In this document: one piece after another, positions 1-64,000 of the stretch
Layout of the letters: each line of letters opens with the position of its first letter
How positions within the stretch are numbered: the first letter of the stretch is position 1
DNA from: an uncultured Bacilli bacterium
Lineage (GTDB): Bacteria > Bacillota_I > Bacilli_A > RF39 > UBA660
Reading direction: 5' to 3'
DNA: 64,000 nt
NCBI GenBank assembly: GCA_934130545.1
Contig: CAKOYD010000003.1
Span: 15,430 to 79,429, forward strand
Made by a program: the position numbers and the translations under genes
Notes under the pieces: generated by a model
Seen by the model: only the letters and a program-made list of their open reading frames with translations
What the model was told of the DNA's origin: nothing
Databases searched by the model: none

Positions 1-593
1 TCAAAAGCATCTTGAGATGTAGTTGCATATCCGTATTTAACACAAAGTTTGGCTAAATCTGGGCGTCCTAAATTGTGGTTGGCATTAATGAGTTCTTTTA
101 TATCTTCATAGCTAAATCTAATGCCATAATCTCTTTTGATTTGTTCCATTATTGATAAAAGTGAATTAATACTGTTGTCTTTTAAATCTATCATCTTTTT
201 ATTTAATTCTTTATCATTTAAATCAATGCCATATCCTAAAATATGCATCCTTCCTTTATAAGTTTTTGCGGATAGTTCAATACCATTAATAATTTTTATT
301 CCACTATCTACAATTATATCTTCATTCCTATTAACTTTTTTAATTCCTTCAATAGTATCATGGTCAGTTATAGCAAGTGTTCCAATTCTTTTATCAATAG
401 CTAATTTTATTAACTCTTGAGGTGATAAATCACCATCTGAATAGTTGGTATGAGTATGCATATCTATTATTTTTTTACTTTTTCTATATGGATTAATTAC
501 TTTATCTAAATATATTCGATTTAGTGTTTCTATTGCTAAATTATCTTCATATTCTTCCATTTCAGAATAAATTTCACCAGCAGTTTTTCCCAT
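1..593 (-). CDS. PHP-domain phosphoesterase (3' end runs off the left window edge)
   Basis: Minus-strand ORF absent from the supplied track because it is edge-truncated. ATG at 593 is preceded by AAGGAG. N-terminus reads ...IIDMHTHTNYSDGDLSPQELIKLAIDKRIGTLAITDHDTIEG, a PHP-type HxH...DH metal-site pattern. Confidence 0.75.
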   Translation of the reverse strand, partial: MGKTAGEIYSEMEEYEDNLAIETLNRIYLDKVINPYRKSKKIIDMHTHTNYSDGDLSPQELIKLAIDKRIGTLAITDHDTIEGIKKVNRNEDIIVDSGIKIINGIELSAKTYKGRMHILGYGIDLNDKELNKKMIDLKDNSINSLLSIMEQIKRDYGIRFSYEDIKELINANHNLGRPDLAKLCVKYGYATTSQDAF

Positions 594-599
594 TAACTA

Positions 600-1361
600 T
601 CATCTCCTTAATATTAGTTTTTTGCCTTCTTCAGCAACTTCTACATTTTCAAAGTTTTGTTTTGCTTCTTCTAAATATAATCTTTTATCTTCTTCAGGCC
701 AAAAATGAGTTAATAATAATTTTTGTGCATTAGATTTACTTGCCAAAATACCAGCTTCATAAGCAGTCATGTGGGTTTTACTATTAGCATTATGTTTTTG
801 TAAAAAGGAGCTTTCACAAATTATTAAATCAGCATCTTTACAAAAATTTACTAAATTACCTAAATTAGTTGTGCCAATATCAGAAGTATATATTATTTTA
901 AAATCTTTATTTTGTAATTTAACCATATAGGATTCAATAGTATGTGAGTTGTTATCTTCAAAAGTTATATCTAAATCATCAATAAGAAATGAACAAGAAT
1001 TATCTATATCATAATAATCTGAATAACTTTCATTATTTGAAGTAATTGATGCTTTATTAAATCCAATATCATTTTTAGGTAAATATATATTTATTTTTTT
1101 ATCAAGTAGTCCTAAATTATGATAAACATAAGAAGCATATTGTAAAGCACCTAAATCACCAAAATGGTCTTTATGGTAGTGAGTAATAATTACATTTAAA
1201 TCTTTTAAATCGTTAGGAAAATTTAATAATCTTGTTATACCATTTCCACAATCTAATAATATTTTTTTGCTATTATATTCAACTAAAAATCCAGGACAAT
1301 TCATATTTCCTTTTGTATAAGGTGATATTGTTCCAAGTGGTGTAATTATTATTTTGCTCAT
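600..1361 (-). CDS. MBL-fold metallo-hydrolase
   Basis: 253-aa ORF with an HYHKDHFGD (HxHxDH) motif. Its start overlaps the coaD stop by 4 nt. Confidence 0.8.
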   Translation of the reverse strand: MSKIIITPLGTISPYTKGNMNCPGFLVEYNSKKILLDCGNGITRLLNFPNDLKDLNVIITHYHKDHFGDLGALQYASYVYHNLGLLDKKINIYLPKNDIGFNKASITSNNESYSDYYDIDNSCSFLIDDLDITFEDNNSHTIESYMVKLQNKDFKIIYTSDIGTTNLGNLVNFCKDADLIICESSFLQKHNANSKTHMTAYEAGILASKSNAQKLLLTHFWPEEDKRLYLEEAKQNFENVEVAEEGKKLILRR

Positions 1362-1852
1362 CTTATCAAACTCCTTTTCTTTACTAACATTCTTTCTCTA
1401 ACTATTGGATCTACATATCTTGAAATATCTTTATCAAGATTAAGAACTTCTTTAACCATACTTGATGATACAAATTGATATTCTTTATCTGCAAATAGGC
1501 AAATTGTATTTACTTTATTATCTGATATTTCTTTATTCATTTGTTGTAATTGAACTTCATAATCATAATCATTTAAACTTCTAAGCCCTCTAATAATTGC
1601 TTTACACTCATTAAGTAGAGCAACATCAACTGCAGCACCACTAGCAAAAATAACTTTTACATTATTCATTCTTTGATATAATTCTTTAATTATTTCCATT
1701 CTTTCTTCTAGTGTAAATAATCCCGATTTTTTTAAAGGATTTTGCATAACTGCAATTATTACTTCATCAAATAAATCACTTGCTTGTTCAACAATATTCA
1801 TGTGTCCTTTAGTCATTGGATCAAAACTTCCTGGGTATAAAACTTTTGTCAT
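1358..1852 (-). CDS. coaD: pantetheine-phosphate adenylyltransferase
   Basis: N-terminus MTKVLYPGSFDPMTKGHMNIVEQA is the classic CoaD nucleotidyltransferase signature (T/HxGH). Confidence 0.9.
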   Translation of the reverse strand: MTKVLYPGSFDPMTKGHMNIVEQASDLFDEVIIAVMQNPLKKSGLFTLEERMEIIKELYQRMNNVKVIFASGAAVDVALLNECKAIIRGLRSLNDYDYEVQLQQMNKEISDNKVNTICLFADKEYQFVSSSMVKEVLNLDKDISRYVDPIVRERMLVKKRSLIR

Positions 1853-2406
1853 AATGATTTCACCAACCTTTTAACTATTTCTTTATCATTTGTTTTTAAA
1901 ACATAATCAAAAGCACTTTCATCAAATTCAATACTTGCTTTTTCTCTTAAATCAAATGCTTCTTCAGATATGTTATCTCTTTTCATTGCTCTTTGTTTTC
2001 TAATTTCATATGGGATATCTAAAAATATTTTTATATCACACATATCAAAGTATTTTGAAATTGATAATAATAACCAATCTAGAATTATTATTTTTCCTTT
2101 GTGAAGGTTTAAAAAGTTATCAATTTCTATTTGCATATATTTCCATGTAATATTGGATAATTTATTCATTTCATTTCTTGAATCAAAAACTATTTCTCCA
2201 AGTTTTTTTCTATCAACATTATTTTCTTTAACAACAGATTCTCCGAATGAACTTACTAATTCTTCTTGAACTTCAGGTAATAATAAAACTCTGTGTCCGA
2301 CTTTATCAATATCTAAATGTATTGCCTTATTATTTGTTAATTCTATGATTTGATTTGCTAGTGTACTTTTACCGCAACCTGACTTACCACAAATACCTAT
2401 AATCAT
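1849..2406 (-). CDS. P-loop kinase, dephospho-CoA kinase-like
   Basis: Walker A motif GICGKSGCGKST. Start moved to the internal ATG at 2406 (MIIGICGK), which has a GGGAGGGAAAG RBS. Overlaps coaD, consistent with a CoA-pathway role. Confidence 0.6.
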   Translation of the reverse strand: MIIGICGKSGCGKSTLANQIIELTNNKAIHLDIDKVGHRVLLLPEVQEELVSSFGESVVKENNVDRKKLGEIVFDSRNEMNKLSNITWKYMQIEIDNFLNLHKGKIIILDWLLLSISKYFDMCDIKIFLDIPYEIRKQRAMKRDNISEEAFDLREKASIEFDESAFDYVLKTNDKEIVKRLVKSL

Positions 2407-2495
2407 ACTTTCCCTCCCATCTACTTGTATTATATTACATTTTTTGATATAATTAAAATACATATTAATTATGTTTGTCATAACGGGAGGTTATT

Positions 2496-3383
2496 ATGAA
2501 TATAGACTTTGAATTATATAGAATTTTTTATGTAGTAGCAAACCACTGCAATATTACTAAAGCAAGTGAAGAATTAAGTATATCCCAACCTGCAATAAGT
2601 AAATCAATTAAAAATCTAGAAGAACAATTAGGTGGTCAATTATTTGTTAGAACTAAACGAGGCGTTGTTCTTACTGAAGAAGGAAAAGAGTTTTATAATT
2701 ATATAAAACAAGCAATTGAGTATATTAATAATGCTGAAAATAAATTTACCGATTTAATTAATCTAGAAACAGGATGTATTAAAATCGGTATTAGTACAAC
2801 GTTAACAAAAGAGTTTTTACTTCCATATTTAGAGAGATTTCATTCACTGTATCCTAAAATAGATATACAAATAATAACTTATTTAACTTCTGATTTAATG
2901 CCAAAATTAAGAAATGGATTAATAGATATTGTAATTTTAAATTTAAATAAAAAAAATTATGGAAATGATATTGATATTATTAAATGTAAAAAGATAAATG
3001 ATTGCTTTGTAGTAAATAATAAATATAAAGATTTAATTAATAAAGAGATGTCTTTAAATGATTTAAATAATTATCCTTTAATTTTACAAGCTAGGGGTTC
3101 AAATACTAGAGAATTTTTAGATAATATAGCAAGTGAAAATGGTGTTGTACTTAAACCTAACATTGAATTAGCAAGTTATTCGCTAGTAATTGAGTTTTCT
3201 AAAATTGGTTTTGGTATTGGATATGCTACTAAAGAATATATTAAGAAGGAACTAAAAAATAAAGAACTATTTGAATTAAAAATAAAAGAAAAAATTCCTA
3301 GTAGATATATAGGAATTGCTTTATCAAAAAATCATGTACCTAATTTTAGTACAAAGAAACTTATTGAAATAATATCAAAATAA
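2496..3383 (+). CDS. LysR-family transcriptional regulator
   Basis: N-terminal wHTH (NITKASEELSISQPAISKSIKNLEEQLGGQLFVRTKRGVVLTEEG) followed by a substrate-binding domain of LysR length. Divergent from the coaE-like gene. Confidence 0.9.
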   Translation: MNIDFELYRIFYVVANHCNITKASEELSISQPAISKSIKNLEEQLGGQLFVRTKRGVVLTEEGKEFYNYIKQAIEYINNAENKFTDLINLETGCIKIGISTTLTKEFLLPYLERFHSLYPKIDIQIITYLTSDLMPKLRNGLIDIVILNLNKKNYGNDIDIIKCKKINDCFVVNNKYKDLINKEMSLNDLNNYPLILQARGSNTREFLDNIASENGVVLKPNIELASYSLVIEFSKIGFGIGYATKEYIKKELKNKELFELKIKEKIPSRYIGIALSKNHVPNFSTKKLIEIISK

Positions 3384-3457
3384 TACGTAATTTTTGCTTA
3401 ATATTTAATTTAAATCTTATATTGCTTGATAAAATTATTTTATAAATTTACTATTGT

Positions 3458-3793
3458 TTATGCAATAGTTCTTTTTAAAGTCTTTACTAATTTTTGTTGC
3501 AATAATGGTTTAGCAAATTGTTCTTCTAAAATTAAAATACTATTTTTGTATCTGCTATATGCTTTATCATAGTTTCTTTGTTCAATTTGTTCAATGCAAT
3601 AGTCAACAATGTTATCATAAATATAGTCATAAATAACGCTAGATTTTTCATCATTATTAATACTTTCTACAATAATAGGTGCTACCTTATAATAATGTTC
3701 TATATCTTCTCTTGAAACAAAATTATCTCTAAACCATCTAAGTATAGTTAATTCATGGTAATTATCATCAAACTTTTCTTGAAAATATCTCAT
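3458..3793 (-). CDS. hypothetical protein (111 aa)
   Basis: Intact ORF with AT-rich codon usage typical of the window; no motif recognised. Confidence 0.45.
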   Translation of the reverse strand: MRYFQEKFDDNYHELTILRWFRDNFVSREDIEHYYKVAPIIVESINNDEKSSVIYDYIYDNIVDYCIEQIEQRNYDKAYSRYKNSILILEEQFAKPLLQQKLVKTLKRTIA

Positions 3794-3850
3794 ACAGGTT
3801 GAGGTTAAATAACAACCCCTTTATCATTTACATAATTCCCTCTTTCATCT

Positions 3851-4207
3851 CTACTTGACATTCTTTTCATCTTCTTTTATATTTTTCTTATATATAACTC
3901 TTAAATCCCAAAGTAAATTTAAAACGCAATCTGAAAATTCACTTTCACTATTCATTTTTTCATTACATATATATTTTGTCTGTAATTCATCAGATTTTTC
4001 ATAAATGGCAATCAAATCATTATTGTTGATAAATTTTAAATTTCTTTGTTTTTCATATTGCACTGCCCATTTATTGATAAAATTTAATATTTCATTATAA
4101 TCACTATAGTTTTCTTTATAAGAATCAAACTGCAAAATTAAATTTATGTATCCAATTAATCTAACAAACAAATTAGAAACATTCCCATAATTATTTTCAA
4201 TGTTCAT
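3851..4207 (-). CDS. hypothetical protein (about 118 aa)
   Basis: Start set to the ATG at 4207 (MNIENNYG), 7 nt downstream of AGGAGGTG. The upstream ATG in the track lies inside that RBS. Confidence 0.45.
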   Translation of the reverse strand: MNIENNYGNVSNLFVRLIGYINLILQFDSYKENYSDYNEILNFINKWAVQYEKQRNLKFINNNDLIAIYEKSDELQTKYICNEKMNSESEFSDCVLNLLWDLRVIYKKNIKEDEKNVK

Positions 4208-4278
4208 TATTAGCACCTCCTAATAGTAATCATTCTTTTTTGAAAAAATTATATATCAAGAATTATAAAATTTATTAA

Positions 4279-4302
4279 AAGACAAGTTAGTAATCTTGTC
4301 TT
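4279..4302 (-). terminator. hairpin overlapping the ftsZ stop codon (putative intrinsic terminator)
   Basis: 8-bp stem AAGACAAG/CTTGTCTT with an 8-nt loop that contains the stop codon, followed on the minus strand by TTAATAAAT. Confidence 0.5.
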
Positions 4303-5378
4303 TCTCTTATAAATGGTGGAATATCTAAGTCATTTACACCATCATTAGCGATACCATCAGCTTTATCTTTATACATATCTTCTCTTTTAGCAGAGTTGAA
4401 GTTATGATATAAAGGTTCACTTTCATTTTCAAAGCCTGTAGCAATAACAGTAACAATTACTTCATCATTTAAGTTTTCGTTAATAACCGCACCAAATATT
4501 GTATTAATATCAGTGTTAGCAGCTGTTCTGATAATTTCAGCAGCTTCTTCTACTTCAAATAATGTAAGTGATGTACCACCGGTAACGTTGATAATAGCAT
4601 CTGTAGCACCATTTATAGAAGTTTCTAGTAATGGTGAAGATACAGCTTGTTTAGCAGCCTCAACTGCTCTATTTTCTCCTGATCCAACGCCAATACCAAT
4701 TAAGGCATTACCTCTATCCTTCATAACAGCTTTAACATCAGCAAAGTCTAGGTTTACTAATCCGGCTACAGCAATTAAATCTGAGATAGATTGAACACCA
4801 CGATGTAGAACATTATCAACTTCACGGAAGGCCTCTAACATAGGTGTTGATTTATCAATCAATTCTCTTAAACGATCATTAGGAATAACGATTAAAGTAT
4901 CAACATGTTTTTTTAATTCATCTAGGCCGGCAACAGCTTGATCCATTCTCTTTTTACCTTCAAAACTAAATGGTTTAGTAACAATACCAACAGTTAAAGC
5001 ACCAAGTTCTTGAGCTATTTCAGCAATTACTGGAGATGCTCCAGTCCCTGTTCCACCACCCATACCGCAAGTTACGAAAACCATGTCTGCGCCTTTTAGT
5101 ACTTCTTCGATTTCACTCTTACTTTCTAGAGCAGCTTCTCTACCTATTTCAGGATTAGCTCCTGCTCCTAAACCATCAGTTAATTCATTACCAATTTGCA
5201 ACTTTATTGGAGCAAGTGAATTATTTAAAACTTGTAAATCTGTATTAGCAACAATAAAGTCTACACCTTTTAAGCCGGAATCAATCATTCTATTTACGGC
5301 ATTACAGCCACCGCCACCTACTCCTATTACTTTTATTTTTGCTAATTGATCCATTTCTAAGCCAAACATATTATTCAT
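4287..5378 (-). CDS. ftsZ: cell division GTPase FtsZ
   Basis: Contains [17 protein letters not shown] and the tubulin signature [18 protein letters not shown] overlap with ftsA. Confidence 0.97.
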
Positions 5379-6625
5379 TATTCTTCCTCCTTATTTTTAA
5401 TAAAGTTCTTAAACATTTTTCCTATTACATCTATATTTTCTTTTTTTAATTTACTATCAGGTTTGACAAGCAATTCTTCGTCAGTTTCACTAATCATTGA
5501 ATATTCTTTACCTCGAACATCCATTTTATCAATAAAATATTTTATCATACCAAGGGCTGTTGTATATTTATTATCTCTAACTCCTATGGTATCTACCTTA
5601 TATACCAAAGCACCTTTACCAAATACTTCCGTAATTAAATTCTTGAAAGATTTAATTTCCGTAAGCCCTCCTGTAATAATTATATAATCAATTTCTTGTT
5701 TTGTTAAGAGTAAAATCTGTTTTTTTGCAAAATTTAGTATTTCTACTAATCTACTCATAACTACTTCAGTTACTTCTAATTGGTTTAATTTAATAGTCTC
5801 CCCAATCGTATTTTTTATTTCAAAAGTATCGTTTAATACATTAAATCTTTTATGGGATGAAGCAAATCTTTCTTTAAGCATTCTTCCATCAAAGATATTA
5901 ATACCAAAGACATATGCTAAATCTTTATCAACATTTAATCCTCCTAAGTTAATTACTCCAACGTTCATTAACTTACCATGATTAAATACACTAACATTAG
6001 TTGTTTCATGTCCTAAGTTGATAATAGCACCTACTTTGTTATCTGTAAACTTACTTCTTATTTCGTAATAATCTCCTAAAGAAGGTAATGTAATATCTAC
6101 TACTTCTAAATTAGATTTTTCTATTACTTCAATTACTGAATATATATTCTTTTTAGGAACCGATATCATTATGGCTTTTAGTTCTACTTCACTAGCCTTT
6201 TTATTTATAACATGGATACCACTACTAGTACCATCTATTACAAAGTCAATGGGTATAGCCGTTACAAGTTCATAATCGTTATCTAGTTTATTGTAGACTG
6301 ATGTCTTAATTAACTTACTAATAATATCTGAAGTAATTACTCCATCTACTTTCATACTAGCAGATACTAATTTAAATCTAGCATCTTCTTCACTAACATT
6401 AACAATTACTTTTTTGATATCAAAGCCTAAATCTTTATTAATTTCTTTAATACCATCTTTAATAGCATTACTAGCTAAATTACTATCAATTACTAGGCCT
6501 TTTCTAATACCTTTAGATTTAATTTCATAAGAAGATAATACTTTTACTTGATTATTATGATTTTCTCCTACAATAAATTTAATGGTATCAGAGCCTATAT
6601 CAATACTTGTATATACCTTTCTCAC
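5378..6625 (-). CDS. ftsA: cell division protein FtsA
   Basis: Actin-like ATPase pattern ([11 protein letters not shown]...; [10 protein letters not shown]) and position immediately upstream of ftsZ. GTG start with an AGGAGAG RBS. Confidence 0.92.
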
Positions 6626-6763
6626 AACATCGACTCTCCTAAAATATAACCTAATTATACAATAAAATACTTATAAATGCAATAATATAACATAAAGTTC
6701 AATAAATTTTAAGATTAATCAAGTCTTGTTCTCTAAGGCTCTTTTTATTATTTTAAAATACCT

Positions 6764-6794
6764 CTAAAAAAATAGCAAAAGTTTATTTGCTATT
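6764..6794 (-). terminator. intrinsic terminator of the arginine operon
   Basis: 9-bp stem AATAGCAAA/TTTGCTATT with a 6-nt loop and a T-run on the minus strand, about 30 nt after the stop at 6826. Confidence 0.8.
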
Positions 6795-6825
6795 TTCATA
6801 TATAACTTTTTAATATTATCTATTA

Positions 6826-9222
6826 TTAGAATAAAACCATTCCTAATGTTAAGATAAATATTGAAACAAGTGCTAAATATAGAATTAATTTAAATGCCCA
6901 TTTAAACCATGTAGAATATTCAACACGTGCTACGGCTAAACCACCCATAATTGCTCCACATGTAGGAGTAATTAAGTTAACTAGTCCATTAGCTGCTACT
7001 AAAATCATGATATTAGTTTCTACAGAGAATCCTAATTGGGCAGTAAGTGGTCCCATAATTGGAGTAGATAGGCTTGCAATACCAGAAGATGAAGGAACTA
7101 ATACTGATAATACTATATGTAATAAATAATTACATGGTGCGTATAAGATAGCAGGCATTCCTTTTAAAAATTCAGCTGCATTATAAATGATATAATTATC
7201 AAAATGTGTTATTCCCATTAATACACTTACTCCACGAGCAACAGCAATAATTAACATAACACCAACCATATCATCAGCGCCATCGATGAAAGTATCAACT
7301 GTTTCTTTTTCACTAAATCCATTAATAATACATAATATTATTGTTATAATTAAGAACCATAAACTAGCCTCATTAAAATACCACGTACCAAGAGGAGTTC
7401 CTACTAAAAAGCCTGATATATTATCAAAGAAAGTAACACCAAAATCACCCCATGGAATAAATCCTAAAATCATTATTACGAAAGATAATCCAAATATCCA
7501 TAATGTGATTTTTTGTTTAGAAGTTAATTTGATATCTTCTTCAATCTCTTCCTCACCAAAACGTTTTTCCATGTTCTTTTGTTCTTGAAGTGATAAGAAT
7601 GTAGAACCTTTGTCTGCTTTTACTTTCTTAGCATACTTCATTACATAAAGTACCGCAATAATGTATGAAGCAATCCATAGGGCCATACCAAGGGCAATAA
7701 CTACTCCTTGATTAACAGCTATTCCTTCAGGTAGGGCGTCGATAGCTGCTCCGACAGCGAATGGGTTGATTGTTGAACCAAGTACACCAACCCCGGCTCC
7801 AAGAAGTATTGTTGCAGAGGCTACTATTGTATCCATACCAGCTGCCACCATTGTGGCAGATAATAATGCATAGAACCCAACAGTTTCTTCTAGCATACCG
7901 TAAGTAGTGCCACCAATACTAAAGATAAACATAAGTATTGGAATTAGTATTAATTCTTTTCCTTTTAATTTATTAATTAATACTTTAATACCGGTTTCTA
8001 GAGCTCCTGTTTTAGTAACTACTGCTAAATAAGCTCCTAAAATCATGATAAATACGCAAACATCCATTGCGTCCTGAAAACCAAGAATTGGACTCATTAA
8101 TACATCTGATAACTTAGCTCCTACTACTCCACTACCATTTACTATCTCACCATCAACAAATTGAGCTTGAGGTAATAAATGAGAAGCAATAGCAAGAATA
8201 AAGATCATAATAAATATTATAGAGAATGCCGATAACATTGTTTTCTTGTTTTTCTTTTTTGTCTCTTTTGACATTTCTTGTTTTTCCTCCTTATTATATA
8301 TAATTCTTGTACCTGTCTTACCATTTAAAGCAGCAAGGCCTTCACTTAAAGAGGCAACTATGGCAACTCCTTTTGGATTATTTTCAACAAATTTTGTACA
8401 TGCTTGAACTTTTGGTAGCATGCTTCCTTCAGCAAACTCTCCTGCTTTAATATATTTATTGGCCATATCAAGGTCTATTAAATTTAATTTTTTCTCCGAT
8501 GGAGTATTATATTTAATAGATATCTTTGATACAGATGTCAAGATGAGTAGTACATCAGCTTTAATACTAGTAGCAAGAGAAGCCGCTGCAAAATCTTTAT
8601 CAATAACAGCATCTACTCCTTTGTAGCTGTCATTTTCTTTGATAACAGGGATTCCTCCACCACCACATGTAATTACGACATTACCATCATGTATTAATTC
8701 TTCTACTACTTCTTGTTCTAAGATCCTAACGGGTTTAGGAGAAGGTACAACTCTCCGATAACCACGTCCGGCATCTTCGACAAATATATAGCCTTTTTCC
8801 TTCTTGATTTCTTCGGCTTGCTTTTGACTATAAAACATTCCGACAGGTTTAGTTGGATTTTCAAAAGCTTTGTCTTGACTATCTACTTCAACCTGGGTAA
8901 TGATTGTCGCACATTCTTTGGATATTCCTTCTTGTTTAAGTTCTTCACTTATTGCTTGTTGAAGATGATATCCAATGTACCCCTGACTCATGGCACCACA
9001 TTCCGCGAAAGGCATAAGTGGTGTTCCAATTTTATTTTGGTAGGCATTATCGAAAGCTAAATTTATCATGCCAACTTGTGGACCATTACCGTGAACGATA
9101 ACGACTTCATGACCATCTTTAACTATCTTAACTATTTGATGGGCTGTTTTTTTAACTAATTGTAATTGCTCCTCAGGTGTTTTACCTAAGGCATTACCAC
9201 CTAAAGCAATGACTATTCTCAA
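6826..9222 (-). CDS. arcC: in-frame fusion of carbamate kinase (residues 1-316) and a YfcC-type multi-TM transporter (residues 317-798)
   Basis: N-terminal part (M)RIVIALGGNALG...GNGPQVG...GGGGIPV is carbamate kinase, with a TTG start. From MSKETKKKNKKTMLSAFSIIF onward there are 10 or more TM segments typical of YfcC/C4-dicarboxylate-anaerobic-carrier-like permeases found in ADI loci. No stop codon lies between the two parts. Confidence 0.85.
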   Translation of the reverse strand: MRIVIALGGNALGKTPEEQLQLVKKTAHQIVKIVKDGHEVVIVHGNGPQVGMINLAFDNAYQNKIGTPLMPFAECGAMSQGYIGYHLQQAISEELKQEGISKECATIITQVEVDSQDKAFENPTKPVGMFYSQKQAEEIKKEKGYIFVEDAGRGYRRVVPSPKPVRILEQEVVEELIHDGNVVITCGGGGIPVIKENDSYKGVDAVIDKDFAAASLATSIKADVLLILTSVSKISIKYNTPSEKKLNLIDLDMANKYIKAGEFAEGSMLPKVQACTKFVENNPKGVAIVASLSEGLAALNGKTGTRIIYNKEEKQEMSKETKKKNKKTMLSAFSIIFIMIFILAIASHLLPQAQFVDGEIVNGSGVVGAKLSDVLMSPILGFQDAMDVCVFIMILGAYLAVVTKTGALETGIKVLINKLKGKELILIPILMFIFSIGGTTYGMLEETVGFYALLSATMVAAGMDTIVASATILLGAGVGVLGSTINPFAVGAAIDALPEGIAVNQGVVIALGMALWIASYIIAVLYVMKYAKKVKADKGSTFLSLQEQKNMEKRFGEEEIEEDIKLTSKQKITLWIFGLSFVIMILGFIPWGDFGVTFFDNISGFLVGTPLGTWYFNEASLWFLIITIILCIINGFSEKETVDTFIDGADDMVGVMLIIAVARGVSVLMGITHFDNYIIYNAAEFLKGMPAILYAPCNYLLHIVLSVLVPSSSGIASLSTPIMGPLTAQLGFSVETNIMILVAANGLVNLITPTCGAIMGGLAVARVEYSTWFKWAFKLILYLALVSIFILTLGMVLF

Positions 9223-9231
9223 TGTATATCC

Positions 9232-10224
9232 CTACTTCCCACCAAGTGTTGCATATATAACAGCCTTTATAGTATGCATTCTATTTTCTGCTTCATCAAA
9301 TACCTTTGATTTTTTGCTTTCAAATACTTCATTAGTAACTTCCATTTCGTTAATTCCGTACTTTTCAGCAATATCTTTACCAATAGTAGTGTTAGTATCA
9401 TGGAAAGATGGTAGGCAATGTAAGAATATTGCCTTTGGATCAGCGTTATTCATAACATCCATTGTAACTTGATATGGTTTAAGAAGTTTAATTCGCTCTT
9501 CCCATTTAGCAGGGTCTTCACCCATAGATACCCAAACATCAGTATAAATTACATGAGCTCCTTTAGTGCCTTCCATAATATCTTCAGTCATTTTTATTAC
9601 AGAACCACTTTTCTTAGCAATTTCTAAACAAGTATTACGAAGTTCTTCACTTGGCCATAATGTTTGAGGAGCACAACAAGTAAAGTTAATTCCTAGTTTA
9701 GTACATACGACCATTAGAGAATTAGCAACATTGTTTCTAGCGTCTCCACAAAATACTAATGTTTTACCTTTCATGCTTCCTAAACATTCTTCAGCAGTCA
9801 TAATATCAGCAAGCATTTGGGTAGGATGAAACTCCGTAGTAAGACCATTCCATACAGGAACACTACTATATTTAGCAAGGCCCTCTACTATTGATTGGTC
9901 AAAGCCACGATACTCAATACCATCATACATTCTACAAAGTACTCTAGCAGTATCGGCAATACTTTCTTTCTTACCCATTTGACTTCCGGTAGGTCCTAGA
10001 TAAGTAACTCCCATGCCTAAGTCATGTCCAGCTACTTCAAAAGCACATCTTGTTCTAGTACTATCTTTTTCAAATAATATAGCAATATTCTTACCTTCAA
10101 AGAATTTATGCTTTTTACCTTTATGTTTCATAACTTTAAACTTCTTGGCTAGGTCAAGTAAATATCTAATTTCTTCTTCACTATAATCAAGTAGTTTAAG
10201 AAAGTCTCTTCCTTTTAAATTCAT
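9232..10224 (-). CDS. arcB: ornithine carbamoyltransferase (catabolic context)
   Basis: Motifs [17 protein letters not shown] and HCLPSFH. Located between arcA and arcC. Confidence 0.93.
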
Positions 10225-11447
10225 TAGTTATCGCTCCTTACAAGTGGCATACTCATACATCTAGGACCGCCTCTACCACGAGAAAGTTCAGATCCATGCA
10301 TTTCTAATACTTTAATACCATATCTTCTAAGAACAGCATTAGTAATATTATTTCTATCATAAACTATTACAACTCCGGGTGCTATACATAATGTATTAGA
10401 GCCATCATTCCACTGTTCTCTTTCAGATATAATCTTATCTCCACCACCACATGGAATAAGGGTAATATCTTTATTTAAATATTTTTCAAGGATATTCTCT
10501 AGGCTATCATTAATTTCTTCAACTTTAACACCTTGAGCGATATCTTCTTTTATTTCAAATACTTGTAATGTATCCATAATACCAGGATGGTATGTGAACT
10601 TATCATAATCTATTTGTGTAAATACTGTATCTAGGTGCATGAATGCTCTAGAGTTAGGTATATTGAAGGCAAGAATTGTATCTATTTCACAATCAGGATC
10701 TTTAAACATATTTAAGGCAATTTGTTCGATAGATTCCGGTTGTGTTCTTTGACTGACACCTATTGCTAAAGTATGTTCATTAAGTACTAAAATATCTCCA
10801 CCTTCAATATGGTATGGATTATATCTATCATAATACTTAATAGTATCTTTATAATCAGGGTGATAATTAAAGATATATTCAGCATAAATAGTCTCTCTAT
10901 TTCTAGTTACAGAGTACATTTTATTTAAGCTAATGCCATTTTCAATGGATGCAAACGGGTCTCTGGTAAACACTAAGTTAGGCATTGGATCTGCTAAGAA
11001 TTTAGAGTCTTCAGTTACTTTATCTACTAAAGAGTGTTCAGTATCTCTTTCCATAGCAGCTAATTCATTAACATTAATACCTTCCATAGTTTTAAGTACT
11101 AGTTCTTTATTGTCATGGAATTCCATTAGGAATGTAATAACCGCATCTTTATATTTAGGTGTTTTTATTCCGGCTTCGTAGACAAATTGTCTAACAAATT
11201 TTTCTCTTAGATCAGGATTTTGATCAAGTACCTCAGTCATTAAATCTTCTAGGTATACTACTTCTACTCCATTTTCTCTAAGTATTCTGGCAAACTCGTC
11301 ATGTTCTTCTTTAGCGATTTTCAAATAAGGAATATCATCAAATAATAGTCTCCCTAATGAATCTGGTGTTAAGTTTAGTAACTCATTTCCAGGTCGATGT
11401 AATAATACTTTTTTAAGTGGCATTATTTCACTTTTTACATTTATCAT
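10224..11447 (-). CDS. arcA: arginine deiminase
   Basis: N-terminus ...[20 protein letters not shown] and C-terminus [12 protein letters not shown] (catalytic Cys motif). Confidence 0.95.
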
Positions 11448-11462
11448 TTTTTCTCTCCTCTT

Positions 11463-12176
11463 CTACTTTATATTTGATAAAAATAATTTAACTGTCTCAT
11501 TATCTGATTTCATTATCTCATCATAAGTACCGGTTAAAATTATTTTACCCTCATCCATAAAGGCAATTTTTGTAGCGACTTTTTTAACAAAACTAACTTC
11601 GTGAGTTACTACAATCATTGTCATTCCTTCATCAGCAAGTTCAATCATTAAGTCTTGAACTTCTTTTACCATTTCCGGATCGAGTGCTGAGGTTGGCTCA
11701 TCGAATAGTATCATTTCAGGCTTCATCATTAAAGTTCGAACGATAGCTACTCTTTGTTTTTGTCCTCCTGATAAACTACTTGGATATACTAGAGCTTTGT
11801 CGGCTAAGTCTATCCTTTTAAGATATTCCATAGCTTTCTTTTGAGCCTCTTTCTCACTATATATACCTAACTTTATCGGAGCTAATATAATGTTATCCAT
11901 AACTGTTAAATTATTAAATAAATTAAAGTTTTGAAATACCATTCCAATCTTTTGTCTATATAAAAATATATTATTATCATTTAGTTCATGATTATCTAAA
12001 TATATCTTACCACTATCAGGCTTTGCTAAGTAATTAATGCATCTAAGGAAGGTACTCTTTCCGGAACCAGAAGGTCCGATAATAACAACTCTATCCCCTT
12101 TATTAACTTCTAGACTTATATTCTTAAGTACTTTAAGTTTACCAAAACTTTTACTAATATTCTCTACTTTAAGCAT
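11463..12176 (-). CDS. amino-acid ABC transporter ATP-binding protein
   Basis: Walker A GPSGSGKST, signature LSGGQKQRVAI and Walker B ILFDEPTSALD. Start set to MLKVENI (ATG 12176), which overlaps the permease stop. Confidence 0.9.
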   Translation of the reverse strand: MLKVENISKSFGKLKVLKNISLEVNKGDRVVIIGPSGSGKSTFLRCINYLAKPDSGKIYLDNHELNDNNIFLYRQKIGMVFQNFNLFNNLTVMDNIILAPIKLGIYSEKEAQKKAMEYLKRIDLADKALVYPSSLSGGQKQRVAIVRTLMMKPEMILFDEPTSALDPEMVKEVQDLMIELADEGMTMIVVTHEVSFVKKVATKIAFMDEGKIILTGTYDEIMKSDNETVKLFLSNIK

Positions 12177-12852
12177 TATTAATCTTCCTTTCAAATATCT
12201 TTAATAATTTAGTTAGTATGCCTGTAATAGATAAATATATTAAAGCTGTTATTATTAAAGGAAAGAAATAATTATATGTCCCGGATGCAATAATGTCTGA
12301 GGCTTTAGTAAGTTCCGTAATACCAATATATCCAGCTACTGATGTTTCTTTAATAAGAGTAATAAACTCATTTCCTAAAGCTGGTAATATATTCTTAATG
12401 GCTTGAGGTAATATAACATATTTCATTGTTTGGTTATAATTAAGTCCTAGACTAAAGCCGGCTTCCATTTGACCAATATCTACTGAATTAATTCCAGCGC
12501 GCATAATTTCTGATACATAGGCACCAGAATTAATACCAAAAGATAATATTCCTACTAAAACTAAATCGATATTAACACTCTTAAATATTACATAATAAAT
12601 AATCATTAATTGCACTAAAGCTGGTGTTCCCCTGATGATGGTTACATACAAATTGGCTATATAATTAGCTATTTTACCTTTACCTGTTTTATCATACTTA
12701 TCACGAATAAAAGCTACTAATAGACCAATAGCCATGCCTAGTATTATAGCTCCTATGGCAATAAGAATAGTATTTTTAAGGCCTTCTAGTATATACATAT
12801 ATCTTTTATCGTATATTACACTCTTATAAAAATCATTAATTATCTTTTCCAT
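12169..12852 (-). CDS. amino-acid ABC transporter permease
   Basis: His/Glu/Gln/Arg-type permease pattern (RGTPALVQLMIIYY; EAG...LG) with 5 or more TM segments. Confidence 0.9.
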   Translation of the reverse strand: MEKIINDFYKSVIYDKRYMYILEGLKNTILIAIGAIILGMAIGLLVAFIRDKYDKTGKGKIANYIANLYVTIIRGTPALVQLMIIYYVIFKSVNIDLVLVGILSFGINSGAYVSEIMRAGINSVDIGQMEAGFSLGLNYNQTMKYVILPQAIKNILPALGNEFITLIKETSVAGYIGITELTKASDIIASGTYNYFFPLIITALIYLSITGILTKLLKIFERKINNA

Positions 12853-12863
12853 ATATCCCCCTA

Positions 12864-13583
12864 CTACTTAGAATGGTTAATAATATATTCTTCTATCTTT
12901 CCTTCACTTTGTAATTTTTCTAGTACCGTATTTATGCTATTAAGAAGATCAGTATTTCCTTTTTTAACAGCAATTCCATAACTATCACTAAATAAGTATC
13001 CAGGTAATAATTTTAATCCTTCGTTTGCTTTTATTATTTCTTGAGCAGGTAGATTATCCATAATAATTAAATCAACTTTGCTGGCTTTAAGATCCTCTAC
13101 CATTGTTAGATATTTCTTTTGTCTAACTATTTTGGAATTTTTATAAGTCTTTGTAGCATAGCTATCCGCAACATTACCAAGTTGAACAGCAATCTTTTTG
13201 CCATCTATTTCATTCATTGTGATATTACTATCTTTTCTTACTATAACTACTTGATTAGATGTTATATATTCTATAGAAAAGTCTACTTCTTGCAGTCTTT
13301 CAGGAGTGATACTCATTCCAGCGGCGGCGAAATCAGCTTTACCACTATTAAGTTCATTAATAATTGAATCAAAGGCAATATCTTTAACTACTAATTCTTT
13401 GCCTATATAATTAGCTATTTCATTTGCTATATCAATATCTACTCCGACTACCTTACCATTCTCATAATACTCATAAGGTGCAAAACCAGCTTCCGTTACT
13501 AAAATTAATTGATTCTCATTTCTAGAGCATCCTGTTAAAAATACTAACCCCAATATTATTCCTATTAACCATTTCCTCATCAA
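12864..13583 (-). CDS. amino-acid ABC transporter substrate-binding lipoprotein
   Basis: Lipobox LTGC after a signal peptide. Family-3 solute-binding pattern (GFAPYEY..., DIDIANEIA, AAAGMSITPER). Confidence 0.88.
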   Translation of the reverse strand: MMRKWLIGIILGLVFLTGCSRNENQLILVTEAGFAPYEYYENGKVVGVDIDIANEIANYIGKELVVKDIAFDSIINELNSGKADFAAAGMSITPERLQEVDFSIEYITSNQVVIVRKDSNITMNEIDGKKIAVQLGNVADSYATKTYKNSKIVRQKKYLTMVEDLKASKVDLIIMDNLPAQEIIKANEGLKLLPGYLFSDSYGIAVKKGNTDLLNSINTVLEKLQSEGKIEEYIINHSK

Positions 13584-13624
13584 TACTCCTCCTCCAACAT
13601 ATCTAGTGTCCTCTACTGTAATTA

Positions 13625-13653
13625 ATTATATCAAATAATATTTTCTTTGTCTA
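13625..13653 (-). promoter_or_regulatory. putative sigma-A promoter of the ABC-importer/ADI operon
   Basis: On the minus strand: TAGACA, a 17-nt spacer ending in TGa, then TATAAT. It lies about 40 nt upstream of the GGAGGAGG RBS of the binding-protein gene. Confidence 0.5.
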
Positions 13654-13717
13654 TAAATGGACCACTTTTTGTAGAATAAAAAGAGCTTACCCTCTAAATG
13701 GAAGGATTGCTCTTTAG

Positions 13718-15838
13718 TTAATTAATCTTCTTACTGTAAATACTAATAGGTATAATACCTCCTAACTTAGTAATTAATAGTGAGGTAATTAATGATACTA
13801 AAATAATATTAATATTTAAGTTAATTATCTTCTCTATTCCTATTAAGTTATAGATAATAGTATTAATTGGATTACTAATTAAATAGACAGAGATTAGACC
13901 TATAAACATAGATATAAGACCAATAATAAAATTTTCAGAAGAAAATATCTTTTTAACATCACGTCTTCTAACTCCTAGTGTTCTTAATAGAATTATTTCT
14001 TTTTCTCTTTCTAATGTTGATATATAGGTAATAACCATCATCATAATTATTGATATAACTATGGATAGAATACTAAAGAACATTAAGATGATAGTTAAGA
14101 TATTAACGAAGTCAACAACAGTATCAATAACATATTTACTAGCGTCTTCATAGATAATATCTTGATAGTTATCTAATTTATTAATTATTATATCTTTATT
14201 ATCTTTACTGCTTGGATATATATAGATACCATTAATGTAATTACCATAACCTAATCTACTAAGAAGTATTTCTTTATCTTCTTCAGTTAAGATAGTATTA
14301 TCAAGAAGACTATAATTAACTAGGCATTGTTTTTTAACAATATCACTAGTACTATTTTTAGAGATAATATATTTTACTAAGTCATTACTATATAATATAT
14401 AACTACTATCTGTTAACATATTATCTTCTTTAGGTTTAATGATACCTACTATTTTTAAATATTCAGAACTACTATTATAGATATCAGAATAGTTATTGTT
14501 AATATAATACATATTATTATAGTTAAGGTAATAACTATTATTGAGTATTAATTTAAACTCTTTATTAAGAATATTATCATAATCTAAGTTACCATTAAAT
14601 ATTTTAGAAATAGTACTACTAACTTGGTTATTTTTATCAATAAGTAATACTAGTTCATTATAGTTATTAGGTAACCTACCATAGACTATATCATAATTAT
14701 TATTAATTATTTTAGTGCTTGGTATAAAGTTAATGGTAGTATGATCTAGATAGTTATAATCATTAGACATAATATTAATATCTACTAGTTTATCATAATA
14801 AATACCATTAGTATAAGTATTAAGACTATTTATAGTATCAAGAAAAGTATTATTAAATATATTAGTATGAATACTATCTTCTTTCTTAGTTATATTGTCG
14901 TGATAGGTACTAGAAGATTCTTTGAAGGTGTCATGTAAAGTTACAATTGGACTACTAACTAATACTTTATCTTCTAATATTTTTATTTCTTTTAAGGTGT
15001 TTTGTGATACTGATAGAACTAAGCATAAAGATATAATAGATATTGAACATGCTAAAGATATTAGAATAGTTCTAATCTTTTTTGACCATAAATTATTTAA
15101 AGATAGTTTAATAGCGTTCCTAAAACTAAGATGAGGTTTAATTATTTTATTAACTTTATAATCAGTGTGATATCTATTAATAGTTTCATCTCTTACTACT
15201 TTACCATCACTTAATCTTATAATACGATTAGAATATCTTTTAGCTAAATATTCATTATGACTTACAGCAATAACTAAAATATTTTTTGATAATTCTTTTA
15301 AGATATCCATAACAATAATACTATTCTTACTATCAAGGGCTCCGGTGGGTTCGTCCGCTAAAACGATTAAGGGATTTTTGATAATGGCACGAGCAATGGC
15401 TACTCTCTGTTTTTCGCCACCGGATAAAGTACTTACTTTTTTATGAGCTAAGTCTTCAATATGTAATAGTTTTAACTTACTATATACCCTCCTCTTTTTT
15501 TCACGCTTGGACATTTTAATTATATTTAGTGGCATAACAACATTATCATATACTGTTAAATTATCTATTAAATAATAGTCTTGATAGATATAACTAATAT
15601 AATTACTACGATAATTATCATATTCTTTTTCACTATAAGTATTTAAATTACGATTAAGTATTTCAACACTACCTTTATCATATTTAATTAGACCTCCTAT
15701 TACTTTGAGTAAAGTAGATTTACCACTACCAGAAGTACCTAATATAGTGATAAATCCCGGAGTAGAAAACTCTAAATTAATATCTTTTAAAACTAAGTTC
15801 TTACCATAAGACTTAGTTATATTAATTAATTTTAACAT
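13718..15838 (-). CDS. ABC transporter with fused ATP-binding and FtsX/MacB-type permease domains
   Basis: N-terminal domain has GTSGSGKST, LSGGEKQRVAIARA and LADEPTGALD. The C-terminus has TM segments with the FtsX-like ending ...TLGVRRRDVKKIF... Confidence 0.8.
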   Translation of the reverse strand: MLKLINITKSYGKNLVLKDINLEFSTPGFITILGTSGSGKSTLLKVIGGLIKYDKGSVEILNRNLNTYSEKEYDNYRSNYISYIYQDYYLIDNLTVYDNVVMPLNIIKMSKREKKRRVYSKLKLLHIEDLAHKKVSTLSGGEKQRVAIARAIIKNPLIVLADEPTGALDSKNSIIVMDILKELSKNILVIAVSHNEYLAKRYSNRIIRLSDGKVVRDETINRYHTDYKVNKIIKPHLSFRNAIKLSLNNLWSKKIRTILISLACSISIISLCLVLSVSQNTLKEIKILEDKVLVSSPIVTLHDTFKESSSTYHDNITKKEDSIHTNIFNNTFLDTINSLNTYTNGIYYDKLVDINIMSNDYNYLDHTTINFIPSTKIINNNYDIVYGRLPNNYNELVLLIDKNNQVSSTISKIFNGNLDYDNILNKEFKLILNNSYYLNYNNMYYINNNYSDIYNSSSEYLKIVGIIKPKEDNMLTDSSYILYSNDLVKYIISKNSTSDIVKKQCLVNYSLLDNTILTEEDKEILLSRLGYGNYINGIYIYPSSKDNKDIIINKLDNYQDIIYEDASKYVIDTVVDFVNILTIILMFFSILSIVISIIMMMVITYISTLEREKEIILLRTLGVRRRDVKKIFSSENFIIGLISMFIGLISVYLISNPINTIIYNLIGIEKIINLNINIILVSLITSLLITKLGGIIPISIYSKKIN

Positions 15839-16170
15839 TATTTCCTTTCTCCATATAAACAGTTAGATATTATAACTATATCACACTATTATTATAAATA
15901 ATTAGAAATTAATTTATAGATAACGAAAATAGTGTTTGATAGTTCAAATATTAGATACTTGATTATTAATTTGAATTAATGATTATTGGATAAAAAATAT
16001 TTTTAGTGAATGGCTAGATGAAAAGCAATTCTCAAAAAACGAGAATTGCAAACTTCGATAAACCTCGTTAATAGTGAATATCATAAAATATTATTACGTA
16101 AAAGAAATTACAAAAATAATATAATATACCACAACTCAATAATATCTTGAATAAAGAATCGAATAATTAA

Positions 16171-16193
16171 GTTGTCGCAAAATTTGCGGCAAC
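16171..16193 (+). repeat. 23-nt palindrome, copy 1 (GTTGTCGCAAA-A-TTTGCGGCAAC)
   Basis: 10 of 11 arm positions are complementary. Followed by the conserved tail ...aaaatcaaattactataccctaaaat. Confidence 0.8.
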
Positions 16194-16224
16194 TGCTAAA
16201 TAAAATCAAATTACTATACCCTAA

Positions 16225-16548
16225 AATGAAATTATAATATTTGAAAATCAGAATGTAAAACTCGAAGTGAATATGAAAGATGAAACAGTATGACTTACAC
16301 AAGAACAAATGGGATTATTATTTGGTAAATCCAAATCAACAATTAATAAACATATAAAAAATATACACAAAGATGAAGAATTATTAGAATATGATACTAT
16401 GAGAAAATTCGGAATTTCCGAATTTAGTGATAAACCAACAAACTATTATAATCTTGATATGATAATTAGTGCTGGCTATAGAGTTAAAAGTCAAAAGTGT
16501 GTTGTCTTTAGAAAAAGTGGTTATTGCAAAATTTGCGACAACCACTAG
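16225..16548 (+). pseudogene. decayed 5' fragment of a RhuM-family gene
   Basis: Nucleotide and protein similarity to the first ~110 codons of the intact gene at 16654 (NEIIIFENQNVKLEVNMKDETV*L...YYNLDMIISAGYRVKSQ). The start codon is lost, an in-frame TGA at 16291-16293 replaces the TGG (Trp) of the intact copy, and the reading frame ends in palindrome copy 2. Confidence 0.7.
16519..16543 (+). repeat. palindrome, copy 2 (GGTTATTGCAAA-A-TTTGCGACAACC)
   Basis: Same element 348 bp downstream of copy 1, followed by the same tail (aaaatcaaactactataccctaaaat). Confidence 0.75.
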
Positions 16549-16653
16549 GCAAAATCAAACTACTATACCCTAAAATAAAATAATCAATTAATTTTTGAAG
16601 AAAAAGAAGAAAAATGGCTATTACTCTCGGAATATTATAATTGAGGGATGTAA

Positions 16654-17592
16654 ATGAAAAATGAAATTATAATATTTGAAAACCAAAATGTAAAACTTGA
16701 AGTAAATATGAAAGATGAAACAGTGTGGTTATCATTAGATCAAATGGCTAAATTGTTTTGCAGAGATAAATCTGTCGTATCTAGACACATTAGGAATGCT
16801 ATAAACGAAGAATTAAATAATTCAGTTGTTGCAAATTTTGCAACAACTGCAAATGATGATAAAACTTATCAAGTAAAATATTATAATCTAGATGTAATTA
16901 TCAGTGTTGGCTATCGTGTTAAAAGTCAAAATGGTGTTATCTTTAGGAAATGGGCAACTAAGGTTTTAAAAGACTATATGATTAAAGGTTATGCAATTAA
17001 TCAAAAGAGATTGGAATATTTAGAGAAAACAGTTATGTTAATTGATATAGCTAGTAGAATCAATACTGAAATACAAGGTACTGAAGCACAAGAGATAATT
17101 AAAGTAATAAATAATTATTCTAAAGCCCTAAGACTACTTGATGATTATGATTATAAGAGATTATCTAAACCACGAGGTACTATGAATGATAAAAAAATAA
17201 CATATAGAGAATGTATAAATGTAATTAATAAATTAAGATTTAACAATATTAGTACTCTATTTGCTCTTGAGAGAAAAGAAGGCTTAAAATCAATAATTAA
17301 TAATCTATATCAAACATTTGATGGTAAGGAGTTATACCCCACTATAGAAGAAAAGGCTGCTAATTTTTTATACTTGATAACTAAAAATCATGTTTTTATT
17401 GATGGTAATAAAAGAATTGCAGCAACATTATTTATTTACTTTTTAGAATACTATAATACTTTATATAGAGAAAATAAACAAATTATTGATAATAATACTT
17501 TAGTAGCAATTACTTTGCTAGTAGCACAGTCTAATCCTAAAGAGAAAGACATATTAATTGATTTAATAATGAATTTTTTAAATGACAACTAA
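16654..17592 (+). CDS. RhuM-family N-terminal domain fused to a Fic/Doc-type domain
   Basis: N-terminal region ...VVANFATTANDDKTYQVKYYNLDVIISVGYRVKSQNGVIFRKWATKVL is the RhuM signature. C-terminal HVFIDGNKRIAATLF matches the Doc/Fic core HxFx(D/N)GNKR. Confidence 0.8.
   Translation: MKNEIIIFENQNVKLEVNMKDETVWLSLDQMAKLFCRDKSVVSRHIRNAINEELNNSVVANFATTANDDKTYQVKYYNLDVIISVGYRVKSQNGVIFRKWATKVLKDYMIKGYAINQKRLEYLEKTVMLIDIASRINTEIQGTEAQEIIKVINNYSKALRLLDDYDYKRLSKPRGTMNDKKITYRECINVINKLRFNNISTLFALERKEGLKSIINNLYQTFDGKELYPTIEEKAANFLYLITKNHVFIDGNKRIAATLFIYFLEYYNTLYRENKQIIDNNTLVAITLLVAQSNPKEKDILIDLIMNFLNDN
16825..16847 (+). repeat. palindrome, copy 3 (perfect: GTTGTTGCAAA-T-TTTGCAACAAC), inside the intact RhuM/Doc gene
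   Basis: 11-bp arms are perfectly complementary and encode VVANFATT. Confidence 0.8.
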
Positions 17593-17605
17593 AAAGAAGA
17601 TACTG

Positions 17606-18079
17606 CTATCTTCCTTTACCTTTATTGTTATTTTCTTGATAACTATTATACATTAAATAATCTAAATATCTATCTTTTATTTCTTTTTTATATAATTCAT
17701 TTTCTAATTTATTAACCATTAATTCTAGTTTTTTTAGAGTTAGTGAGCTATAGTTATTACCTAAATATTTTATATATTTAGTAATGATACTTACTCTTAA
17801 CTTCTCTGCTTTCATTAGATTTTCTCTAATAGATTCTCCATCAGTACCATCATCAATATTTTCAATAAACTCTAATAACATGGTAATAATATTATTTATC
17901 TTTTTCTTAATAATTTTACTACTCAAACTAGAGGATGCAAAGACAACTTTTTTTACTGATATAGCATCTTTCATTTTTGTTTTAGGAGTTATTTCATAAC
18001 CGTCAATTTTATCATATTCTAAATATACTACTTCATCAGTTTCGTGATTTCTTTCAACAAAATAATTTTCTCTAGTCAT
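17606..18079 (-). CDS. hypothetical protein (157 aa)
   Basis: Overlaps the trmD stop and is the last gene of the rimM-trmD transcription unit. No motif recognised. Confidence 0.5.
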   Translation of the reverse strand: MTRENYFVERNHETDEVVYLEYDKIDGYEITPKTKMKDAISVKKVVFASSSLSSKIIKKKINNIITMLLEFIENIDDGTDGESIRENLMKAEKLRVSIITKYIKYLGNNYSSLTLKKLELMVNKLENELYKKEIKDRYLDYLMYNSYQENNNKGKGR

Positions 18080-18749
18080 CTTGATTCCTACTTTCTTGAT
18101 AACTATTTTTTAAGTTAGTTAATCTTATTTGTTCTTCATGACGGTATTTATTAATATTAGCATGATGACCACTTAGTAATACTTCAGGTACTTTCATGCC
18201 TCTAAAATCGACGGGTTTAGTATAATTAGGATAATCTAATAATTCAGTATCAAAACTTTCACTATCTAGAGAACCGTCGCTTATAACTCCAGGTACTAAT
18301 CTAGTAATAGCATCACTTATCATCATAGCTGGTAATTCACCACCGGTTAAGACAAAATCACCAATACTAACTTCTCTATCAATAATTGTTTTTATTCTTT
18401 CATCAAAGCCTTCATAATGACCGCATAGTAAGATTATGTGTGATAGTTTAGATAATTCTTTAGCCATTTTCTGATTAAAAGTTTGTCCACCGGGTGTTAG
18501 CATAATAACTTCCGTATTATCTTTACGTAAATCTTCAATAGCATTAAAGATTGGTTCACACATTAGAACCATACCACTACCCCCACCTATTGGATAGTCA
18601 TCAACTTGTTTATTCTTATACGGTGAATAATCTCTAATATTATGAATATTTATTTTAATTTTATCATTTTCAATAGCTCTTTTTATAATAGAATTATTTA
18701 AAAAACCATCAAACATACTAGGAAACAATGTTAATATATCTATAACCAT
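18072..18749 (-). CDS. trmD: tRNA (guanine37-N1)-methyltransferase
   Basis: MVIDILTLFPSMFDGFLNNSIIKRA..., GGGSGMVLM and LLCGHYEGFDERI are TrmD hallmarks. Confidence 0.93.
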   Translation of the reverse strand: MVIDILTLFPSMFDGFLNNSIIKRAIENDKIKINIHNIRDYSPYKNKQVDDYPIGGGSGMVLMCEPIFNAIEDLRKDNTEVIMLTPGGQTFNQKMAKELSKLSHIILLCGHYEGFDERIKTIIDREVSIGDFVLTGGELPAMMISDAITRLVPGVISDGSLDSESFDTELLDYPNYTKPVDFRGMKVPEVLLSGHHANINKYRHEEQIRLTNLKNSYQESRNQDD

Positions 18750-19240
18750 TACAATAACCCCCTAAGATTTTTATATATTAATTTTTTATTATTTAAATCA
18801 ACACTTTCTATTAAATCAAAATTATATGGTAAGAAGTATTCTTTAGTATCATTTCTAATTACTAATACTTCATTTTTATTATGTTTATCGATTCTTTTTA
18901 CTTTACCTATAATATCATTATCAATAATAACATCTAAGTTAATTATATCTTCATCTAGATATTGGTTATCTCCTAAGATAATATCTTCTTTATTTACATA
19001 TACTCTTTTACCTTTATATTTTAAAACATCATTAATATTATTTATTCCTTTAATAGTTATCATATCAAATATTTTATGATGTCGATAACTATTAATAATT
19101 TCTGGTATTTTATCTTCGCCAATATATATTTTAAAGTTATTTTTAAATATTAAATCTTTATATTTAAAGTCAGATAATATTCTTATTTCTCCTTTTAAGC
19201 CATGAGTATTTACTATTTTTCCTATGTATATGTATTTCAT
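18749..19240 (-). CDS. rimM: ribosome maturation factor RimM
   Basis: IGKIVNTHGLKGEIRI N-terminal motif and position upstream of trmD. Confidence 0.85.
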   Translation of the reverse strand: MKYIYIGKIVNTHGLKGEIRILSDFKYKDLIFKNNFKIYIGEDKIPEIINSYRHHKIFDMITIKGINNINDVLKYKGKRVYVNKEDIILGDNQYLDEDIINLDVIIDNDIIGKVKRIDKHNKNEVLVIRNDTKEYFLPYNFDLIESVDLNNKKLIYKNLRGLL

Positions 19241-19962
19241 TTGTTCACCTCATACATCAAGATAGAAGCAGCAACAGCGGCGTTTAAACTTTCACATTTA
19301 TTAGACATTTTAATATAGATATTATAATTAGAAAGTTTTGCAATACTATCTCTTACTCCATGTCCTTCATTACCTATTATTAGTGCTAATTTATCACTTG
19401 GTTGATATGTTTTGATATCAATACCATTATTAACATTAGTAGTAAGTATATCATAATTATTATTTTTAAGGTTTAATAACTTATCTTCTAAATTACATGT
19501 AATAACATTTGTATGAAATATCATTCCTTTAGTCGATCTTATTACTTTAGGGTTATATAAATCAACACTATCAGAACTTAGTAATATTGTATCAAAATTA
19601 AAGGCACAGGCGCTTCTAATCATTGTTCCTAAATTACCGGGATCTTGAATATTATCAAGAGCGAGAACTCTACTTCCTATTACATTATTTTCTTTTTTAT
19701 GGCATAGGGCAATAACGGGAGAGATAGATTCTAACATACTTAATTTTTCCATAACATTTTTGCTTATATAAGTTGTAGGATATTTATAAGAAAGATTAGA
19801 GTCTTCTAGTAAATATACTTCTATTACTAAGTCTTCTTTAATGGCTTCTTCAACTAAGTGGATACCTTCTACTAAGAATTTGTTAGTAGCATCTCTGACA
19901 CTTTTATTTTTATATTTTACTAATTCTTTTATTTTTTCATTATTAACTGAAGTAATAAGCAT
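19237..19962 (-). CDS. TrmH/SpoU-family RNA 2'-O-methyltransferase
   Basis: Motifs DNIQDPGNLGTMIRSA, LIIGNEGHGV and ESLNAAVAASILMYE. Confidence 0.85.
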   Translation of the reverse strand: MLITSVNNEKIKELVKYKNKSVRDATNKFLVEGIHLVEEAIKEDLVIEVYLLEDSNLSYKYPTTYISKNVMEKLSMLESISPVIALCHKKENNVIGSRVLALDNIQDPGNLGTMIRSACAFNFDTILLSSDSVDLYNPKVIRSTKGMIFHTNVITCNLEDKLLNLKNNNYDILTTNVNNGIDIKTYQPSDKLALIIGNEGHGVRDSIAKLSNYNIYIKMSNKCESLNAAVAASILMYEVNK

Positions 19963-19973
19963 ATTTTCACTTC

Positions 19974-20603
19974 CTAATCTTTAAGTTTATTCCTTAATAT
20001 TTTATAATTGGGACAATATTTACTAACAACATTCCAAAACTCTTTAGAATGGTTAGCGTGAACTAGATGAGACAATTCATGAATTACAACATAATCTAGA
20101 CATTCAATATCATACTTAAATAGTTCTGTATTTAAGGTAATAACTTTACTTTTAGTATTACATACTCCCCATCTAGTAGTCATTTTTCTTAATCTTAAAC
20201 TAGGTTTAGGAATATTTTCTTCAAACCCATTATACCAATAATATAGTCTATTTGTAAATATCTCTCGGATATTTTTACTTATCCATTTATCTAATTCTTT
20301 ATATGATGGAGTAAATATTTTATCATTAAATATATCTACTTCACTAAATGTTCCAATAATAATATCATAGTTAGTACCAAAATAATAAAACTTACTAGCT
20401 CTTTCTTGATGACGATTATCTTTATTTATCATTCTTTCAATAGAGGTAATATTATCATTAATTAATTTAATTATTTTCTTATCAGATTCTAAATAATTAG
20501 TAGTAACATTAATTACTCCATCATGAACTCTAATATAAGTATTTTTATTATTTTTTCTAATAACATTAACTGGATATGTAGTACCATTAATATCTATATT
20601 CAT
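19974..20603 (-). CDS. YgjP-like/DUF45 zinc metallohydrolase
   Basis: RWGVCN... and HELSHLVHANHSKEFW (HExxH). Start set to ATG 20603 (MNIDINGT) with an AGGAGGG RBS. Confidence 0.8.
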   Translation of the reverse strand: MNIDINGTTYPVNVIRKNNKNTYIRVHDGVINVTTNYLESDKKIIKLINDNITSIERMINKDNRHQERASKFYYFGTNYDIIIGTFSEVDIFNDKIFTPSYKELDKWISKNIREIFTNRLYYWYNGFEENIPKPSLRLRKMTTRWGVCNTKSKVITLNTELFKYDIECLDYVVIHELSHLVHANHSKEFWNVVSKYCPNYKILRNKLKD

Positions 20604-20641
20604 AAACCCTCCTATAAGTATCAAAAAAGGCTTTAATAAGC

Positions 20642-21166
20642 CTATTTATAATAATCAATTCTTTTATATCCAAATACTTTAGCTACAACACTACTAGGAA
20701 ATGACTCAACCATATTGTTATAACGCATAACACTTTCATTATAGAAGTCTCTAGCATAGGCTATTTTATCTTCACAATTAACTAATTCTTCTTGTAATTT
20801 AAGAAAGTTAGTATTACTCTTTAATTCAGGATAGTTTTCACTAAGTACTAATAAGTTATTAATTTCTTTAGATAACTTAATATCACTATTAACTTTATCA
20901 TTAATAGTTTCAGCTTTAACAGCACTACTCCTTATCTTAGCTATTTCTTTAAAAGTATTTTCTTCATGTTTAGTATACCCTTTAACGATATTTACAAGTT
21001 CGGGTACTAAATCTACTCGTCTTTTAACAACAACATCTATAGCACTAAACTTATTTAATACTTTATTACGACTATTTATTAAAGAATTATTAATACTAAT
21101 GATATAAAAAACTAATATTATAAATACACATAATAATATTATAATAATCAAACTCGCCGTATCCAT
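20642..21166 (-). CDS. lemA: LemA family protein
   Basis: N-terminal TM anchor, then ...NYPELKSNTNFLKLQEEL...ED(K)IAYARDFYN, the LemA pattern. Confidence 0.85.
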   Translation of the reverse strand: MDTASLIIIILLCVFIILVFYIISINNSLINSRNKVLNKFSAIDVVVKRRVDLVPELVNIVKGYTKHEENTFKEIAKIRSSAVKAETINDKVNSDIKLSKEINNLLVLSENYPELKSNTNFLKLQEELVNCEDKIAYARDFYNESVMRYNNMVESFPSSVVAKVFGYKRIDYYK

Positions 21167-21264
21167 TTTATTCCTCCTACTATAATTATAAACTAATAAA
21201 ATATAAAAATAAATAGTTATACATATTTTTTTATAAAATAGTAAATACTATTATTGGTGATAAA

Positions 21265-21480
21265 ATGAATATTGATTTAAGAAAATATATAATTAATAAT
21301 TTTAAAGATGATAATGTTGAGGATATTGAGAAGTCTATTAATATGTCAATAGATAGTAAGGAAGAAGATCCTTTAATAGGTATGGGAGTATTATTTGAAC
21401 TTGCTTGGGTAAATAGTACTAAAGAGTTAAAAGATGAAATACTAAGTAATATTAAGAAAGGAATAACTAGTAATGTCTAG
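21265..21480 (+). CDS. sspI: small acid-soluble spore protein SspI-like
   Basis: 71 aa. MNIDLRKYIINN...EDPLIGMGVLFELAW resembles B. subtilis SspI as I recall it (LPGLGVLFEVIW). Confidence 0.7.
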   Translation: MNIDLRKYIINNFKDDNVEDIEKSINMSIDSKEEDPLIGMGVLFELAWVNSTKELKDEILSNIKKGITSNV

Positions 21481-22248
21481 CTATTCCTTTTCTTCTATTT
21501 TAATGCTTTTAATCATATTATCAACATTAATATTACTATTAATATCACTTATACTTATAAATATAACATTAAACTTTTCATCTTTATTAAAACTAAGAAA
21601 ATAAATATTTAAGTTTATTTCATTATCAGTATACATATATTTATCAATATTTATATCTTCTATTTTAATATTATCTGTACCTTTATCTTCTAAATCAGGG
21701 ATAATACTATCATAGGCTTCTTTATAAGAAAGTACTATCTTATCACTTAAGACGTCATAATAATTATATCCAACAAGGGAGATATCTTTATATTTATAAC
21801 AGATATCGGCTTTACTATCACAATAATTACCTAGTGCTGGTAAGGTTAGAGAATATGTTTTATCATTATCATAATATTTAGTATTACCACTTAAGATATA
21901 TATTTTATATCCAGAATATATATATCCAATAAATAGTGTGATATTTATAATAAGTGTTAATATATAGCATAGTAGATATCTTTTATTTTTTATTATATAC
22001 TTTAAAGTATAATATGGGAAATAAAAGATATTTAATAAAAATGATAAGATAATATATTTTTTATTATGTGATTTAATTATATATATAATATTTACAATAA
22101 CCAATATAATACCTAAGATATTTAATATTAAAGATATAATAACATCTACTCTAGTTATGGTATAAATATTTAAATAAATATATATTATAGGTACAAATAA
22201 TAGAATAGATGCTAATAGATTTAGAATTAAAACTAATTTTTTCTTCAT
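21481..22248 (-). CDS. hypothetical multi-TM membrane protein
   Basis: About 4 TM segments N-terminally and a soluble C-terminal domain. No motif recognised. Confidence 0.5.
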   Translation of the reverse strand: MKKKLVLILNLLASILLFVPIIYIYLNIYTITRVDVIISLILNILGIILVIVNIIYIIKSHNKKYIILSFLLNIFYFPYYTLKYIIKNKRYLLCYILTLIINITLFIGYIYSGYKIYILSGNTKYYDNDKTYSLTLPALGNYCDSKADICYKYKDISLVGYNYYDVLSDKIVLSYKEAYDSIIPDLEDKGTDNIKIEDINIDKYMYTDNEINLNIYFLSFNKDEKFNVIFISISDINSNINVDNMIKSIKIEEKE

Positions 22249-22250
22249 AA

Positions 22251-22652
22251 TTACCTCTTCTTAGCTTTCTTCTTACCATAATTTTGAAGTTCTTCTAAAC
22301 TTATTCTTCTTATTTCATGGTAACCACAGTTAGTACATACTCTTTCATATACAGCATATTCTTCATAATGACTATCACCTTCATAATCCTTTACAAAAAT
22401 ACTTGTATTTTCACCACGTTGCCATGGTTCAAAAGTATGACCATTTGCTCTACATTCACCCCATTTTATATCATGATATTTAGTAGATATTCTATCATTT
22501 AGTTCACTAACACTTTGTTTAACCATTTTAATCTTAGTAATATCTGCGGTACTATATATATTATCTAATATAATACCCATTAAAGTAATAGTATCTTCTT
22601 CATCTAAATTAGATAATAGTACTTTAAACATGTTTTTATGTTCTTCAGTCAT
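22251..22652 (-). CDS. hypothetical protein with a C-terminal Cys pair (CTNCGYHE)
   Basis: 133-aa ORF directly downstream of the surface-protein gene, with a basic tail. Confidence 0.5.
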   Translation of the reverse strand: MTEEHKNMFKVLLSNLDEEDTITLMGIILDNIYSTADITKIKMVKQSVSELNDRISTKYHDIKWGECRANGHTFEPWQRGENTSIFVKDYEGDSHYEEYAVYERVCTNCGYHEIRRISLEELQNYGKKKAKKR

Positions 22653-22704
22653 AAACCCTCCTTAGCTATATATTATAAATAAATTATTAAAAAAATACAA
22701 CTAT

Positions 22705-22740
22705 AAATGAAAATACCTTAGATATTACTATCTAAAGTAT
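22705..22740 (-). terminator. intrinsic terminator after the surface-protein gene
   Basis: 12-bp stem with 1 mismatch (ATACCTTAGATA/TATCTAAAGTAT), a 4-nt loop and a TTTCATTT tail on the minus strand. Confidence 0.7.
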
Positions 22741-22744
22741 TAAT

Positions 22745-24544
22745 TTATTTAATTATAAAGGGATCTGTTGCAGTGCCTGATCCAGTAAATTCTGTTTTAG
22801 GTTTAAGTGAAACAGACGGACGCACCCCATTAGAGGTAGTGACGAGCCTGCTGCCCAAGCTCCCAGTAGAGCCCGAGGTGAACTCGTAAACATCCGTGCC
22901 ACCGAAGATATACGGCGACAAAGCCCAAAAATATTGACCTGTATATAAGTAAAATGATGAATTAGAAGCACCACCCCTTGCTCCAGCATACATTATTTCA
23001 TCAACGGTTAACAAACCGACCGGATAATCTAAAGCTCCATTTCCATTACTTGCCTCAACTGTAAACTTATCATTAGTATTCGTGCATACTAATGTTGGTT
23101 TGTAACCACTATACATTCTTTGACGACTATTGAAATATAAACCGTTACTATTACTATAATAATCTTTATTCCAACCACTTGTACTCAATCCTACATCATA
23201 ACTTCGATCATTGCAAAATACTGTATCTTCTAATTGCGATGTATAACTAGTCATATTTTTTTCATACCAAGTATCTATTTTTTTCTTTATTGTTGAATCA
23301 TTTTCATTTGTTGAATTATCTAACATTTCTTTTAATATATCTAAGTGATTCTTCCCACCACTTAATTCAAAGTAATAAGATGTTGAACTACTTGTGTCAT
23401 GAACATAATTTACTTTTTCACAAGTATCGCTTGAAGTAAAGCAAGTATAGTGATATTTACTAGCAATTGTACTATATTCTGTACTCCAATTACCTATATC
23501 CGTTAATGTATAAGTATCAGTTAATGTGTATGTACCATTAGTATATGTTATATCATTACCAAATACTATTGAGCCACTTAATGATGACATAGTTTTACTT
23601 GAATAAGTATATCTAGTTCCGTACATATATCCAACATCAGCTGGTGAATTAAAATTTGAATTAAATGCCGAACTACCTATTGTAGTATCACTACCTGTAT
23701 TATTACATTGTCCATCAGTTGGTACTCCATCATATATTAATTTAACCCCACCTGTCTCAGTAGTTCTCACTATTCTCCAGCAATAATTTGCAAATATTAA
23801 GTGATTGTCTACGTTTCCTCGGTAGTAATATACTGGTTTACCACTATCCGTATCTGTTGTCATATATATACCATTAGTATTTGACTGGGATGAAAAATAT
23901 ATAGTAGTTGTAGTATCAGCATTATTCTTCATATAACCATATAGTGTTGTATCTTTAATATTAATTACTGCTTCTGTAGTTAGATTAGGGTTATTACTAC
24001 TAGAGCCTTTTAGTTTAACAGAGATATTACCGGTAAAATATTCTTCCTCTGATTCATCTAACCAGATATATAAATAGTATGTTTTAGTATAAGTATTACC
24101 TGATTTAGTTATATTATCATAATCATTCTTTATTAACCATATATCACTATTAGCAGTTTTATCTTTAAATGAGCCATTGGCTATTAAACCTTTAGTACAA
24201 CTATTAGCACTTGTTGATAAAGCATATCTAATAGTATCTTTTTTATAGGTATCACTTAATGCTGTAATATTAAGACCAATACTAAATGATACTTTACCGC
24301 CTGAAGTGTTAGTGGCTTTAGCTACTATAGTCTTTTTAATAGCACTGTCTCCAGTACATTCAGATGGTGCAAAAGATACATTTTCACTAGTTCCACCACT
24401 AATAGTCATTGTTAAATTACCTGCTTTAATTTGAGTTACATTAATAGCATTAGAAATAGTAGTAACTAAAGCAAACGTTCCACCAATACATAATACTATT
24501 ATAAATATTATTAATAAAGTTATATATAATTTTTTATGTTCCAT
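22745..24544 (-). CDS. secreted/surface protein: TasA/camelysin-type (SipW-class) signal peptide and N-domain plus a C-terminal lectin-like module
   Basis: Start set to MEHKKLYITLL (ATG 24544). GGTFALVTTISNAINVTQIKAGNLTM resembles the SipW-cognate signal and AGTLDL-type strand. Paralogue of 53896..55383. The C-terminus contains the compositionally aberrant patch at 22811-22921. Confidence 0.7.
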   Translation of the reverse strand: MEHKKLYITLLIIFIIVLCIGGTFALVTTISNAINVTQIKAGNLTMTISGGTSENVSFAPSECTGDSAIKKTIVAKATNTSGGKVSFSIGLNITALSDTYKKDTIRYALSTSANSCTKGLIANGSFKDKTANSDIWLIKNDYDNITKSGNTYTKTYYLYIWLDESEEEYFTGNISVKLKGSSSNNPNLTTEAVINIKDTTLYGYMKNNADTTTTIYFSSQSNTNGIYMTTDTDSGKPVYYYRGNVDNHLIFANYCWRIVRTTETGGVKLIYDGVPTDGQCNNTGSDTTIGSSAFNSNFNSPADVGYMYGTRYTYSSKTMSSLSGSIVFGNDITYTNGTYTLTDTYTLTDIGNWSTEYSTIASKYHYTCFTSSDTCEKVNYVHDTSSSTSYYFELSGGKNHLDILKEMLDNSTNENDSTIKKKIDTWYEKNMTSYTSQLEDTVFCNDRSYDVGLSTSGWNKDYYSNSNGLYFNSRQRMYSGYKPTLVCTNTNDKFTVEASNGNGALDYPVGLLTVDEIMYAGARGGASNSSFYLYTGQYFWALSPYIFGGTDVYEFTSGSTGSLGSRLVTTSNGVRPSVSLKPKTEFTGSGTATDPFIIK

Positions 24545-24611
24545 AAGTACATCCCTTCTACTATATATTATCGTTATAATAATACCATAAACTAGATATT
24601 TAAACAAGTAA

Positions 24612-24649
24612 AAATACTTAGAAATTGTTATTTTAATTTCTAAGTATTT
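24612..24649 (-). terminator. intrinsic terminator
   Basis: Perfect 15-bp stem AAATACTTAGAAATT/AATTTCTAAGTATTT with an 8-nt loop and a TTTT tail on the minus strand. Confidence 0.8.
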
Positions 24650-24654
24650 GAATA

Positions 24655-25287
24655 TTAATTAGTAATATTAATAGTGCGATATGCTACTTTAGTAATATCA
24701 TTACTATTAGTTACATAATAAACAATTGTATAAGTACCTGGTGTACCATAATCTATATAGTTAACTATTTGTACTAAATCATTTAAATCTCCTTCTACTG
24801 AGTCAACAGCAGAATATCCTTCTTCTTTATATATATCAGTACTTTTAACATTAACATTATTACTACCTTTTAATATTAAAGTAAGTAAATTATCCGTCTT
24901 AACAACATTAACTTTTCTTTCTAAAGTTACTTCTTTATTATTTATAGTAAGAGTATATATAACTTTATAACTACCTACTTTAGTAGTATCAACATTGCCA
25001 TCAACACTAACTAGATTAGCAATATTATTATTATCTTTATCACTAGCCTTATATCCTATGTCAACATAACTATCATTTAACCTAACATTCATTTCACTAG
25101 GTCCAACTAATTCAAAGGTATATTTATTATTTTTCTTACTATTATTAATTAATACTATAATAAGTATTAAAATAATTATTCCTAGTAAGATACCTCCTAT
25201 TATAAATAAGTTCTTTTTAGTTAGTAAGTTAACTAATGAACTAGTCTTCTTAACTTCTTCATCATCTTCATTATGTCCAAAATACAT
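24655..25287 (-). CDS. membrane-anchored protein with two Ig-like (DUF5011-type) repeats
   Basis: N-terminal TM segment, then a twice-repeated pattern ...GY.A.D...G.L...V...G.VD....G.Y.I.Y... Confidence 0.55.
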   Translation of the reverse strand: MYFGHNEDDEEVKKTSSLVNLLTKKNLFIIGGILLGIIILILIIVLINNSKKNNKYTFELVGPSEMNVRLNDSYVDIGYKASDKDNNNIANLVSVDGNVDTTKVGSYKVIYTLTINNKEVTLERKVNVVKTDNLLTLILKGSNNVNVKSTDIYKEEGYSAVDSVEGDLNDLVQIVNYIDYGTPGTYTIVYYVTNSNDITKVAYRTINITN

Positions 25288-25291
25288 ATTA

Positions 25292-25930
25292 TCACCTTTC
25301 TTTATCTATTATTTTATCTTTATATATACTAACGGGGTTAAATGTAAGACGGTGGTACTTAGTAATACCATATTCTTTTATTGCTTCAAGATGCTTTTTA
25401 GTACCATATCCTTTATTATTTTTTAAGTCATACATAGGATATATTTTATCTAATTCATACATCATATTATCACGATATACTTTAGCAATAACAGAAGCTG
25501 CTGCAATAGAAATACTTTTAGCATCTCCTTTAATAATAGATGTCGTTTCTGTATTAATATCTAATTTCATAGCATCTATTAAAATATGATCCATTTTAAA
25601 ACCAACATTATTAATAGCTTCTTTCATTGCTAATTTAGTTGCCTCATAGATATTTACTTCATCTATTTTTTTCTCATCAATTACTCCAATACCTACTCCT
25701 AAAGCATGTTTCATAATATAATCATAATATTCATTTCTTTTCTTTTCACTTAACTTTTTAGAGTCAGTTAAGCCTTCTAGAACAAAATCTTTAGGTAAGA
25801 CAACACATGCTGATACAACACTACCAATTAAAGGACCTCTTCCTACTTCATCTACTCCACCTATTAAATTATAACCTTTTCTATATAATTCTTTCTCGTA
25901 TTTATATAAGTCAACTTTTTCTTTTTTCAT
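25292..25930 (-). CDS. rnhB: ribonuclease HII
   Basis: GVDEVGRGPLIGSVVSA, DSKKLSEKKR and GYGT..H are RNase HII motifs. Confidence 0.92.
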   Translation of the reverse strand: MKKEKVDLYKYEKELYRKGYNLIGGVDEVGRGPLIGSVVSACVVLPKDFVLEGLTDSKKLSEKKRNEYYDYIMKHALGVGIGVIDEKKIDEVNIYEATKLAMKEAINNVGFKMDHILIDAMKLDINTETTSIIKGDAKSISIAAASVIAKVYRDNMMYELDKIYPMYDLKNNKGYGTKKHLEAIKEYGITKYHRLTFNPVSIYKDKIIDKER

Positions 25931-26405
25931 TACTTATTTCATCCTCTAGTTTATTTAATAGTTCTAATAAATTATTATCATCAAATAATATATCTCTAAC
26001 AAACATTCCGTATATATTACCATATTCATTACTATCTTTGTTAACATCTTTCTTATTTTTTAAATAAGTAACTATATCTAATGATTTATAATCATCAATA
26101 TTCTTAGTAAGTAAGACTCCTACTAAATATAGGCCTATTACTACTTTATCAGCATCTTCTAACTTCTTATTTATCTTTAATGAATAATTACCAAGAATAT
26201 TTTTATAAGCATAACCGCAAAAGTTATTACTGACTTCTCCTACAGAAGGAATATTACTATTACTAAAACTTTGTTCATTATAATTAATCATATATAAAGA
26301 CGCTATTAGACTAATATTTTTAGGTTTATCTAATTGATTACGATATAGTAATACCTTATTATAGAGTGTTCTAACATTATTTAATAATATATTTTTATCT
26401 AACAT
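25911..26405 (-). CDS. hypothetical protein (164 aa)
   Basis: ORF overlapping both neighbours in operon fashion; no motif recognised. Confidence 0.45.
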   Translation of the reverse strand: MLDKNILLNNVRTLYNKVLLYRNQLDKPKNISLIASLYMINYNEQSFSNSNIPSVGEVSNNFCGYAYKNILGNYSLKINKKLEDADKVVIGLYLVGVLLTKNIDDYKSLDIVTYLKNKKDVNKDSNEYGNIYGMFVRDILFDDNNLLELLNKLEDEISNEKRKS

Positions 26406-27088
26406 CTTTCATCACAAACATCATTCAATACTTTATGAATACCATCTATATATATATCATATAGTTCATCATGTTGTTCATTAGTTAATTTAACATATGG
26501 ATCAGTTTGACTTGCTACTGTATCAGCATGATAACTAACTATTTCTCCATCTTTAACAAATACTACTAATGGTACATAGATTCTTTTCTTAGAAGTATTA
26601 TGTTCTACTCCATCACTATCTTTAACAATATAATCATCTAATATACTATTTAGAGCATCTACTAAATCATAGTAATCATTACTACCCTCTTTAGTTGTAA
26701 CAAATTCACCATTTTCATAACTAATAGTATCTCTTACTTCATGCATATTTAGATAATATATTTTATCTAAAGAAGTACTACTAGCAGCCTCTAATAATGG
26801 TGTAATTGCATTTCTACACCATGGACATGTTGGATAACCTAAATATATAACTCCTGACTTATTTTTAATAACATCTAATAATTCAGTAATATTACTATAT
26901 TTAATAACATTATCACTAGGTATACTAACTTCTAAATAGCCTTTACCACTACTAGTTTTTTCACCATTATAACTTTCATATTCTTCTTTAAACTTACTAG
27001 CGTCACTTTCTTTTGTTTCTTTCTTACCACAACCAGTAAAACAAAACACCCCTAAAATAACAATACATAATAATATTTTCTTTCTCAT
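26399..27088 (-). CDS. thioredoxin-fold lipoprotein
   Basis: Lipobox FTGC and a redox motif YPTCPWCRNA (CxxC). Confidence 0.7.
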   Translation of the reverse strand: MRKKILLCIVILGVFCFTGCGKKETKESDASKFKEEYESYNGEKTSSGKGYLEVSIPSDNVIKYSNITELLDVIKNKSGVIYLGYPTCPWCRNAITPLLEAASSTSLDKIYYLNMHEVRDTISYENGEFVTTKEGSNDYYDLVDALNSILDDYIVKDSDGVEHNTSKKRIYVPLVVFVKDGEIVSYHADTVASQTDPYVKLTNEQHDELYDIYIDGIHKVLNDVCDERC

Positions 27089-27168
27089 AAACTACCTCAC
27101 TTACATTAATTATTATATATTTAAATTAATAATATGGCAATATATTTTTAAAAAAATAAGGTAATTAC

Positions 27169-28998
27169 TTACCTTAAATATTTATAATAATTACTATTAA
27201 TAATTAATTTAGATATAGATATTTTATCATTAACTATTTTGTTAATACTAGCAATATATTCTTTATCTACATCATTATCTAATTTAATTACTTCTTTAGT
27301 TAAATAATTATATTTAGCTTTATTAGTTATCCAACTTCTATCACTAAATATTACTATCTTTTCACTATTAGAGAATATATCTCTACCCATTAGTAATCGA
27401 GAATCATAATCTACTCCAAATAGATTTAATACGGTTGGTAATATATCTAGACTAGATACATAATCATTAACTATTACATCTTGATAATTACCATTATTCC
27501 ATATAATTAAACTATTTTTATATAAATCAAAATAATTATCTTTAATATTCATATATTCATCTATTTCACTAGTAAGTAATCCATATGGATAATGGTCAGG
27601 TGCAATAACAATTACCGTATCATCTAACAAATTATTTTCTTCTAATCTATTTAGTAATAATTCTAGTGATTTATCAAATTCTATTTGAGTAGCAAAATAA
27701 GCTTTAATATCATTACTAATATTTAGTTTATCTACTAAGTCTTTATTTTTAATAGCGATATCATTGGTTTTAAAGTTATATTCCATATGACCACTAATAG
27801 ACATATAATAAGTCATAAATTTATCCTTATCTAAATAATACTTAGTACTATTATCAATTACTTCAATATCACTACGAGGCCATATATTACAATCGTTTAA
27901 GCCATTATCACAACCCATAAACATCGAATAACCTAAGTTTGGCATGGTAATATTTCTTTGGTAGAAGGTAGAATTCCCGCCATGATAAGCACTAGTATAA
28001 TAACCTAAATTACTAAATACTTTACCATAAGAATATATATAATCTTTATCAATAGTTTTATCCATACTACAAACCGATACTCCGGGAATTAGTGATAATA
28101 AAGAAACAAATTCTCCATCAGAAGTACTACAGTTATATATAGGACTATAGAAGTTATTAAACTTCATACCTTCACTATATAATTTATATAGAGTTGGTGT
28201 TATATCTTTATTAATAGCCATTGGATAGAAAGACTCAGCAGTTATATATATTAAGTTTTTATCTTTAAATATACCAGTATATTCATTCTTATTACTAGGT
28301 ATTTGGCTATTAAAATATTTATTTAAATCATTAGTATTATCAAAGTTATAGTCTAAGATATTATATTCTACACTATTAGATAATAATTTATTAGTATTAC
28401 TAACTGATACTTTATCTTGAAAGTTAATAATATCTTTATATATATCAATACTAAAACTATTTAATAAACCAATCTTATTAGTAGTATTAGTAATAGATTT
28501 AGTTAAATATAATAAATTATAAATATTACTATCAATAAAACTAGTGGAATATACTAATAAACTAATAATAGTAAATAATAATATATTTCTTTTAGTAAGT
28601 TTAAATAACTCTATTCTTTTATATAGAAAGATAATAATTATAAGAGGAATTAGAAGTAAACATATTGGTATGATATAGATAGATATTAATCTTAAAATAG
28701 TATCGCCAAAACCCATAACTTGGTTAGCATACATAATACCATCAATACCTACAATAGAATGATATAATTGATAATATACTATTTCTATTTCATATAAAAA
28801 AGTAATAATTATTATACTAATTAAATATATCATCTTTTTATTTATTAAAGTTAAAAGAAATGCGATAGGAATACTATATAAAAATATATAAATAGTATCT
28901 AACATAAAGACATTTTTAAAGGTAAATAATTTTAATATTGATTCTAAAAATATTATTATTAAATAATTATATATAAATGCTTTCTTATTTTTCATCAT
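27169..28998 (-). CDS. LTA-synthase-family sulfatase-domain membrane protein
   Basis: 5 N-terminal TM segments plus an extracellular sulfatase-like domain (...YITAESF..., STSDGEF, VIAPDHYPYG). Confidence 0.8.
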   Translation of the reverse strand: MMKNKKAFIYNYLIIIFLESILKLFTFKNVFMLDTIYIFLYSIPIAFLLTLINKKMIYLISIIIITFLYEIEIVYYQLYHSIVGIDGIMYANQVMGFGDTILRLISIYIIPICLLLIPLIIIIFLYKRIELFKLTKRNILLFTIISLLVYSTSFIDSNIYNLLYLTKSITNTTNKIGLLNSFSIDIYKDIINFQDKVSVSNTNKLLSNSVEYNILDYNFDNTNDLNKYFNSQIPSNKNEYTGIFKDKNLIYITAESFYPMAINKDITPTLYKLYSEGMKFNNFYSPIYNCSTSDGEFVSLLSLIPGVSVCSMDKTIDKDYIYSYGKVFSNLGYYTSAYHGGNSTFYQRNITMPNLGYSMFMGCDNGLNDCNIWPRSDIEVIDNSTKYYLDKDKFMTYYMSISGHMEYNFKTNDIAIKNKDLVDKLNISNDIKAYFATQIEFDKSLELLLNRLEENNLLDDTVIVIAPDHYPYGLLTSEIDEYMNIKDNYFDLYKNSLIIWNNGNYQDVIVNDYVSSLDILPTVLNLFGVDYDSRLLMGRDIFSNSEKIVIFSDRSWITNKAKYNYLTKEVIKLDNDVDKEYIASINKIVNDKISISKLIINSNYYKYLR

Positions 28999-29085
28999 AC
29001 CATCCCCACTTAAAATATATTAAATATAGTTTTATTATATACTTTACTATACTATCTAGTCAAATAAAAAACACACAACTCATAA

Positions 29086-29115
29086 ATAAAAAGAAAGCCC
29101 ATATTAGAGCCTTCT
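29086..29115 (-). terminator. intrinsic terminator after the small ORF
   Basis: 9-bp stem including GU pairs (AGAAGGCUC/GGGCUUUCU) with a 6-nt loop and a TTTTT tail. Confidence 0.6.
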
Positions 29116-29116
29116 A

Positions 29117-29269
29117 TTACATCATATCTTCTAGATCGCTAATTACATTCTCCTTAGCTTTACACATCTTTTTAAATACGCGTTCCATATTACCGTTGGC
29201 GTATTGCTGATACAATAGTGTTCCACCAATACCAGCTAAAACTAAGGCAACTCCTGTTTTTACTTTCAT
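29117..29269 (-). CDS. small (50 aa) membrane-anchored protein, not in the ORF track
   Basis: GGGAGTGA RBS 6 nt upstream of the ATG. Sequence MKVKTGVALVLAGIGGTLLYQQYANGNMERVFKKMCKAKENVISDLEDMM. Has its own terminator. Confidence 0.45.
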   Translation of the reverse strand: MKVKTGVALVLAGIGGTLLYQQYANGNMERVFKKMCKAKENVISDLEDMM

Positions 29270-29332
29270 TTATATCACTCCCTTAGAATATATGATTGGG
29301 TTCTACCCTTAACTAGTATTTACTAATAATTA

Positions 29333-31513
29333 TTAATTATACTTATCTATTAAAAATTCTTTAAGAGTTGTTCTTCGATTTTCGACATAATCATTCTTAA
29401 CACCATATAAGAATGATTGCCGATCGCCAACTAAGATTAGAGTTTTTTTAGCTCTCGTGACTGCTGTATATACTAATTTATTATATAGCATTCTTTTGAA
29501 TGAATTAACTACAGGCATAACTACCATTTTGAATTCTCCACCTTGTGATTTATGAACACTAATAGCATATCCGTGAGTAATATTAATAAATTTATCAGGT
29601 GTATAAGTTACTTCATTACCATCAAAGTTGACAACAATTTCATTTTTGTTAGAACTACTTTTTTTAGCAGGTATTACTTTTTTAATATAACCAATATCAC
29701 CATTATATACGTTATTATCAGGATCATTTACTAGTTGTAATATTTTATCACTTTCACGATAGATAACATTACCGACCGCTAATTCTTTTTTCTTATCATC
29801 TTTTGGATTAAATATTGATTGTAAGATAATATTTAAGTTATCAATGCCATTAATAGTTTTATACATGGGCGCTAAGACTTGAATATCTTTTTCAGTATAG
29901 CCTTTAGAGGTAGCTATTTTTACTATATCACTAATAGCACCTACTACTAAACTAGGATCACATTCAATAAAGTTATAATCGGCTTTTTTATGAATAAAAC
30001 TTTCACTTAATTCTTTTTCTTTAATTTCATTAGCAAGATTAACAATATATGATTCTTCATTTTGACGATATAGCGTATTTAATTTAACAACATCTAAGAC
30101 ATCAGAATCTATTAAATCTTTTAATACTTGTCCTTGACTAACACTTGGTAATTGATAATAGTCTCCAACTAAGATATATTTAGCATCTTTACGGCATCCT
30201 TTTAATAAAGCACTAAATAGTATTGTATCAATCATACTAACTTCATCAATAATAACATACTTTTCAGTACGAGGATTAAATATATCAGAGGAGAAAGTAT
30301 TTCTTTCTTTATCCCAGCCTAGATACCTATGAATAGTATAGCCAGGTATTAGGGTTGTTTCCATTAATTTTTTAGCAGCTCTGCCGGTAGGAGCTAATAA
30401 AGCAATATCATTATCACTTATTTTATAGATATTTTTAAGTAAAGAAACAATAGCTTTAATAATAGTAGTTTTTCCGGTACCTGGTCCACCAGTAATGATT
30501 GTAAAGTTATTATTTAGAGATTTAATAATAGCTTTTCGTTGACTTTCATCATATGTTATATCATTAATATATTCTAGTTCATCAATTTTCTTTTCTAGCT
30601 TAGGTAAATTATTTCTTTCTAAGTTATTTAGGTAATATATTTTATCAACAATATATTTTTCACTATCATATAGACTACTTAAATAGTAACGATCATGATC
30701 TATTCTAATCTTACCTTCTTTATTTAATTTAATAATCATATATTCTAGTTTTTCTAGGTCAATATTAGGTACATATTTAACTATTTCATTATAGATGTCT
30801 TCTAGTAATAAATAAGTATCACCTTTATCAAAAGTTATTTCATTAATAATATATATAATTAGTGAAGATATTCTTCTATCATCATCAATGCTTACACCAT
30901 TATTCATAGCAATAGTATCTATATCAGTAAATCTAAAATCTAATTCATTAACTAAATCATATATATTATTATTTACTATATCTAGGGCATTATTCTTATA
31001 TCTATTTAAGATAGTTAAACAGTTTTTGGTACTAAAACCCATTTTAGATAATTCTAATACTATATTACTAGTACTTTGATATTCTACTAATACATTATGG
31101 ATTTTAGTTATTTTATCTTCACTAAGTCTAGGAATAACTTGTAAATCACTAGGACTATTTAAGATAACATCTAGGGTATTTTCTTTAAAGGCATCAACTA
31201 TTTTTTGAGCAGTTTTCTCACCAATTGGGAATAATTCACTAGATAGAAACTCTACTACTTCATCTTCTTTGGTTGGTAGAACTAATTCATAATCACTGAC
31301 TAAGAATTGTTCACCATACTTATTATGAGTAGTAATTTCACCATGCATAAGATATGTTGATTTTAGTTTTAAGTCAAAAAAATTACCAACAAAAGTTATA
31401 TTCTTACCAACAAATTCAATATCAGTTTCAATTACTTTTAATAAACCGACAGTATAACCGTTATCTTCATTATTAAAAATAGTACTACTATATATTCCTT
31501 TAATATAACCCAT
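29333..31513 (-). CDS. recD2: RecD2-type ATP-dependent DNA helicase
   Basis: GGPGTGKTT Walker A, IIDEVSMID, TIHRYLG and AISVHKSQGGEF. Start set to MGYIKGIY (ATG 31513, GAGGTGG RBS). The longer track ORF overlaps the upstream gene. Confidence 0.88.
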   Translation of the reverse strand: MGYIKGIYSSTIFNNEDNGYTVGLLKVIETDIEFVGKNITFVGNFFDLKLKSTYLMHGEITTHNKYGEQFLVSDYELVLPTKEDEVVEFLSSELFPIGEKTAQKIVDAFKENTLDVILNSPSDLQVIPRLSEDKITKIHNVLVEYQSTSNIVLELSKMGFSTKNCLTILNRYKNNALDIVNNNIYDLVNELDFRFTDIDTIAMNNGVSIDDDRRISSLIIYIINEITFDKGDTYLLLEDIYNEIVKYVPNIDLEKLEYMIIKLNKEGKIRIDHDRYYLSSLYDSEKYIVDKIYYLNNLERNNLPKLEKKIDELEYINDITYDESQRKAIIKSLNNNFTIITGGPGTGKTTIIKAIVSLLKNIYKISDNDIALLAPTGRAAKKLMETTLIPGYTIHRYLGWDKERNTFSSDIFNPRTEKYVIIDEVSMIDTILFSALLKGCRKDAKYILVGDYYQLPSVSQGQVLKDLIDSDVLDVVKLNTLYRQNEESYIVNLANEIKEKELSESFIHKKADYNFIECDPSLVVGAISDIVKIATSKGYTEKDIQVLAPMYKTINGIDNLNIILQSIFNPKDDKKKELAVGNVIYRESDKILQLVNDPDNNVYNGDIGYIKKVIPAKKSSSNKNEIVVNFDGNEVTYTPDKFINITHGYAISVHKSQGGEFKMVVMPVVNSFKRMLYNKLVYTAVTRAKKTLILVGDRQSFLYGVKNDYVENRRTTLKEFLIDKYN

Positions 31514-31562
31514 AAAACCACCTCGTTTATTTAATAAAAAATGTACTATTGCTAGTACTTTT

Positions 31563-32096
31563 CTATTTTTGTGTATACGTTGTATATAAATATCCACTAT
31601 AACTAGCACTAGCCCAAGTATTAGTAGCAATAGCACCATCAACCCAAAAATATGCTGTGTATGTAGCAGAACCACCGGCACTAATATCAAAACTAGTTAA
31701 TAATAAGTCTTCCGCCCCATTTAAAGTTGTTGTGATAGGATTGTATCCTGATTTAACAAGTGTTACTTTTCCGGCGTTACTAGATGCTTGTTTAAAAGCG
31801 GTACTAGAACTACTATTTGTATGCAAATATATTTTAGCATTAACATCAGTACATGATGCTGGAACACTGATTGTTATAGTTGTGCTTTTACCTCCTGTAT
31901 AGGTGCTAGACATATCGATAACACCACTTATGTCTGAACCGTGAGAATAATTAACCGTAAAACATTTAGTTGAACCATTATACTGGGAATTATCAGTAAT
32001 ACCTATTACATACCATGCATAAGTACTACCTATAACAAGAACCATAACTAATGTTAAGGCCAATATCATATACTTATTTATTCCATTTATTTTCAT
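31563..32096 (-). CDS. small secreted protein with a SipW-class-like signal peptide
   Basis: N-terminus ...LVMVLVIGSTYAWYVIGITD resembles the GTxAYF motif of TasA/camelysin-type signals. Ser/Thr-rich beta-type sequence. Confidence 0.5.
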   Translation of the reverse strand: MKINGINKYMILALTLVMVLVIGSTYAWYVIGITDNSQYNGSTKCFTVNYSHGSDISGVIDMSSTYTGGKSTTITISVPASCTDVNAKIYLHTNSSSSTAFKQASSNAGKVTLVKSGYNPITTTLNGAEDLLLTSFDISAGGSATYTAYFWVDGAIATNTWASASYSGYLYTTYTQK

Positions 32097-32163
32097 TGAT
32101 ATCTACCTACCTAATTACATAATATATACTAACATATATTGCAAACATTATCAAGTTATTTTC

Positions 32164-32202
32164 AAAAAAAAATAATACCTAATTACTAGGTACTATTTAA
32201 CT
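32164..32202 (-). repeat. direct repeat copy A: a duplicated mtaB 3' end plus terminator hairpin
   Basis: Reads aaaaaaaaataatacctaattACtaggtactatttaact. Identical to 34903-34940 except for the A-run length and 2 loop bases. Acts as the terminator for the 51-aa ORF. Confidence 0.85.
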
Positions 32203-32216
32203 GATTTATAATTTTT

Positions 32217-32372
32217 TTATTGTTCAACATCGTTGTCATGATGTTCATCATCACTTAATAGCTTAGTGCAATTGTCTATACACTCTAAAGTATCTTTAAA
32301 TGTTTCTTTTTGTTCTGCTTCTTCAATAAGTTCTTTTAACATATTTAGTTCATCTTTTGTATATAATTTCAT
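32217..32372 (-). CDS. small acidic protein (51 aa), translationally coupled to the 821-aa gene; not in the ORF track
   Basis: ATG lies 2 nt after the upstream stop, with AGGAGA inside the upstream gene's last codons. Sequence MKLYTKDELNMLKELIEEAEQKETFKDTLECIDNCTKLLSDDEHHDNDVEQ. Confidence 0.45.
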   Translation of the reverse strand: MKLYTKDELNMLKELIEEAEQKETFKDTLECIDNCTKLLSDDEHHDNDVEQ

Positions 32373-32374
32373 AA

Positions 32375-34840
32375 TTATCTCCTAACAAATTTATCTATTG
32401 TGGTACGTACTTCGCTTCCCATTGATGATTCATTAATACTTTCTTTAAAATTTTGAATATTGTATGGTGTATACATTCTTTGAAAACTACCATCTTCATC
32501 AATTATTAGATATCTAGCTTGTCCATAATCCAAGCCATTAAATCCCATACCAGCCGCTCTTAGTGTTAAGCTAGTTCCATCTTTACTTTCAAAATGTTCA
32601 TGCCCTTCGATAACGATTGATGAATCATCTACTTCTGGTTTAACAAAGTGGCCTTTATCTTCATATATATCATCATCTTTTCTACTGTGTATTAAAGTAA
32701 TTTTTTTGCCACCTCTTTCAATGACAATTTTACTATCATACTGCATAATATCCTCGATATCTTGTTCGGTTAGCTGTTCTCTAGTCCATTCAGTTCTTTT
32801 TTTATCTTTTTCTACAGTTGTTGGTGATAACGTAGCCATATGCTTTCCTAATGCATCCATTCCATCTATAGCATAAATCTCGTGATTTCCATAAATACTT
32901 TTAACATTATATTCTCTTAATAGTTCTAGTACTTCATGAGGATTTGGACCAAAACCTATATTATCTCCTAAAGAATAAATTTCAGTTATTCCCATTCTTC
33001 TCATGTCTTCTAAAATAGCTAAAGTTGGTTCATACATTCCATGTAAGTCAGTAATGACGCCAATTTTATTACTTTTTCTTTGACTAATCAAGCCTTGAAT
33101 ATCAGGTAATTTACCTATATACTGCATATTTTTTTTATTACTAGAACTTAATAATTCTTTAATATTATCAGGTAGTTCTATTTCACTTGGATTCATTATT
33201 TTGCCTTCCGGTGGTTGAGTAAATATTAATGGGAGATTATATAACATACTATATTTTATTTCTTCATCAGTTGGTGTCTTATATCCTGGAATAATAATGC
33301 CACTTGGCTTTAATCCTTCTCGCAAAACAACAGTTTCCGCATTATTTCCTTTTGGTGCCATGCTAGTTTCTAATATTCCATTTTGGTGATATGTAACTTG
33401 TTCCATAAAATCAGCTGAATTCTTTTGGATAATATGGTTTGAGCCGACATTTGTTTCAGAACTTAGTATAAAACTACCTTCCGGTATATGATCATAAGCT
33501 AATATTATTTTATCGGTTGGTTTTCGGTAATATACTTGATTACGATGACTTATTGGAGATAAACTTATGAATACTTGATTTTCTTTAGCTTCACCATTAA
33601 CTAATCTTGACATTGTTTCTTTGTCACTAACTACATGAGCATATAATGCATATTTACATTGCGATAAATCTAATACTCTAATCATTCCTGAATTAGTAGT
33701 CACTACTCTTCCTATACTCTTACCTTTAACTGTACCAAATTTACTTGCAATATCAATATTTGTTAAATTACAATTAGATTCTAGTTCATATAATGTTATC
33801 ATCATTTTTTGATATTTTGATAGCATTTTTCTAATGGTATATAAATAATTTCTATTATTTCGGATTTTTTCAAGCAATTTATTCATAACTGCTTTATCAT
33901 TTATATTACTAGCCAATGTTTCAATAAAACTAGATATAACCAAAATATTTTCAATTAACTCTACCATATGAGGATTATTTCTGTTATTAAACTGCAATAA
34001 TTTAAGTCGTTTAGTATCACCATATGTATCAATTAAATACTGCAAATCGTTTTGTCCCAAAAAGAAGAGTAAACCCAGCAATTCATCCCTTTTGTCTGGG
34101 CTATTTGACTGAAGTTGATTAAGCAAATAATCATCTATTTTCTTTTGAAATATTTCATAGTCTTCGGTCGTTTCTATTGATTGGGATTCACCACTAGCAT
34201 TTAGTGCTTGTTGTATATCTTTATCATTAAGTAAATTACTTGAACTAAATACATTATCTAACGTATCTCTAACTTCAGTTGGTATATTATCTGGATAACG
34301 TATTATTGTATTTTTGAGTAGATGTGAATATTTTAAATATGTTTCTAAAAAATTAAGAAATGAAACAATACCCATATTTTTATTTTTTGGTTTAAAGTAT
34401 AAATTTCTATAATGCTCCCAAACAATAGCAATGGTACTTAATGGTTCTTTTAAATTTAATAAATTAAGGATAGTATCTCCCCAAGTATCCCTATAAGCAT
34501 TAGTATTTACTCCATACGATAAAAATGCATACAAGTTTATTTCACATTTTTCAAATAATTCAAAGATTTCATATGCTCTAGTTAACAGTTCGGTGCTGCA
34601 ATTTGAAAAGTCAAATATTTTCTTCATAAGAGTTAAATCTGATAAAGTTATACTTCTTTTATTTTGCTCTTTTTCAAGTATTTCAACTGCATACTGTAAA
34701 ATAATCCTATATTGTTCTTCTTCTCTTAAAGAAGTGTAATAATCTTTATCAATTTTATTATCCACTTCATCAATATACTTTAATTTATTCGTATATATTA
34801 TTTCATTATTTTTCTTTATTTTGAAATATTCTTTATTCAT
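32375..34840 (-). CDS. 821-aa multidomain protein: unknown helical N-domain, unknown middle domain and a C-terminal calcineurin-like metallophosphoesterase
   Basis: C-terminal part has VITDLHG, SLGDNIGFGP, GNHE and ...GHEH, the MPP motifs D-x-H / GD / GNH(E/D) / GH. The N-terminal ~580 aa carry no recognisable motif. Confidence 0.75.
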   Translation of the reverse strand: MNKEYFKIKKNNEIIYTNKLKYIDEVDNKIDKDYYTSLREEEQYRIILQYAVEILEKEQNKRSITLSDLTLMKKIFDFSNCSTELLTRAYEIFELFEKCEINLYAFLSYGVNTNAYRDTWGDTILNLLNLKEPLSTIAIVWEHYRNLYFKPKNKNMGIVSFLNFLETYLKYSHLLKNTIIRYPDNIPTEVRDTLDNVFSSSNLLNDKDIQQALNASGESQSIETTEDYEIFQKKIDDYLLNQLQSNSPDKRDELLGLLFFLGQNDLQYLIDTYGDTKRLKLLQFNNRNNPHMVELIENILVISSFIETLASNINDKAVMNKLLEKIRNNRNYLYTIRKMLSKYQKMMITLYELESNCNLTNIDIASKFGTVKGKSIGRVVTTNSGMIRVLDLSQCKYALYAHVVSDKETMSRLVNGEAKENQVFISLSPISHRNQVYYRKPTDKIILAYDHIPEGSFILSSETNVGSNHIIQKNSADFMEQVTYHQNGILETSMAPKGNNAETVVLREGLKPSGIIIPGYKTPTDEEIKYSMLYNLPLIFTQPPEGKIMNPSEIELPDNIKELLSSSNKKNMQYIGKLPDIQGLISQRKSNKIGVITDLHGMYEPTLAILEDMRRMGITEIYSLGDNIGFGPNPHEVLELLREYNVKSIYGNHEIYAIDGMDALGKHMATLSPTTVEKDKKRTEWTREQLTEQDIEDIMQYDSKIVIERGGKKITLIHSRKDDDIYEDKGHFVKPEVDDSSIVIEGHEHFESKDGTSLTLRAAGMGFNGLDYGQARYLIIDEDGSFQRMYTPYNIQNFKESINESSMGSEVRTTIDKFVRR

Positions 34841-34902
34841 CTTACCACCGTAATTATAGTATCATAAATTATAAGTAAAGTAAAGTTAGCAAGTGATTCC
34901 GC

Positions 34903-34940
34903 AAAAAAAATAATACCTAATTGTTAGGTACTATTTAACT
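34903..34940 (-). repeat. direct repeat copy B: the authentic mtaB stop codon and intrinsic terminator
   Basis: Contains the mtaB stop (34931-34933) and last codons gtt aaa tag. Hairpin TACCTAA..TTAGGTA is followed by T8 on the minus strand. Confidence 0.85.
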
Positions 34941-36196
34941 ATCTTACCATATACTTTATCATTATCTACTTTAGTAATCATTACATTAACTATTTCATTA
35001 TTTTGAACATCATCATTAACTACTACTGATATATAATTAGAAGTTAAGACGAATTTTTCATCTCTTCTAGCTTCTACTAAGCCGTCAAATACTCTACCAA
35101 TAAATTTATTATAATAAGTATTTTCTAGTTCATTGGATAGATTAATAACTTCTCTTACTCTTTTCTTCTTAATTGATTCTTCGACTTGATTACTCATAGT
35201 ACTAGCGGGTGTCCCATTTCTTCTAGAATAAGGAAAAGTATGAATCTTAGTAAAACCTATTTCTTTTAAGGTATCCATTGTCTCTTGAAACTCTTCTTCG
35301 CCTTCACCAGGGAATCCTACTATTAAGTCAGTAGTTAGAGATATATCTTTAATCTTTTTTAATTCATTTATTTTATTAATAAATTCTTCTTTATTATATC
35401 TTCTATTCATACTTTTTAGAATCTTATCACTACCTGATTGAATAGGGACATGTAAGTGTTTTGCAATTTTATCATTAGTACTAATAAGTTCGATAATATG
35501 AGGTGTTAACTCATTTATTTCAATAGAAGATAATCTAATACGATATAGGCCTTCTATTTTAACTAATTCATCTAGTAAGGTTTCTAAGTTAGTATTAATG
35601 TCAATACCATATCTTCCGGTATGAATACCAGTTAAGACTATTTCTTTATAACCATTTTTAACTAGTAAGGAAACTTCTTCAATTACTTTATCCATCTTTT
35701 TACTTCTTAAGCCCCCTCTAGTATAAGGGATAATACAATAACTGCAATAAGCATTGCAACCATCTTGAATCTTAACGAAGGCTCTTGTGTGATTTTCAAA
35801 GTTAGTAATAGTCATATCTTCAAATTCTTGATTAGATAAATCATATACTCTTTTTATTTGTTTATGATTAGTTAAATATTCAGATATAATATCTAAGATA
35901 TGTGATTTATCTTTATTACCAATAACTATATCAGTATCTACTTCTCCACTTCTTATTTGACTATAACAACCCATAACAACAATAATAGCATCTTTATTTT
36001 TTCTTTTAGCTTGATTAATTATCTTTCTACTCTTTTTATCACTTTCATTTGTAACACTACAAGTGTTAATTATATAAATATCGGCAACATCATCAAAATC
36101 AACTATTTGATAATCATGATTTTTTAACAAATTAATTACATATTCACTTTCATAAATATTTACTTTACATCCTAAACTATATACTGCTACTCTCAT
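34931..36196 (-). CDS. mtaB: tRNA methylthiotransferase, MtaB-like radical SAM enzyme
   Basis: UPF0004 N-domain (YSLGCKVN), radical-SAM CNAYCSYC (CxxxCxxC) and a C-terminal TRAM-like domain. Confidence 0.85.
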   Translation of the reverse strand: MRVAVYSLGCKVNIYESEYVINLLKNHDYQIVDFDDVADIYIINTCSVTNESDKKSRKIINQAKRKNKDAIIVVMGCYSQIRSGEVDTDIVIGNKDKSHILDIISEYLTNHKQIKRVYDLSNQEFEDMTITNFENHTRAFVKIQDGCNAYCSYCIIPYTRGGLRSKKMDKVIEEVSLLVKNGYKEIVLTGIHTGRYGIDINTNLETLLDELVKIEGLYRIRLSSIEINELTPHIIELISTNDKIAKHLHVPIQSGSDKILKSMNRRYNKEEFINKINELKKIKDISLTTDLIVGFPGEGEEEFQETMDTLKEIGFTKIHTFPYSRRNGTPASTMSNQVEESIKKKRVREVINLSNELENTYYNKFIGRVFDGLVEARRDEKFVLTSNYISVVVNDDVQNNEIVNVMITKVDNDKVYGKIVK

Positions 36197-36197
36197 A

Positions 36198-37181
36198 CTA
36201 CTTACTTAAATTATTTAAATAATTTAATGCCTCCTCAAATGTATTTACTTTAATAATATCTATATCATAATTATGCTCTTTTTTAACTTCCATGGCTTCT
36301 TCATAGTTAGCGGTTGGAACAAATACTAAATCCATTTTATTTTTAACAGCGCCCATTATTTTATATTTAACGCCACCTATTTCTCCAACATTACCTTCAA
36401 TATCAATTGTTCCAGTACCGGCTACTTTTAAGCCGTGAGTAATGTCTTCGCTAGTAATAGCATTATAAATGCTAAGGGCTAACATAAGGCCACCTGATGA
36501 ACCACTTTCACTAGTTTTAAACTTAATATTAATTTCAGGATCTAGTTTATATTCATAATCAGTTTGAACAATAATGCCTAATTTCTTTTCATCATCTAAT
36601 TTAACTTTAAAACTATGTTCTTTATTATCACGCATAACGCTAATAGTAATTGTTTGGTTAGCTTCTTTTTTATCTAATTCATTCTTTATATCAATAAGAT
36701 TACTCACTTTAACATCATCAATACTAATAATATTATCGCCTATTTTTAAATCATTATCATTATAGTTAGCTAATATAACGTTATTATATCCAGTAATATT
36801 CACTGTTTTATTAGCGTATCTATAAGCAAGTATAGTGGCATTATCAATAGAGTTTTCTAACATTACTCTATTTCTTATATAAATATCTTGAGCACTTTCA
36901 TTAGATATTTGTCTTTCTTCTTGCTTTTCAATATCAAAACTTGGTAAAACTAAGCCCATTAAATATGTCATAACATTACCGCGATACTCTGTTACATATA
37001 GTAAGTTAAGACTACCTTTACTAACGTACCCACCATCTATATCAATACGATTAGTAATATCAATTGTGCCACCTGGGGCTTCAATATAGTATGGTAGTGG
37101 ATAATTAGCAATTATTCCTACTATTACTAGTATCAATATATATTTAATATTATTTTTAAAAAACTCTTTAATCTTATTCAT
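36198..37181 (-). CDS. YlbL/SepM-type PDZ and Lon-like (S16) serine protease
   Basis: N-terminal TM segment, a PDZ region (GDNIISIDDVKV) and a Lon-protease-like C-terminus (SGGLMLALSIYN..., GTGTIDIEGNVGEIGG). Confidence 0.85.
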   Translation of the reverse strand: MNKIKEFFKNNIKYILILVIVGIIANYPLPYYIEAPGGTIDITNRIDIDGGYVSKGSLNLLYVTEYRGNVMTYLMGLVLPSFDIEKQEERQISNESAQDIYIRNRVMLENSIDNATILAYRYANKTVNITGYNNVILANYNDNDLKIGDNIISIDDVKVSNLIDIKNELDKKEANQTITISVMRDNKEHSFKVKLDDEKKLGIIVQTDYEYKLDPEINIKFKTSESGSSGGLMLALSIYNAITSEDITHGLKVAGTGTIDIEGNVGEIGGVKYKIMGAVKNKMDLVFVPTANYEEAMEVKKEHNYDIDIIKVNTFEEALNYLNNLSK

Positions 37182-37228
37182 AGTATCTCTCCTATTATAA
37201 TTAAACTTATTAAATCATATACTTAATT

Positions 37229-38164
37229 ATGAAAAACAAATATAAAAATTTATTAATTATTATTATATTATTATTTATATTTTTTGAAATTTTATTTAAT
37301 AAACTAATAATTATAAATACTGTTATGGAATCATTAAATATTTGGGTAAAGGCAATTATTCCTTCTTTATTCCCTTTCTTTGTTATTTCTGATTTATTAA
37401 TTACTTATAATTTTATAGATTATATTCCTAATAAAATAAAAAAATATATTTGTAGATTATTAAATATTTCCGATAGTGCTTTGTCAATTCTTATACTTAG
37501 TATGGTATCAGGTTTTCCTTCTAATGGAAGAAATACGCATAATTTATATAATAAGGGTAAGATAAGTAAAGAAGAAGCAAGTTATATTTTAATGTATACT
37601 CATTTTTCAAGTCCGGTATTTATTTTAACTACTTGTTCATTAATATATTTAAGAAGTGAAAAACTAGGTATTATTCTATTACTTAGTCATTATTTATCTA
37701 ATATTATTATTGGTATTTTATTTAGAAATATTAATAATCCATCACTTGATAATTCTACCATAAAGGAACATAAAAGTCAAAATTTTACAATTAATTTAAT
37801 TAAATCTATAAGGTCTTCTATTGATAGTTTATTACTTATATTAGGTATTCTTACTGTGTTCTTAATTATATCATCTTTAATTATAAATATTATTCATTCT
37901 AACTTATATACGAGTGCTATTATAAGAAGTATTTTAGAGATGACATTAGGCCTTAAATATATAGCTAGTTTAAATATATCAATGATGCATAAAGTAATAT
38001 TATTTTCTGCTATTCTATCTTTTGGAGGATTATCTGTACATATGCAAGTAATGGCTCAGATAATAGAAGATAAGATATCTTGTAAGTATTATCTAATAGG
38101 AAGAGTTTTTCAAGTACTATTTTCAATTATTTTAAGTTTTATATTTTATAAGATATTTATATAA
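37229..38164 (+). CDS. ylbJ: sporulation integral membrane protein YlbJ-like
   Basis: Multi-TM protein with nucleoside-recognition-type segments (IIPSLFPFFVISDLL). Sits beside the ylbL homologue, as in Bacillus. Confidence 0.75.
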   Translation: MKNKYKNLLIIIILLFIFFEILFNKLIIINTVMESLNIWVKAIIPSLFPFFVISDLLITYNFIDYIPNKIKKYICRLLNISDSALSILILSMVSGFPSNGRNTHNLYNKGKISKEEASYILMYTHFSSPVFILTTCSLIYLRSEKLGIILLLSHYLSNIIIGILFRNINNPSLDNSTIKEHKSQNFTINLIKSIRSSIDSLLLILGILTVFLIISSLIINIIHSNLYTSAIIRSILEMTLGLKYIASLNISMMHKVILFSAILSFGGLSVHMQVMAQIIEDKISCKYYLIGRVFQVLFSIILSFIFYKIFI

Positions 38165-38173
38165 AAGAAAAAA

Positions 38174-38192
38174 ACTTATCACAGGGATAAGT
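38174..38192. terminator. bidirectional hairpin between convergent genes
   Basis: ACTTATC-acagg-GATAAGT flanked by an A-run on the left and a T-run on the right. Confidence 0.6.
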
Positions 38193-38195
38193 CTT

Positions 38196-38501
38196 TTAGT
38201 TTAAACTTTCAGTATCTCTTAAAATAGATTGTTCAGTTGCTTTAACATCTTGGTTAGCAGAACTTATACTGTTAGCAAATTGTTCAACTAAAGATGTGTA
38301 TGAATCAAACTTGCTTTTTAATTGATCATACTCGCTTCTAAATTGTTGACTAGCTTGACCTTCAAACATACCACTTGAAAAAATATTATTCATTGTAGCA
38401 TTGAAATCATCAAAAATGTTTTTCATATTAGAAGAATAATTTCTAATACTTGCAGCGTCAGCTTCAACTCTTTCATAAGTTATAGTTGTATTATTATTCA
38501 T
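38196..38501 (-). CDS. WXG100-family (EsxA-like) small helical protein
   Basis: 101-aa helix-turn-helix hairpin with F-E-G at the W-x-G position (SGMFEGQASQQFRSEYDQLKSKF...). Confidence 0.65.
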   Translation of the reverse strand: MNNNTTITYERVEADAASIRNYSSNMKNIFDDFNATMNNIFSSGMFEGQASQQFRSEYDQLKSKFDSYTSLVEQFANSISSANQDVKATEQSILRDTESLN

Positions 38502-38512
38502 ATTATCCCTCC

Positions 38513-38809
38513 TTATTGAAAACGTGTTCTTGATATAATATCATCTTGTGTTGTTTCTATCTTACCAGATGATGTGATACAAAATTGACCATAACGACTA
38601 ATAGTATTACACATACGTGTAAGGTCATCACTGTAGCTATAAATTTGATTAGCAATAGCCATAGCTTCTGGTGAAATATAATCACTATGTATCATTTCAT
38701 CTACTGTTTTAAAAATATTATCGCTATTATTCTTAAAAGATTCTGCATTTTCTAATAATTTTTTACCACTAGCAGTTAAAGCAACTGGTGAAATACTAAA
38801 TGCTCCCAT
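38513..38809 (-). CDS. WXG100-like/Lap-like small helical protein
   Basis: 98 aa, predicted all-helical, adjacent to the EsxA-like gene in the same operon. No W-x-G motif. Confidence 0.45.
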   Translation of the reverse strand: MGAFSISPVALTASGKKLLENAESFKNNSDNIFKTVDEMIHSDYISPEAMAIANQIYSYSDDLTRMCNTISRYGQFCITSSGKIETTQDDIISRTRFQ

Positions 38810-38899
38810 AATGTCTCCTTTCCAACATAATAATGTTCATATGTTATATGTTAAGTATATCATTAATTTATCTTCAAGTAAATAATTTTACACGTATAT

Positions 38900-39256
38900 T
38901 TACACTATCTCAGAATCATCTTGCTTTTTTATTTCTTTAGTTTTTTCTTCATTTAATTCGCTTAATGTTTTCTTTAGTGTATCAACATTCTTTTCTATTA
39001 TATCTAATGAGTCAACAAGTTTTTTTCTATTAGTATCTTGAATATCGTTATATATAGCACTGTTTTTTTCACTCTTAATAGACTTAAATAGTAAATCAAT
39101 ACAGTCATTAATATAAAAATCAATTGAAATTAATGATTCTTGTAAATTGGTTAACTCTTTTATTTTTTTCTTATTGTTATATATCTTATCATCTAAATCG
39201 TATATTTTTTTTCTTTTATCATAGTCAAAATTATCTGCTTTTTTATTATTTACCAT
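38900..39256 (-). CDS. coiled-coil protein (118 aa)
   Basis: Lys/Glu-rich heptad-like sequence within the LXG-like operon. Confidence 0.45.
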   Translation of the reverse strand: MVNNKKADNFDYDKRKKIYDLDDKIYNNKKKIKELTNLQESLISIDFYINDCIDLLFKSIKSEKNSAIYNDIQDTNRKKLVDSLDIIEKNVDTLKKTLSELNEEKTKEIKKQDDSEIV

Positions 39257-39267
39257 ATATATACCTC

Positions 39268-41091
39268 TTATACTCTAATTATTTCTTTTAAATCATTATA
39301 TTTATTTTTAAATTCACTAACACTTAAATTATTAAATGTACTATCATTAAATATTACTTTAACATATCTATCTTTCATCATAATATTTTCTATACCACTA
39401 TTACCATACATACTCTTCAAATTAAATAACGCATTAGCAGCATTCTCACTATTTCCGAAATCATAATAATATTCAATACCTGTAATAGTCTCTCCATCTC
39501 GATGTAATATTACTTTAAACTCATTATTATAATCAAACACTACTTTATCATTAGTAGAATATAATTCATTATACTCTGGAAACTCTTCTTTCCAATTAGT
39601 AATGGTATTAGTTTCTTCTCTAGGACTATCTTTTACTGGATTCCATTTCTTTTTCTTTTCAGGATTATCAGTTTTTGGTATTTCCTTACTTTTTTCACTC
39701 TCCTGACCATTATCATCCTTTTCAATAGCAGGTTGATCATCCATGACATTTTTAGTAATTAAATCCTTATTATTACCATCAATATCATCATCCTTAATAG
39801 ATTTATCCGTTTCTACCACTTTATCTATCAAGTCTACTCCAGCGCCAGTTCCCGCTAATTTTGAAACTAAAGTAGTGTCATCTTCATCATTAACTGTCTC
39901 TGCCTCACGAGCAATTTCTTTTTCTCCTTCATCTAGGGCAATACCACCTTCTTCCATTTGCTTCAAAGTAGCAACTAAACCACACAATAATGTTGAAGCT
40001 GCCATACAATAACTACTAACTATTTCAGGTATTTGTGTTGGAACTTTAGTAGTACTAGAACCGGCAGTTAAAGATACTTCACTACTTACAATTGTTGTAT
40101 TTTTAACTGTTGATAATACATTATTAACATTGGATATTAAAATTCCTAAATCAGACTTTATATCAATATTACTAACGTTAATAGCATTATTGCTTAATGC
40201 CTCTTTTAAATATCTTAAGTTACCTTTATATATTCTTTCGGTTAAAGGGCCAACATCTATGCCAAGGTAACTATATAATTTATCTAAGGTATTGATATTT
40301 TCAACGCCTATTTTTTCCCATGAACCTGTTTCTAAATTCCTTGATTCATATAAGTATCCTGCATGAGCCCAACTATTATAATTATGGGCTGCATCAGTAA
40401 AACTGGCATCTGTAAGATCAACATTAGTGTTATCATTTAAAAAGTCAATAAAGCCATCTTTAAAGAAAGCTTCTTCTGCTCCCCAGTGACCTACTCTGCC
40501 TGGTTCTAATACATTTAATACATTGCAACCATTATCAGTAAGTAAATCTAAGATGCTACTATATGTCGTACCTAAAGAATGATAATGTCTCTCCTCACCA
40601 TACCTACCGGTATAAGATATAAAAGCAGTTTGATTATCTTTATATAAATCATAGTTGTAATTGTAGCGTGTTTCTCCTTTTTGAGGGTAAGTTTCTACTA
40701 AATATACATTGGCTGGGTCGCTACTTGGATGTTTTTCTAAGTATGTATCTAGGACGCCAAAAGTGGAATAATAACCACTACTATATCCAGATACTACTAG
40801 TTTGTTCTGATTAATATTTTTTTCACTTATAAAGTTGTCATATGAATTAACGACATCATTAAAATATTCTTCAGTAGTTCTATTACTGGCATTAGGCATC
40901 ATAATTATTGATTTTGTATTGTTATATGCATTATTTAAATAGTTCATTGCGTCATTAGTATCGCCAATTGTATTTCCACCACCATGCATATATAAAGCTA
41001 CTTGGGTATCTGCAGGAATATTATTAGGATCAATTCCTTCTGGATAATATATTCTATATTGAACGCCATCTATAAATGTATCTTGAAACAT
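39268..41091 (-). CDS. 607-aa protein: N-terminal alpha/beta-hydrolase (esterase/lipase-like), a hydrophobic/helical central region, an acidic linker and a small C-terminal domain
   Basis: LYMHGGGNT oxyanion-hole-like motif and nucleophile elbow G-Y-S-S-G (VVSGYSSGYYS). No signal peptide. AGGAAG RBS. Confidence 0.6.
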   Translation of the reverse strand: MFQDTFIDGVQYRIYYPEGIDPNNIPADTQVALYMHGGGNTIGDTNDAMNYLNNAYNNTKSIIMMPNASNRTTEEYFNDVVNSYDNFISEKNINQNKLVVSGYSSGYYSTFGVLDTYLEKHPSSDPANVYLVETYPQKGETRYNYNYDLYKDNQTAFISYTGRYGEERHYHSLGTTYSSILDLLTDNGCNVLNVLEPGRVGHWGAEEAFFKDGFIDFLNDNTNVDLTDASFTDAAHNYNSWAHAGYLYESRNLETGSWEKIGVENINTLDKLYSYLGIDVGPLTERIYKGNLRYLKEALSNNAINVSNIDIKSDLGILISNVNNVLSTVKNTTIVSSEVSLTAGSSTTKVPTQIPEIVSSYCMAASTLLCGLVATLKQMEEGGIALDEGEKEIAREAETVNDEDDTTLVSKLAGTGAGVDLIDKVVETDKSIKDDDIDGNNKDLITKNVMDDQPAIEKDDNGQESEKSKEIPKTDNPEKKKKWNPVKDSPREETNTITNWKEEFPEYNELYSTNDKVVFDYNNEFKVILHRDGETITGIEYYYDFGNSENAANALFNLKSMYGNSGIENIMMKDRYVKVIFNDSTFNNLSVSEFKNKYNDLKEIIRV

Positions 41092-41103
41092 AATAATCGC
41101 TTC

Positions 41104-41673
41104 CTATACTATAGTACTAGCTACACTTGTACTAAAGTTCTCCAGCGTTGAACTTGTCTCTGCTAAAGAAGCCCATGCAGCTTCATCGGCTGCAGCTAAT
41201 CCTTCTAATTTTTGTTTTTTCTTTTCTAATTCTTGTAATGTATTGGAATAACTACTAATTGTGTTATTAATATTTTTCTTTTCATCTTCAGTCAATCCAA
41301 TTTCATTTAGTTGATTTTTTGAGTTAGTTATAACGTTATTGGTCAAATTAATATCATGATTTATATCTGGTAATAGACTATCATCAAGTTCAGGTTCATC
41401 ACCTATGTAGTTTCTCATATTACTTAATGCAGTAGCAATAGCGTCTCGTGTGCTTATTGCGATAGAATGTCTTTTTTCCATTAAATCTCGATAGCTTTCC
41501 AATCGTGCTTTAAAAGCATCATAGACAGTGCCTTTTAGTTTCGTTCCAGTTTCTAATTCACTTATAAAATTATCTAATGCAGTACATAGTTCTCTGGCTT
41601 CAACAGAATCTGTAGCAAGTACACGCCAAGCACTAGAAAGCATATCATTTATTTCACTTTTAATAACTTTCAT
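41104..41673 (-). CDS. stand-alone LXG-like domain protein (about 189 aa)
   Basis: Start set to MKVIKSEIN (GAGGTG RBS). Helical N-domain with L-K-G (TKLKGTVYDAFKARLESY) at the position of the LXG motif. No toxin domain is attached. Confidence 0.55.
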   Translation of the reverse strand: MKVIKSEINDMLSSAWRVLATDSVEARELCTALDNFISELETGTKLKGTVYDAFKARLESYRDLMEKRHSIAISTRDAIATALSNMRNYIGDEPELDDSLLPDINHDINLTNNVITNSKNQLNEIGLTEDEKKNINNTISSYSNTLQELEKKKQKLEGLAAADEAAWASLAETSSTLENFSTSVASTIV

Positions 41674-41765
41674 CTCACACCTCACAATAACATTTTTTTA
41701 CATACTATAATAAGTATACCTTAGTTTATAAAATATATAAAGTTAAATTGACATAAAATTGACAA

Positions 41766-44117
41766 CTACATAGAAATAAATTCCAATAAGCCAATAAACA
41801 TATCAATAAACTTAGGTTCTAACTTATATTTCTTTAATTTTCTAATTTCTATTCTTTTCTTCTTTATTGATAAATCACTAAATATTATTTTATCTATTCT
41901 ATCTTTTAGGGTAGTTTCTATTTCCAAATCTTCAAGTATTGAGGATATTTCATCGTTAATAACTTGTGATGTAGATATTTCTATGTCAGTACCTTTTACT
42001 TTAACTTCAGCATTACTAACACTACTAATATCGTCAATAAATACTACTAAATCATTCTTATCTATATTATATTTAACTTCTTTTTTTGTACCATTAACTA
42101 ATACTTCTACACTATCGGGCATTTTAATATTCCTAAATCTAAGATAATAATTTCTTTTAAATTCTGGATAATTACCTTCTTTTTTCTTAATCTTAACTAC
42201 GTAGTCATTAGTTAAATAATCATAACTAATAGTAGTCATTAAGTATTCTTTATTAGTTAAATACTTATAAGATACTCCATCATCTTCATATAAGTCATAA
42301 CTACTAGAAGCCCCAGGAAATATTTGTAGTTCTAGGTTTGTTGGAATATTAATTGTCTTATCTAAAGAAAGTGGTATAATAGCGCCTTCTTTACAAAATA
42401 TTGGGTATTCATCATCACGATAGAAACTAACATAATATTTATTACCAATAAACTTTTTACCCGTAATAAAGTCATACCAAGTACCATTAGGTACAAATAC
42501 TCTTTGTACTACCCTATTCATAACTTTATTCTTAAGTTTTGTAATAGGTGCTATTAAAATACTTGAGCCAAAGAAATATTCATTACGATATCCTGGTTCA
42601 TCATAAGCCCTAGGATAACTATAATATAATGGTATAATTAAAGGCTTACCATACTTATGGTACATATAAGCTTCTGTATATATGTATGGAATAAGTCTAT
42701 TTCTCAAATTAAGATAATAATCAATAATATTCTGGTCTAGGCTATTCCATTTCCAAGGCTCTCTTTTATAATATTTACCACTGGCAGAAGCTAACATCAG
42801 AATAGGACTAAAAGTACCAAGTTGAATATATCTAATATATAATTCTCTATCTTCAATACCTCCATAAAATCCTCCAATAGCATGGGCTATCCAAGATACT
42901 CCTATATTAGCTGCTGATAAATTATAAAATGGTATAGCATTTAAAACATCCCAACTAACCTTGGTTTTTCCTGTATATAGAATTGGATATCTATGTGGTG
43001 CAATTCCAGCATTCCTTGTGAGAATAACATTACGTACTTCATCATTTAACATATTATAGTGATAATTATCTAATAACCATAACCCTTTCTTATCATTAAT
43101 ATTATAATAATCAATATTAAATATACTAGGTTGTCCTTTCATTAAAGGATTAATAATTGTATCAAAATATACCTTTATCTTATCATTGTTATATGGAACA
43201 AAAGATATTTTATCATCATTAATACTTTTTTTCTTTTTCTTACTAGTTACCGGAGGTAATATATTAACTAATTCTGGATATCTATCATTATCTTTCGTTA
43301 TAGATATATCAGGATTTATTGTTAATCCATACTTAATATTATAATAATCAAAATATTGTCTTATATTATTTTCATTAAATTTCTTACTATCTAATCGATA
43401 ATTATCTAGAGCTTTATCTCCTAAAATGAATACTGATAGCATTATATTACTCTTAATAAAGTTCTTAATTACTTCATCTACTTGATATATATTATAGTCT
43501 TCATCCTTATACCACCAATTACCTAAAGCATATCTAGGAATAAGCGTTGGATATCCCGTTAATAAAAAGTAATCTTGTAAACATAACCCTAAATCTTTCT
43601 TATACATAAATACATATATATCAGTCTCTTTATTTTCTCTCTCTACATAATTATTCCCATCAAATATTAAAGAATTAGAATCATCTATTGAGACAAAACC
43701 ATCCGTTGAGTATAAGCCTTTATCTAGTTTTAACTTATTATCAAAATCATCTAATGAATAATTTAAAGCTCCAAAGTTTCTGGCTTCAACATGACCTGGA
43801 TACCACTCTTTATCTGTACCATTTAAACTTATCTTTAAATTACTAGTAGCCATCATCTTAGTAGGAGCAATTGGTCTTTCCATAACATAAGTAAGTGTAA
43901 AATATGAGGTTTTAACTTGTAATAAAGTCTCTGTTGTATCTCTAAAGTAACTAACTTGAGGGAAGCTTCTATTAACTACTAAACTTGTCTTATGATCTTC
44001 AAAAATGCCTTTCTTATTATACTCTAGTCTAACTAATCTCTCTGATAATATAGTAATTCGATAATTATTTCCTTGAATAATGTTCTTACTATCAGCCCTT
44101 GTTAATATATCTTCCAT
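41766..44117 (-). CDS. glycoside hydrolase family 31-like protein
   Basis: GH31-like landmarks: PRYALGNWWYKDEDY and ...RNAGIAPHRYPILYTGK...HAIGGF (compare WxGD / DIGGF). Confidence 0.7.
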   Translation of the reverse strand: MEDILTRADSKNIIQGNNYRITILSERLVRLEYNKKGIFEDHKTSLVVNRSFPQVSYFRDTTETLLQVKTSYFTLTYVMERPIAPTKMMATSNLKISLNGTDKEWYPGHVEARNFGALNYSLDDFDNKLKLDKGLYSTDGFVSIDDSNSLIFDGNNYVERENKETDIYVFMYKKDLGLCLQDYFLLTGYPTLIPRYALGNWWYKDEDYNIYQVDEVIKNFIKSNIMLSVFILGDKALDNYRLDSKKFNENNIRQYFDYYNIKYGLTINPDISITKDNDRYPELVNILPPVTSKKKKKSINDDKISFVPYNNDKIKVYFDTIINPLMKGQPSIFNIDYYNINDKKGLWLLDNYHYNMLNDEVRNVILTRNAGIAPHRYPILYTGKTKVSWDVLNAIPFYNLSAANIGVSWIAHAIGGFYGGIEDRELYIRYIQLGTFSPILMLASASGKYYKREPWKWNSLDQNIIDYYLNLRNRLIPYIYTEAYMYHKYGKPLIIPLYYSYPRAYDEPGYRNEYFFGSSILIAPITKLKNKVMNRVVQRVFVPNGTWYDFITGKKFIGNKYYVSFYRDDEYPIFCKEGAIIPLSLDKTINIPTNLELQIFPGASSSYDLYEDDGVSYKYLTNKEYLMTTISYDYLTNDYVVKIKKKEGNYPEFKRNYYLRFRNIKMPDSVEVLVNGTKKEVKYNIDKNDLVVFIDDISSVSNAEVKVKGTDIEISTSQVINDEISSILEDLEIETTLKDRIDKIIFSDLSIKKKRIEIRKLKKYKLEPKFIDMFIGLLEFISM

Positions 44118-44254
44118 GGCACCAACTCCTATTTATTATAATTGTAGTATACCATAATTATTTACTTTTTTAAATAGATTAATGATTATTTTTTATGATA
44201 TTAGTAGTAGAACAATAAAAAGAGTATTATATTTCAATTACTCTTAATATAGTT

Positions 44255-45235
44255 TTATCTAGCACGACTATATACTTTTCCTTCTTTTAACTCAATATTG
44301 TGATAATAAAATAATTCACTGACTGTTACAGGCATATAACCTTTTTCTAACAATTTAGGTATTAATTTATCAACGGCATTAACACTTGATGTATATAAAT
44401 CATGCATTAAGATAATGTCCCCTTCTTTTACTTTAGATAAAATACTATTAACAATACGATCAGAACTATGATATTTCCAATCTAGGGTATCAATATTCCA
44501 TATAATAATGGGCATATTACTATTTTTTCTAATTCTCTTACTAGTTTGTCCATAACTTGGTCTAAATAAAGTGGGATATTTGCCAGTAATACTATAAATT
44601 AAATCGTTTGTTTTATCGATTTCTAATTTAATATTTTCTTGTTTTTGCCTGGATAATATTTTATGACTATAGGTATGATTACCTATTTCCATACCAGATT
44701 TATCCATCTTTTTAATTACTTCTTTTTCGTTATTAATATTTGTACCTACTAAAAAGAACGTAGCTTTTACTTGGTATTTATTTAAGATATCTAATAATCT
44801 ACTAGTGTTATGACTCGGCCCATCGTCAAATGTTAAGGCAATTAGTTTATAACCATTATAGATATTTTTGTTTAGATAGTTATAATTATTTAGAATACTC
44901 TTTTCTTCAGTTATTTGATTATTACTAGTATTTATGCAGAAGCATTTTTCTTGATAACTAGTAATATTATTATTAAATTTATAGATATAGAAATTAACAT
45001 GATAATTATTATCAATTAGGTTATAATCATAGTCAATAAAAGTATTTATGGCATTAGTGCTGTTAATAACAAATTCTTCAATATAGTTATCGATCTTTTT
45101 ATTATTAAAGTATGGGTAATTAATAGTAATATTATTGCCATGATAAACTCTATTAGATATTTCTTCTTTTTTAGATAAAAAAATAAATAGTAATATTATA
45201 CTTAAGATACAAATACTTTTTATTATTTTTTTCAT
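44255..45235 (-). CDS. polysaccharide deacetylase (NodB domain) with an N-terminal anchor and extra domain
   Basis: LTFDDGPS, GNHTYSH, FRPSYG and ILMHD are NodB motifs. Confidence 0.85.
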   Translation of the reverse strand: MKKIIKSICILSIILLFIFLSKKEEISNRVYHGNNITINYPYFNNKKIDNYIEEFVINSTNAINTFIDYDYNLIDNNYHVNFYIYKFNNNITSYQEKCFCINTSNNQITEEKSILNNYNYLNKNIYNGYKLIALTFDDGPSHNTSRLLDILNKYQVKATFFLVGTNINNEKEVIKKMDKSGMEIGNHTYSHKILSRQKQENIKLEIDKTNDLIYSITGKYPTLFRPSYGQTSKRIRKNSNMPIIIWNIDTLDWKYHSSDRIVNSILSKVKEGDIILMHDLYTSSVNAVDKLIPKLLEKGYMPVTVSELFYYHNIELKEGKVYSRAR

Positions 45236-45293
45236 AGTTCACCTACTAATAATATATTTATATTTAAGTAATAAAATTATTATTTATTGTTAT

Positions 45294-45869
45294 TTACAAA
45301 TCAAGATTATTAAATTTTACATCAAAACACTTTCTACTTGCTAAGTAATCACACATGTGAACAAAGCGTTCTAGTTCGTTTTTAGGTTTTGGTAAAACTT
45401 CTTTTTTAGTGAGATAGTCGTAGTTCCACTCACCCATATGGCTTTCAATCATGCTACACATTTTTCTAGTATCATCAATATCTAGAGACAATTCTTTAGC
45501 ATGGCTCATTATTAAGTTTGAAATAAGTAGTGGGTGGTCTACTCGCGTATATTCTTCTTCAGGGTCGCCTTTCTTTAAACCATCATGTAAGACTAATGCC
45601 ATAATGATTAAATCTTTTTCAGTATCCGTAAATTTACAACCGATAGTGTTATTACATAATAATTCATAAGCAAATCTCACGGCTAGTTTAGTGTGTTTTA
45701 ATAAACCATGTTTAGTTTTAGCAAATGTTGGGTGATATTTTCCAGTAGAAGATGCTGGAATATCGAAGAAATAATCTGGTAATAAGTTTATTAAATATTT
45801 TAAGTCTTCCTTTCTTTTGTCATCTTTAACATAATCTATTTCTTTAGTAAAATAACTTAATTTATCCAT
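45294..45869 (-). CDS. HD-domain phosphohydrolase
   Basis: ...YHP...H...LVLHDGLK... provides the H...HD...D pattern. Confidence 0.65.
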   Translation of the reverse strand: MDKLSYFTKEIDYVKDDKRKEDLKYLINLLPDYFFDIPASSTGKYHPTFAKTKHGLLKHTKLAVRFAYELLCNNTIGCKFTDTEKDLIIMALVLHDGLKKGDPEEEYTRVDHPLLISNLIMSHAKELSLDIDDTRKMCSMIESHMGEWNYDYLTKKEVLPKPKNELERFVHMCDYLASRKCFDVKFNNLDL

Positions 45870-45871
45870 AT

Positions 45872-46678
45872 TTAAACCTCCTTCTTAATGTTTACATCTA
45901 ATTTGTTATATGGTATTTCAATGTTATTATTATCTAGTGTTTTCTTTATTAGGGCTAATACTTTTCTTTTAACGCCAATATGAGTACAAGGCTTACATTC
46001 AATTGCTATTTGATATATTATTGAGGAACTAGCTAGTTCATTAAGTCCTAGTAATTCATAATTAATAACATTATCTATTTTTAAGATATCTTTTTGTAAG
46101 TCTTTTAATAATTTTTCTAGAACATCTAAGTCAGTTTGATATGATACCGGAACATCAATAACTAGCATAGTATTATTATTGCTATAATTTATTACTTCGG
46201 TAAAACTACTATTAGATATTACTTTAACTTCTCCGGTATAAGACTTTATTTTAGTATTCATAAGTCCTAGAGAGATTACTTCGCCTTTAAAGCCATTTAT
46301 TTCAATAATATCTCCAATTGAATATTTATCATCAAATATTATTAGAATTCCTGCTAGAAAGTCTTTGATAATATCTTGAAAAGCAAGACCTATTACGGCA
46401 GCAGCTATTCCTAGAGAGGCTATTATTTTACTAGTATCAATACCATATACTCCTAATATTGATAGAATTATAAAAGCGGTAAGTAAATATTTAATAATAT
46501 TTTTAACTAGTGAGATAATAGTATCATTTCTTTTACTAACTATTTTCTTTCTTTTTTTACTTTCATTCCATACTTTAGTTATTATTTTAGAAAATATATT
46601 ATAGATAATAAGTCCTAAAACAACATATATTAGTGGTTGATAAAACTTTTCTGATAAGAAAAACTTCATATACTTCAT
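45872..46678 (-). CDS. small-conductance mechanosensitive channel (MscS family)
   Basis: 3 TM segments plus the MscS beta-domain pattern (FDDKYSIGDIIEINGFKGEVISLGLMNTKI). Confidence 0.8.
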   Translation of the reverse strand: MKYMKFFLSEKFYQPLIYVVLGLIIYNIFSKIITKVWNESKKRKKIVSKRNDTIISLVKNIIKYLLTAFIILSILGVYGIDTSKIIASLGIAAAVIGLAFQDIIKDFLAGILIIFDDKYSIGDIIEINGFKGEVISLGLMNTKIKSYTGEVKVISNSSFTEVINYSNNNTMLVIDVPVSYQTDLDVLEKLLKDLQKDILKIDNVINYELLGLNELASSSIIYQIAIECKPCTHIGVKRKVLALIKKTLDNNNIEIPYNKLDVNIKKEV

Positions 46679-46685
46679 TCCCTTC

Positions 46686-47765
46686 TTAAATAAAATTTAT
46701 TAATATTTCATTAGATATATAAAAATATTTATCACTTATTCTTAGATAATTATTAGATACTTCTAATTTACCTTCTTTAATAAGAGAGATAACTATTTTA
46801 TTATCTAGTAAGTTTTCATGATATCTATTTTGGTAATTTGTAAGATTAATACCTTCTAATTTTCTAAATCCTAAGATAATAGTATTTTGTTTTTGAATAT
46901 CAACATCTTCATAGACACTATTATCTAAATATATACCTTTTAAGTATTTAGATATATTTTTGGTATTGGTTAAGCGATAGTTATTTAGATAACTGACCGC
47001 TGATAAGCCAAAGCCATAATATTCTTCATTATTCCAATAGACCAAGTTATGTTTAGATTCATAGTGTGGTTTTGCATAATTACTTGTTTCATAATGAATA
47101 TAACCATGTTTTTTTAGAGTATCATTTATATATTTATACATATTATAATCAATATCTTCATCGATATATTCTCTTTTATTTATCGAAAATATTGTATTAT
47201 CTTCAATAATTAGGCTATAGTAAGATAAGTGTGGAATATCTAATTTTAAGTAATTATCTAAATCTTCTTTAATAATATTAATATCACTATTTATTCCATA
47301 CATTAAGTCAATATTAATATTAGTTATGTTATTTTCTTTAAGCATATTTACTACTTTGAATACCATATCTTTATTGTGATCGCGATTTAGTTCTTTAATT
47401 ATTTTATCATTAAAACTTTGTACACCAATACTTACTCTATTTACTCCATATTCTTTTAATAGTTTTATTTTATCTAGTGATAATGATTCAGAGTTAACTT
47501 CAATAGTAAACTCTAGGTCATTAGATACTTTGAATATTTTAGTTATATTAAGTAATCTTTCTAATTCAGCGTAAGATAAACTACTAGGAGTACCTCCTCC
47601 AATATAGAGAGAAGATACTATTTCATTTTGATACCTAGTTTTAATTTCATTTTCTAAATTATCTAGATAATTAGATATAATTTTAGGGTTATAATACATT
47701 TTGCAGAAGTCACAGTAAGAACATATATTATTACAAAATGGAATATGAATATATACTGCTTTCAT
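46686..47765 (-). CDS. hemW: radical SAM heme chaperone HemW-like
   Basis: YIHIPFCNNICSYCDF (CxxxCxxC) with a HemN-like C-terminal domain. Confidence 0.85.
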   Translation of the reverse strand: MKAVYIHIPFCNNICSYCDFCKMYYNPKIISNYLDNLENEIKTRYQNEIVSSLYIGGGTPSSLSYAELERLLNITKIFKVSNDLEFTIEVNSESLSLDKIKLLKEYGVNRVSIGVQSFNDKIIKELNRDHNKDMVFKVVNMLKENNITNINIDLMYGINSDINIIKEDLDNYLKLDIPHLSYYSLIIEDNTIFSINKREYIDEDIDYNMYKYINDTLKKHGYIHYETSNYAKPHYESKHNLVYWNNEEYYGFGLSAVSYLNNYRLTNTKNISKYLKGIYLDNSVYEDVDIQKQNTIILGFRKLEGINLTNYQNRYHENLLDNKIVISLIKEGKLEVSNNYLRISDKYFYISNEILINFI

Positions 47766-47766
47766 A

Positions 47767-48429
47767 TTAATCTATTTTCCAATCTATTTCTTTTATATTA
47801 TTTTTTCTTAAGAATTCATTAGTTCTTGAGAATGGTTTACTACCAAAGAAACCTGAATATGCAGAAAATGGTGATGGATGTGGTGATGTGATAACTAAGT
47901 GAATTGGATTAGTGATATATTTAGCTTTACTTTTAGCAAAATTACCCCATAAGATAAATACTACAGGTGTTGTTTTTTCATTTACCTTTTTAATTACTTC
48001 ATCACTAAATTGTTCCCAGCCAATATTTTTATGACTTGCTGGTTTATCTTTTTCAACAGTAAAGACACTATTTAGAAGTAATACTCCTTCTCTAGCCCAT
48101 TTTTCTAAGTCTCCATTAGTGGATATGGTAATACCTAAATCATTATATAATTCTTTATAGATATTTTGAAGTGATGGTGGTAATCTTACTCCTTTAGATA
48201 CTGAGAAAGCAAGACCATTAGCTTCATTAATACCATGATATGGATCTTGACCTAAAATAACTACTTTAACATTATCATAGTCAGTTAGTTTAAAGGCTCT
48301 TAAAATATTACTTTTAGGTGGAAAGATAGTTTTTTCACGATATTCTTTATTAACAAACATAGCAATATTTTTAAAATAATCTTTTTGATATTCGTCTTTT
48401 AATATTTCATCCCAACTATTACCTATCAT
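47767..48429 (-). CDS. ung: uracil-DNA glycosylase
   Basis: GQDPYHG, PPSL.N and HPSPFSA motifs. Confidence 0.95.
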   Translation of the reverse strand: MIGNSWDEILKDEYQKDYFKNIAMFVNKEYREKTIFPPKSNILRAFKLTDYDNVKVVILGQDPYHGINEANGLAFSVSKGVRLPPSLQNIYKELYNDLGITISTNGDLEKWAREGVLLLNSVFTVEKDKPASHKNIGWEQFSDEVIKKVNEKTTPVVFILWGNFAKSKAKYITNPIHLVITSPHPSPFSAYSGFFGSKPFSRTNEFLRKNNIKEIDWKID

Positions 48430-48824
48430 TCATAATCACCTCGACTTGGACATGAACTAGTTTCTTCTTTAGGAGTAACTGTTACTTTACCATCATTATA
48501 TTTGACTATTATTGTACAATTACTTATATCTTCTTTAGTCATTGGGTTTATTAGACTATCATCTTTATTATTTGATGTTAAATAACCATTACTAGCCAAT
48601 TTCCCTAAAGTTATTTCTTCAGTATATGGACAGTTATTACCATAATAACATTCTTGATAATATGTTTCACTAGCTTTTTTTATTTCATCTACTAAAAATT
48701 GATAGTTTTTCTTCTTAGTATTATTTAGAACTGTGATAATAGAATAAGATGATATTCCTGCAATAATAGATAATATAACAATAGTACCTAATAATTCTAC
48801 TAGAGTAAATCCTTTATTATTCAT
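48426..48824 (-). CDS. prepilin-type N-terminal cleavage/methylation domain protein (pseudopilin/ComGC-like)
   Basis: MNNKGFTLVELLGTIVILSIIA is the class III signal (G/FTLxE). Its TGA stop overlaps the ung ATG (ATGA). Confidence 0.8.
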   Translation of the reverse strand: MNNKGFTLVELLGTIVILSIIAGISSYSIITVLNNTKKKNYQFLVDEIKKASETYYQECYYGNNCPYTEEITLGKLASNGYLTSNNKDDSLINPMTKEDISNCTIIVKYNDGKVTVTPKEETSSCPSRGDYE

Positions 48825-48921
48825 TACTTATACCTCCTTGATATCGTTAAATTAATTATACTATGAAGTATGAAAAAAGTAAATTAAACACGGAAAAAAA
48901 TGTATGACTTGCATACATTAA

Positions 48922-49152
48922 TTATGAATATTTCTTACTATCTATTAAAATTATATCATCACCTATTTTAACAATTTGTTGCCAGTTAACAGTTCTTTCT
49001 TCATTAGCAGTAAATCTTTTTATCTTTCTTTCTTCTACTATTAAGTTTTTTACTGTACCTTCTTGAGATACTACTACATCAATGATAATTCCTATTCTTT
49101 TACCACTATTAATATCTATTATTTCTTTTTTTTGTAATTCAGATAAGTACAT
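48922..49152 (-). CDS. YlmC/YmxH-family PRC-barrel sporulation protein
   Basis: 76 aa. ...SELQKKEIIDINSGKRIG.IIDV... matches the YlmC/YmxH pattern. Lies directly downstream of sigG. Confidence 0.8.
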   Translation of the reverse strand: MYLSELQKKEIIDINSGKRIGIIIDVVVSQEGTVKNLIVEERKIKRFTANEERTVNWQQIVKIGDDIILIDSKKYS

Positions 49153-49177
49153 ACTTACCTCCCTACTAGATTATATG

Positions 49178-49951
49178 TTATTTAACTAATTTTTTTATAG
49201 TATTAATAGCATTTTTTTCTATTCGAGATATTTGAGCTTGACTAATTCCTAGTTCACTAGCTATTTCCATTTGGGTTTTACCAATAACAAATCGATCATT
49301 TAGTACTTGTTGTTCTCTTATACTTAGTTTATTAATGGCTTTTTCAACAGACATTCTAGTTTCTAGATTAACATCATCTTTTTTATCCGCTATTTGGTCA
49401 AATAAATAGATAGTATCACCACCATCATTATATATTGGTTCATACATACTAACTGGTTCACGTAATGATTCAATAGCATTTACTACTTCATACTCAGAGA
49501 CTCCTAATAACTCTGCTATTTGTTTATTGGTTGGCTCTTTACCATCACTAGTGGTTAATTCTTCTTTTAGTTTTAATGTTTTATATGCAATATCTTTAAT
49601 ACTTCTAGATATTCTAAGAGAGGAATTATCTCTTAAATACCTTTTTATTTCTCCTACTATCATAGGACAGGCATAAGTTGATAATTTTACATCATATGAT
49701 GTATCAAAATTATCAATAGCTTTGACTAGTCCTAGGCATCCTACTTGGAATAAGTCATCTAAATTATCTGTTTTATTATAGAACTTTTTTAATATAGATA
49801 GTACTAATTTCATATTACCTTCGATTAATTCATCACGAGCGAAGGGATCTCCTTCGTTCATCTTTTTAAATAATTCTATTGTTTCTTGATTACTTAATAC
49901 TTTAATATTCGCAGTATTCACGCCACAAATTTCTACTTTATGACGTGCCAT
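49178..49951 (-). CDS. sigG: sporulation sigma factor SigG
   Basis: MARHKVEICGVNTANIKVLSN...GNMKLVLSILKKF...DDLFQVGCLGLVKAIDNFD closely parallels the B. subtilis SigG N-terminus as I recall it. A region 4 HTH is present. Confidence 0.88.
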   Translation of the reverse strand: MARHKVEICGVNTANIKVLSNQETIELFKKMNEGDPFARDELIEGNMKLVLSILKKFYNKTDNLDDLFQVGCLGLVKAIDNFDTSYDVKLSTYACPMIVGEIKRYLRDNSSLRISRSIKDIAYKTLKLKEELTTSDGKEPTNKQIAELLGVSEYEVVNAIESLREPVSMYEPIYNDGGDTIYLFDQIADKKDDVNLETRMSVEKAINKLSIREQQVLNDRFVIGKTQMEIASELGISQAQISRIEKNAINTIKKLVK

Positions 49952-50001
49952 ATATTATCTCCTTTCAAGATAATATTGGTATTATTTTACTAATTTTATA
50001 C

Positions 50002-50029
50002 AAAAAAACTTCGCTTTTATACGAAGTTT
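50002..50029 (-). terminator. intrinsic terminator upstream of sigG
   Basis: AAACTTCG-8 nt-CGAAGTTT followed by T7 on the minus strand. Confidence 0.8.
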
Positions 50030-50036
50030 AAAGTCA

Positions 50037-51086
50037 TTACTTTTGTAAAATAAATCCAGTAGCAATTGGTCTAGTTGCTTCCATATTGGACCAGTTTATT
50101 GGTCTATTAATTATTTTGTTATTGACGACTATAACACTTGAATTCCCTCCGTCAAGGTTAGCAGCATTATAAGCACCATATCTTAGCATTATTTTAGCTA
50201 AGTCGGCAACTGAAGCCCCAACAGAATCTATTCTTCTTCCATCTACAACTAGAAATAATACAATACCATCTTTTCTTTGACCGATAGCACTTCTTGGATG
50301 AACTCCATAGCCACCATTTCCTTGAACAATAGCAGATTTACCATTAACTACTAGGAATGGTCCAAACTCAACAGCATCTCTAACTCCAGCGGCAATTGCT
50401 TCTTTAGCTGAGACATCTCCTAAATATAGTTTATTATCATCAGTAAAACCGATTACTCCACCGCCATGTGATCTTGAACTTACTGAAGATATAATTTTGC
50501 CATCTTTTATTACTATTCCTTGAACTAATCCCCCTGTACCAACACCATTAGGATCTAAGAAACCGCTACCATTAATAGCCACAAGAGCATTATTTTCTTT
50601 GGCCATATCTGTTAGGTATTGTCCATTGTATCCTAAATATTTACTAGTAACTAATTTTATTTTAGAGGGATCATAGATAACTGCTAAATAAGCATCGTAA
50701 CCATTTTCTCTAAATTTAATTATTTTATACTTTTCACCTTTTTCATGAGTAAGTACTTCTTTATCATATTCATCTTTATAGGTAATACTACTAGTGCTAT
50801 CATCATTAATATCTATTAAATCTAAGTTAGTATCTTCATCAGGTTCAATTACTTTATTATAAGCTAGTACTTTATTTATTGTTTTATCACTATAAAATAT
50901 TGTTGCTAGATATTGATGATTCATTGTTGTCATAGCGGTAGTAATTAAATAATCTCTAAAACCAGAGTATGGTCCATATAATAGAAATAATCCACTAGAT
51001 AGTCCTACTAAAAATATTGTAATTAATGCGATACGTACTTTCTTTTTTAGTCTTCTTTTTTTGACTCTCTTAACTGTTTTCACCAT
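50037..51086 (-). CDS. phosphodiester glycosidase (DUF2233)-family protein with an N-terminal anchor
   Basis: Start set to MVKTVKRVKK (ATG 51086). C-terminal ...AINGSGF..., PRSAIGQRKDG...VVDGR and ...NLDGGNSS match the family pattern. Confidence 0.7.
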   Translation of the reverse strand: MVKTVKRVKKRRLKKKVRIALITIFLVGLSSGLFLLYGPYSGFRDYLITTAMTTMNHQYLATIFYSDKTINKVLAYNKVIEPDEDTNLDLIDINDDSTSSITYKDEYDKEVLTHEKGEKYKIIKFRENGYDAYLAVIYDPSKIKLVTSKYLGYNGQYLTDMAKENNALVAINGSGFLDPNGVGTGGLVQGIVIKDGKIISSVSSRSHGGGVIGFTDDNKLYLGDVSAKEAIAAGVRDAVEFGPFLVVNGKSAIVQGNGGYGVHPRSAIGQRKDGIVLFLVVDGRRIDSVGASVADLAKIMLRYGAYNAANLDGGNSSVIVVNNKIINRPINWSNMEATRPIATGFILQK

Positions 51087-51615
51087 TGTTATCAACCTCT
51101 TCATATTTGTTATCTTTATTATAATCAATATATTCTTTATATATACTAGAATATGGTTCTAATTTGTTTTTGCTTAATTCTTCTTCATTATATAGTGTTA
51201 ACTTTTTATTAAAATTATTAACATCATTTATATAAATATTTACTAATTTCTCATAAGTTATTTTATATTTATTACATACTTTATCATTAAGACCTATTTT
51301 ACAATTATTATCTAAGATATCAATATTTTCTTTAATATCTTTTAATATTTCAGAATAATCATCAAATAATTTAATATCATTATCATATTCATCTTCTATT
51401 GTACTATAATAAAATTCATTAATAATTAGTTTAGCATCTTCTCTTATATTATTGTATCTTTCAACATTTTTTACTAAACTTTGATAAGCACTTTCTATAT
51501 TATCTTTTCTTTTTTGATTATTATTTTTATTAACAATAATAATAGTTATAATAGCAATTACTACTATAGTTATAATAATACTTCCTATTACTATTATTTT
51601 CTTTTTACTTCTCAT
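51070..51615 (-). CDS. hypothetical membrane-anchored protein (181 aa)
   Basis: One N-terminal TM segment followed by a low-complexity Asn/Lys/Glu-rich helical region. Confidence 0.45.
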   Translation of the reverse strand: MRSKKKIIVIGSIIITIVVIAIITIIIVNKNNNQKRKDNIESAYQSLVKNVERYNNIREDAKLIINEFYYSTIEDEYDNDIKLFDDYSEILKDIKENIDILDNNCKIGLNDKVCNKYKITYEKLVNIYINDVNNFNKKLTLYNEEELSKNKLEPYSSIYKEYIDYNKDNKYEEVDNNGENS

Positions 51616-51728
51616 TTTTACTCACCTATTATATATTTTACTACAAATGATTTTGTTTATAAAGAAAAAAAGTATAAAATATTTAAAATATGGCAAAATA
51701 TTGTCTAATATTTTATATTTTATACTTA

Positions 51729-52244
51729 TTATTTTTGTTCCGTTATTGATAATATTTTAGATACTATTTTAGTAATATTTTCACTTTTATTTACAGCTAC
51801 TTTTTTTCCTAAGGCTTTACCACCGATAGTTAGTGATGATATTGTAGCAGTTACTAATAGACTACAAATAATTGAGTCTTTAGCAATAGAAGTAGCAATA
51901 ATTACTCCGGCAGTACCTGAGACAATACCACATATATCCCCAATTACATCATTGCAGAATGATGAAACTTTATCTTTATTTTTAATTAATTTAATAGCTG
52001 TTTTAGCACCTTTTATTTTACGGGAAGCCATAGCATGAAAGGGATATTCAGCACATGTCGTAACGGCTACTCCGATCATATCAAAGATTATTCCTATTAG
52101 GATAACAGTTAATAATACTAATAATTCAATAACAATATTAGATTTCTTTAATATTGTTTCAGATAGATATGAAAATATCATAGATATAACGAATGTTAAA
52201 CTAGTTATCAATAATATCCATTTAATATTTTGTTTACTTTTCAT
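51729..52244 (-). CDS. oapA: OapA-like 4-TM protein (DUF21/CNNM-TM-like)
   Basis: 171 aa with four predicted TM helices and a DxxxD motif (D99-V-I-G-D103) at the start of TM3. Lies immediately downstream of the large ORF-free structured region. AGGAG RBS. Confidence 0.6.
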   Translation of the reverse strand: MKSKQNIKWILLITSLTFVISMIFSYLSETILKKSNIVIELLVLLTVILIGIIFDMIGVAVTTCAEYPFHAMASRKIKGAKTAIKLIKNKDKVSSFCNDVIGDICGIVSGTAGVIIATSIAKDSIICSLLVTATISSLTIGGKALGKKVAVNKSENITKIVSKILSITEQK

Positions 52245-52261
52245 AATTCACTCCTATGTAA

Positions 52262-52286
52262 ATGAAAAAGGCAATAATTGCCTTTA
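52262..52286 (-). terminator. hairpin with U-run at the 3' end of the large ncRNA, 18 nt upstream of the oapA-like RBS
   Basis: Minus strand reads AAAGGCAAT-t-ATTGCCTTT followed by TTTCATTT. Confidence 0.7.
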
Positions 52287-52930
52287 ATCACTACTTATTT
52301 ATCATATGGCTATTAATATAGTTAACTTTGCGTCTTAGGTCAAGTAGGGTTTCCCTATTCTCTGCATAGACGTTACCATCTATGTGGTTCCCCTTTAAAG
52401 AGAATAATATAAAGTCGCCTATTATATGACTTGATTGCCACTTAGTACACACCATAATCCTATATTATGACACTCTAGGAGTTTTCCTCACCAATTGTTT
52501 ATTAGTTATTCTTTTTTGCAATGATAGTTTCATGTTGCAATACTTAAAATGGTTATAGCTATTAACATATTATAAGCTGATCAGCAATTCCCTATCATCA
52601 CGCAAGACAAGCTACACTACTCGTAAATTCAATACATAGTAGGTTTAATCCTAAGTCATAGTATTTCGTCAACTGTTGTGTATAGATCTACTACAAGATT
52701 AGGTCTCCATGAAAATTGGAACGGGTATCGTATGCCATTACGGTCGCCCAACTTTCTTACCACTCAGCACTCGCCCCAAATTGGGCATAAGAAGCAAGCA
52801 CCAAGTGTTTCACAGTTGTGCTCTTTAACGGATTTTTAGGCCCGTCTTCGTAATAAACTTAATTGACTAGAATAATGTGCCACACGTACTTGTAATAATA
52901 CCATATTTTGTTCATTTTGTCAAATTTTAG
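52287..52930 (-). ncRNA. large structured non-coding RNA, OLE-like (about 640 nt)
   Basis: The 735-bp gap (52245-52979) has no ORF of 60 aa or more on any frame, in a window that is otherwise more than 90% coding. GC is visibly higher than in the flanks. It contains many local hairpins, an extended -10 upstream and a terminator downstream, and it is followed by the oapA-like gene. Ends are approximate. Confidence 0.6.
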
Positions 52931-52932
52931 AT

Positions 52933-52940
52933 ATTATACA
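52933..52940 (-). promoter_or_regulatory. extended -10 element (TGTATAAT) for the ncRNA
   Basis: Minus strand reads tttGTATAATat about 40 nt after the upstream gene's stop. No good -35 element. Confidence 0.4.
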
Positions 52941-52979
52941 AATATTAGTAGTAGTATATTATATTGTTTTAGATATGAT

Positions 52980-53819
52980 TTATGCTAGTAGAAAACTAGA
53001 TAAAACTCCTACTAAAACCCCTACTACATAGATAATACTTAGTATTAATAAATTATCTTTAATATTTTTATTAGTCTTAAATAAGATTAAAATACCAAGA
53101 CCACTATTAGTTAATAAACCGGCTATTAGTGATGAAATATTAACTATTCCTTTAGCATACATTTCACTAATTATAACACTAGAAGCACAGTTAGGAATAA
53201 GTCCTACTAAACTAGATATTAATGGTCCAATAACATTATTATAAGATAATACTTTTTCTATATATGTATGACCATAGTATTCAACTATAATATTTAGAAT
53301 AAGAGAAAAGATAAATATAAATCCTGTTATAGAAATAGTATGTTTAATACTAGATAGTATTGGTTTATGATCACAATCACAATGTGTTTCTTCGCATAGC
53401 TTATCAATAGTATTTTCAGAATTATTTTCCTCTTTAAAAATTATATCTACTAATAAACCTATTATAATACCTACTACTATCTTAATGCCTAATATTAATA
53501 AGATTTTCTTTACAGCAATGTTTTCAGATAGTAATACCGGAATCATTTCATCAGAAGTAGATAAGAATATGGCTATTAATGTTCCTTTAGTAATTATTTT
53601 AGTAGCATATAAGTTAGAAGCTGCCACTGAAAAACCGCATTGGGGAATAACTCCTAATATAGAACCTATTATTGGTCCGTATTTACCAGAAGATTTAGTT
53701 ATATTAATACTTTTCTTACTAATATTATGTTCTAAATATTCCATTACTAAGAAAGCTATAAATAGAAATGGTACTATTTTTAAACAATCAATAATTGTAT
53801 CTAAGATAATTTCAGTCAT
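52980..53819 (-). CDS. multi-TM permease (putative 10-TM metal-ion exporter family)
   Basis: Start set to MTEIILD (ATG 53819, GGTGGTGA RBS). Has about 8-10 TM segments and a central Cys/His cluster (CEETHCDCDHKP). The family assignment is from memory of the N-terminal ...LK.VPFLF....EYLEH pattern. Confidence 0.55.
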   Translation of the reverse strand: MTEIILDTIIDCLKIVPFLFIAFLVMEYLEHNISKKSINITKSSGKYGPIIGSILGVIPQCGFSVAASNLYATKIITKGTLIAIFLSTSDEMIPVLLSENIAVKKILLILGIKIVVGIIIGLLVDIIFKEENNSENTIDKLCEETHCDCDHKPILSSIKHTISITGFIFIFSLILNIIVEYYGHTYIEKVLSYNNVIGPLISSLVGLIPNCASSVIISEMYAKGIVNISSLIAGLLTNSGLGILILFKTNKNIKDNLLILSIIYVVGVLVGVLSSFLLA

Positions 53820-53895
53820 AAATATCACCACCAAAATATTATCATATTATTTATCTTTTGGCAAGAAGAAAAGATGTATATTGGGTATACACCTA

Positions 53896-55383
53896 TCATA
53901 CTATAAAGGGATCTGTGGCGGTGCCTGTTCCTCCTGATACTGATATTCCTGGTTTAAGTGATATTACAGGTCTTGATGCATTCTTATAATATACTCCGCC
54001 ATCTGTTCCTTTTAAAATACCACTGTTGCCTATGTAAAGTTCATTGGAAACCGAACTAGTAAAATCATATGGTGACATAGTAAAATACCAAGCACCACTT
54101 CCTAAATAAAATCTAGCATCTACTTTGCCAATAACTGCCCCAGCATATACCATTTCATCAGCCGTAATTAATGCAACTGGATATGTTAAATTACCATTTC
54201 CATTATTTATATCCACCGTGAATCTATCTTTTAAATTTTTACATTTTAATGTTGGCGTTTTATTTACCTCTAATCTAGCTTTTGCTGCAAAGTTTAATGT
54301 TGAGTCACTAGTTGTATAACTTCTATCATTACAAAATACTGTATCCTCTAGTTTGTCTGTATAATTTGTCATATTATTTTTATACCAATTATCTATCGAC
54401 TTTTTTATTGTTGAGTCAGTTATGTTTGCTGCATCATCAATACTACTTCCGTACATATATCCTACATATTTTGCATTATCTCTGTTTGAATTAAATTCTG
54501 ATGTTGCTATTGCAGAATTACCTCCAGTATTATTGCATTGCCCGCTAGATGATACACCATCGTATATTAATTTAACTCCCCCTGTTTCTGTGGTTCTTAT
54601 TATTCTCCAACATTTATCTGCAAATATTACTCTATTATTTACATTACCGCGATAATAATATACTAGCATACCACTATCTGTATCCGTAGTCATATAAATA
54701 CCATTGGTGGCAGCTTCATCAGATGTTTTACTGAAATCAACACTAGTAGTTTTATTAGCGGCACTTTCTATTTTATAATATAAAGTACCTGAGCTTGCCG
54801 TTATGCCTGCAACAGTCTTTAAACTTGGATTATTACTAGTTGTCCCCTTCATTTTTACTGATATACTTCCTGATAGATTTTGTGTTTCCATTTCATCCAT
54901 CCAAATGTATAAATAGTATGTTTTAGTAAATGAATTACTAGTTCTTGTTATATCATCATAATCATTCTTTATTAACCATATATCACTACCTTGAGTCTTG
55001 TCTTTGAAACTACCTCCGGCAACGATATCTTGCATACAACTAGAACTATTAGTAGTTAGTGCATATCTCATAGTTTCTCTTTTAAAACTATCTGATAATG
55101 TTACTATACTCATACCTATACTAAATGAGACATTACCTCCTGACGTATTATTAGAGGTTGCAACTATTTTCTTTTTTATGGCATACTCACTAGTACATTT
55201 AGCCGGCATAAAAAATACATTTTCATTTCCTCCACCATCGATAGTCATCGTTAAATTACCTGATTTAATTTGAGTAATATTTGTTGCGGTCACACTTGTT
55301 GTTAAATAAGCAAAAGTTCCTCCAATTCCTAACATTACTATCGATAAAATAGTTAACATAATAAGTAAGTTTTTTCTTTTCAT
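53896..55383 (-). CDS. secreted/surface protein, paralogue of 22745..24544 (TasA-type signal plus lectin-like C-terminal module)
   Basis: GGTFAYLTTSVTATNITQIKSGNLTM. Long collinear identity blocks with the paralogue include GIYMTTDTDSG..VYYYRGNV, CWRI.RTTETGGVKLIYDG, DTVFCNDRSY and TGTATDPFI. Confidence 0.7.
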   Translation of the reverse strand: MKRKNLLIMLTILSIVMLGIGGTFAYLTTSVTATNITQIKSGNLTMTIDGGGNENVFFMPAKCTSEYAIKKKIVATSNNTSGGNVSFSIGMSIVTLSDSFKRETMRYALTTNSSSCMQDIVAGGSFKDKTQGSDIWLIKNDYDDITRTSNSFTKTYYLYIWMDEMETQNLSGSISVKMKGTTSNNPSLKTVAGITASSGTLYYKIESAANKTTSVDFSKTSDEAATNGIYMTTDTDSGMLVYYYRGNVNNRVIFADKCWRIIRTTETGGVKLIYDGVSSSGQCNNTGGNSAIATSEFNSNRDNAKYVGYMYGSSIDDAANITDSTIKKSIDNWYKNNMTNYTDKLEDTVFCNDRSYTTSDSTLNFAAKARLEVNKTPTLKCKNLKDRFTVDINNGNGNLTYPVALITADEMVYAGAVIGKVDARFYLGSGAWYFTMSPYDFTSSVSNELYIGNSGILKGTDGGVYYKNASRPVISLKPGISVSGGTGTATDPFIV

Positions 55384-55421
55384 AAACGTACGTCCTTTCT
55401 TGTCTTGTAAGATTTAATACA

Positions 55422-55476
55422 ATAAAAAAACTACGATAAAAAGAGTCTAATCCCTTAAACTCTCTATATCGTAGTT
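55422..55476 (-). terminator. long interrupted hairpin with U-run in the leader of 53896..55383
   Basis: 10-bp outer stem AACTACGATA/TATCGTAGTT and 5-bp inner stem AGAGT/ACTCT, followed by T7 on the minus strand. Confidence 0.6.
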
Positions 55477-55501
55477 ATTATCTTTTAAACAAACAAGTGT
55501 A

Positions 55502-55558
55502 TTATTTAGCCCCCCCAAGTAAACTTAGAGTTAACATGTTACTATAATTTCTTTTCAT
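55502..55558 (-). CDS. possible 18-aa leader/small peptide (MKRNYSNMLTLSLLGGAK)
   Basis: AAAGGAG lies 10 nt upstream of the ATG. Sits between a near-consensus promoter and the terminator hairpin. Very short, so speculative. Confidence 0.25.
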   Translation of the reverse strand: MKRNYSNMLTLSLLGGAK

Positions 55559-55579
55559 AATTTTTTAACTCCTTTCTGG

Positions 55580-55593
55580 CGAACGTTTGTTCT
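55580..55593. promoter_or_regulatory. Cheo-box-like palindrome CGAAC-GTTT-GTTCT (possible LexA site)
   Basis: Matches the GAAC-N4-GTTC core of the Firmicute LexA operator. A single occurrence that could be chance. Confidence 0.2.
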
Positions 55594-55641
55594 TTACTTG
55601 TGAAGAAAAACTTGCTTGTTTATTTCTCTTACTATAATTAA

Positions 55642-55670
55642 ATTATATAACAATTCTGGTTTTTGTGCAA
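55642..55670 (-). promoter_or_regulatory. putative sigma-A promoter (TTGCAC-17 nt-TATAAT)
   Basis: On the minus strand the -35 TTGCAC is at 55665-55670 and the -10 TATAAT at 55642-55647, with an exact 17-nt spacer. Confidence 0.55.
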
Positions 55671-55674
55671 GTAC

Positions 55675-56424
55675 TTATTTGTTAATTTTCCTTTCTTGAA
55701 TAAAACTATTTATATATAAAGTTAATTTTATTGGGAATATTTTTGCAAATATTCTTAATAGTTTCATATTATTGGGGATAATTAATAGTTTATTTTTAAA
55801 CATATTATCAATAGCGTACTTACTAGCCTTTTTACTGTCTAAACCTTTAACATTAAAGTGGCAATTAGCAACATTATTAAAGTTAGTGTTAACAGGGCCG
55901 GGACAAAATATAGATATTTTAACGCTTGATTTATCTCTTTTTAATTCTTGATATATAGCTAATGATAGACTTGTTATATAGTTTTTAGTAGCATAGTAAG
56001 TTGCCATGTAAGGTCCGGGCATAAATCCCGCCATAGAGGATACATTTAAGATATGTCCACTATCTCTTTTAATAAAGTCTTGTAAGAATAATTTAGTTAA
56101 GATATGATAAGCTTTAATATTTAGATCAATCATATCTAATTCTTTGTTGATAGATGTTTTGCTAAAGTTTCCGGCATCTCCAAAACCGGCATTATTTATT
56201 AATATATCTATATTTTCTTTTTTTAATTCATTATATAAGTTATAACAATTATCTTCTTTAGTTAAGTCATATTCATATATTTTTACATTCTTATAATCTT
56301 TATATATATCTTTTAATGTTTGCTTATTTCTTGATACAACATACACTTCATGATTATTTTCTAAAAGATATAAAGCCATATCTTTACCCATTCCAGAAGA
56401 AGCTCCAGTTATTAATATTTTCAT
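55675..56424 (-). CDS. SDR-family oxidoreductase
   Basis: Start set to MKILITGASSGMGKD (TGxxxGxG). NNAG and a Y..TK (YxxxK) catalytic motif are present. Confidence 0.88.
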   Translation of the reverse strand: MKILITGASSGMGKDMALYLLENNHEVYVVSRNKQTLKDIYKDYKNVKIYEYDLTKEDNCYNLYNELKKENIDILINNAGFGDAGNFSKTSINKELDMIDLNIKAYHILTKLFLQDFIKRDSGHILNVSSMAGFMPGPYMATYYATKNYITSLSLAIYQELKRDKSSVKISIFCPGPVNTNFNNVANCHFNVKGLDSKKASKYAIDNMFKNKLLIIPNNMKLLRIFAKIFPIKLTLYINSFIQERKINK

Positions 56425-56469
56425 ATTTATTCCTTTCTTATAAGAAAATAAATGGTTAATAATAACCAC

Positions 56470-57498
56470 TTACTTTCTTTTTCTATTATCTAATATTAAT
56501 TTAATTATACTACCTGTTGCTATAACAAATGTTGCTAGTGCTACTAAGATATTTAAATAAGGTATTAGAGATAATAATACTAAGATAGTAATACCTAATA
56601 ATCCTTTTAGATAGTCAGTACCATCTTTCTTAATAAACTTATCCCAAATAGATTTTCCGATAATATATCCTGTTATTGGTGTAGCTGTTAACATACTTAC
56701 TACGTACATTATAATAAATATAATAGATAGTTTAGAACCATAGATACTTAATAATAGTAATAGAGATATAATAGGCATAGCAATCATATAACCTACTCCA
56801 TATCCTACTATCTTACCATAGTTATCTTTAGGTACAGTTAATAGTTTAGGCACTACTAATAGCATGACAGCAAATATTAACCAATTACTTACAAGTGATA
56901 AGAATATTGAGTTAATAGTACTATAATCTTTCTTATCTGTATCATTTGTTTCAATCATTCCTTTATTAATAATATTACCATCTTTTAAGGCTATTTTAGT
57001 ATCTTCGGCATATGTTAAGTTATTAATAGTAGTATTACCATCGATAACTAAGCTATCACATGTTGTATGAACATTTTCTAAAGTTGTTCCGGTACTTATT
57101 AAAGCATCTTTAGATACAATACGAATACTTCCTCCTACTTGACCTTTAATAGTAATATCAGAAGCAAATATTATTAAATCTCTTTCTATTACTGCTTCTT
57201 TTTCAATAACTACTTTATTACCAAAGATTATTAAGTCTTTAGTAGTACCTTTATAGTTAATAGCATTTCCAAAATTAATTGAATAATCACTTTGTGAGGC
57301 AATGTTTAGACTATTACCAAACATTACTCCTAAACCATTTATTTTACTTTCATCGTTAATTATATTACCGAAAGCAAATGATGATGAGGTAATTTCATCT
57401 TTTAAGTTAATAGTATCATTAGCGGTTATTTCATAAGCACTAACAGTATTAATGCCAATAAATAAACTTAAGATAATACCTATTATATACTTCTTCAT
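56470..57498 (-). CDS. signal-peptide protein with 'FGN' repeats and a C-terminal 4-TM domain
   Basis: Five or more roughly 20-aa repeats (AFGNIIN, MFGNSLN, NFGNAIN, IFGNKVV, IFASDIT) suggest a beta-helix. Four TM helices follow. Confidence 0.5.
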   Translation of the reverse strand: MKKYIIGIILSLFIGINTVSAYEITANDTINLKDEITSSSFAFGNIINDESKINGLGVMFGNSLNIASQSDYSINFGNAINYKGTTKDLIIFGNKVVIEKEAVIERDLIIFASDITIKGQVGGSIRIVSKDALISTGTTLENVHTTCDSLVIDGNTTINNLTYAEDTKIALKDGNIINKGMIETNDTDKKDYSTINSIFLSLVSNWLIFAVMLLVVPKLLTVPKDNYGKIVGYGVGYMIAMPIISLLLLLSIYGSKLSIIFIIMYVVSMLTATPITGYIIGKSIWDKFIKKDGTDYLKGLLGITILVLLSLIPYLNILVALATFVIATGSIIKLILDNRKRK

Positions 57499-58568
57499 TA
57501 TAATCCTTCTTTCCTTCTATTTTTATGTATTCTACCTATTTGTCTTTCAATATCTTTTTGGTAGAAGATATATGTTGTTCTTATTATTATAGCAATTGGT
57601 AGGGATAAGACAATTCCCCAAAATCCACCAAGAGCACCACCAGCAAAGACTGCAAATATAGTGATTAATGGTGGTATTTTATTACTTTTACCATATATTT
57701 TAGGGCCAATTACATAACCATCAATATTTGGACATATTATACATATAATAACTGTTCCAATAAATACTTTAGTACTTATTACTGATGATATTAGTAATGA
57801 GATAATAGCGGCCACTACTCCACCAAACATTGGGATAATACAAGATACTCCGGAGATTATTCCTAAAATTAGATAGTTAGGATGCCCAATAAGTAAGAAT
57901 GCAACAGTGTATTCAATAGTTTGAGCTAAAATATTCATTCCTAAGCCCCCAATATATTTATTTAATTCACTATCTAGTTTCTTAACATATTGATATGTTC
58001 TTCTTTTAGTTCTAAGTAAATATTCTTTTAACCAATTTCTTATTTTATCCATATCATTTAGTAAGTATAAACTAACACAGACAATAATAGCAAAATTAGT
58101 AAAGAAATTAACAGAGGTATTTACTATACTAACAGCACCATTAGAGATGTATGCTCCAACATTCTTAATGATTGTACCACTAAGATCTTTAACTGTAGTT
58201 TGCCATTCTCCTAAGTTTATCGCATACTTAGTGGATATATCAGATAAGAATGTAGATATATTACTTAGGAATGTTAAGGTTTGTTCGTATAACATAGGGA
58301 CTGCTAATAAGATAATTATTATTAGGCCACCTAAACCGATAATACCTACTACTAAGATAGCTAACCATTTAGGGCTTCCTGAGTCAGTTAATTTTTTAAC
58401 AATTGGATATACAGCATAAGATATAGCAAAGGCTAATACAAATGGTGATAATATATTAAATATTGTTGATATAGTACCTATCCATAAATCTTTTATTAAA
58501 TATAATAAACAGACGATAGCTACTAATATTAAAGTATTTAACCACTGATAATTTAGTTTATTTTTCAT
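57498..58568 (-). CDS. AI-2E family transporter (PerM-like)
   Basis: 8 TM segments with a ...IPMFGGVVAAI... pattern. ATG 58568 lies 2 nt after the dtd stop. Confidence 0.8.
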   Translation of the reverse strand: MKNKLNYQWLNTLILVAIVCLLYLIKDLWIGTISTIFNILSPFVLAFAISYAVYPIVKKLTDSGSPKWLAILVVGIIGLGGLIIIILLAVPMLYEQTLTFLSNISTFLSDISTKYAINLGEWQTTVKDLSGTIIKNVGAYISNGAVSIVNTSVNFFTNFAIIVCVSLYLLNDMDKIRNWLKEYLLRTKRRTYQYVKKLDSELNKYIGGLGMNILAQTIEYTVAFLLIGHPNYLILGIISGVSCIIPMFGGVVAAIISLLISSVISTKVFIGTVIICIICPNIDGYVIGPKIYGKSNKIPPLITIFAVFAGGALGGFWGIVLSLPIAIIIRTTYIFYQKDIERQIGRIHKNRRKEGL

Positions 58569-58569
58569 A

Positions 58570-59013
58570 CTAATCACTAGTCCTTTCTAAGATAATTGTT
58601 ATAGGTCCATCGTTAGTAATACTTACTTCCATTTCGGCGCCAAAGATTCCTGTTTCTACTTTAACATGACTCTTTAATTTTTCATTAAAGATATCATATA
58701 GTTTGATGGCTTCTTCGCCATTTAAGGCATTAACATAACTTGGCCTTCGGCCTTTTCTACTATCAGCATATAAAGTAAACTGACTAATTGATAGGATATC
58801 TCCACCAACATCTAATAGTGATTTATTCATAATACCATTTTCATCATCAAAGATTCTTAGATTTAATACTTTATCTACCATATAATCAATTATATCTAAA
58901 TTATCTTTATATGTAAACCCTACTAATAAAACTAGTCCATGATCAATACTACCTACTACTTTATTATCTACTTTAACACTAGATTTTAAACTTCTTTGAA
59001 CGACTATTTTCAT
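58570..59013 (-). CDS. dtd: D-aminoacyl-tRNA deacylase
   Basis: MKIVVQR...VG.I..GL..LVG. and SQFTLYAD...GRRPS motifs. Confidence 0.93.
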   Translation of the reverse strand: MKIVVQRSLKSSVKVDNKVVGSIDHGLVLLVGFTYKDNLDIIDYMVDKVLNLRIFDDENGIMNKSLLDVGGDILSISQFTLYADSRKGRRPSYVNALNGEEAIKLYDIFNEKLKSHVKVETGIFGAEMEVSITNDGPITIILERTSD

Positions 59014-61172
59014 TAATTTATCATCCTTTCAACACGAATAATAAATGATAAGGCATATAAGTCATTACAAAACTTATCTAATTTTTCTTTATTTTCTACT
59101 AATATAGTCATCATATAAGCTTTATATTCACTTTTATTAATAGTAGTCATACTATCTATTACAATATTATTAGTAGAGGCTTTATTAATGATATCTACTA
59201 AATTATCGGATGAATTAGTATAAATATAGATGTCTGTGGCAAACTTTTTAGTACCAGTATCATTCCAACGAACATTAATTAATCTTTCATCAACATCAAT
59301 AATATTCTTACAGTTAGTACGGTGAATAGTAATACCACTACCTTTAGTAATATAACCAATAATCGTGTCTCCCGGAATAGGTTTACAACAATTACTTAAA
59401 CTAGATTTTATTTCTTCCATACCTTCTACTAAGATATCATTTTTACTATTCTTTCTAATAGTAGTACTAGGTGTTTTTATATCAATATCAGGAGTTGATT
59501 CCTTTTTCTTATTGATTAGTTTCATAACTGATGCAACAGTTATTTTACCACTACCAAGAGAAGTGCATAAGTCATCATAATCTTTTAAGTTAAGAGTATC
59601 TAAGATAGTATCTAGGTTATTATTAATAGTTTCATTTATTGGTAATTCTTTTTTTCTTAATTCATGTTCTAATAATTCTTCACCTTTATCATAGTTATCA
59701 TCTTTTTCTAGTTTACTATAGAATGATTTAATTCTATTTTTAGCTTGGGTAGTGACAACAAAATTTAACCAATCTTTATTAGGCCCCTTAGACATTTTAC
59801 TAGTATTTATTTTAATTATATCACCGGTTTTTAATTCATAGTCTAGAGGTACAATATTATCATTAACGATAGCCGATACTGTTTTATCCCCTACTTCACT
59901 GTGAACTTTATAAGCAAAGTCAACTGGAGTAGCACCTTGAGGAAACTCTAAGACATCTCCTTTTGGAGTATAGACATAGATAACATCAGTACTTAAGACA
60001 TCTTTTTTAACACTATCGATAAACTCTTGAGATGTTGAGGCTTCTTCATTTAATTCAATAATACTTCTAAATATTTCTAGTTTCTTTTCAATACTATCTT
60101 TTTGAGCTAAGACATTCGAACCATTTTCTTTATAAGACCAGTGAGAAGCAATACCATACTCTGCTATTTTATCCATATCATAGGTTCTAATTTGTATTTC
60201 AAATAATGCTCCATCAATACCAAATACAGTTGTATGAAGTGATTGATATAGATTTGTTTTAGGCATGGCAATATAATCTTTAAATCTTTTAGGTACAGGT
60301 TTATATTTGGAATGAATAAGTCCTAGGGCTAGATAACATTCTTGTTCCGTATCAACGAATACTCGTAGGGCTAGAATATCATAGATATCATTAAACTTCT
60401 TCCCTTTTTGTAATTTATTATATATTGAATAAATACTTTTACTTCTTCCCTTTATTTCATGTTTAATATTATGCTCATTAAGTAAGTTAGATACTTCTTC
60501 CATCATTTTACCGACGGCAGCATCTCTTTCAACTTTTTTGGCATTTAATCTTTCTACGATATCAAAGTAAGCATCAGGTTTTAGATATCTTAAGGATAAG
60601 TCTTCTAGTTCACTTTTAATTTTATACATACCTAATCGATGTGCAACTGGTGTTAATATTTCTAGAGTTTCTTTAGCTTTTCGCTTTTGCTTTTCTTCTG
60701 ATAAGACATAGATAGTTCGCATATTATGAAGACGATCGGCTAATTTAATAATTATTACTCGAACATCATTAGAAAGTCCTACTAATATTTTTCTTTGGTT
60801 AGCGGCCATTTGTTCAGAGTCGGATGTAAAGCTTATTCTGTTAATCTTGGTAACGCCATCAACTAAATTGGCTACTTCTTCACCAAATAATTCAGCTAAT
60901 TCTTCTTTCGTACTATCAGAGTCTTCAATGGTATCGTGGAGTAAAGCGGCACTAATAGCTTTAGCATCAGCATTAACATCAGTTAAGATATAAGCAACAT
61001 TCAGAGGGTGTTGAATATAATCTTCCCCACTAATTCTCTTTTGATAAAAGTGTTTATCTAAAGCATAATCAAAGGCTCTTCTTATTAAATCAAGATCTTC
61101 TTCATTATCATCATATTCTTTAACTTTATTTATTAAATCATCTATTGATAGATTTATTGTTTTTACGCTCAT
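59013..61172 (-). CDS. relA: bifunctional (p)ppGpp synthetase/hydrolase RelA/SpoT homologue
   Basis: HD domain (HPLNVA...LLHDTIEDS), synthetase motif (YQSLHTTV...EIQIRT), and TGS and ACT regions of expected length. Confidence 0.95.
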   Translation of the reverse strand: MSVKTINLSIDDLINKVKEYDDNEEDLDLIRRAFDYALDKHFYQKRISGEDYIQHPLNVAYILTDVNADAKAISAALLHDTIEDSDSTKEELAELFGEEVANLVDGVTKINRISFTSDSEQMAANQRKILVGLSNDVRVIIIKLADRLHNMRTIYVLSEEKQKRKAKETLEILTPVAHRLGMYKIKSELEDLSLRYLKPDAYFDIVERLNAKKVERDAAVGKMMEEVSNLLNEHNIKHEIKGRSKSIYSIYNKLQKGKKFNDIYDILALRVFVDTEQECYLALGLIHSKYKPVPKRFKDYIAMPKTNLYQSLHTTVFGIDGALFEIQIRTYDMDKIAEYGIASHWSYKENGSNVLAQKDSIEKKLEIFRSIIELNEEASTSQEFIDSVKKDVLSTDVIYVYTPKGDVLEFPQGATPVDFAYKVHSEVGDKTVSAIVNDNIVPLDYELKTGDIIKINTSKMSKGPNKDWLNFVVTTQAKNRIKSFYSKLEKDDNYDKGEELLEHELRKKELPINETINNNLDTILDTLNLKDYDDLCTSLGSGKITVASVMKLINKKKESTPDIDIKTPSTTIRKNSKNDILVEGMEEIKSSLSNCCKPIPGDTIIGYITKGSGITIHRTNCKNIIDVDERLINVRWNDTGTKKFATDIYIYTNSSDNLVDIINKASTNNIVIDSMTTINKSEYKAYMMTILVENKEKLDKFCNDLYALSFIIRVERMIN

Positions 61173-61187
61173 AATATATACTTCTTT

Positions 61188-63428
61188 CTAGCAGTTAATG
61201 CCTTTTATTTTTAATTCATTTATATCATCTAAGTCTTTATTTTCTTTAATAGGTTTATGAATTCTTCTCTTTTCTAAATATAACCAAATATTATTAGAGA
61301 TAAAGATAGATGAATATACTCCAACGATAAATCCTACTAATAAAGCAATATTAAAGTTCATTATTTCATGAGAGCCAAATACCATTAAACAAATTACCGG
61401 AACTATTGTAGTAATAGTAGTAAGAATTGTTCGATATAGAGTTCTTCTAACACTAATATTTACCAAGTCTTCTAATTCTTCATCAGTGCATTTATTCTTA
61501 TATTTATTTTTATAATTTTCTCTAACCATATCAAAAGTAACAATGGTATCATTGATTGAGTATCCAATAATAGTAAGAAGAGCCGCAATAAAGATTGAAG
61601 TGATTTTTAAGTGTGTAGCTCCAAAGAATAAGAATACCATTAGAACATCATGTATTAGAGCAATAATAGCAGCAACAGCATAGTTAAATTTAAATCTAAT
61701 TGATACATATATAACAATACCAATACTAGCAAATATTAATGACTTTATAGCATTCTTTACTAGTTCTTGTTTAACAATATTACTAACAGCATATATTTCT
61801 GTATCAACATTATAATCGCTTTGTAATTTATTTCCTAAATTCTTTATTTCTTCTTCATTTAAAGTTTCTTTTATATCAATAGATATAATATCATTATTAG
61901 TACTCTCCCCAATTATATGATAAGAGGTTAAATCTTTTTTTATTGTGTTTAAATCAGTATTAGTATCTTTAGTATTAATAGATATACTAGTACCACCGGA
62001 AAAGTCTATTCCTAAGTTTATACCACGGTAGATAAATAGTCCACTCATAACTATAATTAGCATGATAGTTAATAAGTATGAATACTTTTTAGTTTTAACT
62101 ATATTTACTTTTTCATATGGTATTTTTATTTCACTAGATTTCTCTATTTTATTTTTCTTAACGCCAATAAACAAATATGGTTTATTATCAAATACCTTAG
62201 TTTTAACAAAATATTTAATAATTACTTTAGTTAAGAATACCATGACAAAGATAGTAACTAGCACGTTAATAATTAACATTGTGGCAAAACCACGAATAGA
62301 ACTATCTCCTAGAATGAACAAGATAACTGCCGCAATAATCGTAGTTATGTTAGCGTCCACAATACTAGAAAATGAATTTTTATTACCTAAATCAAAACTT
62401 TTATCAATACTTTTACCAATTAAGATATTTTCTTTTATTCTTTCAAAACTAATAATTGAAGCATCAACAGCCATCCCTATTCCAAGAAGAAGAGCAGCAA
62501 TACCTGGTAATGTTAAGACACCATTAATTAGATAGAATATTAAGAATGATAAGATAGTATATAAAGTTATCCCAAAACTAGCAACAAGTCCACAGAACTT
62601 ATATATAACTACCATTAAAATCATTACTAACACGATACCTATTAAACCGGCTACTAGTGTTTTAGATAAAGATAATTCCCCAAATGATGCTTCAACAGTA
62701 TGGGATGATAATTCAGTTAGTTTAGTAGGTAATGCTCCTGAGTTGATTAAGTCGACTAATGTTTTAGCTTCTTTCTTAGTAAAATTACCGGAGATGATAA
62801 CATCTGAAGCAAAGCCTCGGTCAACGGTAGCGGCTGACAAGCAATGTGATGTACTTGAGCCACATAGTCCTCTTTCTTTAACATAACTATCTGTAGTTTC
62901 ATCATAATCTAACCATATAACAATAATATTATTAGTCATCGTACTTACTTTTTTAGTAACATCATAGAAAGTGCTAGTATCTTTAATACTTAATGATACG
63001 GCAGGTCTTCCCATTGTATCAGTAGTTTCTTTAGCCGAACCTCCTAAGACTTCACTAGTCATAAGTAAATTATCATTATAATCTCTAAAAGATAAAGTAG
63101 CGGTAGAGGCAATCATCTTTCTTGCATCATCAGCATTAGTGATGCCGGCTAATTTAATTCTAATACGATTGTTACCTTCAATGGATATTTCAGGTTCACT
63201 GACTCCTAAGATATCGATTCTTTTGCCTATTGCTTTATAGGTACTATATAACATATCATTATCTAGTTTTTTACCATCTAAAGATTCTACTTGATATAAT
63301 ATTTCAAAGCCTCCTTGTAAATCTAATCCATAATGAGTAATATTTAATAATGGTTTAATAGAATATACTCCAATGGCAAACAATAGTACTAAAATAATAC
63401 TACCAATAATAAATTTAGTTTTTTTCAT
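61188..63428 (-). CDS. secDF: protein translocase subunit SecDF (fused)
   Basis: GLDLQGG in SecD, 12 TM segments and a SecF-type second half (GIDFSGGT). Start set to MKKTKFII (GGAGGA RBS). Confidence 0.92.
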   Translation of the reverse strand: MKKTKFIIGSIILVLLFAIGVYSIKPLLNITHYGLDLQGGFEILYQVESLDGKKLDNDMLYSTYKAIGKRIDILGVSEPEISIEGNNRIRIKLAGITNADDARKMIASTATLSFRDYNDNLLMTSEVLGGSAKETTDTMGRPAVSLSIKDTSTFYDVTKKVSTMTNNIIVIWLDYDETTDSYVKERGLCGSSTSHCLSAATVDRGFASDVIISGNFTKKEAKTLVDLINSGALPTKLTELSSHTVEASFGELSLSKTLVAGLIGIVLVMILMVVIYKFCGLVASFGITLYTILSFLIFYLINGVLTLPGIAALLLGIGMAVDASIISFERIKENILIGKSIDKSFDLGNKNSFSSIVDANITTIIAAVILFILGDSSIRGFATMLIINVLVTIFVMVFLTKVIIKYFVKTKVFDNKPYLFIGVKKNKIEKSSEIKIPYEKVNIVKTKKYSYLLTIMLIIVMSGLFIYRGINLGIDFSGGTSISINTKDTNTDLNTIKKDLTSYHIIGESTNNDIISIDIKETLNEEEIKNLGNKLQSDYNVDTEIYAVSNIVKQELVKNAIKSLIFASIGIVIYVSIRFKFNYAVAAIIALIHDVLMVFLFFGATHLKITSIFIAALLTIIGYSINDTIVTFDMVRENYKNKYKNKCTDEELEDLVNISVRRTLYRTILTTITTIVPVICLMVFGSHEIMNFNIALLVGFIVGVYSSIFISNNIWLYLEKRRIHKPIKENKDLDDINELKIKGINC

Positions 63429-63693
63429 ACTTAACATCCTCCAATACTCTTTCACTATTCTTTAACTTTTCTTTTAAATAATTATCAACATTTGTTATAT
63501 CAACATGTATTATATCATCAACCATTTCAGATATAGATAAATTATTAGCGGTCTTCCATTTATTAATAGATAAATAGTTCCATATATCTTCATTCTTTAT
63601 ATAGGGATACTTTCGTTTATTTAATCTTTGTTTTACTGAAAAGGCTGGTTTTAATCTTAAATATAATTCTTTTAAACTACTATACTCTTCCAT
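63415..63693 (-). CDS. ComN-like post-transcriptional regulator
   Basis: 92-aa protein directly upstream of secDF, the position of comN/yrzD in Bacillus. Contains the ...KNEDIWNYL..KW... pattern. Confidence 0.55.
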   Translation of the reverse strand: MEEYSSLKELYLRLKPAFSVKQRLNKRKYPYIKNEDIWNYLSINKWKTANNLSISEMVDDIIHVDITNVDNYLKEKLKNSERVLEDVKYEKN

Positions 63694-63779
63694 GATACCA
63701 CCTTGATATAATTATATAACAAATTAGTATAATTTAAAAGAAAAAATGCATAAGTCAGTGGATTTATGCAACGAGATGG

Positions 63780-64000
63780 TTATTCTAACAACTTACTATG
63801 TAAAATAACTTCGATACCGTCAATATTTATTTTATGAGATGTGAGTCCTAGTAAAAGTTTTTTCTTATTGCCTATTCCTTCAATATAGAGATTATTTATT
63901 GTAATGCACTCTAATAGTTCATGGCCACTAGCCGTACTATATGGTACTAAGATTACTTTTTCATTAGTTATATCTACTAAGTTTTTATTTATTAATATTA
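63780..64000 (-). CDS. C-terminal end of an unidentified protein (5' end beyond the right window edge)
   Basis: Open minus-strand frame ending ...GIEVILHSKLLE* at 63780. Absent from the ORF track because it is edge-truncated. Confidence 0.4.
   Translation of the reverse strand, partial: ILINKNLVDITNEKVILVPYSTASGHELLECITINNLYIEGIGNKKKLLLGLTSHKINIDGIEVILHSKLLE

What the first reader, a model, noticed from the sequence alone, without database searches (positions are those of the whole stretch)
22811..22921. 111-bp adenine-depleted, GC-rich patch at the C-terminus of a surface protein: DGR-variable-region-like, but no RT or template in the window
Composition of the patch. 37 consecutive codons (minus strand, LSPYIFGGTDVYEFTSGSTGSLGSRLVTTSNGVRPSV) have a composition foreign to this genome. 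By my hand count 63/111 bases are G+C (57%) and only 15 are A (13.5%) on the coding strand, while T stays near 30%. None of the 37 codons ends in A, or none of 41 if the four preceding codons are counted. Every remaining A is at codon position 1 or 2. Codons such as GGC, ACG, TCG, CCG, GGG, CTC and AGG are otherwise rare here, and the flanking codons revert at once to A/T-ending ones. As a by-product the patch opens a spurious 78-aa ORF in another frame (22753-22989). Comparison with the paralogue. The paralogue (53896-55383) has a same-length SPY...SLKP segment built from ordinary AT-rich codons. Interpretation. Selective loss of A, but not T, confined to ~110 bp at the extreme C-terminus is what diversity-generating retroelement variable regions look like (template A becomes N; AAY-type design). 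The patch lies between an aromatic-x-x-SP motif and a VRP motif of a lectin-like module. Its 3' end is G/C-rich (GGGGTGCGTCCGTCTG), which is IMH-like. A GGATC-N13-GATCC inverted repeat follows at 22761-22783 and is absent from the paralogue. Counter-evidence. I found no reverse transcriptase, Avd or template repeat in these 64 kb. A trans-acting DGR elsewhere, a fossil VR, or a short gene-conversion/HGT patch from a GC-rich donor all remain possible.
Basis: partly seen in the sequence, partly recalled or inferred. Interest (0 to 1): 0.72.

Follow-up and report, generated by a model that had tools for sequence, protein, structure and literature searches.

The report
Stand-alone DGR variable region, surface protein
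The G+C-rich, adenine-poor 111-bp patch is the variable region of a diversity-generating retroelement (DGR) target gene in an uncultured gut Clostridia bacterium: relatives have the full mutagenic cassette, but this 64-kb window has no template or reverse transcriptase.

Summary
Window 22811-22921 (- strand) is 57% G+C with 15 A and no A-ending codon. It is the most G+C-rich 111-nt stretch in a 27% G+C window.

The DGR reading is supported by evidence from outside the window:
- The gene belongs to a large, unannotated family of secreted proteins from human-gut Clostridia. The same C-terminal stretch is hypervariable across the family.
- In one family cluster the gene is followed by a 123-bp template repeat, a divergent Avd and a DGR-type reverse transcriptase.
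- There, 51 of 55 variable-region/template mismatches fall on template adenines, and 14 near-identical proteins carry 14 different variable regions.
- The window's patch has the same length, frame, scaffold and composition as these active regions.
- Its differences from sister copies fall on codon positions 1 and 2, not 3.

The window has no template, RT or Avd, and neither recovered template is its cognate. Its closest relatives look frozen in population data.

Verdict: a DGR-written variable region (about 0.9). Whether a remote cassette still serves it or it is orphaned is unresolved, roughly even. It is a new member of a known kind, of moderate interest.

The parts
22745..24544 (-). DGR target-family gene, 599 aa from the ATG (the mechanical ORF from an upstream TTG runs to 24607). 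It has an N-terminal hydrophobic signal/anchor helix, a beta-sandwich region, and a large C-terminal unit ending in the variable region.
   Evidence: ORF. 3325 homologues, none with a Pfam domain. AF2 model pLDDT 82, with residues ~200-599 mostly >90. The paralogue has a weak SipW-type signal hit.
22817..22927 (-). Variable region (VR) as defined by the family scaffold: TGG GCT TTG TCG CCG ... GGG GTG CGT CCG (WALSP...GVRP), 37 codons.
   Evidence: A profile of known VRs and TRs hits window 22931-22802 at E=1.7e-32, the only hit in the window. Composition equals that of active VRs. The codon-position pattern is inverted. The scaffold is shared with L005, L006, L007, L017 and L019.
22805..22828 (-). 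G/C-rich 3' end of the VR and the following conserved bases (GGGGTGCGTCCGTCTGTTTCACTT). It sits where IMH lies in the active cassettes, whose VR GGGTGGGCGCCCTGTCGTTTCAC pairs with TR GGGTGGACGCCCTGTATTTTCAC.
   Evidence: Alignment of VRs and TRs. Function as IMH is inferred, not tested. The stretch also encodes the conserved G-V-R-P-S-V-S-L.
22761..22783 (-). GGATC-N13-GATCC inverted repeat inside the conserved GSGTATDP codons. It is probably incidental.
   Evidence: Present. Not used in the minimum-energy fold, z = -1.6. Found in L005 and L017, but absent from L006, L007 and the active cluster 2 targets.
22753..22989 (-). Spurious 78-aa ORF in another frame, opened by the lack of A (and so of stop codons) in the patch.
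53896..55383 (-). Paralogue without a variable region. Its equivalent segment is 34% G+C with 13-15 A-ending codons and is 2 codons longer. By position it is orthologous to the L006 target, which does carry a fresh VR.
   Evidence: No hit with the VR/TR profile.

Best explanation
The patch is the variable region (VR) of a diversity-generating retroelement (DGR) target gene.

Mechanism (established knowledge of DGRs):
- A template repeat (TR) is transcribed.
- A dedicated reverse transcriptase, working with Avd, copies it into cDNA and misincorporates opposite template adenines.
- The cDNA replaces the VR at the 3' end of the target gene.

This design explains the composition. Residues meant to vary are encoded as AAC/AAT in the TR. 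Scaffold residues use adenine-free codons (TTC, TCT, GGG, TTG, GTC, CGT, CCG). After A->N writing, the VR is therefore A-poor and, in a 27% G+C genome, strikingly G+C-rich, with no A at third positions.

Shown: relatives of this gene are diversified in this way by an adjacent cassette, and the window's patch has every sequence property of such a VR.

Inferred: the window's own patch was written the same way, by a TR of a different ('GVRP') type that I could not recover.

The cassette is not within these 64 kb. Given a DGR origin, I put about 0.4 on a remote cassette elsewhere in the genome that still serves this VR, perhaps only occasionally. I put about 0.5 on an orphan VR, either because the cassette was lost or because the VR-bearing allele arrived by recombination.
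For: 1. Composition. The patch is an extreme outlier. At G+C 0.58, A 0.14 and 0 A-ending codons it is indistinguishable from proven active VRs (0.56-0.60, 0.10-0.13, 0-1).

2. Cassette in relatives. Cluster 2 loci L008-L012 have the target gene, then a TR 294 bp downstream (L008 12124-12246), then a 125-aa Avd-like ORF, then a 495-aa RT.
- VR/TR mismatches at TR adenines: 17/18, 19/21 and 15/16.
- The RT has IGAETSQ and YMDD aligned to IGSLTSQ and YMDD of its best PDB match, 8ub7 (E=1.7e-24).
- Avd hits NF033474 at 8.6e-5 and 1.7e-3 over the full profile.

3. Population data. 14 near-identical proteins have 14 distinct VRs. 16 of 17 A-containing TR codons vary, against 1 of 20 A-free codons (p=2e-8). 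Three further clusters are also active.

4. Codon positions. Window, L005, L006 and L007 differ in the VR at codon positions 1/2/3 by 0.32/0.33/0.14 per codon. Upstream the values are 0.21/0.22/0.32 and downstream 0.23/0.13/0.46.

5. Shared scaffold. Window-type VRs on different backbones and loci share an identical non-A scaffold (0/66 changes in L005, L006, L017) with no RT within 10 kb. This implies a shared remote TR.

6. Second template. A second TR variant with the same architecture sits next to a 60%-identical RT.
Against: - The window has no TR, RT or Avd.
- No cognate TR was found. Both recovered TRs mismatch the window VR at non-A positions (21/82 and 21/76).
- A degenerate pattern of the VR 3' end found only one other VR (L007) in 185,579 species genomes, and nothing in viral contigs.
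- No RT among the 120 best relatives shares a contig length with a window-type target.
- Window-type VRs are static within 90% clusters. P0116 is identical on about 16 contigs. P0001, the syntenic orthologue, is identical on 6 contigs, and the four contigs fetched came from four different samples.
- The window VR has 4 private changes at 66 scaffold sites.
- Alleles at this locus differ along the whole ectodomain (63-88% DNA identity), not only in the VR. Recombination therefore contributes to the differences.
Confidence: 0.9

Rival explanations
1. Refinement A (conditional on DGR origin): a live remote target. A single DGR cassette elsewhere in this genome supplies TR cDNA in trans to this VR and to other paralogues.
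For: - The composition is undecayed in a strongly AT-biased genome.
- L005, L006 and L017 share an identical scaffold despite 20-30% flank divergence and have no RT within 10 kb. Several paralogous targets lie ~20 kb apart, and some proteins carry two VR-like patches.
- Remote targets are a recognised DGR configuration that RT-anchored surveys miss (PMC6602519; PMC8144416).
Against: - Window-type VRs look frozen across samples.
- No window-type TR or dedicated RT lineage was found.
- The window VR has 4 private scaffold changes.
Confidence: 0.4
2. Refinement B (conditional on DGR origin): an orphan or fossil VR. The patch was written by a DGR in an ancestor or in a donor allele. It reached this locus by allelic or paralogue recombination, or the cassette was lost. 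It is now evolving like ordinary sequence.
For: - Three alleles at this one locus (window, P0001/L001, L007) have near-identical flanks but 12-37% divergence across the ectodomain.
- Their VRs differ by codon indels, which a single TR cannot produce.
- L001's VR is partly decayed (G+C 0.48, 3 A-ending codons) and invariant on 6 contigs.
- The only species-level MAG hit holds a VR but no TR-like match.
Against: - The window VR shows no AT-ward decay at all (0 of 37 A-ending codons).
- MAGs are incomplete.
- The search pattern required an exact match in the IMH-like end, where TRs can differ from VRs.
Confidence: 0.5
3. A short horizontally acquired or gene-converted patch from a G+C-rich organism, unrelated to any retroelement.
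For: The compositional jump is abrupt and the flanks revert at once to AT-rich codons.
Against: - The same patch, in the same frame and position, occurs throughout a family confined to AT-rich gut Clostridia contigs.
- The codon-position pattern is AAC->NNC-like.
- No match in phage records at DNA or protein level.
- The only hit in the genome collection is another AT-rich Clostridia MAG.
Confidence: 0.03
4. Chance, or selection on amino-acid content (a Gly/Ser/Thr-rich loop) that inflates G+C without any special mechanism.
For: The segment is rich in G, S and T, whose codons start with G/C-containing doublets.
Against: - Third positions are also depleted of A, at P=4e-8.
- The paralogue encodes a similar G/S/T-rich loop with ordinary AT-rich codons.
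- Scaffold third positions are conserved far beyond the flanks.
Confidence: 0.02

Closest known systems
Bordetella phage BPP-1 DGR (mtd VR, TR, avd, brt), the prototype
   Same: - The VR is the last ~110-130 bp of the target ORF.
- The TR encodes variable residues as AAC/AAT.
- VR/TR differences are adenine-specific.
- The RT has the IGxxxSQ and YMDD motifs, and its best PDB match is the 328-aa RT of entry 8ub7. That sequence matches my recollection of bRT, but the identity is not verified by a tool.
- An Avd-like four-helix protein is encoded just upstream of the RT.
   Different: - The system is chromosomal in Clostridia, not phage-borne. It has no relatives in viral contigs.
- The RT is 495 aa, with a C-terminal extension that gives a weak MutS_I hit.
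- The target is a secreted cellular protein, not a tail fibre.
- In the window itself the cassette is missing.
Cellular DGRs with several or remote targets (Treponema denticola TvpA family, Legionella LdtA; 'remote targets' in myDGR, PMC6602519)
   Same: - Surface or secreted cellular targets.
- Paralogous target genes scattered around the chromosome at a distance from the RT.
- RT-anchored surveys miss such VRs (PMC8144416).
   Different: - No cognate TR has been tied to any window-type VR here, so trans action is inferred from shared scaffolds only.
- The signal peptide and N-terminal domains differ. The comparison with Treponema and Legionella rests on my own knowledge.
DUF6273 (C-type-lectin-like) DGR targets of gut phages (Faecalibacterium prophages, PMC11792537; crAss-like 'tentaclins', PMC10743442)
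   Same: - The VR maps to the C-terminal end of the domain.
- The W..SP ... VRP..SL type of motif is shared.
- The best viral structure match of the AF2 model is a DUF6273 protein (E=4.8e-5, probability 0.97), and another is at rank 40.
   Different: - No family member reaches the Pfam DUF6273 model, even at E<=10.
- TM-scores are low (0.2).
- No solved C-type-lectin DGR target appears in the PDB fold search.
- The VR module is not an autonomous domain.

Membership tests
DGR (diversity-generating retroelement) system | A variable region at the 3' end of a target ORF, adenine-depleted relative to its surroundings | tested here: met
   22817-22927(-): 14% A against 38% in the rest of the gene, and 0 of 37 A-ending codons. 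The VR/TR profile hits at E=1.7e-32.
DGR (diversity-generating retroelement) system | A cognate template repeat: a ~100-130-bp copy differing from the VR almost only at TR adenines | tested here: not met
   None in the 64-kb window. None was recovered from genome, metagenome or viral collections. The two TRs found in relatives are not cognate (21/82 and 21/76 non-A mismatches). The rest of this genome could not be searched. In relatives the feature is met: 51 of 55 mismatches fall at TR adenines.
DGR (diversity-generating retroelement) system | A DGR-clade reverse transcriptase ([ILV]GxxxSQ motif, YxDD) in the same replicon | tested here: not met
   The window has no RT by tblastn (best E=1.9). 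The rest of the genome is not testable. In relatives the feature is met: RVT_1 at 3.3e-18, IGAETSQ and YMDD, best PDB match 8ub7.
DGR (diversity-generating retroelement) system | An accessory protein (Avd or equivalent) next to the RT | tested here: not met
   None in the window. In relatives, the 125-aa and 123-aa ORFs hit NF033474 (8.6e-5 and 1.7e-3) and Pfam bAvd-like (0.0068). Both hits are below the curated cutoffs but span the full profile.
DGR (diversity-generating retroelement) system | Between-strain variation confined to the VR and to adenine-derived positions | tested here: inconclusive
   The window's exact protein is not in the collection. The three alleles at its locus differ along the whole ectodomain. 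Against sister VRs, the differences show the position-1/2 bias and a conserved scaffold. In cluster 2 the feature is clearly met.
DGR (diversity-generating retroelement) system | An IMH element and a downstream hairpin/cruciform at the VR 3' end | tested here: inconclusive
   The G/C-rich end GGGGTGCGTCC followed by GTTTCAC is conserved with active VRs, but it also encodes conserved residues. No significant or conserved hairpin was found.
C-type-lectin-fold / DUF6273 DGR target domain | Sequence membership in Pfam DUF6273 or another CLec-type family | tested here: not met
   No Pfam family for the full protein at E<=0.1. None of 27 C-terminal modules hits DUF6273 at E<=10. The profile search against PDB sequences is empty.
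C-type-lectin-fold / DUF6273 DGR target domain | Structural similarity of the VR-bearing module to CLec or DUF6273 structures | tested here: inconclusive
   The top hit in BFVD is a DUF6273 protein (E=4.8e-5, TM 0.2). The PDB search has no hit at E<=0.001 and no CLec DGR target among the top 50. The isolated-module model failed (pLDDT 44).

The most novel reading that the evidence does not exclude
Uncultured human-gut Clostridia carry a chromosomal DGR lineage that works in trans on a whole paralogous family of SipW-type secreted proteins. Such genomes have several loci per genome, some proteins with two variable regions, and alleles shuffled by recombination. The window's VR would be one such remote target. 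Its template lies far away and so escapes RT-anchored DGR surveys.
Probability: 0.35. Interest if true: 0.55.

Novelty: new member of a known kind. Interest (0 to 1): 0.4.

Why it matters
- It shows that a purely compositional signature can flag DGR variable regions when the retroelement is absent from the contig. The signature is an A-poor, G+C-rich run with no A-ending codons at the 3' end of a gene in an AT-rich genome. Large surveys miss this situation by design (PMC8144416).
- It assigns a mechanism to a large protein family with no annotation: 3325 homologues and no Pfam domain. The family comes from uncultured gut Clostridia, including Hadza samples. It looks like a hypervariable ligand-binding surface or secreted protein family.
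- It shows active, frozen and VR-less copies coexisting within one family. That mix is useful material for studying how DGR targets are gained, served in trans and abandoned.

Tried and rejected
Searches for a template, RT or Avd that found nothing:
- Low-stringency BLAST, tblastn with real RT and Avd queries, and a VR/TR nucleotide profile against the window. The only hit is the VR itself.
- Degenerate VR-end pattern GTCNNTNNCTCTANTGGGGTGCGTCC: 0 hits in viral contigs, and 1 in the genome collection, which is a VR (L007), not a TR.
- TR-specific pattern in metagenome contigs: only another cluster 2 cassette (L012).
- Conserved TR-avd spacer motif, and RT relatives, in viral contigs: 0 hits.
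- RT-anchored look-ups (P0241, P0240, P0239): the contigs start at or just before the RT, so no TR is present. P0243 gave a TR of another type.
- Target-anchored look-ups of window-type VRs on long contigs (P0013, P0003, P0110, P0364): no RT within 10 kb.

Other dead ends:
- Phage collection, by DNA and by protein: no match, so no foreign donor is evident.
- Fold assignment. The PDB search is dominated by weak pilin-like hits to the N-terminal sandwich. The isolated C-terminal model was too poor to use. The profile search against PDB sequences was empty.
- The inverted repeat as a DGR recognition hairpin: rejected.
- I could not confirm from the literature tool that PDB 8ub7 is BPP-1 bRT. Only the aligned sequence and motifs are cited.

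Full report
**Observation**

The reverse complement of window 22811-22921 encodes LSPYIFGGTDVYEFTSGSTGSLGSRLVTTSNGVRPSV. Base counts are G34, T33, C29 and A15 (56.8% G+C). No codon ends in A, and all A sit at codon positions 1 or 2. The window averages 26.9% G+C per 111 nt (sd 6.3). The global maximum, 58.6%, lies at 22816-22926. Elsewhere in the same gene 36.9% of codons end in A, so 0 of 37 has P = 4e-8. The spurious 78-aa ORF and the GGATC-N13-GATCC repeat are both present. The only factual slip is that the paralogue's segment is 2 codons longer, not equal in length.

**The gene and its family**

The host gene (22745-24544, - strand, 599 aa) has no Pfam or NCBIfam domain. It has 3325 homologues, nearly all from ENA human-gut metagenome assemblies. 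The AF2 model is confident: pLDDT 82, with residues ~200-599 mostly above 90. It shows an N-terminal helix, a beta-sandwich and a large C-terminal unit whose last strands hold the patch. Across the family the stretch between W-A-L-S-P and (G)-V/L/I-R-P is hypervariable, while both flanks are conserved.

**The organism**

- L001-L004 are syntenic contigs of the same species. Their flanks are 97-100% identical to the window.
- L007 comes from a Hadza 'uncultured Clostridia bacterium' MAG and is a third allele at the same site.

**Proof of a DGR in relatives**

Within 90%-identity clusters, several family clusters vary almost only in the patch (P0118, P0024, P0034, P0039). Others are frozen.

For the P0118 cluster ('cluster 2'), loci L008-L012 show this order:
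- the target gene;
- a 123-bp repeat 294 bp downstream;
- a 125-aa ORF;
- a 495-aa RVT_1 protein.

The repeat translates as WALSPYNFNNWNANEFNLNSSGNFSNNNVTDSLGGRP. VR/TR mismatches fall on TR adenines in 17/18, 19/21 and 15/16 cases. Fourteen proteins carry fourteen different VRs. Sixteen of 17 A-containing TR codons vary, against 1 of 20 A-free codons (Fisher p = 2e-8).

The RT has IGAETSQ and YMDD, aligned with IGSLTSQ and YMDD of its best solved-structure match (8ub7, E = 1.7e-24). That match ranks ahead of group II intron and retron RTs. The small ORF hits the curated Avd model across its full length, below the cutoff, and also Pfam bAvd-like.

A second cassette has a 60%-identical RT and a TR of identical architecture, WSLSPYNFNNNNANEFNLNSTGNFSNNNVNNANGLRP. 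RTs that are 85-88% identical share contig lengths with the other active clusters. The lineage has no relatives in viral contigs and sits among housekeeping genes, so it is a cellular DGR.

**The window's patch is a VR of this family**

- A profile of known VRs and TRs hits the window once, at 22931-22802 (E = 1.7e-32). It finds no A-rich TR-like element there.
- The patch equals active VRs in length, frame and composition. The syntenic orthologue L001 looks partly decayed, and the window's paralogue is ordinary.
- The window, L005, L006, L007, L017 and L019 share a DNA scaffold: TGGGCTTTGTC.CCG ..T ..C TTC ... GAG TTC ..C TTG ..C TCT ... CTTG ..C ..C ..C ..C GTC ... TCT ... GGGGTGCGTCC. NNC/NNT codons are interleaved with it.
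- Pairwise differences inside the VR fall at codon positions 1/2/3 at 0.32/0.33/0.14 per codon. Upstream the values are 0.21/0.22/0.32, and downstream 0.23/0.13/0.46. This inversion is what repeated overwriting from an AAC-designed template produces.

Scaffold residues must use A-free codons, and variable AAC codons become NNC.

**What is missing, and the status of this VR**

The window has no RT, Avd or TR. Neither recovered TR is cognate: they show 21/82 and 21/76 mismatches at non-A positions, against 0-2 in true pairs. Pattern scans of genome, metagenome and viral collections, together with RT-anchored and target-anchored contig look-ups, did not recover a 'GVRP-type' TR.

Two lines of evidence pull in opposite directions.

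For a remote, recently active template:
- L005, L006 and L017 share an identical non-A scaffold (0/66 changes). Their flanks differ by 20-30%, and no RT lies within 10 kb.
- These genomes hold several paralogous targets ~20 kb apart. Some proteins carry two VR-like patches.
- The window VR shows no AT-ward decay.

For an orphan:
- Window-type VRs are static within clusters across many contigs and samples.
- The window VR has 4 private scaffold changes.
- The three alleles at this locus differ over the whole ectodomain (63-88% identity) and by codon indels in the VR. Recombination, not in-situ mutagenesis, therefore explains much of the allelic difference.

I put DGR origin at about 0.9. Given that, a live remote target is about 0.4 and an orphan about 0.5.

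**Rejected alternatives**

- Transfer from a G+C-rich donor is unsupported. The patch occurs at the same place throughout an AT-rich lineage. It has no match in phage records. Its only hit in the genome collection is another AT-rich Clostridia MAG.
- Amino-acid composition cannot explain the third-position statistics, nor the contrast with the paralogue.
- The inverted repeat is not a credible recognition hairpin.

**Fold**

DGR variable regions are reported to sit in C-type-lectin folds (PMC8144416). DUF6273 is a CLec-like DGR target domain of gut phages with the VR at its C-terminus (PMC11792537 and PMC10743442). Here the best viral structural match is a DUF6273 protein, but with low TM. There is no Pfam DUF6273 hit and no significant PDB fold match. 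The isolated module does not fold in silico. 'Lectin-like' is plausible but not established.

**Verdict**

This is a DGR variable region in an unannotated target family of gut Clostridia, found here without its cassette. It is a new member of a known kind and of moderate interest. The main open question is whether a distant cassette in this genome still serves it.

Noticed in passing
window 52290-52899 (-): A full-length OLE (ornate large extremophilic) RNA, RF01071, at 386 bits and E=4.7e-110. It lies downstream of the paralogue region in this 27% G+C gut Clostridia genome.
   Followed up: no
L006 11240-11365 and 12470-12591; L005 11622-11746 and 12601-12724: The long family members (884 and 929 aa) carry two VR-like, G+C-rich, A-poor patches, one internal and one C-terminal. 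This implies tandem duplicated modules and possibly two DGR-addressable sites per protein.
   Followed up: partly
window 22771-24240 versus L001 and L007: Three alleles of the target gene in one species have flanks 94-100% identical but an ectodomain only 63-88% identical at the DNA level. This is an allelic-replacement hot spot that extends well beyond the VR.
   Followed up: partly
L007 1363-2667: A 434-aa transposase-like ORF is inserted immediately downstream of the target gene, between it and sequence matching window 22633-22720.
   Followed up: no
window 53896-55383 and 55424-55653, versus L006 9745-12655: By position, the window's VR-less paralogue is orthologous to the L006 target, which carries a fresh VR. 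A VR can therefore be present or absent at the same chromosomal site in related genomes.
   Followed up: partly
L008 12247-12431; L012 ~2485-2510; L015 ~560-585; L014 1-60: A conserved motif, GTGAAACAGGTAG.TTCTATGGA, and further conserved sequence lie between the TR and avd in cassettes whose RTs are only 60% identical. This is probably the structured spacer part of the DGR RNA.
   Followed up: no
L008 12789-14276 (RT residues 360-402): The 495-aa RT is ~170 aa longer than the 328-aa RT of 8ub7. It gives a weak MutS_I (PF01624) hit in the extension, and the same hit is precomputed for many homologous RTs.
   Followed up: no
window 24655-25287 (-): The gene just upstream of the target encodes a 210-aa membrane-anchored protein with a Bact_surface_Ig-like domain (Pfam label from the syntenic L001). 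The locus therefore holds two adjacent envelope proteins.
   Followed up: no

What the first reader, a model, noticed from the sequence alone, without database searches (positions are those of the whole stretch)
51729..52940. A ~640-nt ORF-free structured RNA followed by a 4-TM DxxxD protein: probable OLE RNA / OapA ribonucleoprotein locus
Seen in the sequence. (1) Positions 52245-52979 form the only long non-coding gap in the window, with no ORF of 60 aa or more in six frames. (2) The gap is visibly richer in G/C than its surroundings. (3) On the minus strand it starts after an extended -10 (TGTATAAT, 52933-52940) and ends at a hairpin plus U-run (52262-52286), only ~18 nt before the RBS of the next gene. 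(4) It holds many G/C-anchored local helices, for example TAGGG-aaa-CCCTA (52345-52357) and CATAGA-N8-TCTATG (52365-52384), closed by TCTC/GAGA. (5) It also contains a perfect 10-nt palindrome GCTGATCAGC (52576-52585) that could make an intermolecular kissing contact. (6) The downstream gene (51729-52244) encodes a 171-aa protein with four TM helices and D99-x-x-x-D103 at the start of TM3. Established knowledge. OLE RNAs are roughly 600-nt RNAs of anaerobic or extremophilic Firmicutes. Their gene is almost invariably followed by oapA, which encodes a small 4-TM protein whose DxxxD motif is functionally important. Inference. This locus is an OLE/OapA pair, possibly a divergent lineage variant. 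The terminator between the RNA and oapA, and the multi-TM Cys/His-rich putative metal exporter immediately upstream (52980-53819), are unusual context. That context may matter because OLE RNP phenotypes involve divalent-metal stress. I cannot verify the consensus from memory.
Basis: partly seen in the sequence, partly recalled or inferred. Interest (0 to 1): 0.8.

Follow-up and report, generated by a model that had tools for sequence, protein, structure and literature searches.

The report
OLE RNA gene with oapA

Summary
The Rfam OLE model (RF01071) matches window 52290-52899 on the minus strand over its whole length, at 386.6 bits and E 4.7e-110, and it is the only Rfam family hit in the 64 kb.

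The 171-aa gene 49 nt downstream belongs to the OapA family:
- It has four long helices and an invariant D99-x-x-x-D103.
- It gives a weak, sub-threshold CNNM (PF01595) match and has a CorB/CorC-like predicted fold.
- In 77 of 80 other species, homologues of this protein sit directly downstream of an OLE RNA.

The Rfam consensus structure is supported by covariation across 76 OLE sequences. 87.8% of cells are paired, against 38-46% in shifted controls.

Four details of the finding need correcting:
- The promoter is TTGACA-17-TGgTATTAT (52923-52895), not TGTATAAT at 52940-52933.
- The 10-nt palindrome is not conserved and is expected by chance. The published symmetric kissing loop maps to AGCU at 52560-52557.
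- A terminator-like hairpin before oapA occurs in about a quarter of related loci, so it is not unusual.
- The ArsP_2 efflux gene upstream is found only in this species.

This is a known RNA class, a routine member of a low-GC gut clade. Interest is low.

The parts
52918..52923 (-). -35 hexamer TTGACA of the ole promoter
   Evidence: It is part of the 11-of-12 match TTGACA-17-TATTAT with an upstream TG. A promoter at this position relative to the RNA core scores 9 of 12 or better in 68% of 72 other-species loci, against 2.9% at random positions.
52895..52903 (-). Extended -10 element TGgTATTAT
   Evidence: It ends 13 nt before my estimate of the conserved-core start, the same spacing as in L001-L004, L009, L013, L016, L018, L025, L048 and L084.
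52290..52899 (-). OLE RNA gene (Rfam RF01071). The match includes model flanks. The conserved core runs from about 52883 (GUGGCACAUUAUUCUAGUC) to about 52307 (CCA).
   Evidence: cmscan gives 386.6 bits, E 4.7e-110, model positions 1-616 of 616. 136 of the 151 retained consensus pairs are canonical in the window. Covariation across 76 homologues supports the structure.
52825..52846 (-). Hairpin GACGGG-CCUAAAAA-UCCGUU with the conserved A-rich loop, read as the P4 loop that the literature names as one dimerisation centre
   Evidence: Sequence. UAAA of the loop is invariant in 76 OLEs and the flanking loop bases are at least 90% conserved. Helix 1 is 98% paired with 5 covarying pairs. The dimerisation role comes from PMC12265935. 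The assignment to P4 is my inference.
52782..52786 (-). Conserved loop GCCCA, inferred to be one partner of the P5.1/P6.1 intermolecular kissing loops
   Evidence: Four of its five bases (G, C, C, A) are invariant and the fifth is at least 90% conserved. It is complementary to the UGGC loop below. The kissing role comes from PMC12265935. The assignment to these loops is inferred.
52732..52739 (-). Conserved loop AAUGGCAU, inferred to be the other partner of the P5.1/P6.1 kissing loops
   Evidence: The columns A161, A162, G164, G165, C166, A167 and T168 are invariant. Helix 4 is 100% paired.
52557..52560 (-). Self-complementary tetranucleotide AGCU in the terminal loop of the long P9 hairpin. 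This is the homologue of the published symmetric kissing loop (bridge B3).
   Evidence: It aligns with GGCC of the Clostridium acetobutylicum OLE used for cryo-EM. Across 76 OLEs this position reads GGCC 57 times, AGCU 12, GUAC 4 and GCGC 1, all palindromic. PMC12286853 reports GGCC/GAUC/AGCU covariation at this loop.
52576..52585 (-). It is not a conserved element.
   Evidence: It is not conserved in same-species relatives, and 1.7 such palindromes are expected by chance in a region of this size.
52258..52285 (-). Terminator-like hairpin AAAGGCAAU-UAU-UGCCUUU plus a U-rich tail, lying between ole and oapA
   Evidence: It is identical in L001-L004. Comparable hairpins occur in 21 of the 80 scanned spacers, which include the window and its four same-species copies.
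52251..52255 (-). Ribosome-binding site AGGAG of oapA
   Evidence: Read from the sequence. It lies 6 nt before the ATG at 52244.
51729..52244 (-). oapA, encoding a 171-aa four-helix membrane protein with D99-x-x-x-D103 and a basic loop at about residues 75-92
52980..53819 (-). Upstream neighbour: an ArsP_2 / arsenic-efflux family permease. It is adjacent to the ole-oapA unit but not part of it.
   Evidence: Pfam PF11449, E 1.7e-23; NCBIfam NF037962, 287 bits against a cut-off of 100. It lies next to OLE only in the same-species contigs L001-L004 and in none of 80 other species.

Best explanation
The locus is a standard ole-oapA unit of a low-GC, uncultured gut Bacillota species.

Shown here:
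- A roughly 580-600-nt OLE RNA gene with a consensus sigma-A-type promoter match in front of it.
- The full set of conserved OLE sequence blocks and helices.
- A hairpin plus U-tract 3' of the RNA.
- 49 nt after the OLE match, an oapA gene with its own ribosome-binding site.

Inferred from published work on Halalkalibacterium halodurans and Clostridium OLE RNAs, and not tested here:
- The RNA is made in large amounts and folds into two domains.
- It dimerises through the A-rich P4 loops, the complementary GCCCA/UGGC loops and the palindromic P9 loop, which reads AGCU in this species.
- OapA dimers bind it and anchor it in the membrane.
- The resulting particle helps the cell cope with cold, short-chain alcohols, excess Mg2+ and poor carbon sources.

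Also inferred: the 3' hairpin probably ends or stabilises most OLE transcripts and lets a fraction read through, which gives the lower expression of oapA.
For: RNA identity and structure:
- Rfam OLE matches full length at 386.6 bits, E 4.7e-110, and is the only family hit in the window.
- 136 of 151 consensus pairs are canonical in the window.
- On 76 OLE sequences from other loci the same structure has 87.8% of cells paired, against 38-46% when partners are slid.
- On the same alignment 126 of 151 pairs carry double changes, and 0 of 500 shuffles reach the observed values.
- The promoter is an 11-of-12 match with a TG extension, at a position conserved across species: 68% against 2.9% at random positions.

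Protein identity:
- The family has 1104 cluster representatives.
- D55, D99, G102, D103, G110, K143 and K147 are invariant in 47 diverse members.
- 77 of 80 homologue loci from other species carry OLE on the same strand upstream. Rfam confirmed this on ten loci, including Aeribacillus, Halobacillus and Alkaliphilus.
- The protein gives a weak CNNM match, E 1.2e-3, below the cut-off.
- Its best fold matches are MtCorB 7M1T/7M1U and CorC 7CFF. PMC11332333 reports the same for H. halodurans OapA.
- D100A/D104A in H. halodurans OapA is the published dominant-negative PM1 mutant (PMC9723947). The window protein has D99 and D103.

Dimerisation element:
- The P9 loop palindrome AGCU aligns with GGCC of the cryo-EM construct and covaries as a palindrome (PMC12286853).
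Against: - No expression data exist, so transcript ends, abundance, dimerisation, OapA binding and any phenotype are all inferred from other species.
- The score is about 70-150 bits lower than for the four named-species OLEs tested, and 15 consensus pairs are non-canonical in the window.
- oapB, oapC and mpfA status could not be checked, because only 64 kb of the genome is available.
- The ten further window proteins scanned against Pfam, seven of them under 135 aa, showed no KOW or L7Ae domain.
- The H. halodurans OapA sequence itself was not available for a direct comparison.
Confidence: 0.96

Rival explanations
1. The OLE RNA and the upstream ArsP_2 efflux permease form a functional unit: a metal- or metalloid-responsive variant of the OLE system in which the RNA particle regulates, or is co-transcribed with, the exporter.
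For: - The two genes lie on the same strand, with about 56 nt between the ArsP_2 stop and the -35 hexamer, and no terminator-like site was found between them.
- The literature links OLE phenotypes to Mg2+ stress and lists metal-homeostasis genes among frequent ole neighbours (PMC12265935).
Against: - ArsP_2 lies next to OLE only in the four same-species contigs and in none of 80 other species loci.
- OLE has its own strong, positionally conserved promoter.
- ArsP_2 is annotated for arsenic efflux, not Mg2+.
- Adjacency in a single species is what gene shuffling produces by chance.
Confidence: 0.05
2. The RNA gene is a decaying or non-functional remnant of OLE in a host-associated lineage that no longer needs it.
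For: - The Rfam score is lower than for OLEs of named, cultured species.
- One small hairpin is missing.
- 15 consensus pairs are mismatched in the window.
Against: - The match covers the whole model.
- Every nucleotide that is invariant across the 76-sequence alignment is by definition present in the window, which is its first row.
- Promoter, 3' hairpin and oapA are intact, and same-species contigs from different samples match the OLE profile at the same coordinates with near-identical scores.
- The missing hairpin is absent in 27 of 76 OLEs, so it is a shared variant.
- Changes in the clade preserve pairing.
Confidence: 0.02
3. The region is protein-coding (the 54-aa ORF at 52291-52455 on the minus strand or the 53-aa ORF at 52678-52839 on the plus strand), or it is a different large RNA class.
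For: Two short ORFs exist in the gap.
Against: - The substitution pattern across species is compensatory base-pair change rather than codon-like.
- No other Rfam family reaches its threshold.
Confidence: 0.01

Closest known systems
OLE (ornate, large, extremophilic) RNA, Rfam RF01071. Described in Bacillota, characterised in Halalkalibacterium halodurans, with cryo-EM structures from Clostridium acetobutylicum and C. botulinum.
   Same: - The match to the model is full length, and the conserved sequence blocks and helices are present.
- A promoter sits directly upstream.
- oapA lies directly downstream.
- The P9 loop is palindromic and the A-rich P4 loop is present.
- The host is most likely an anaerobic Bacillota species.
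   Different: - The sequence is AT-rich (36% GC) and scores about 70-150 bits lower than the four named-species OLEs tested.
- It lacks the small hairpin at model positions 424-435, as do 27 of 76 OLEs examined.
- It has a 10-nt insertion in one hairpin loop.
- The P9 loop reads AGCU rather than GGCC, a variant already reported in PMC12286853.
- The gene seems to have its own promoter, whereas in H. halodurans OLE is reported to be transcribed as part of a polycistronic RNA.
OapA (OLE-associated protein A)
   Same: - Its size and four transmembrane helices.
- The DxxxD motif in the third helix.
- A basic cytoplasmic loop.
- Weak CNNM/DUF21 similarity and a CorB-like fold.
- A gene position immediately 3' of ole.
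   Different: - It is shorter at the N terminus than most family members: 171 aa against about 185-210, without the basic N-terminal extension seen in most aligned homologues.
- It is 38-52% identical to the 46 aligned 50%-cluster representatives.
- It is 42-46% identical to the named-species homologues from Halobacillus, Aeribacillus, Oceanobacillus and Alkaliphilus.
CNNM/CorB/CorC/MpfA Mg2+ transporters (Pfam PF01595 transmembrane domain)
   Same: The predicted fold of the transmembrane region matches, and there is weak sequence similarity.
   Different: - The Pfam score of 18.9 is below the gathering cut-off of 28.4.
- There are no CBS or CorC_HlyC domains.
- The protein has four helices rather than three and carries the DxxxD motif that CNNM domains lack (PMC11332333).
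- It is not a member of this family.

Membership tests
OLE RNA (RF01071) | The score against the curated covariance model is above the gathering threshold, over the whole model | tested here: met
   386.6 bits against a threshold of 50, E 4.7e-110, model positions 1-616 of 616, not truncated.
OLE RNA (RF01071) | The sequence can form the ornate consensus secondary structure, and homologues support that structure by covariation | tested here: met
   - 151 of 159 consensus pairs are retained, and 136 of those are canonical in the window.
- On 76 sequences 87.8% of cells are paired, against 38-46% in slid controls.
- 126 pairs carry double changes.
OLE RNA (RF01071) | The highly conserved nucleotide blocks are present (about 25% of positions are near-invariant) | tested here: met
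   The MAFFT alignment of 76 OLEs, with the window as first row, has about 110 invariant columns. The window shares all of them by construction.
OLE RNA (RF01071) | oapA is the immediate downstream gene | tested here: met
   oapA starts 49 nt after the OLE match.
OLE RNA (RF01071) | The host is a Bacillota species, typically anaerobic or extremophilic | tested here: inconclusive
- Same-species contigs come from ENA metagenome assemblies whose sample names suggest human gut. That reading is mine and was not verified.
- The closest homologues are mostly in MAGs labelled Bacilli or Bacillota.
- Look-ups of protein names gave no organism.
OLE RNA (RF01071) | The sequence elements used for RNA dimerisation are present (A-rich P4 loop, complementary P5.1/P6.1 loops, palindromic P9 loop) | tested here: met
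   - CCUAAAAAUCC, GCCCA and AAUGGCAU are present, and AGCU is the palindromic P9 loop.
- Physical dimerisation was not tested.
OLE RNA (RF01071) | A stable, abundant, membrane-localised transcript of about 600 nt | not testable with these tools
   No expression or localisation data are available.
OapA | A small protein with four transmembrane helices | tested here: met
   - The protein is 171 aa.
- The hydropathy scan marks hydrophobic stretches over about residues 6-67 and 99-142.
- The AlphaFold2 model (pLDDT 92.9) has long helices at 5-33, 36-62, 89-119 and 124-151.
OapA | A conserved DxxxD motif (D100/D104 in H. halodurans, the site of the PM1 mutant) | tested here: met
   DVIGD lies at 99-103. 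Both Asp residues are invariant in 47 diverse family members. PM1 is described in PMC9723947.
OapA | The family is genomically coupled to ole | tested here: met
   77 of 80 homologue loci from other species carry OLE on the same strand upstream. Rfam confirmed a sample of them.
OapA | Distant CNNM-like sequence and CorB-like fold, but no true CNNM membership | tested here: met
   - PF01595 gives E 1.2e-3 and 18.9 bits, below the cut-off of 28.4.
- The top Foldseek matches are 7M1T, 7M1U and 7CFF.
- This matches the description in PMC11332333.
OapA | A basic cluster on the cytoplasmic face | tested here: met
   Residues 75-92, RKIKGAKTAIKLIKNKDK, hold 8 Lys/Arg in 18 residues between helices 2 and 3. 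The cytoplasmic orientation is inferred.
OapA | Binds OLE RNA at 2:1 and localises it to the membrane | not testable with these tools
   This is a biochemical property that has been established only for H. halodurans (PMC12265935).
CNNM / MpfA Mg2+ transporters | A Pfam CNNM domain above threshold, followed by CBS and CorC_HlyC domains | tested here: not met
   The CNNM score is below the cut-off, and the 171-aa protein has no other domains.
ArsP_2 / arsenic efflux permease (upstream neighbour) | A match to the curated family models above their thresholds | tested here: met
   PF11449 scores 83.8 bits against a cut-off of 32.5. NF037962 scores 287.3 bits against 100.

The most novel reading that the evidence does not exclude
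The low-GC gut clade to which this OLE belongs may be a distinct OLE subtype. Its members score about 390 bits, lack the hairpin at model positions 424-435, and carry AGCU or GUAC in place of GGCC in the P9 kissing loop.

On this reading the altered palindrome would set dimerisation specificity. In this species the RNA particle would also have been recruited next to, and would work with, an ArsP_2 metal or metalloid efflux permease.
Probability: 0.05. Interest if true: 0.4.

Novelty: already known. Interest (0 to 1): 0.15.

Why it matters
OLE RNA is one of the most enigmatic large bacterial RNAs, and its biochemical function is still unknown. This locus adds only one more routine example.

Its modest value is as a data point. 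It shows that a low-GC, host-associated, uncultured lineage keeps a complete ole-oapA unit with its own promoter. It also adds examples of the P9 kissing-loop palindrome covarying: AGCU in this species, and GUAC and GCGC in related loci. That is consistent with the published dimer model.

Nothing here opens a new question or makes an old one newly testable.

Tried and rejected
- **PDB sequence search.** The 171-aa protein gave no hit at E up to 1, so no solved OapA structure was available for comparison.
- **NCBIfam.** It has no model that matches the protein, and none of the family members looked up carried an informative name.
- **Naming the organism.** Cluster look-ups of six window proteins returned no organism names.
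- **The 10-nt palindrome as a kissing contact.** Rejected. It is not conserved even within the species and is expected by chance. The homologous published element is the AGCU loop.
- **TGTATAAT at 52940-52933 as the promoter.** Rejected as the main promoter in favour of the positionally conserved TTGACA / TGgTATTAT site.
- **A functional link to ArsP_2.** Rejected as unsupported, with 0 of 80 other species showing the adjacency.
- **The terminator as unusual context.** Rejected. Similar hairpins occur in 21 of the 80 scanned spacers.
- **oapB and oapC in the window.** None was found among the ten further proteins scanned against Pfam. This is uninformative, because those genes are reported to lie elsewhere in the genome.
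- **The original 2006 OLE paper.** It could not be retrieved by DOI.
- **The C. acetobutylicum construct.** The sequence copied from the supplement came to 564 nt rather than 577 nt. Residue numbers therefore did not match the paper, and the loop was identified from its sequence context instead.
Full report
**1. Observation**

52245-52979 is the largest stretch of the 64-kb window with no ORF of 60 aa or more. It is 735 nt long, and the next interior gap is 291 nt. Only chance ORFs of 54 and 53 aa lie inside it.

The GC content of the RNA match is 35.9%, against a window mean of 26.9% (sd 4.0% for 610-nt windows). That is the top 2.3% of windows, but not the maximum.

The hairpins, the 10-nt palindrome, the TGTATAAT motif, the 3' hairpin with its U-run, the ribosome-binding site and the 171-aa ORF with DVIGD at residues 99-103 are all at the stated coordinates.

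**2. Identity of the RNA**

A scan of the whole window against all 4227 Rfam families gave one hit. It is OLE (RF01071) at 52290-52899 on the minus strand, at 386.6 bits against a gathering score of 50, E 4.7e-110, covering model positions 1-616 of 616. No other large-RNA family reached its threshold.

I transferred the Rfam consensus structure onto the window sequence. 151 of 159 consensus pairs are retained. The other eight are lost to a missing 12-nt hairpin at model positions 424-435 and small deletions. 136 of the 151 retained pairs are canonical.

**3. Independent support from relatives**

I collected 80 loci from other species by searching species-representative genomes with an alignment of homologues of the 171-aa protein.

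- An nhmmer profile seeded with the window RNA found an OLE-like sequence on the same strand upstream of the protein gene in 77 of the 80.
- Rfam confirmed this on a sample. Scores were 533 bits in Aeribacillus pallidus, 507 in Halobacillus, 506 in Alkaliphilus transvaalensis and 459 in Peptoclostridium litorale.
- Low-GC loci from MAGs labelled Bacilli, Bacillota or (probably mis-binned) Bacteroidaceae, together with same-species contig L001, scored 384-396 bits, like the window.
- Rfam also confirmed the three negatives, L005, L014 and L056.

I then mapped the Rfam structure onto a MAFFT alignment of 76 full-length OLEs.

| Measure | Observed | Controls |
|---|---|---|
| Cells forming a standard pair | 87.8% | 38-46% when 3' partners are slid by 1-3 columns; 67.7% in shuffles |
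| Pairs with a change on both sides | 126 of 151 | 73-90 when slid; shuffled mean 102.3 |
| Shuffles reaching the observed value | 0 of 500 on every measure | n/a |

It is clearly not met.

**4. Identity of the protein**

Pfam gives only a weak, sub-threshold CNNM (PF01595) match, E 1.2e-3, 18.9 bits against a cut-off of 28.4. NCBIfam gives nothing.

This matches the published description of OapA (PMC11332333).
- It is a distant relative of the CNNM/DUF21 domain of MpfA-type Mg2+ transporters.
- It is set apart by a DxxxD motif and four rather than three transmembrane helices.
- Its predicted fold best matches CorB (7M1U).

The evidence gathered here agrees.
- The family has 1104 representatives at 50% clustering.
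- In 47 diverse members D55, D99, G102, D103, G110, K143 and K147 are invariant (numbering corrected by +1 because the aligned first row lacked the initiator Met).
- An AlphaFold2 model (pLDDT 92.9, pTM 0.85) has long helices at 5-33, 36-62, 89-119 and 124-151, with the DxxxD motif in the third.
- Its best PDB fold matches are MtCorB 7M1T/7M1U and the CorC transmembrane domain 7CFF.
- The published dominant-negative PM1 mutant of H. halodurans OapA is D100A/D104A (PMC9723947). The window protein has D99 and D103.

Together with the 77-of-80 genomic coupling to OLE, this places the protein in OapA. I could not compare it directly with the H. halodurans sequence. No OapA structure is in the PDB by sequence search.

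**5. Corrections to the anatomy**

*Promoter.* The best sigma-70-type match is TTGACA (52923-52918), 17 nt, TGgTATTAT (52903-52895), at 11 of 12 with a TG extension. Its -10 ends 13 nt before the conserved core.
- In 72 loci from other species, a promoter scoring 9 of 12 or better with its -10 ending 8-22 nt upstream of the core occurs in 68%. At random positions in the same loci it occurs in 2.9%.

*Palindrome.* GCUGAUCAGC at 52585-52576 spans one strand of a P9 helix, an internal loop and the start of the next helix in the Rfam alignment.
- It is broken in same-species contigs, which read GUUGAUCAGC, and is absent elsewhere.
- 1.7 ten-nt palindromes are expected per 735 nt of this AT-rich window.

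- Cryo-EM of the C. acetobutylicum RNA shows a symmetric kissing loop in the terminal P9 loop. The paper calls it L9.3, bridge B3. Its tetranucleotide covaries between GGCC, GAUC and AGCU (PMC12286853, PMC12265935).
- Aligning the cryo-EM construct with the window puts AGCU (52560-52557) at that loop.
- In my 76 sequences the position reads GGCC 57 times, AGCU 12, GUAC 4 and GCGC 1, all self-complementary.

The other published dimerisation elements are also present: the A-rich loop CCUAAAAAUCC and the complementary conserved loops GCCCA and AAUGGCAU. Assigning them to P4 and to P5.1/P6.1 is my inference from the text of PMC12265935.

*TAGGG-aaa-CCCTA.* Only the inner GG/CC pairs are conserved, with a few compensatory changes. 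The outer bases belong to the adjacent consensus helix.

**6. Context**

*3' hairpin.* The hairpin plus U-tract at 52285-52258 folds at -12.4 kcal/mol, z -3.8. A simple scan finds a comparable terminator-like hairpin in 21 of the 80 scanned spacers, which include the window and its four same-species copies. It is a minority feature but an ordinary one.

The promoter scan found no promoter-like site inside the 49-nt spacer. I therefore infer that oapA is expressed by partial read-through.

*Upstream gene.* It is a bona fide ArsP_2 / arsenic-efflux family permease. It lies next to OLE only in the four same-species contigs and in none of the 80 other species. I therefore see no evidence for a functional link.

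The literature already notes that ole sits among varied housekeeping and metal-homeostasis genes (PMC12265935).

*Same-species contigs.* Apart from the 495-aa gene at 53896-55383, which these contigs lack, they share the window's gene order. The order is relA, dtd, AI-2E transporter, DUF8173, SDR, ArsP_2, ole, oapA, a 180-aa protein, NAGPA and a sigma factor.

**7. Mechanism**

*Shown here:* a complete OLE gene with a promoter match, a 3' hairpin and an intact oapA.

*Inferred from work in H. halodurans and Clostridium (PMC12265935, PMC12286853, PMC9723947, PMC10898510):*
- The RNA folds into two domains and dimerises through the four centres named above.
- OapA dimers bind it and hold it in the membrane.
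- It contributes to tolerance of cold, short-chain alcohols, excess Mg2+ and poor carbon sources.

None of this can be tested with sequence tools.

**8. Novelty and verdict**

This is a known RNA class found by its standard model, with its standard partner gene. The lineage-specific features are shared with other sequences and, for AGCU, already published.
- The score is lower than for OLEs of named, cultured species.
- The small hairpin is missing, as in 27 of 76 OLEs.
- The kissing loop reads AGCU.
- The protein has a short N terminus.

The finding is correct and well observed, but it is ordinary. The most novel reading still open is a distinct gut-clade subtype with altered dimerisation specificity and a link to metal efflux. 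I give it about 5%.

Noticed in passing
window 53896-55383 (minus strand): A 495-aa protein has a weak, sub-threshold match to the SipW-dependent signal-peptide model (TIGR04088, E 0.0057) and no Pfam domain. It sits between the SDR gene and ArsP_2 in the window. It is absent from the four otherwise syntenic same-species contigs L001-L004, so it looks like a strain-specific insertion.
   Followed up: partly
L005, L014 and L056 (whole loci): Three OapA homologues have no OLE RNA in the upstream DNA held (4 kb for L005 and L014), by nhmmer and by Rfam. They include the top-ranked hit L005 (55% identical) and the most identical one, L014 (60%). L056 has only 567 nt upstream. These may be oapA genes separated from ole, or paralogues.
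   Followed up: partly
L013, L015, L016 and L043 (P9 loop); L081:2435-3124: The P9 terminal-loop palindrome reads GUAC in four loci from MAGs labelled Bacilli, and GCGC in L081. These are self-complementary variants beyond the GGCC/GAUC/AGCU set quoted in PMC12286853. L032 (GUGGACGCAU) and L012 (distal P9 missing) have no palindrome.
   Followed up: partly
72 loci among L006-L084, about 10-40 nt upstream of the OLE core: A sigma-A-type promoter (TTGAxx, 17 nt, often TGnTATAAT) sits at a nearly fixed distance upstream of the OLE core in most species. It scores 9 of 12 or better in 68% of loci, against 2.9% at random positions. This suggests that most ole genes have their own promoter.
   Followed up: yes
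window 52315-52343 (minus strand): A promoter-like match, TTGACC-17-TATATT (10 of 12), lies inside the 3' part of OLE. Its -35 overlaps the highly conserved CUUGACCUAAG motif. It is probably a coincidence of the conserved RNA sequence.
   Followed up: no
L007, L018:2228-3979 and L081:3125-3937: In these loci about 0.8-1.8 kb separates OLE from the oapA homologue, instead of the usual 20-100 nt. This suggests insertions between the two genes.
   Followed up: no
window 38196-41091 (minus strand): A WXG100-family small protein (38196-38501) lies next to several unannotated ORFs, including one of 607 aa. This could be a type VII / ESX-like secretion cluster.
   Followed up: no
L072:42-545: A cluster of four tRNA genes lies about 2.8 kb upstream of the OLE RNA in this locus from a MAG labelled Bacilli.
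   Followed up: no
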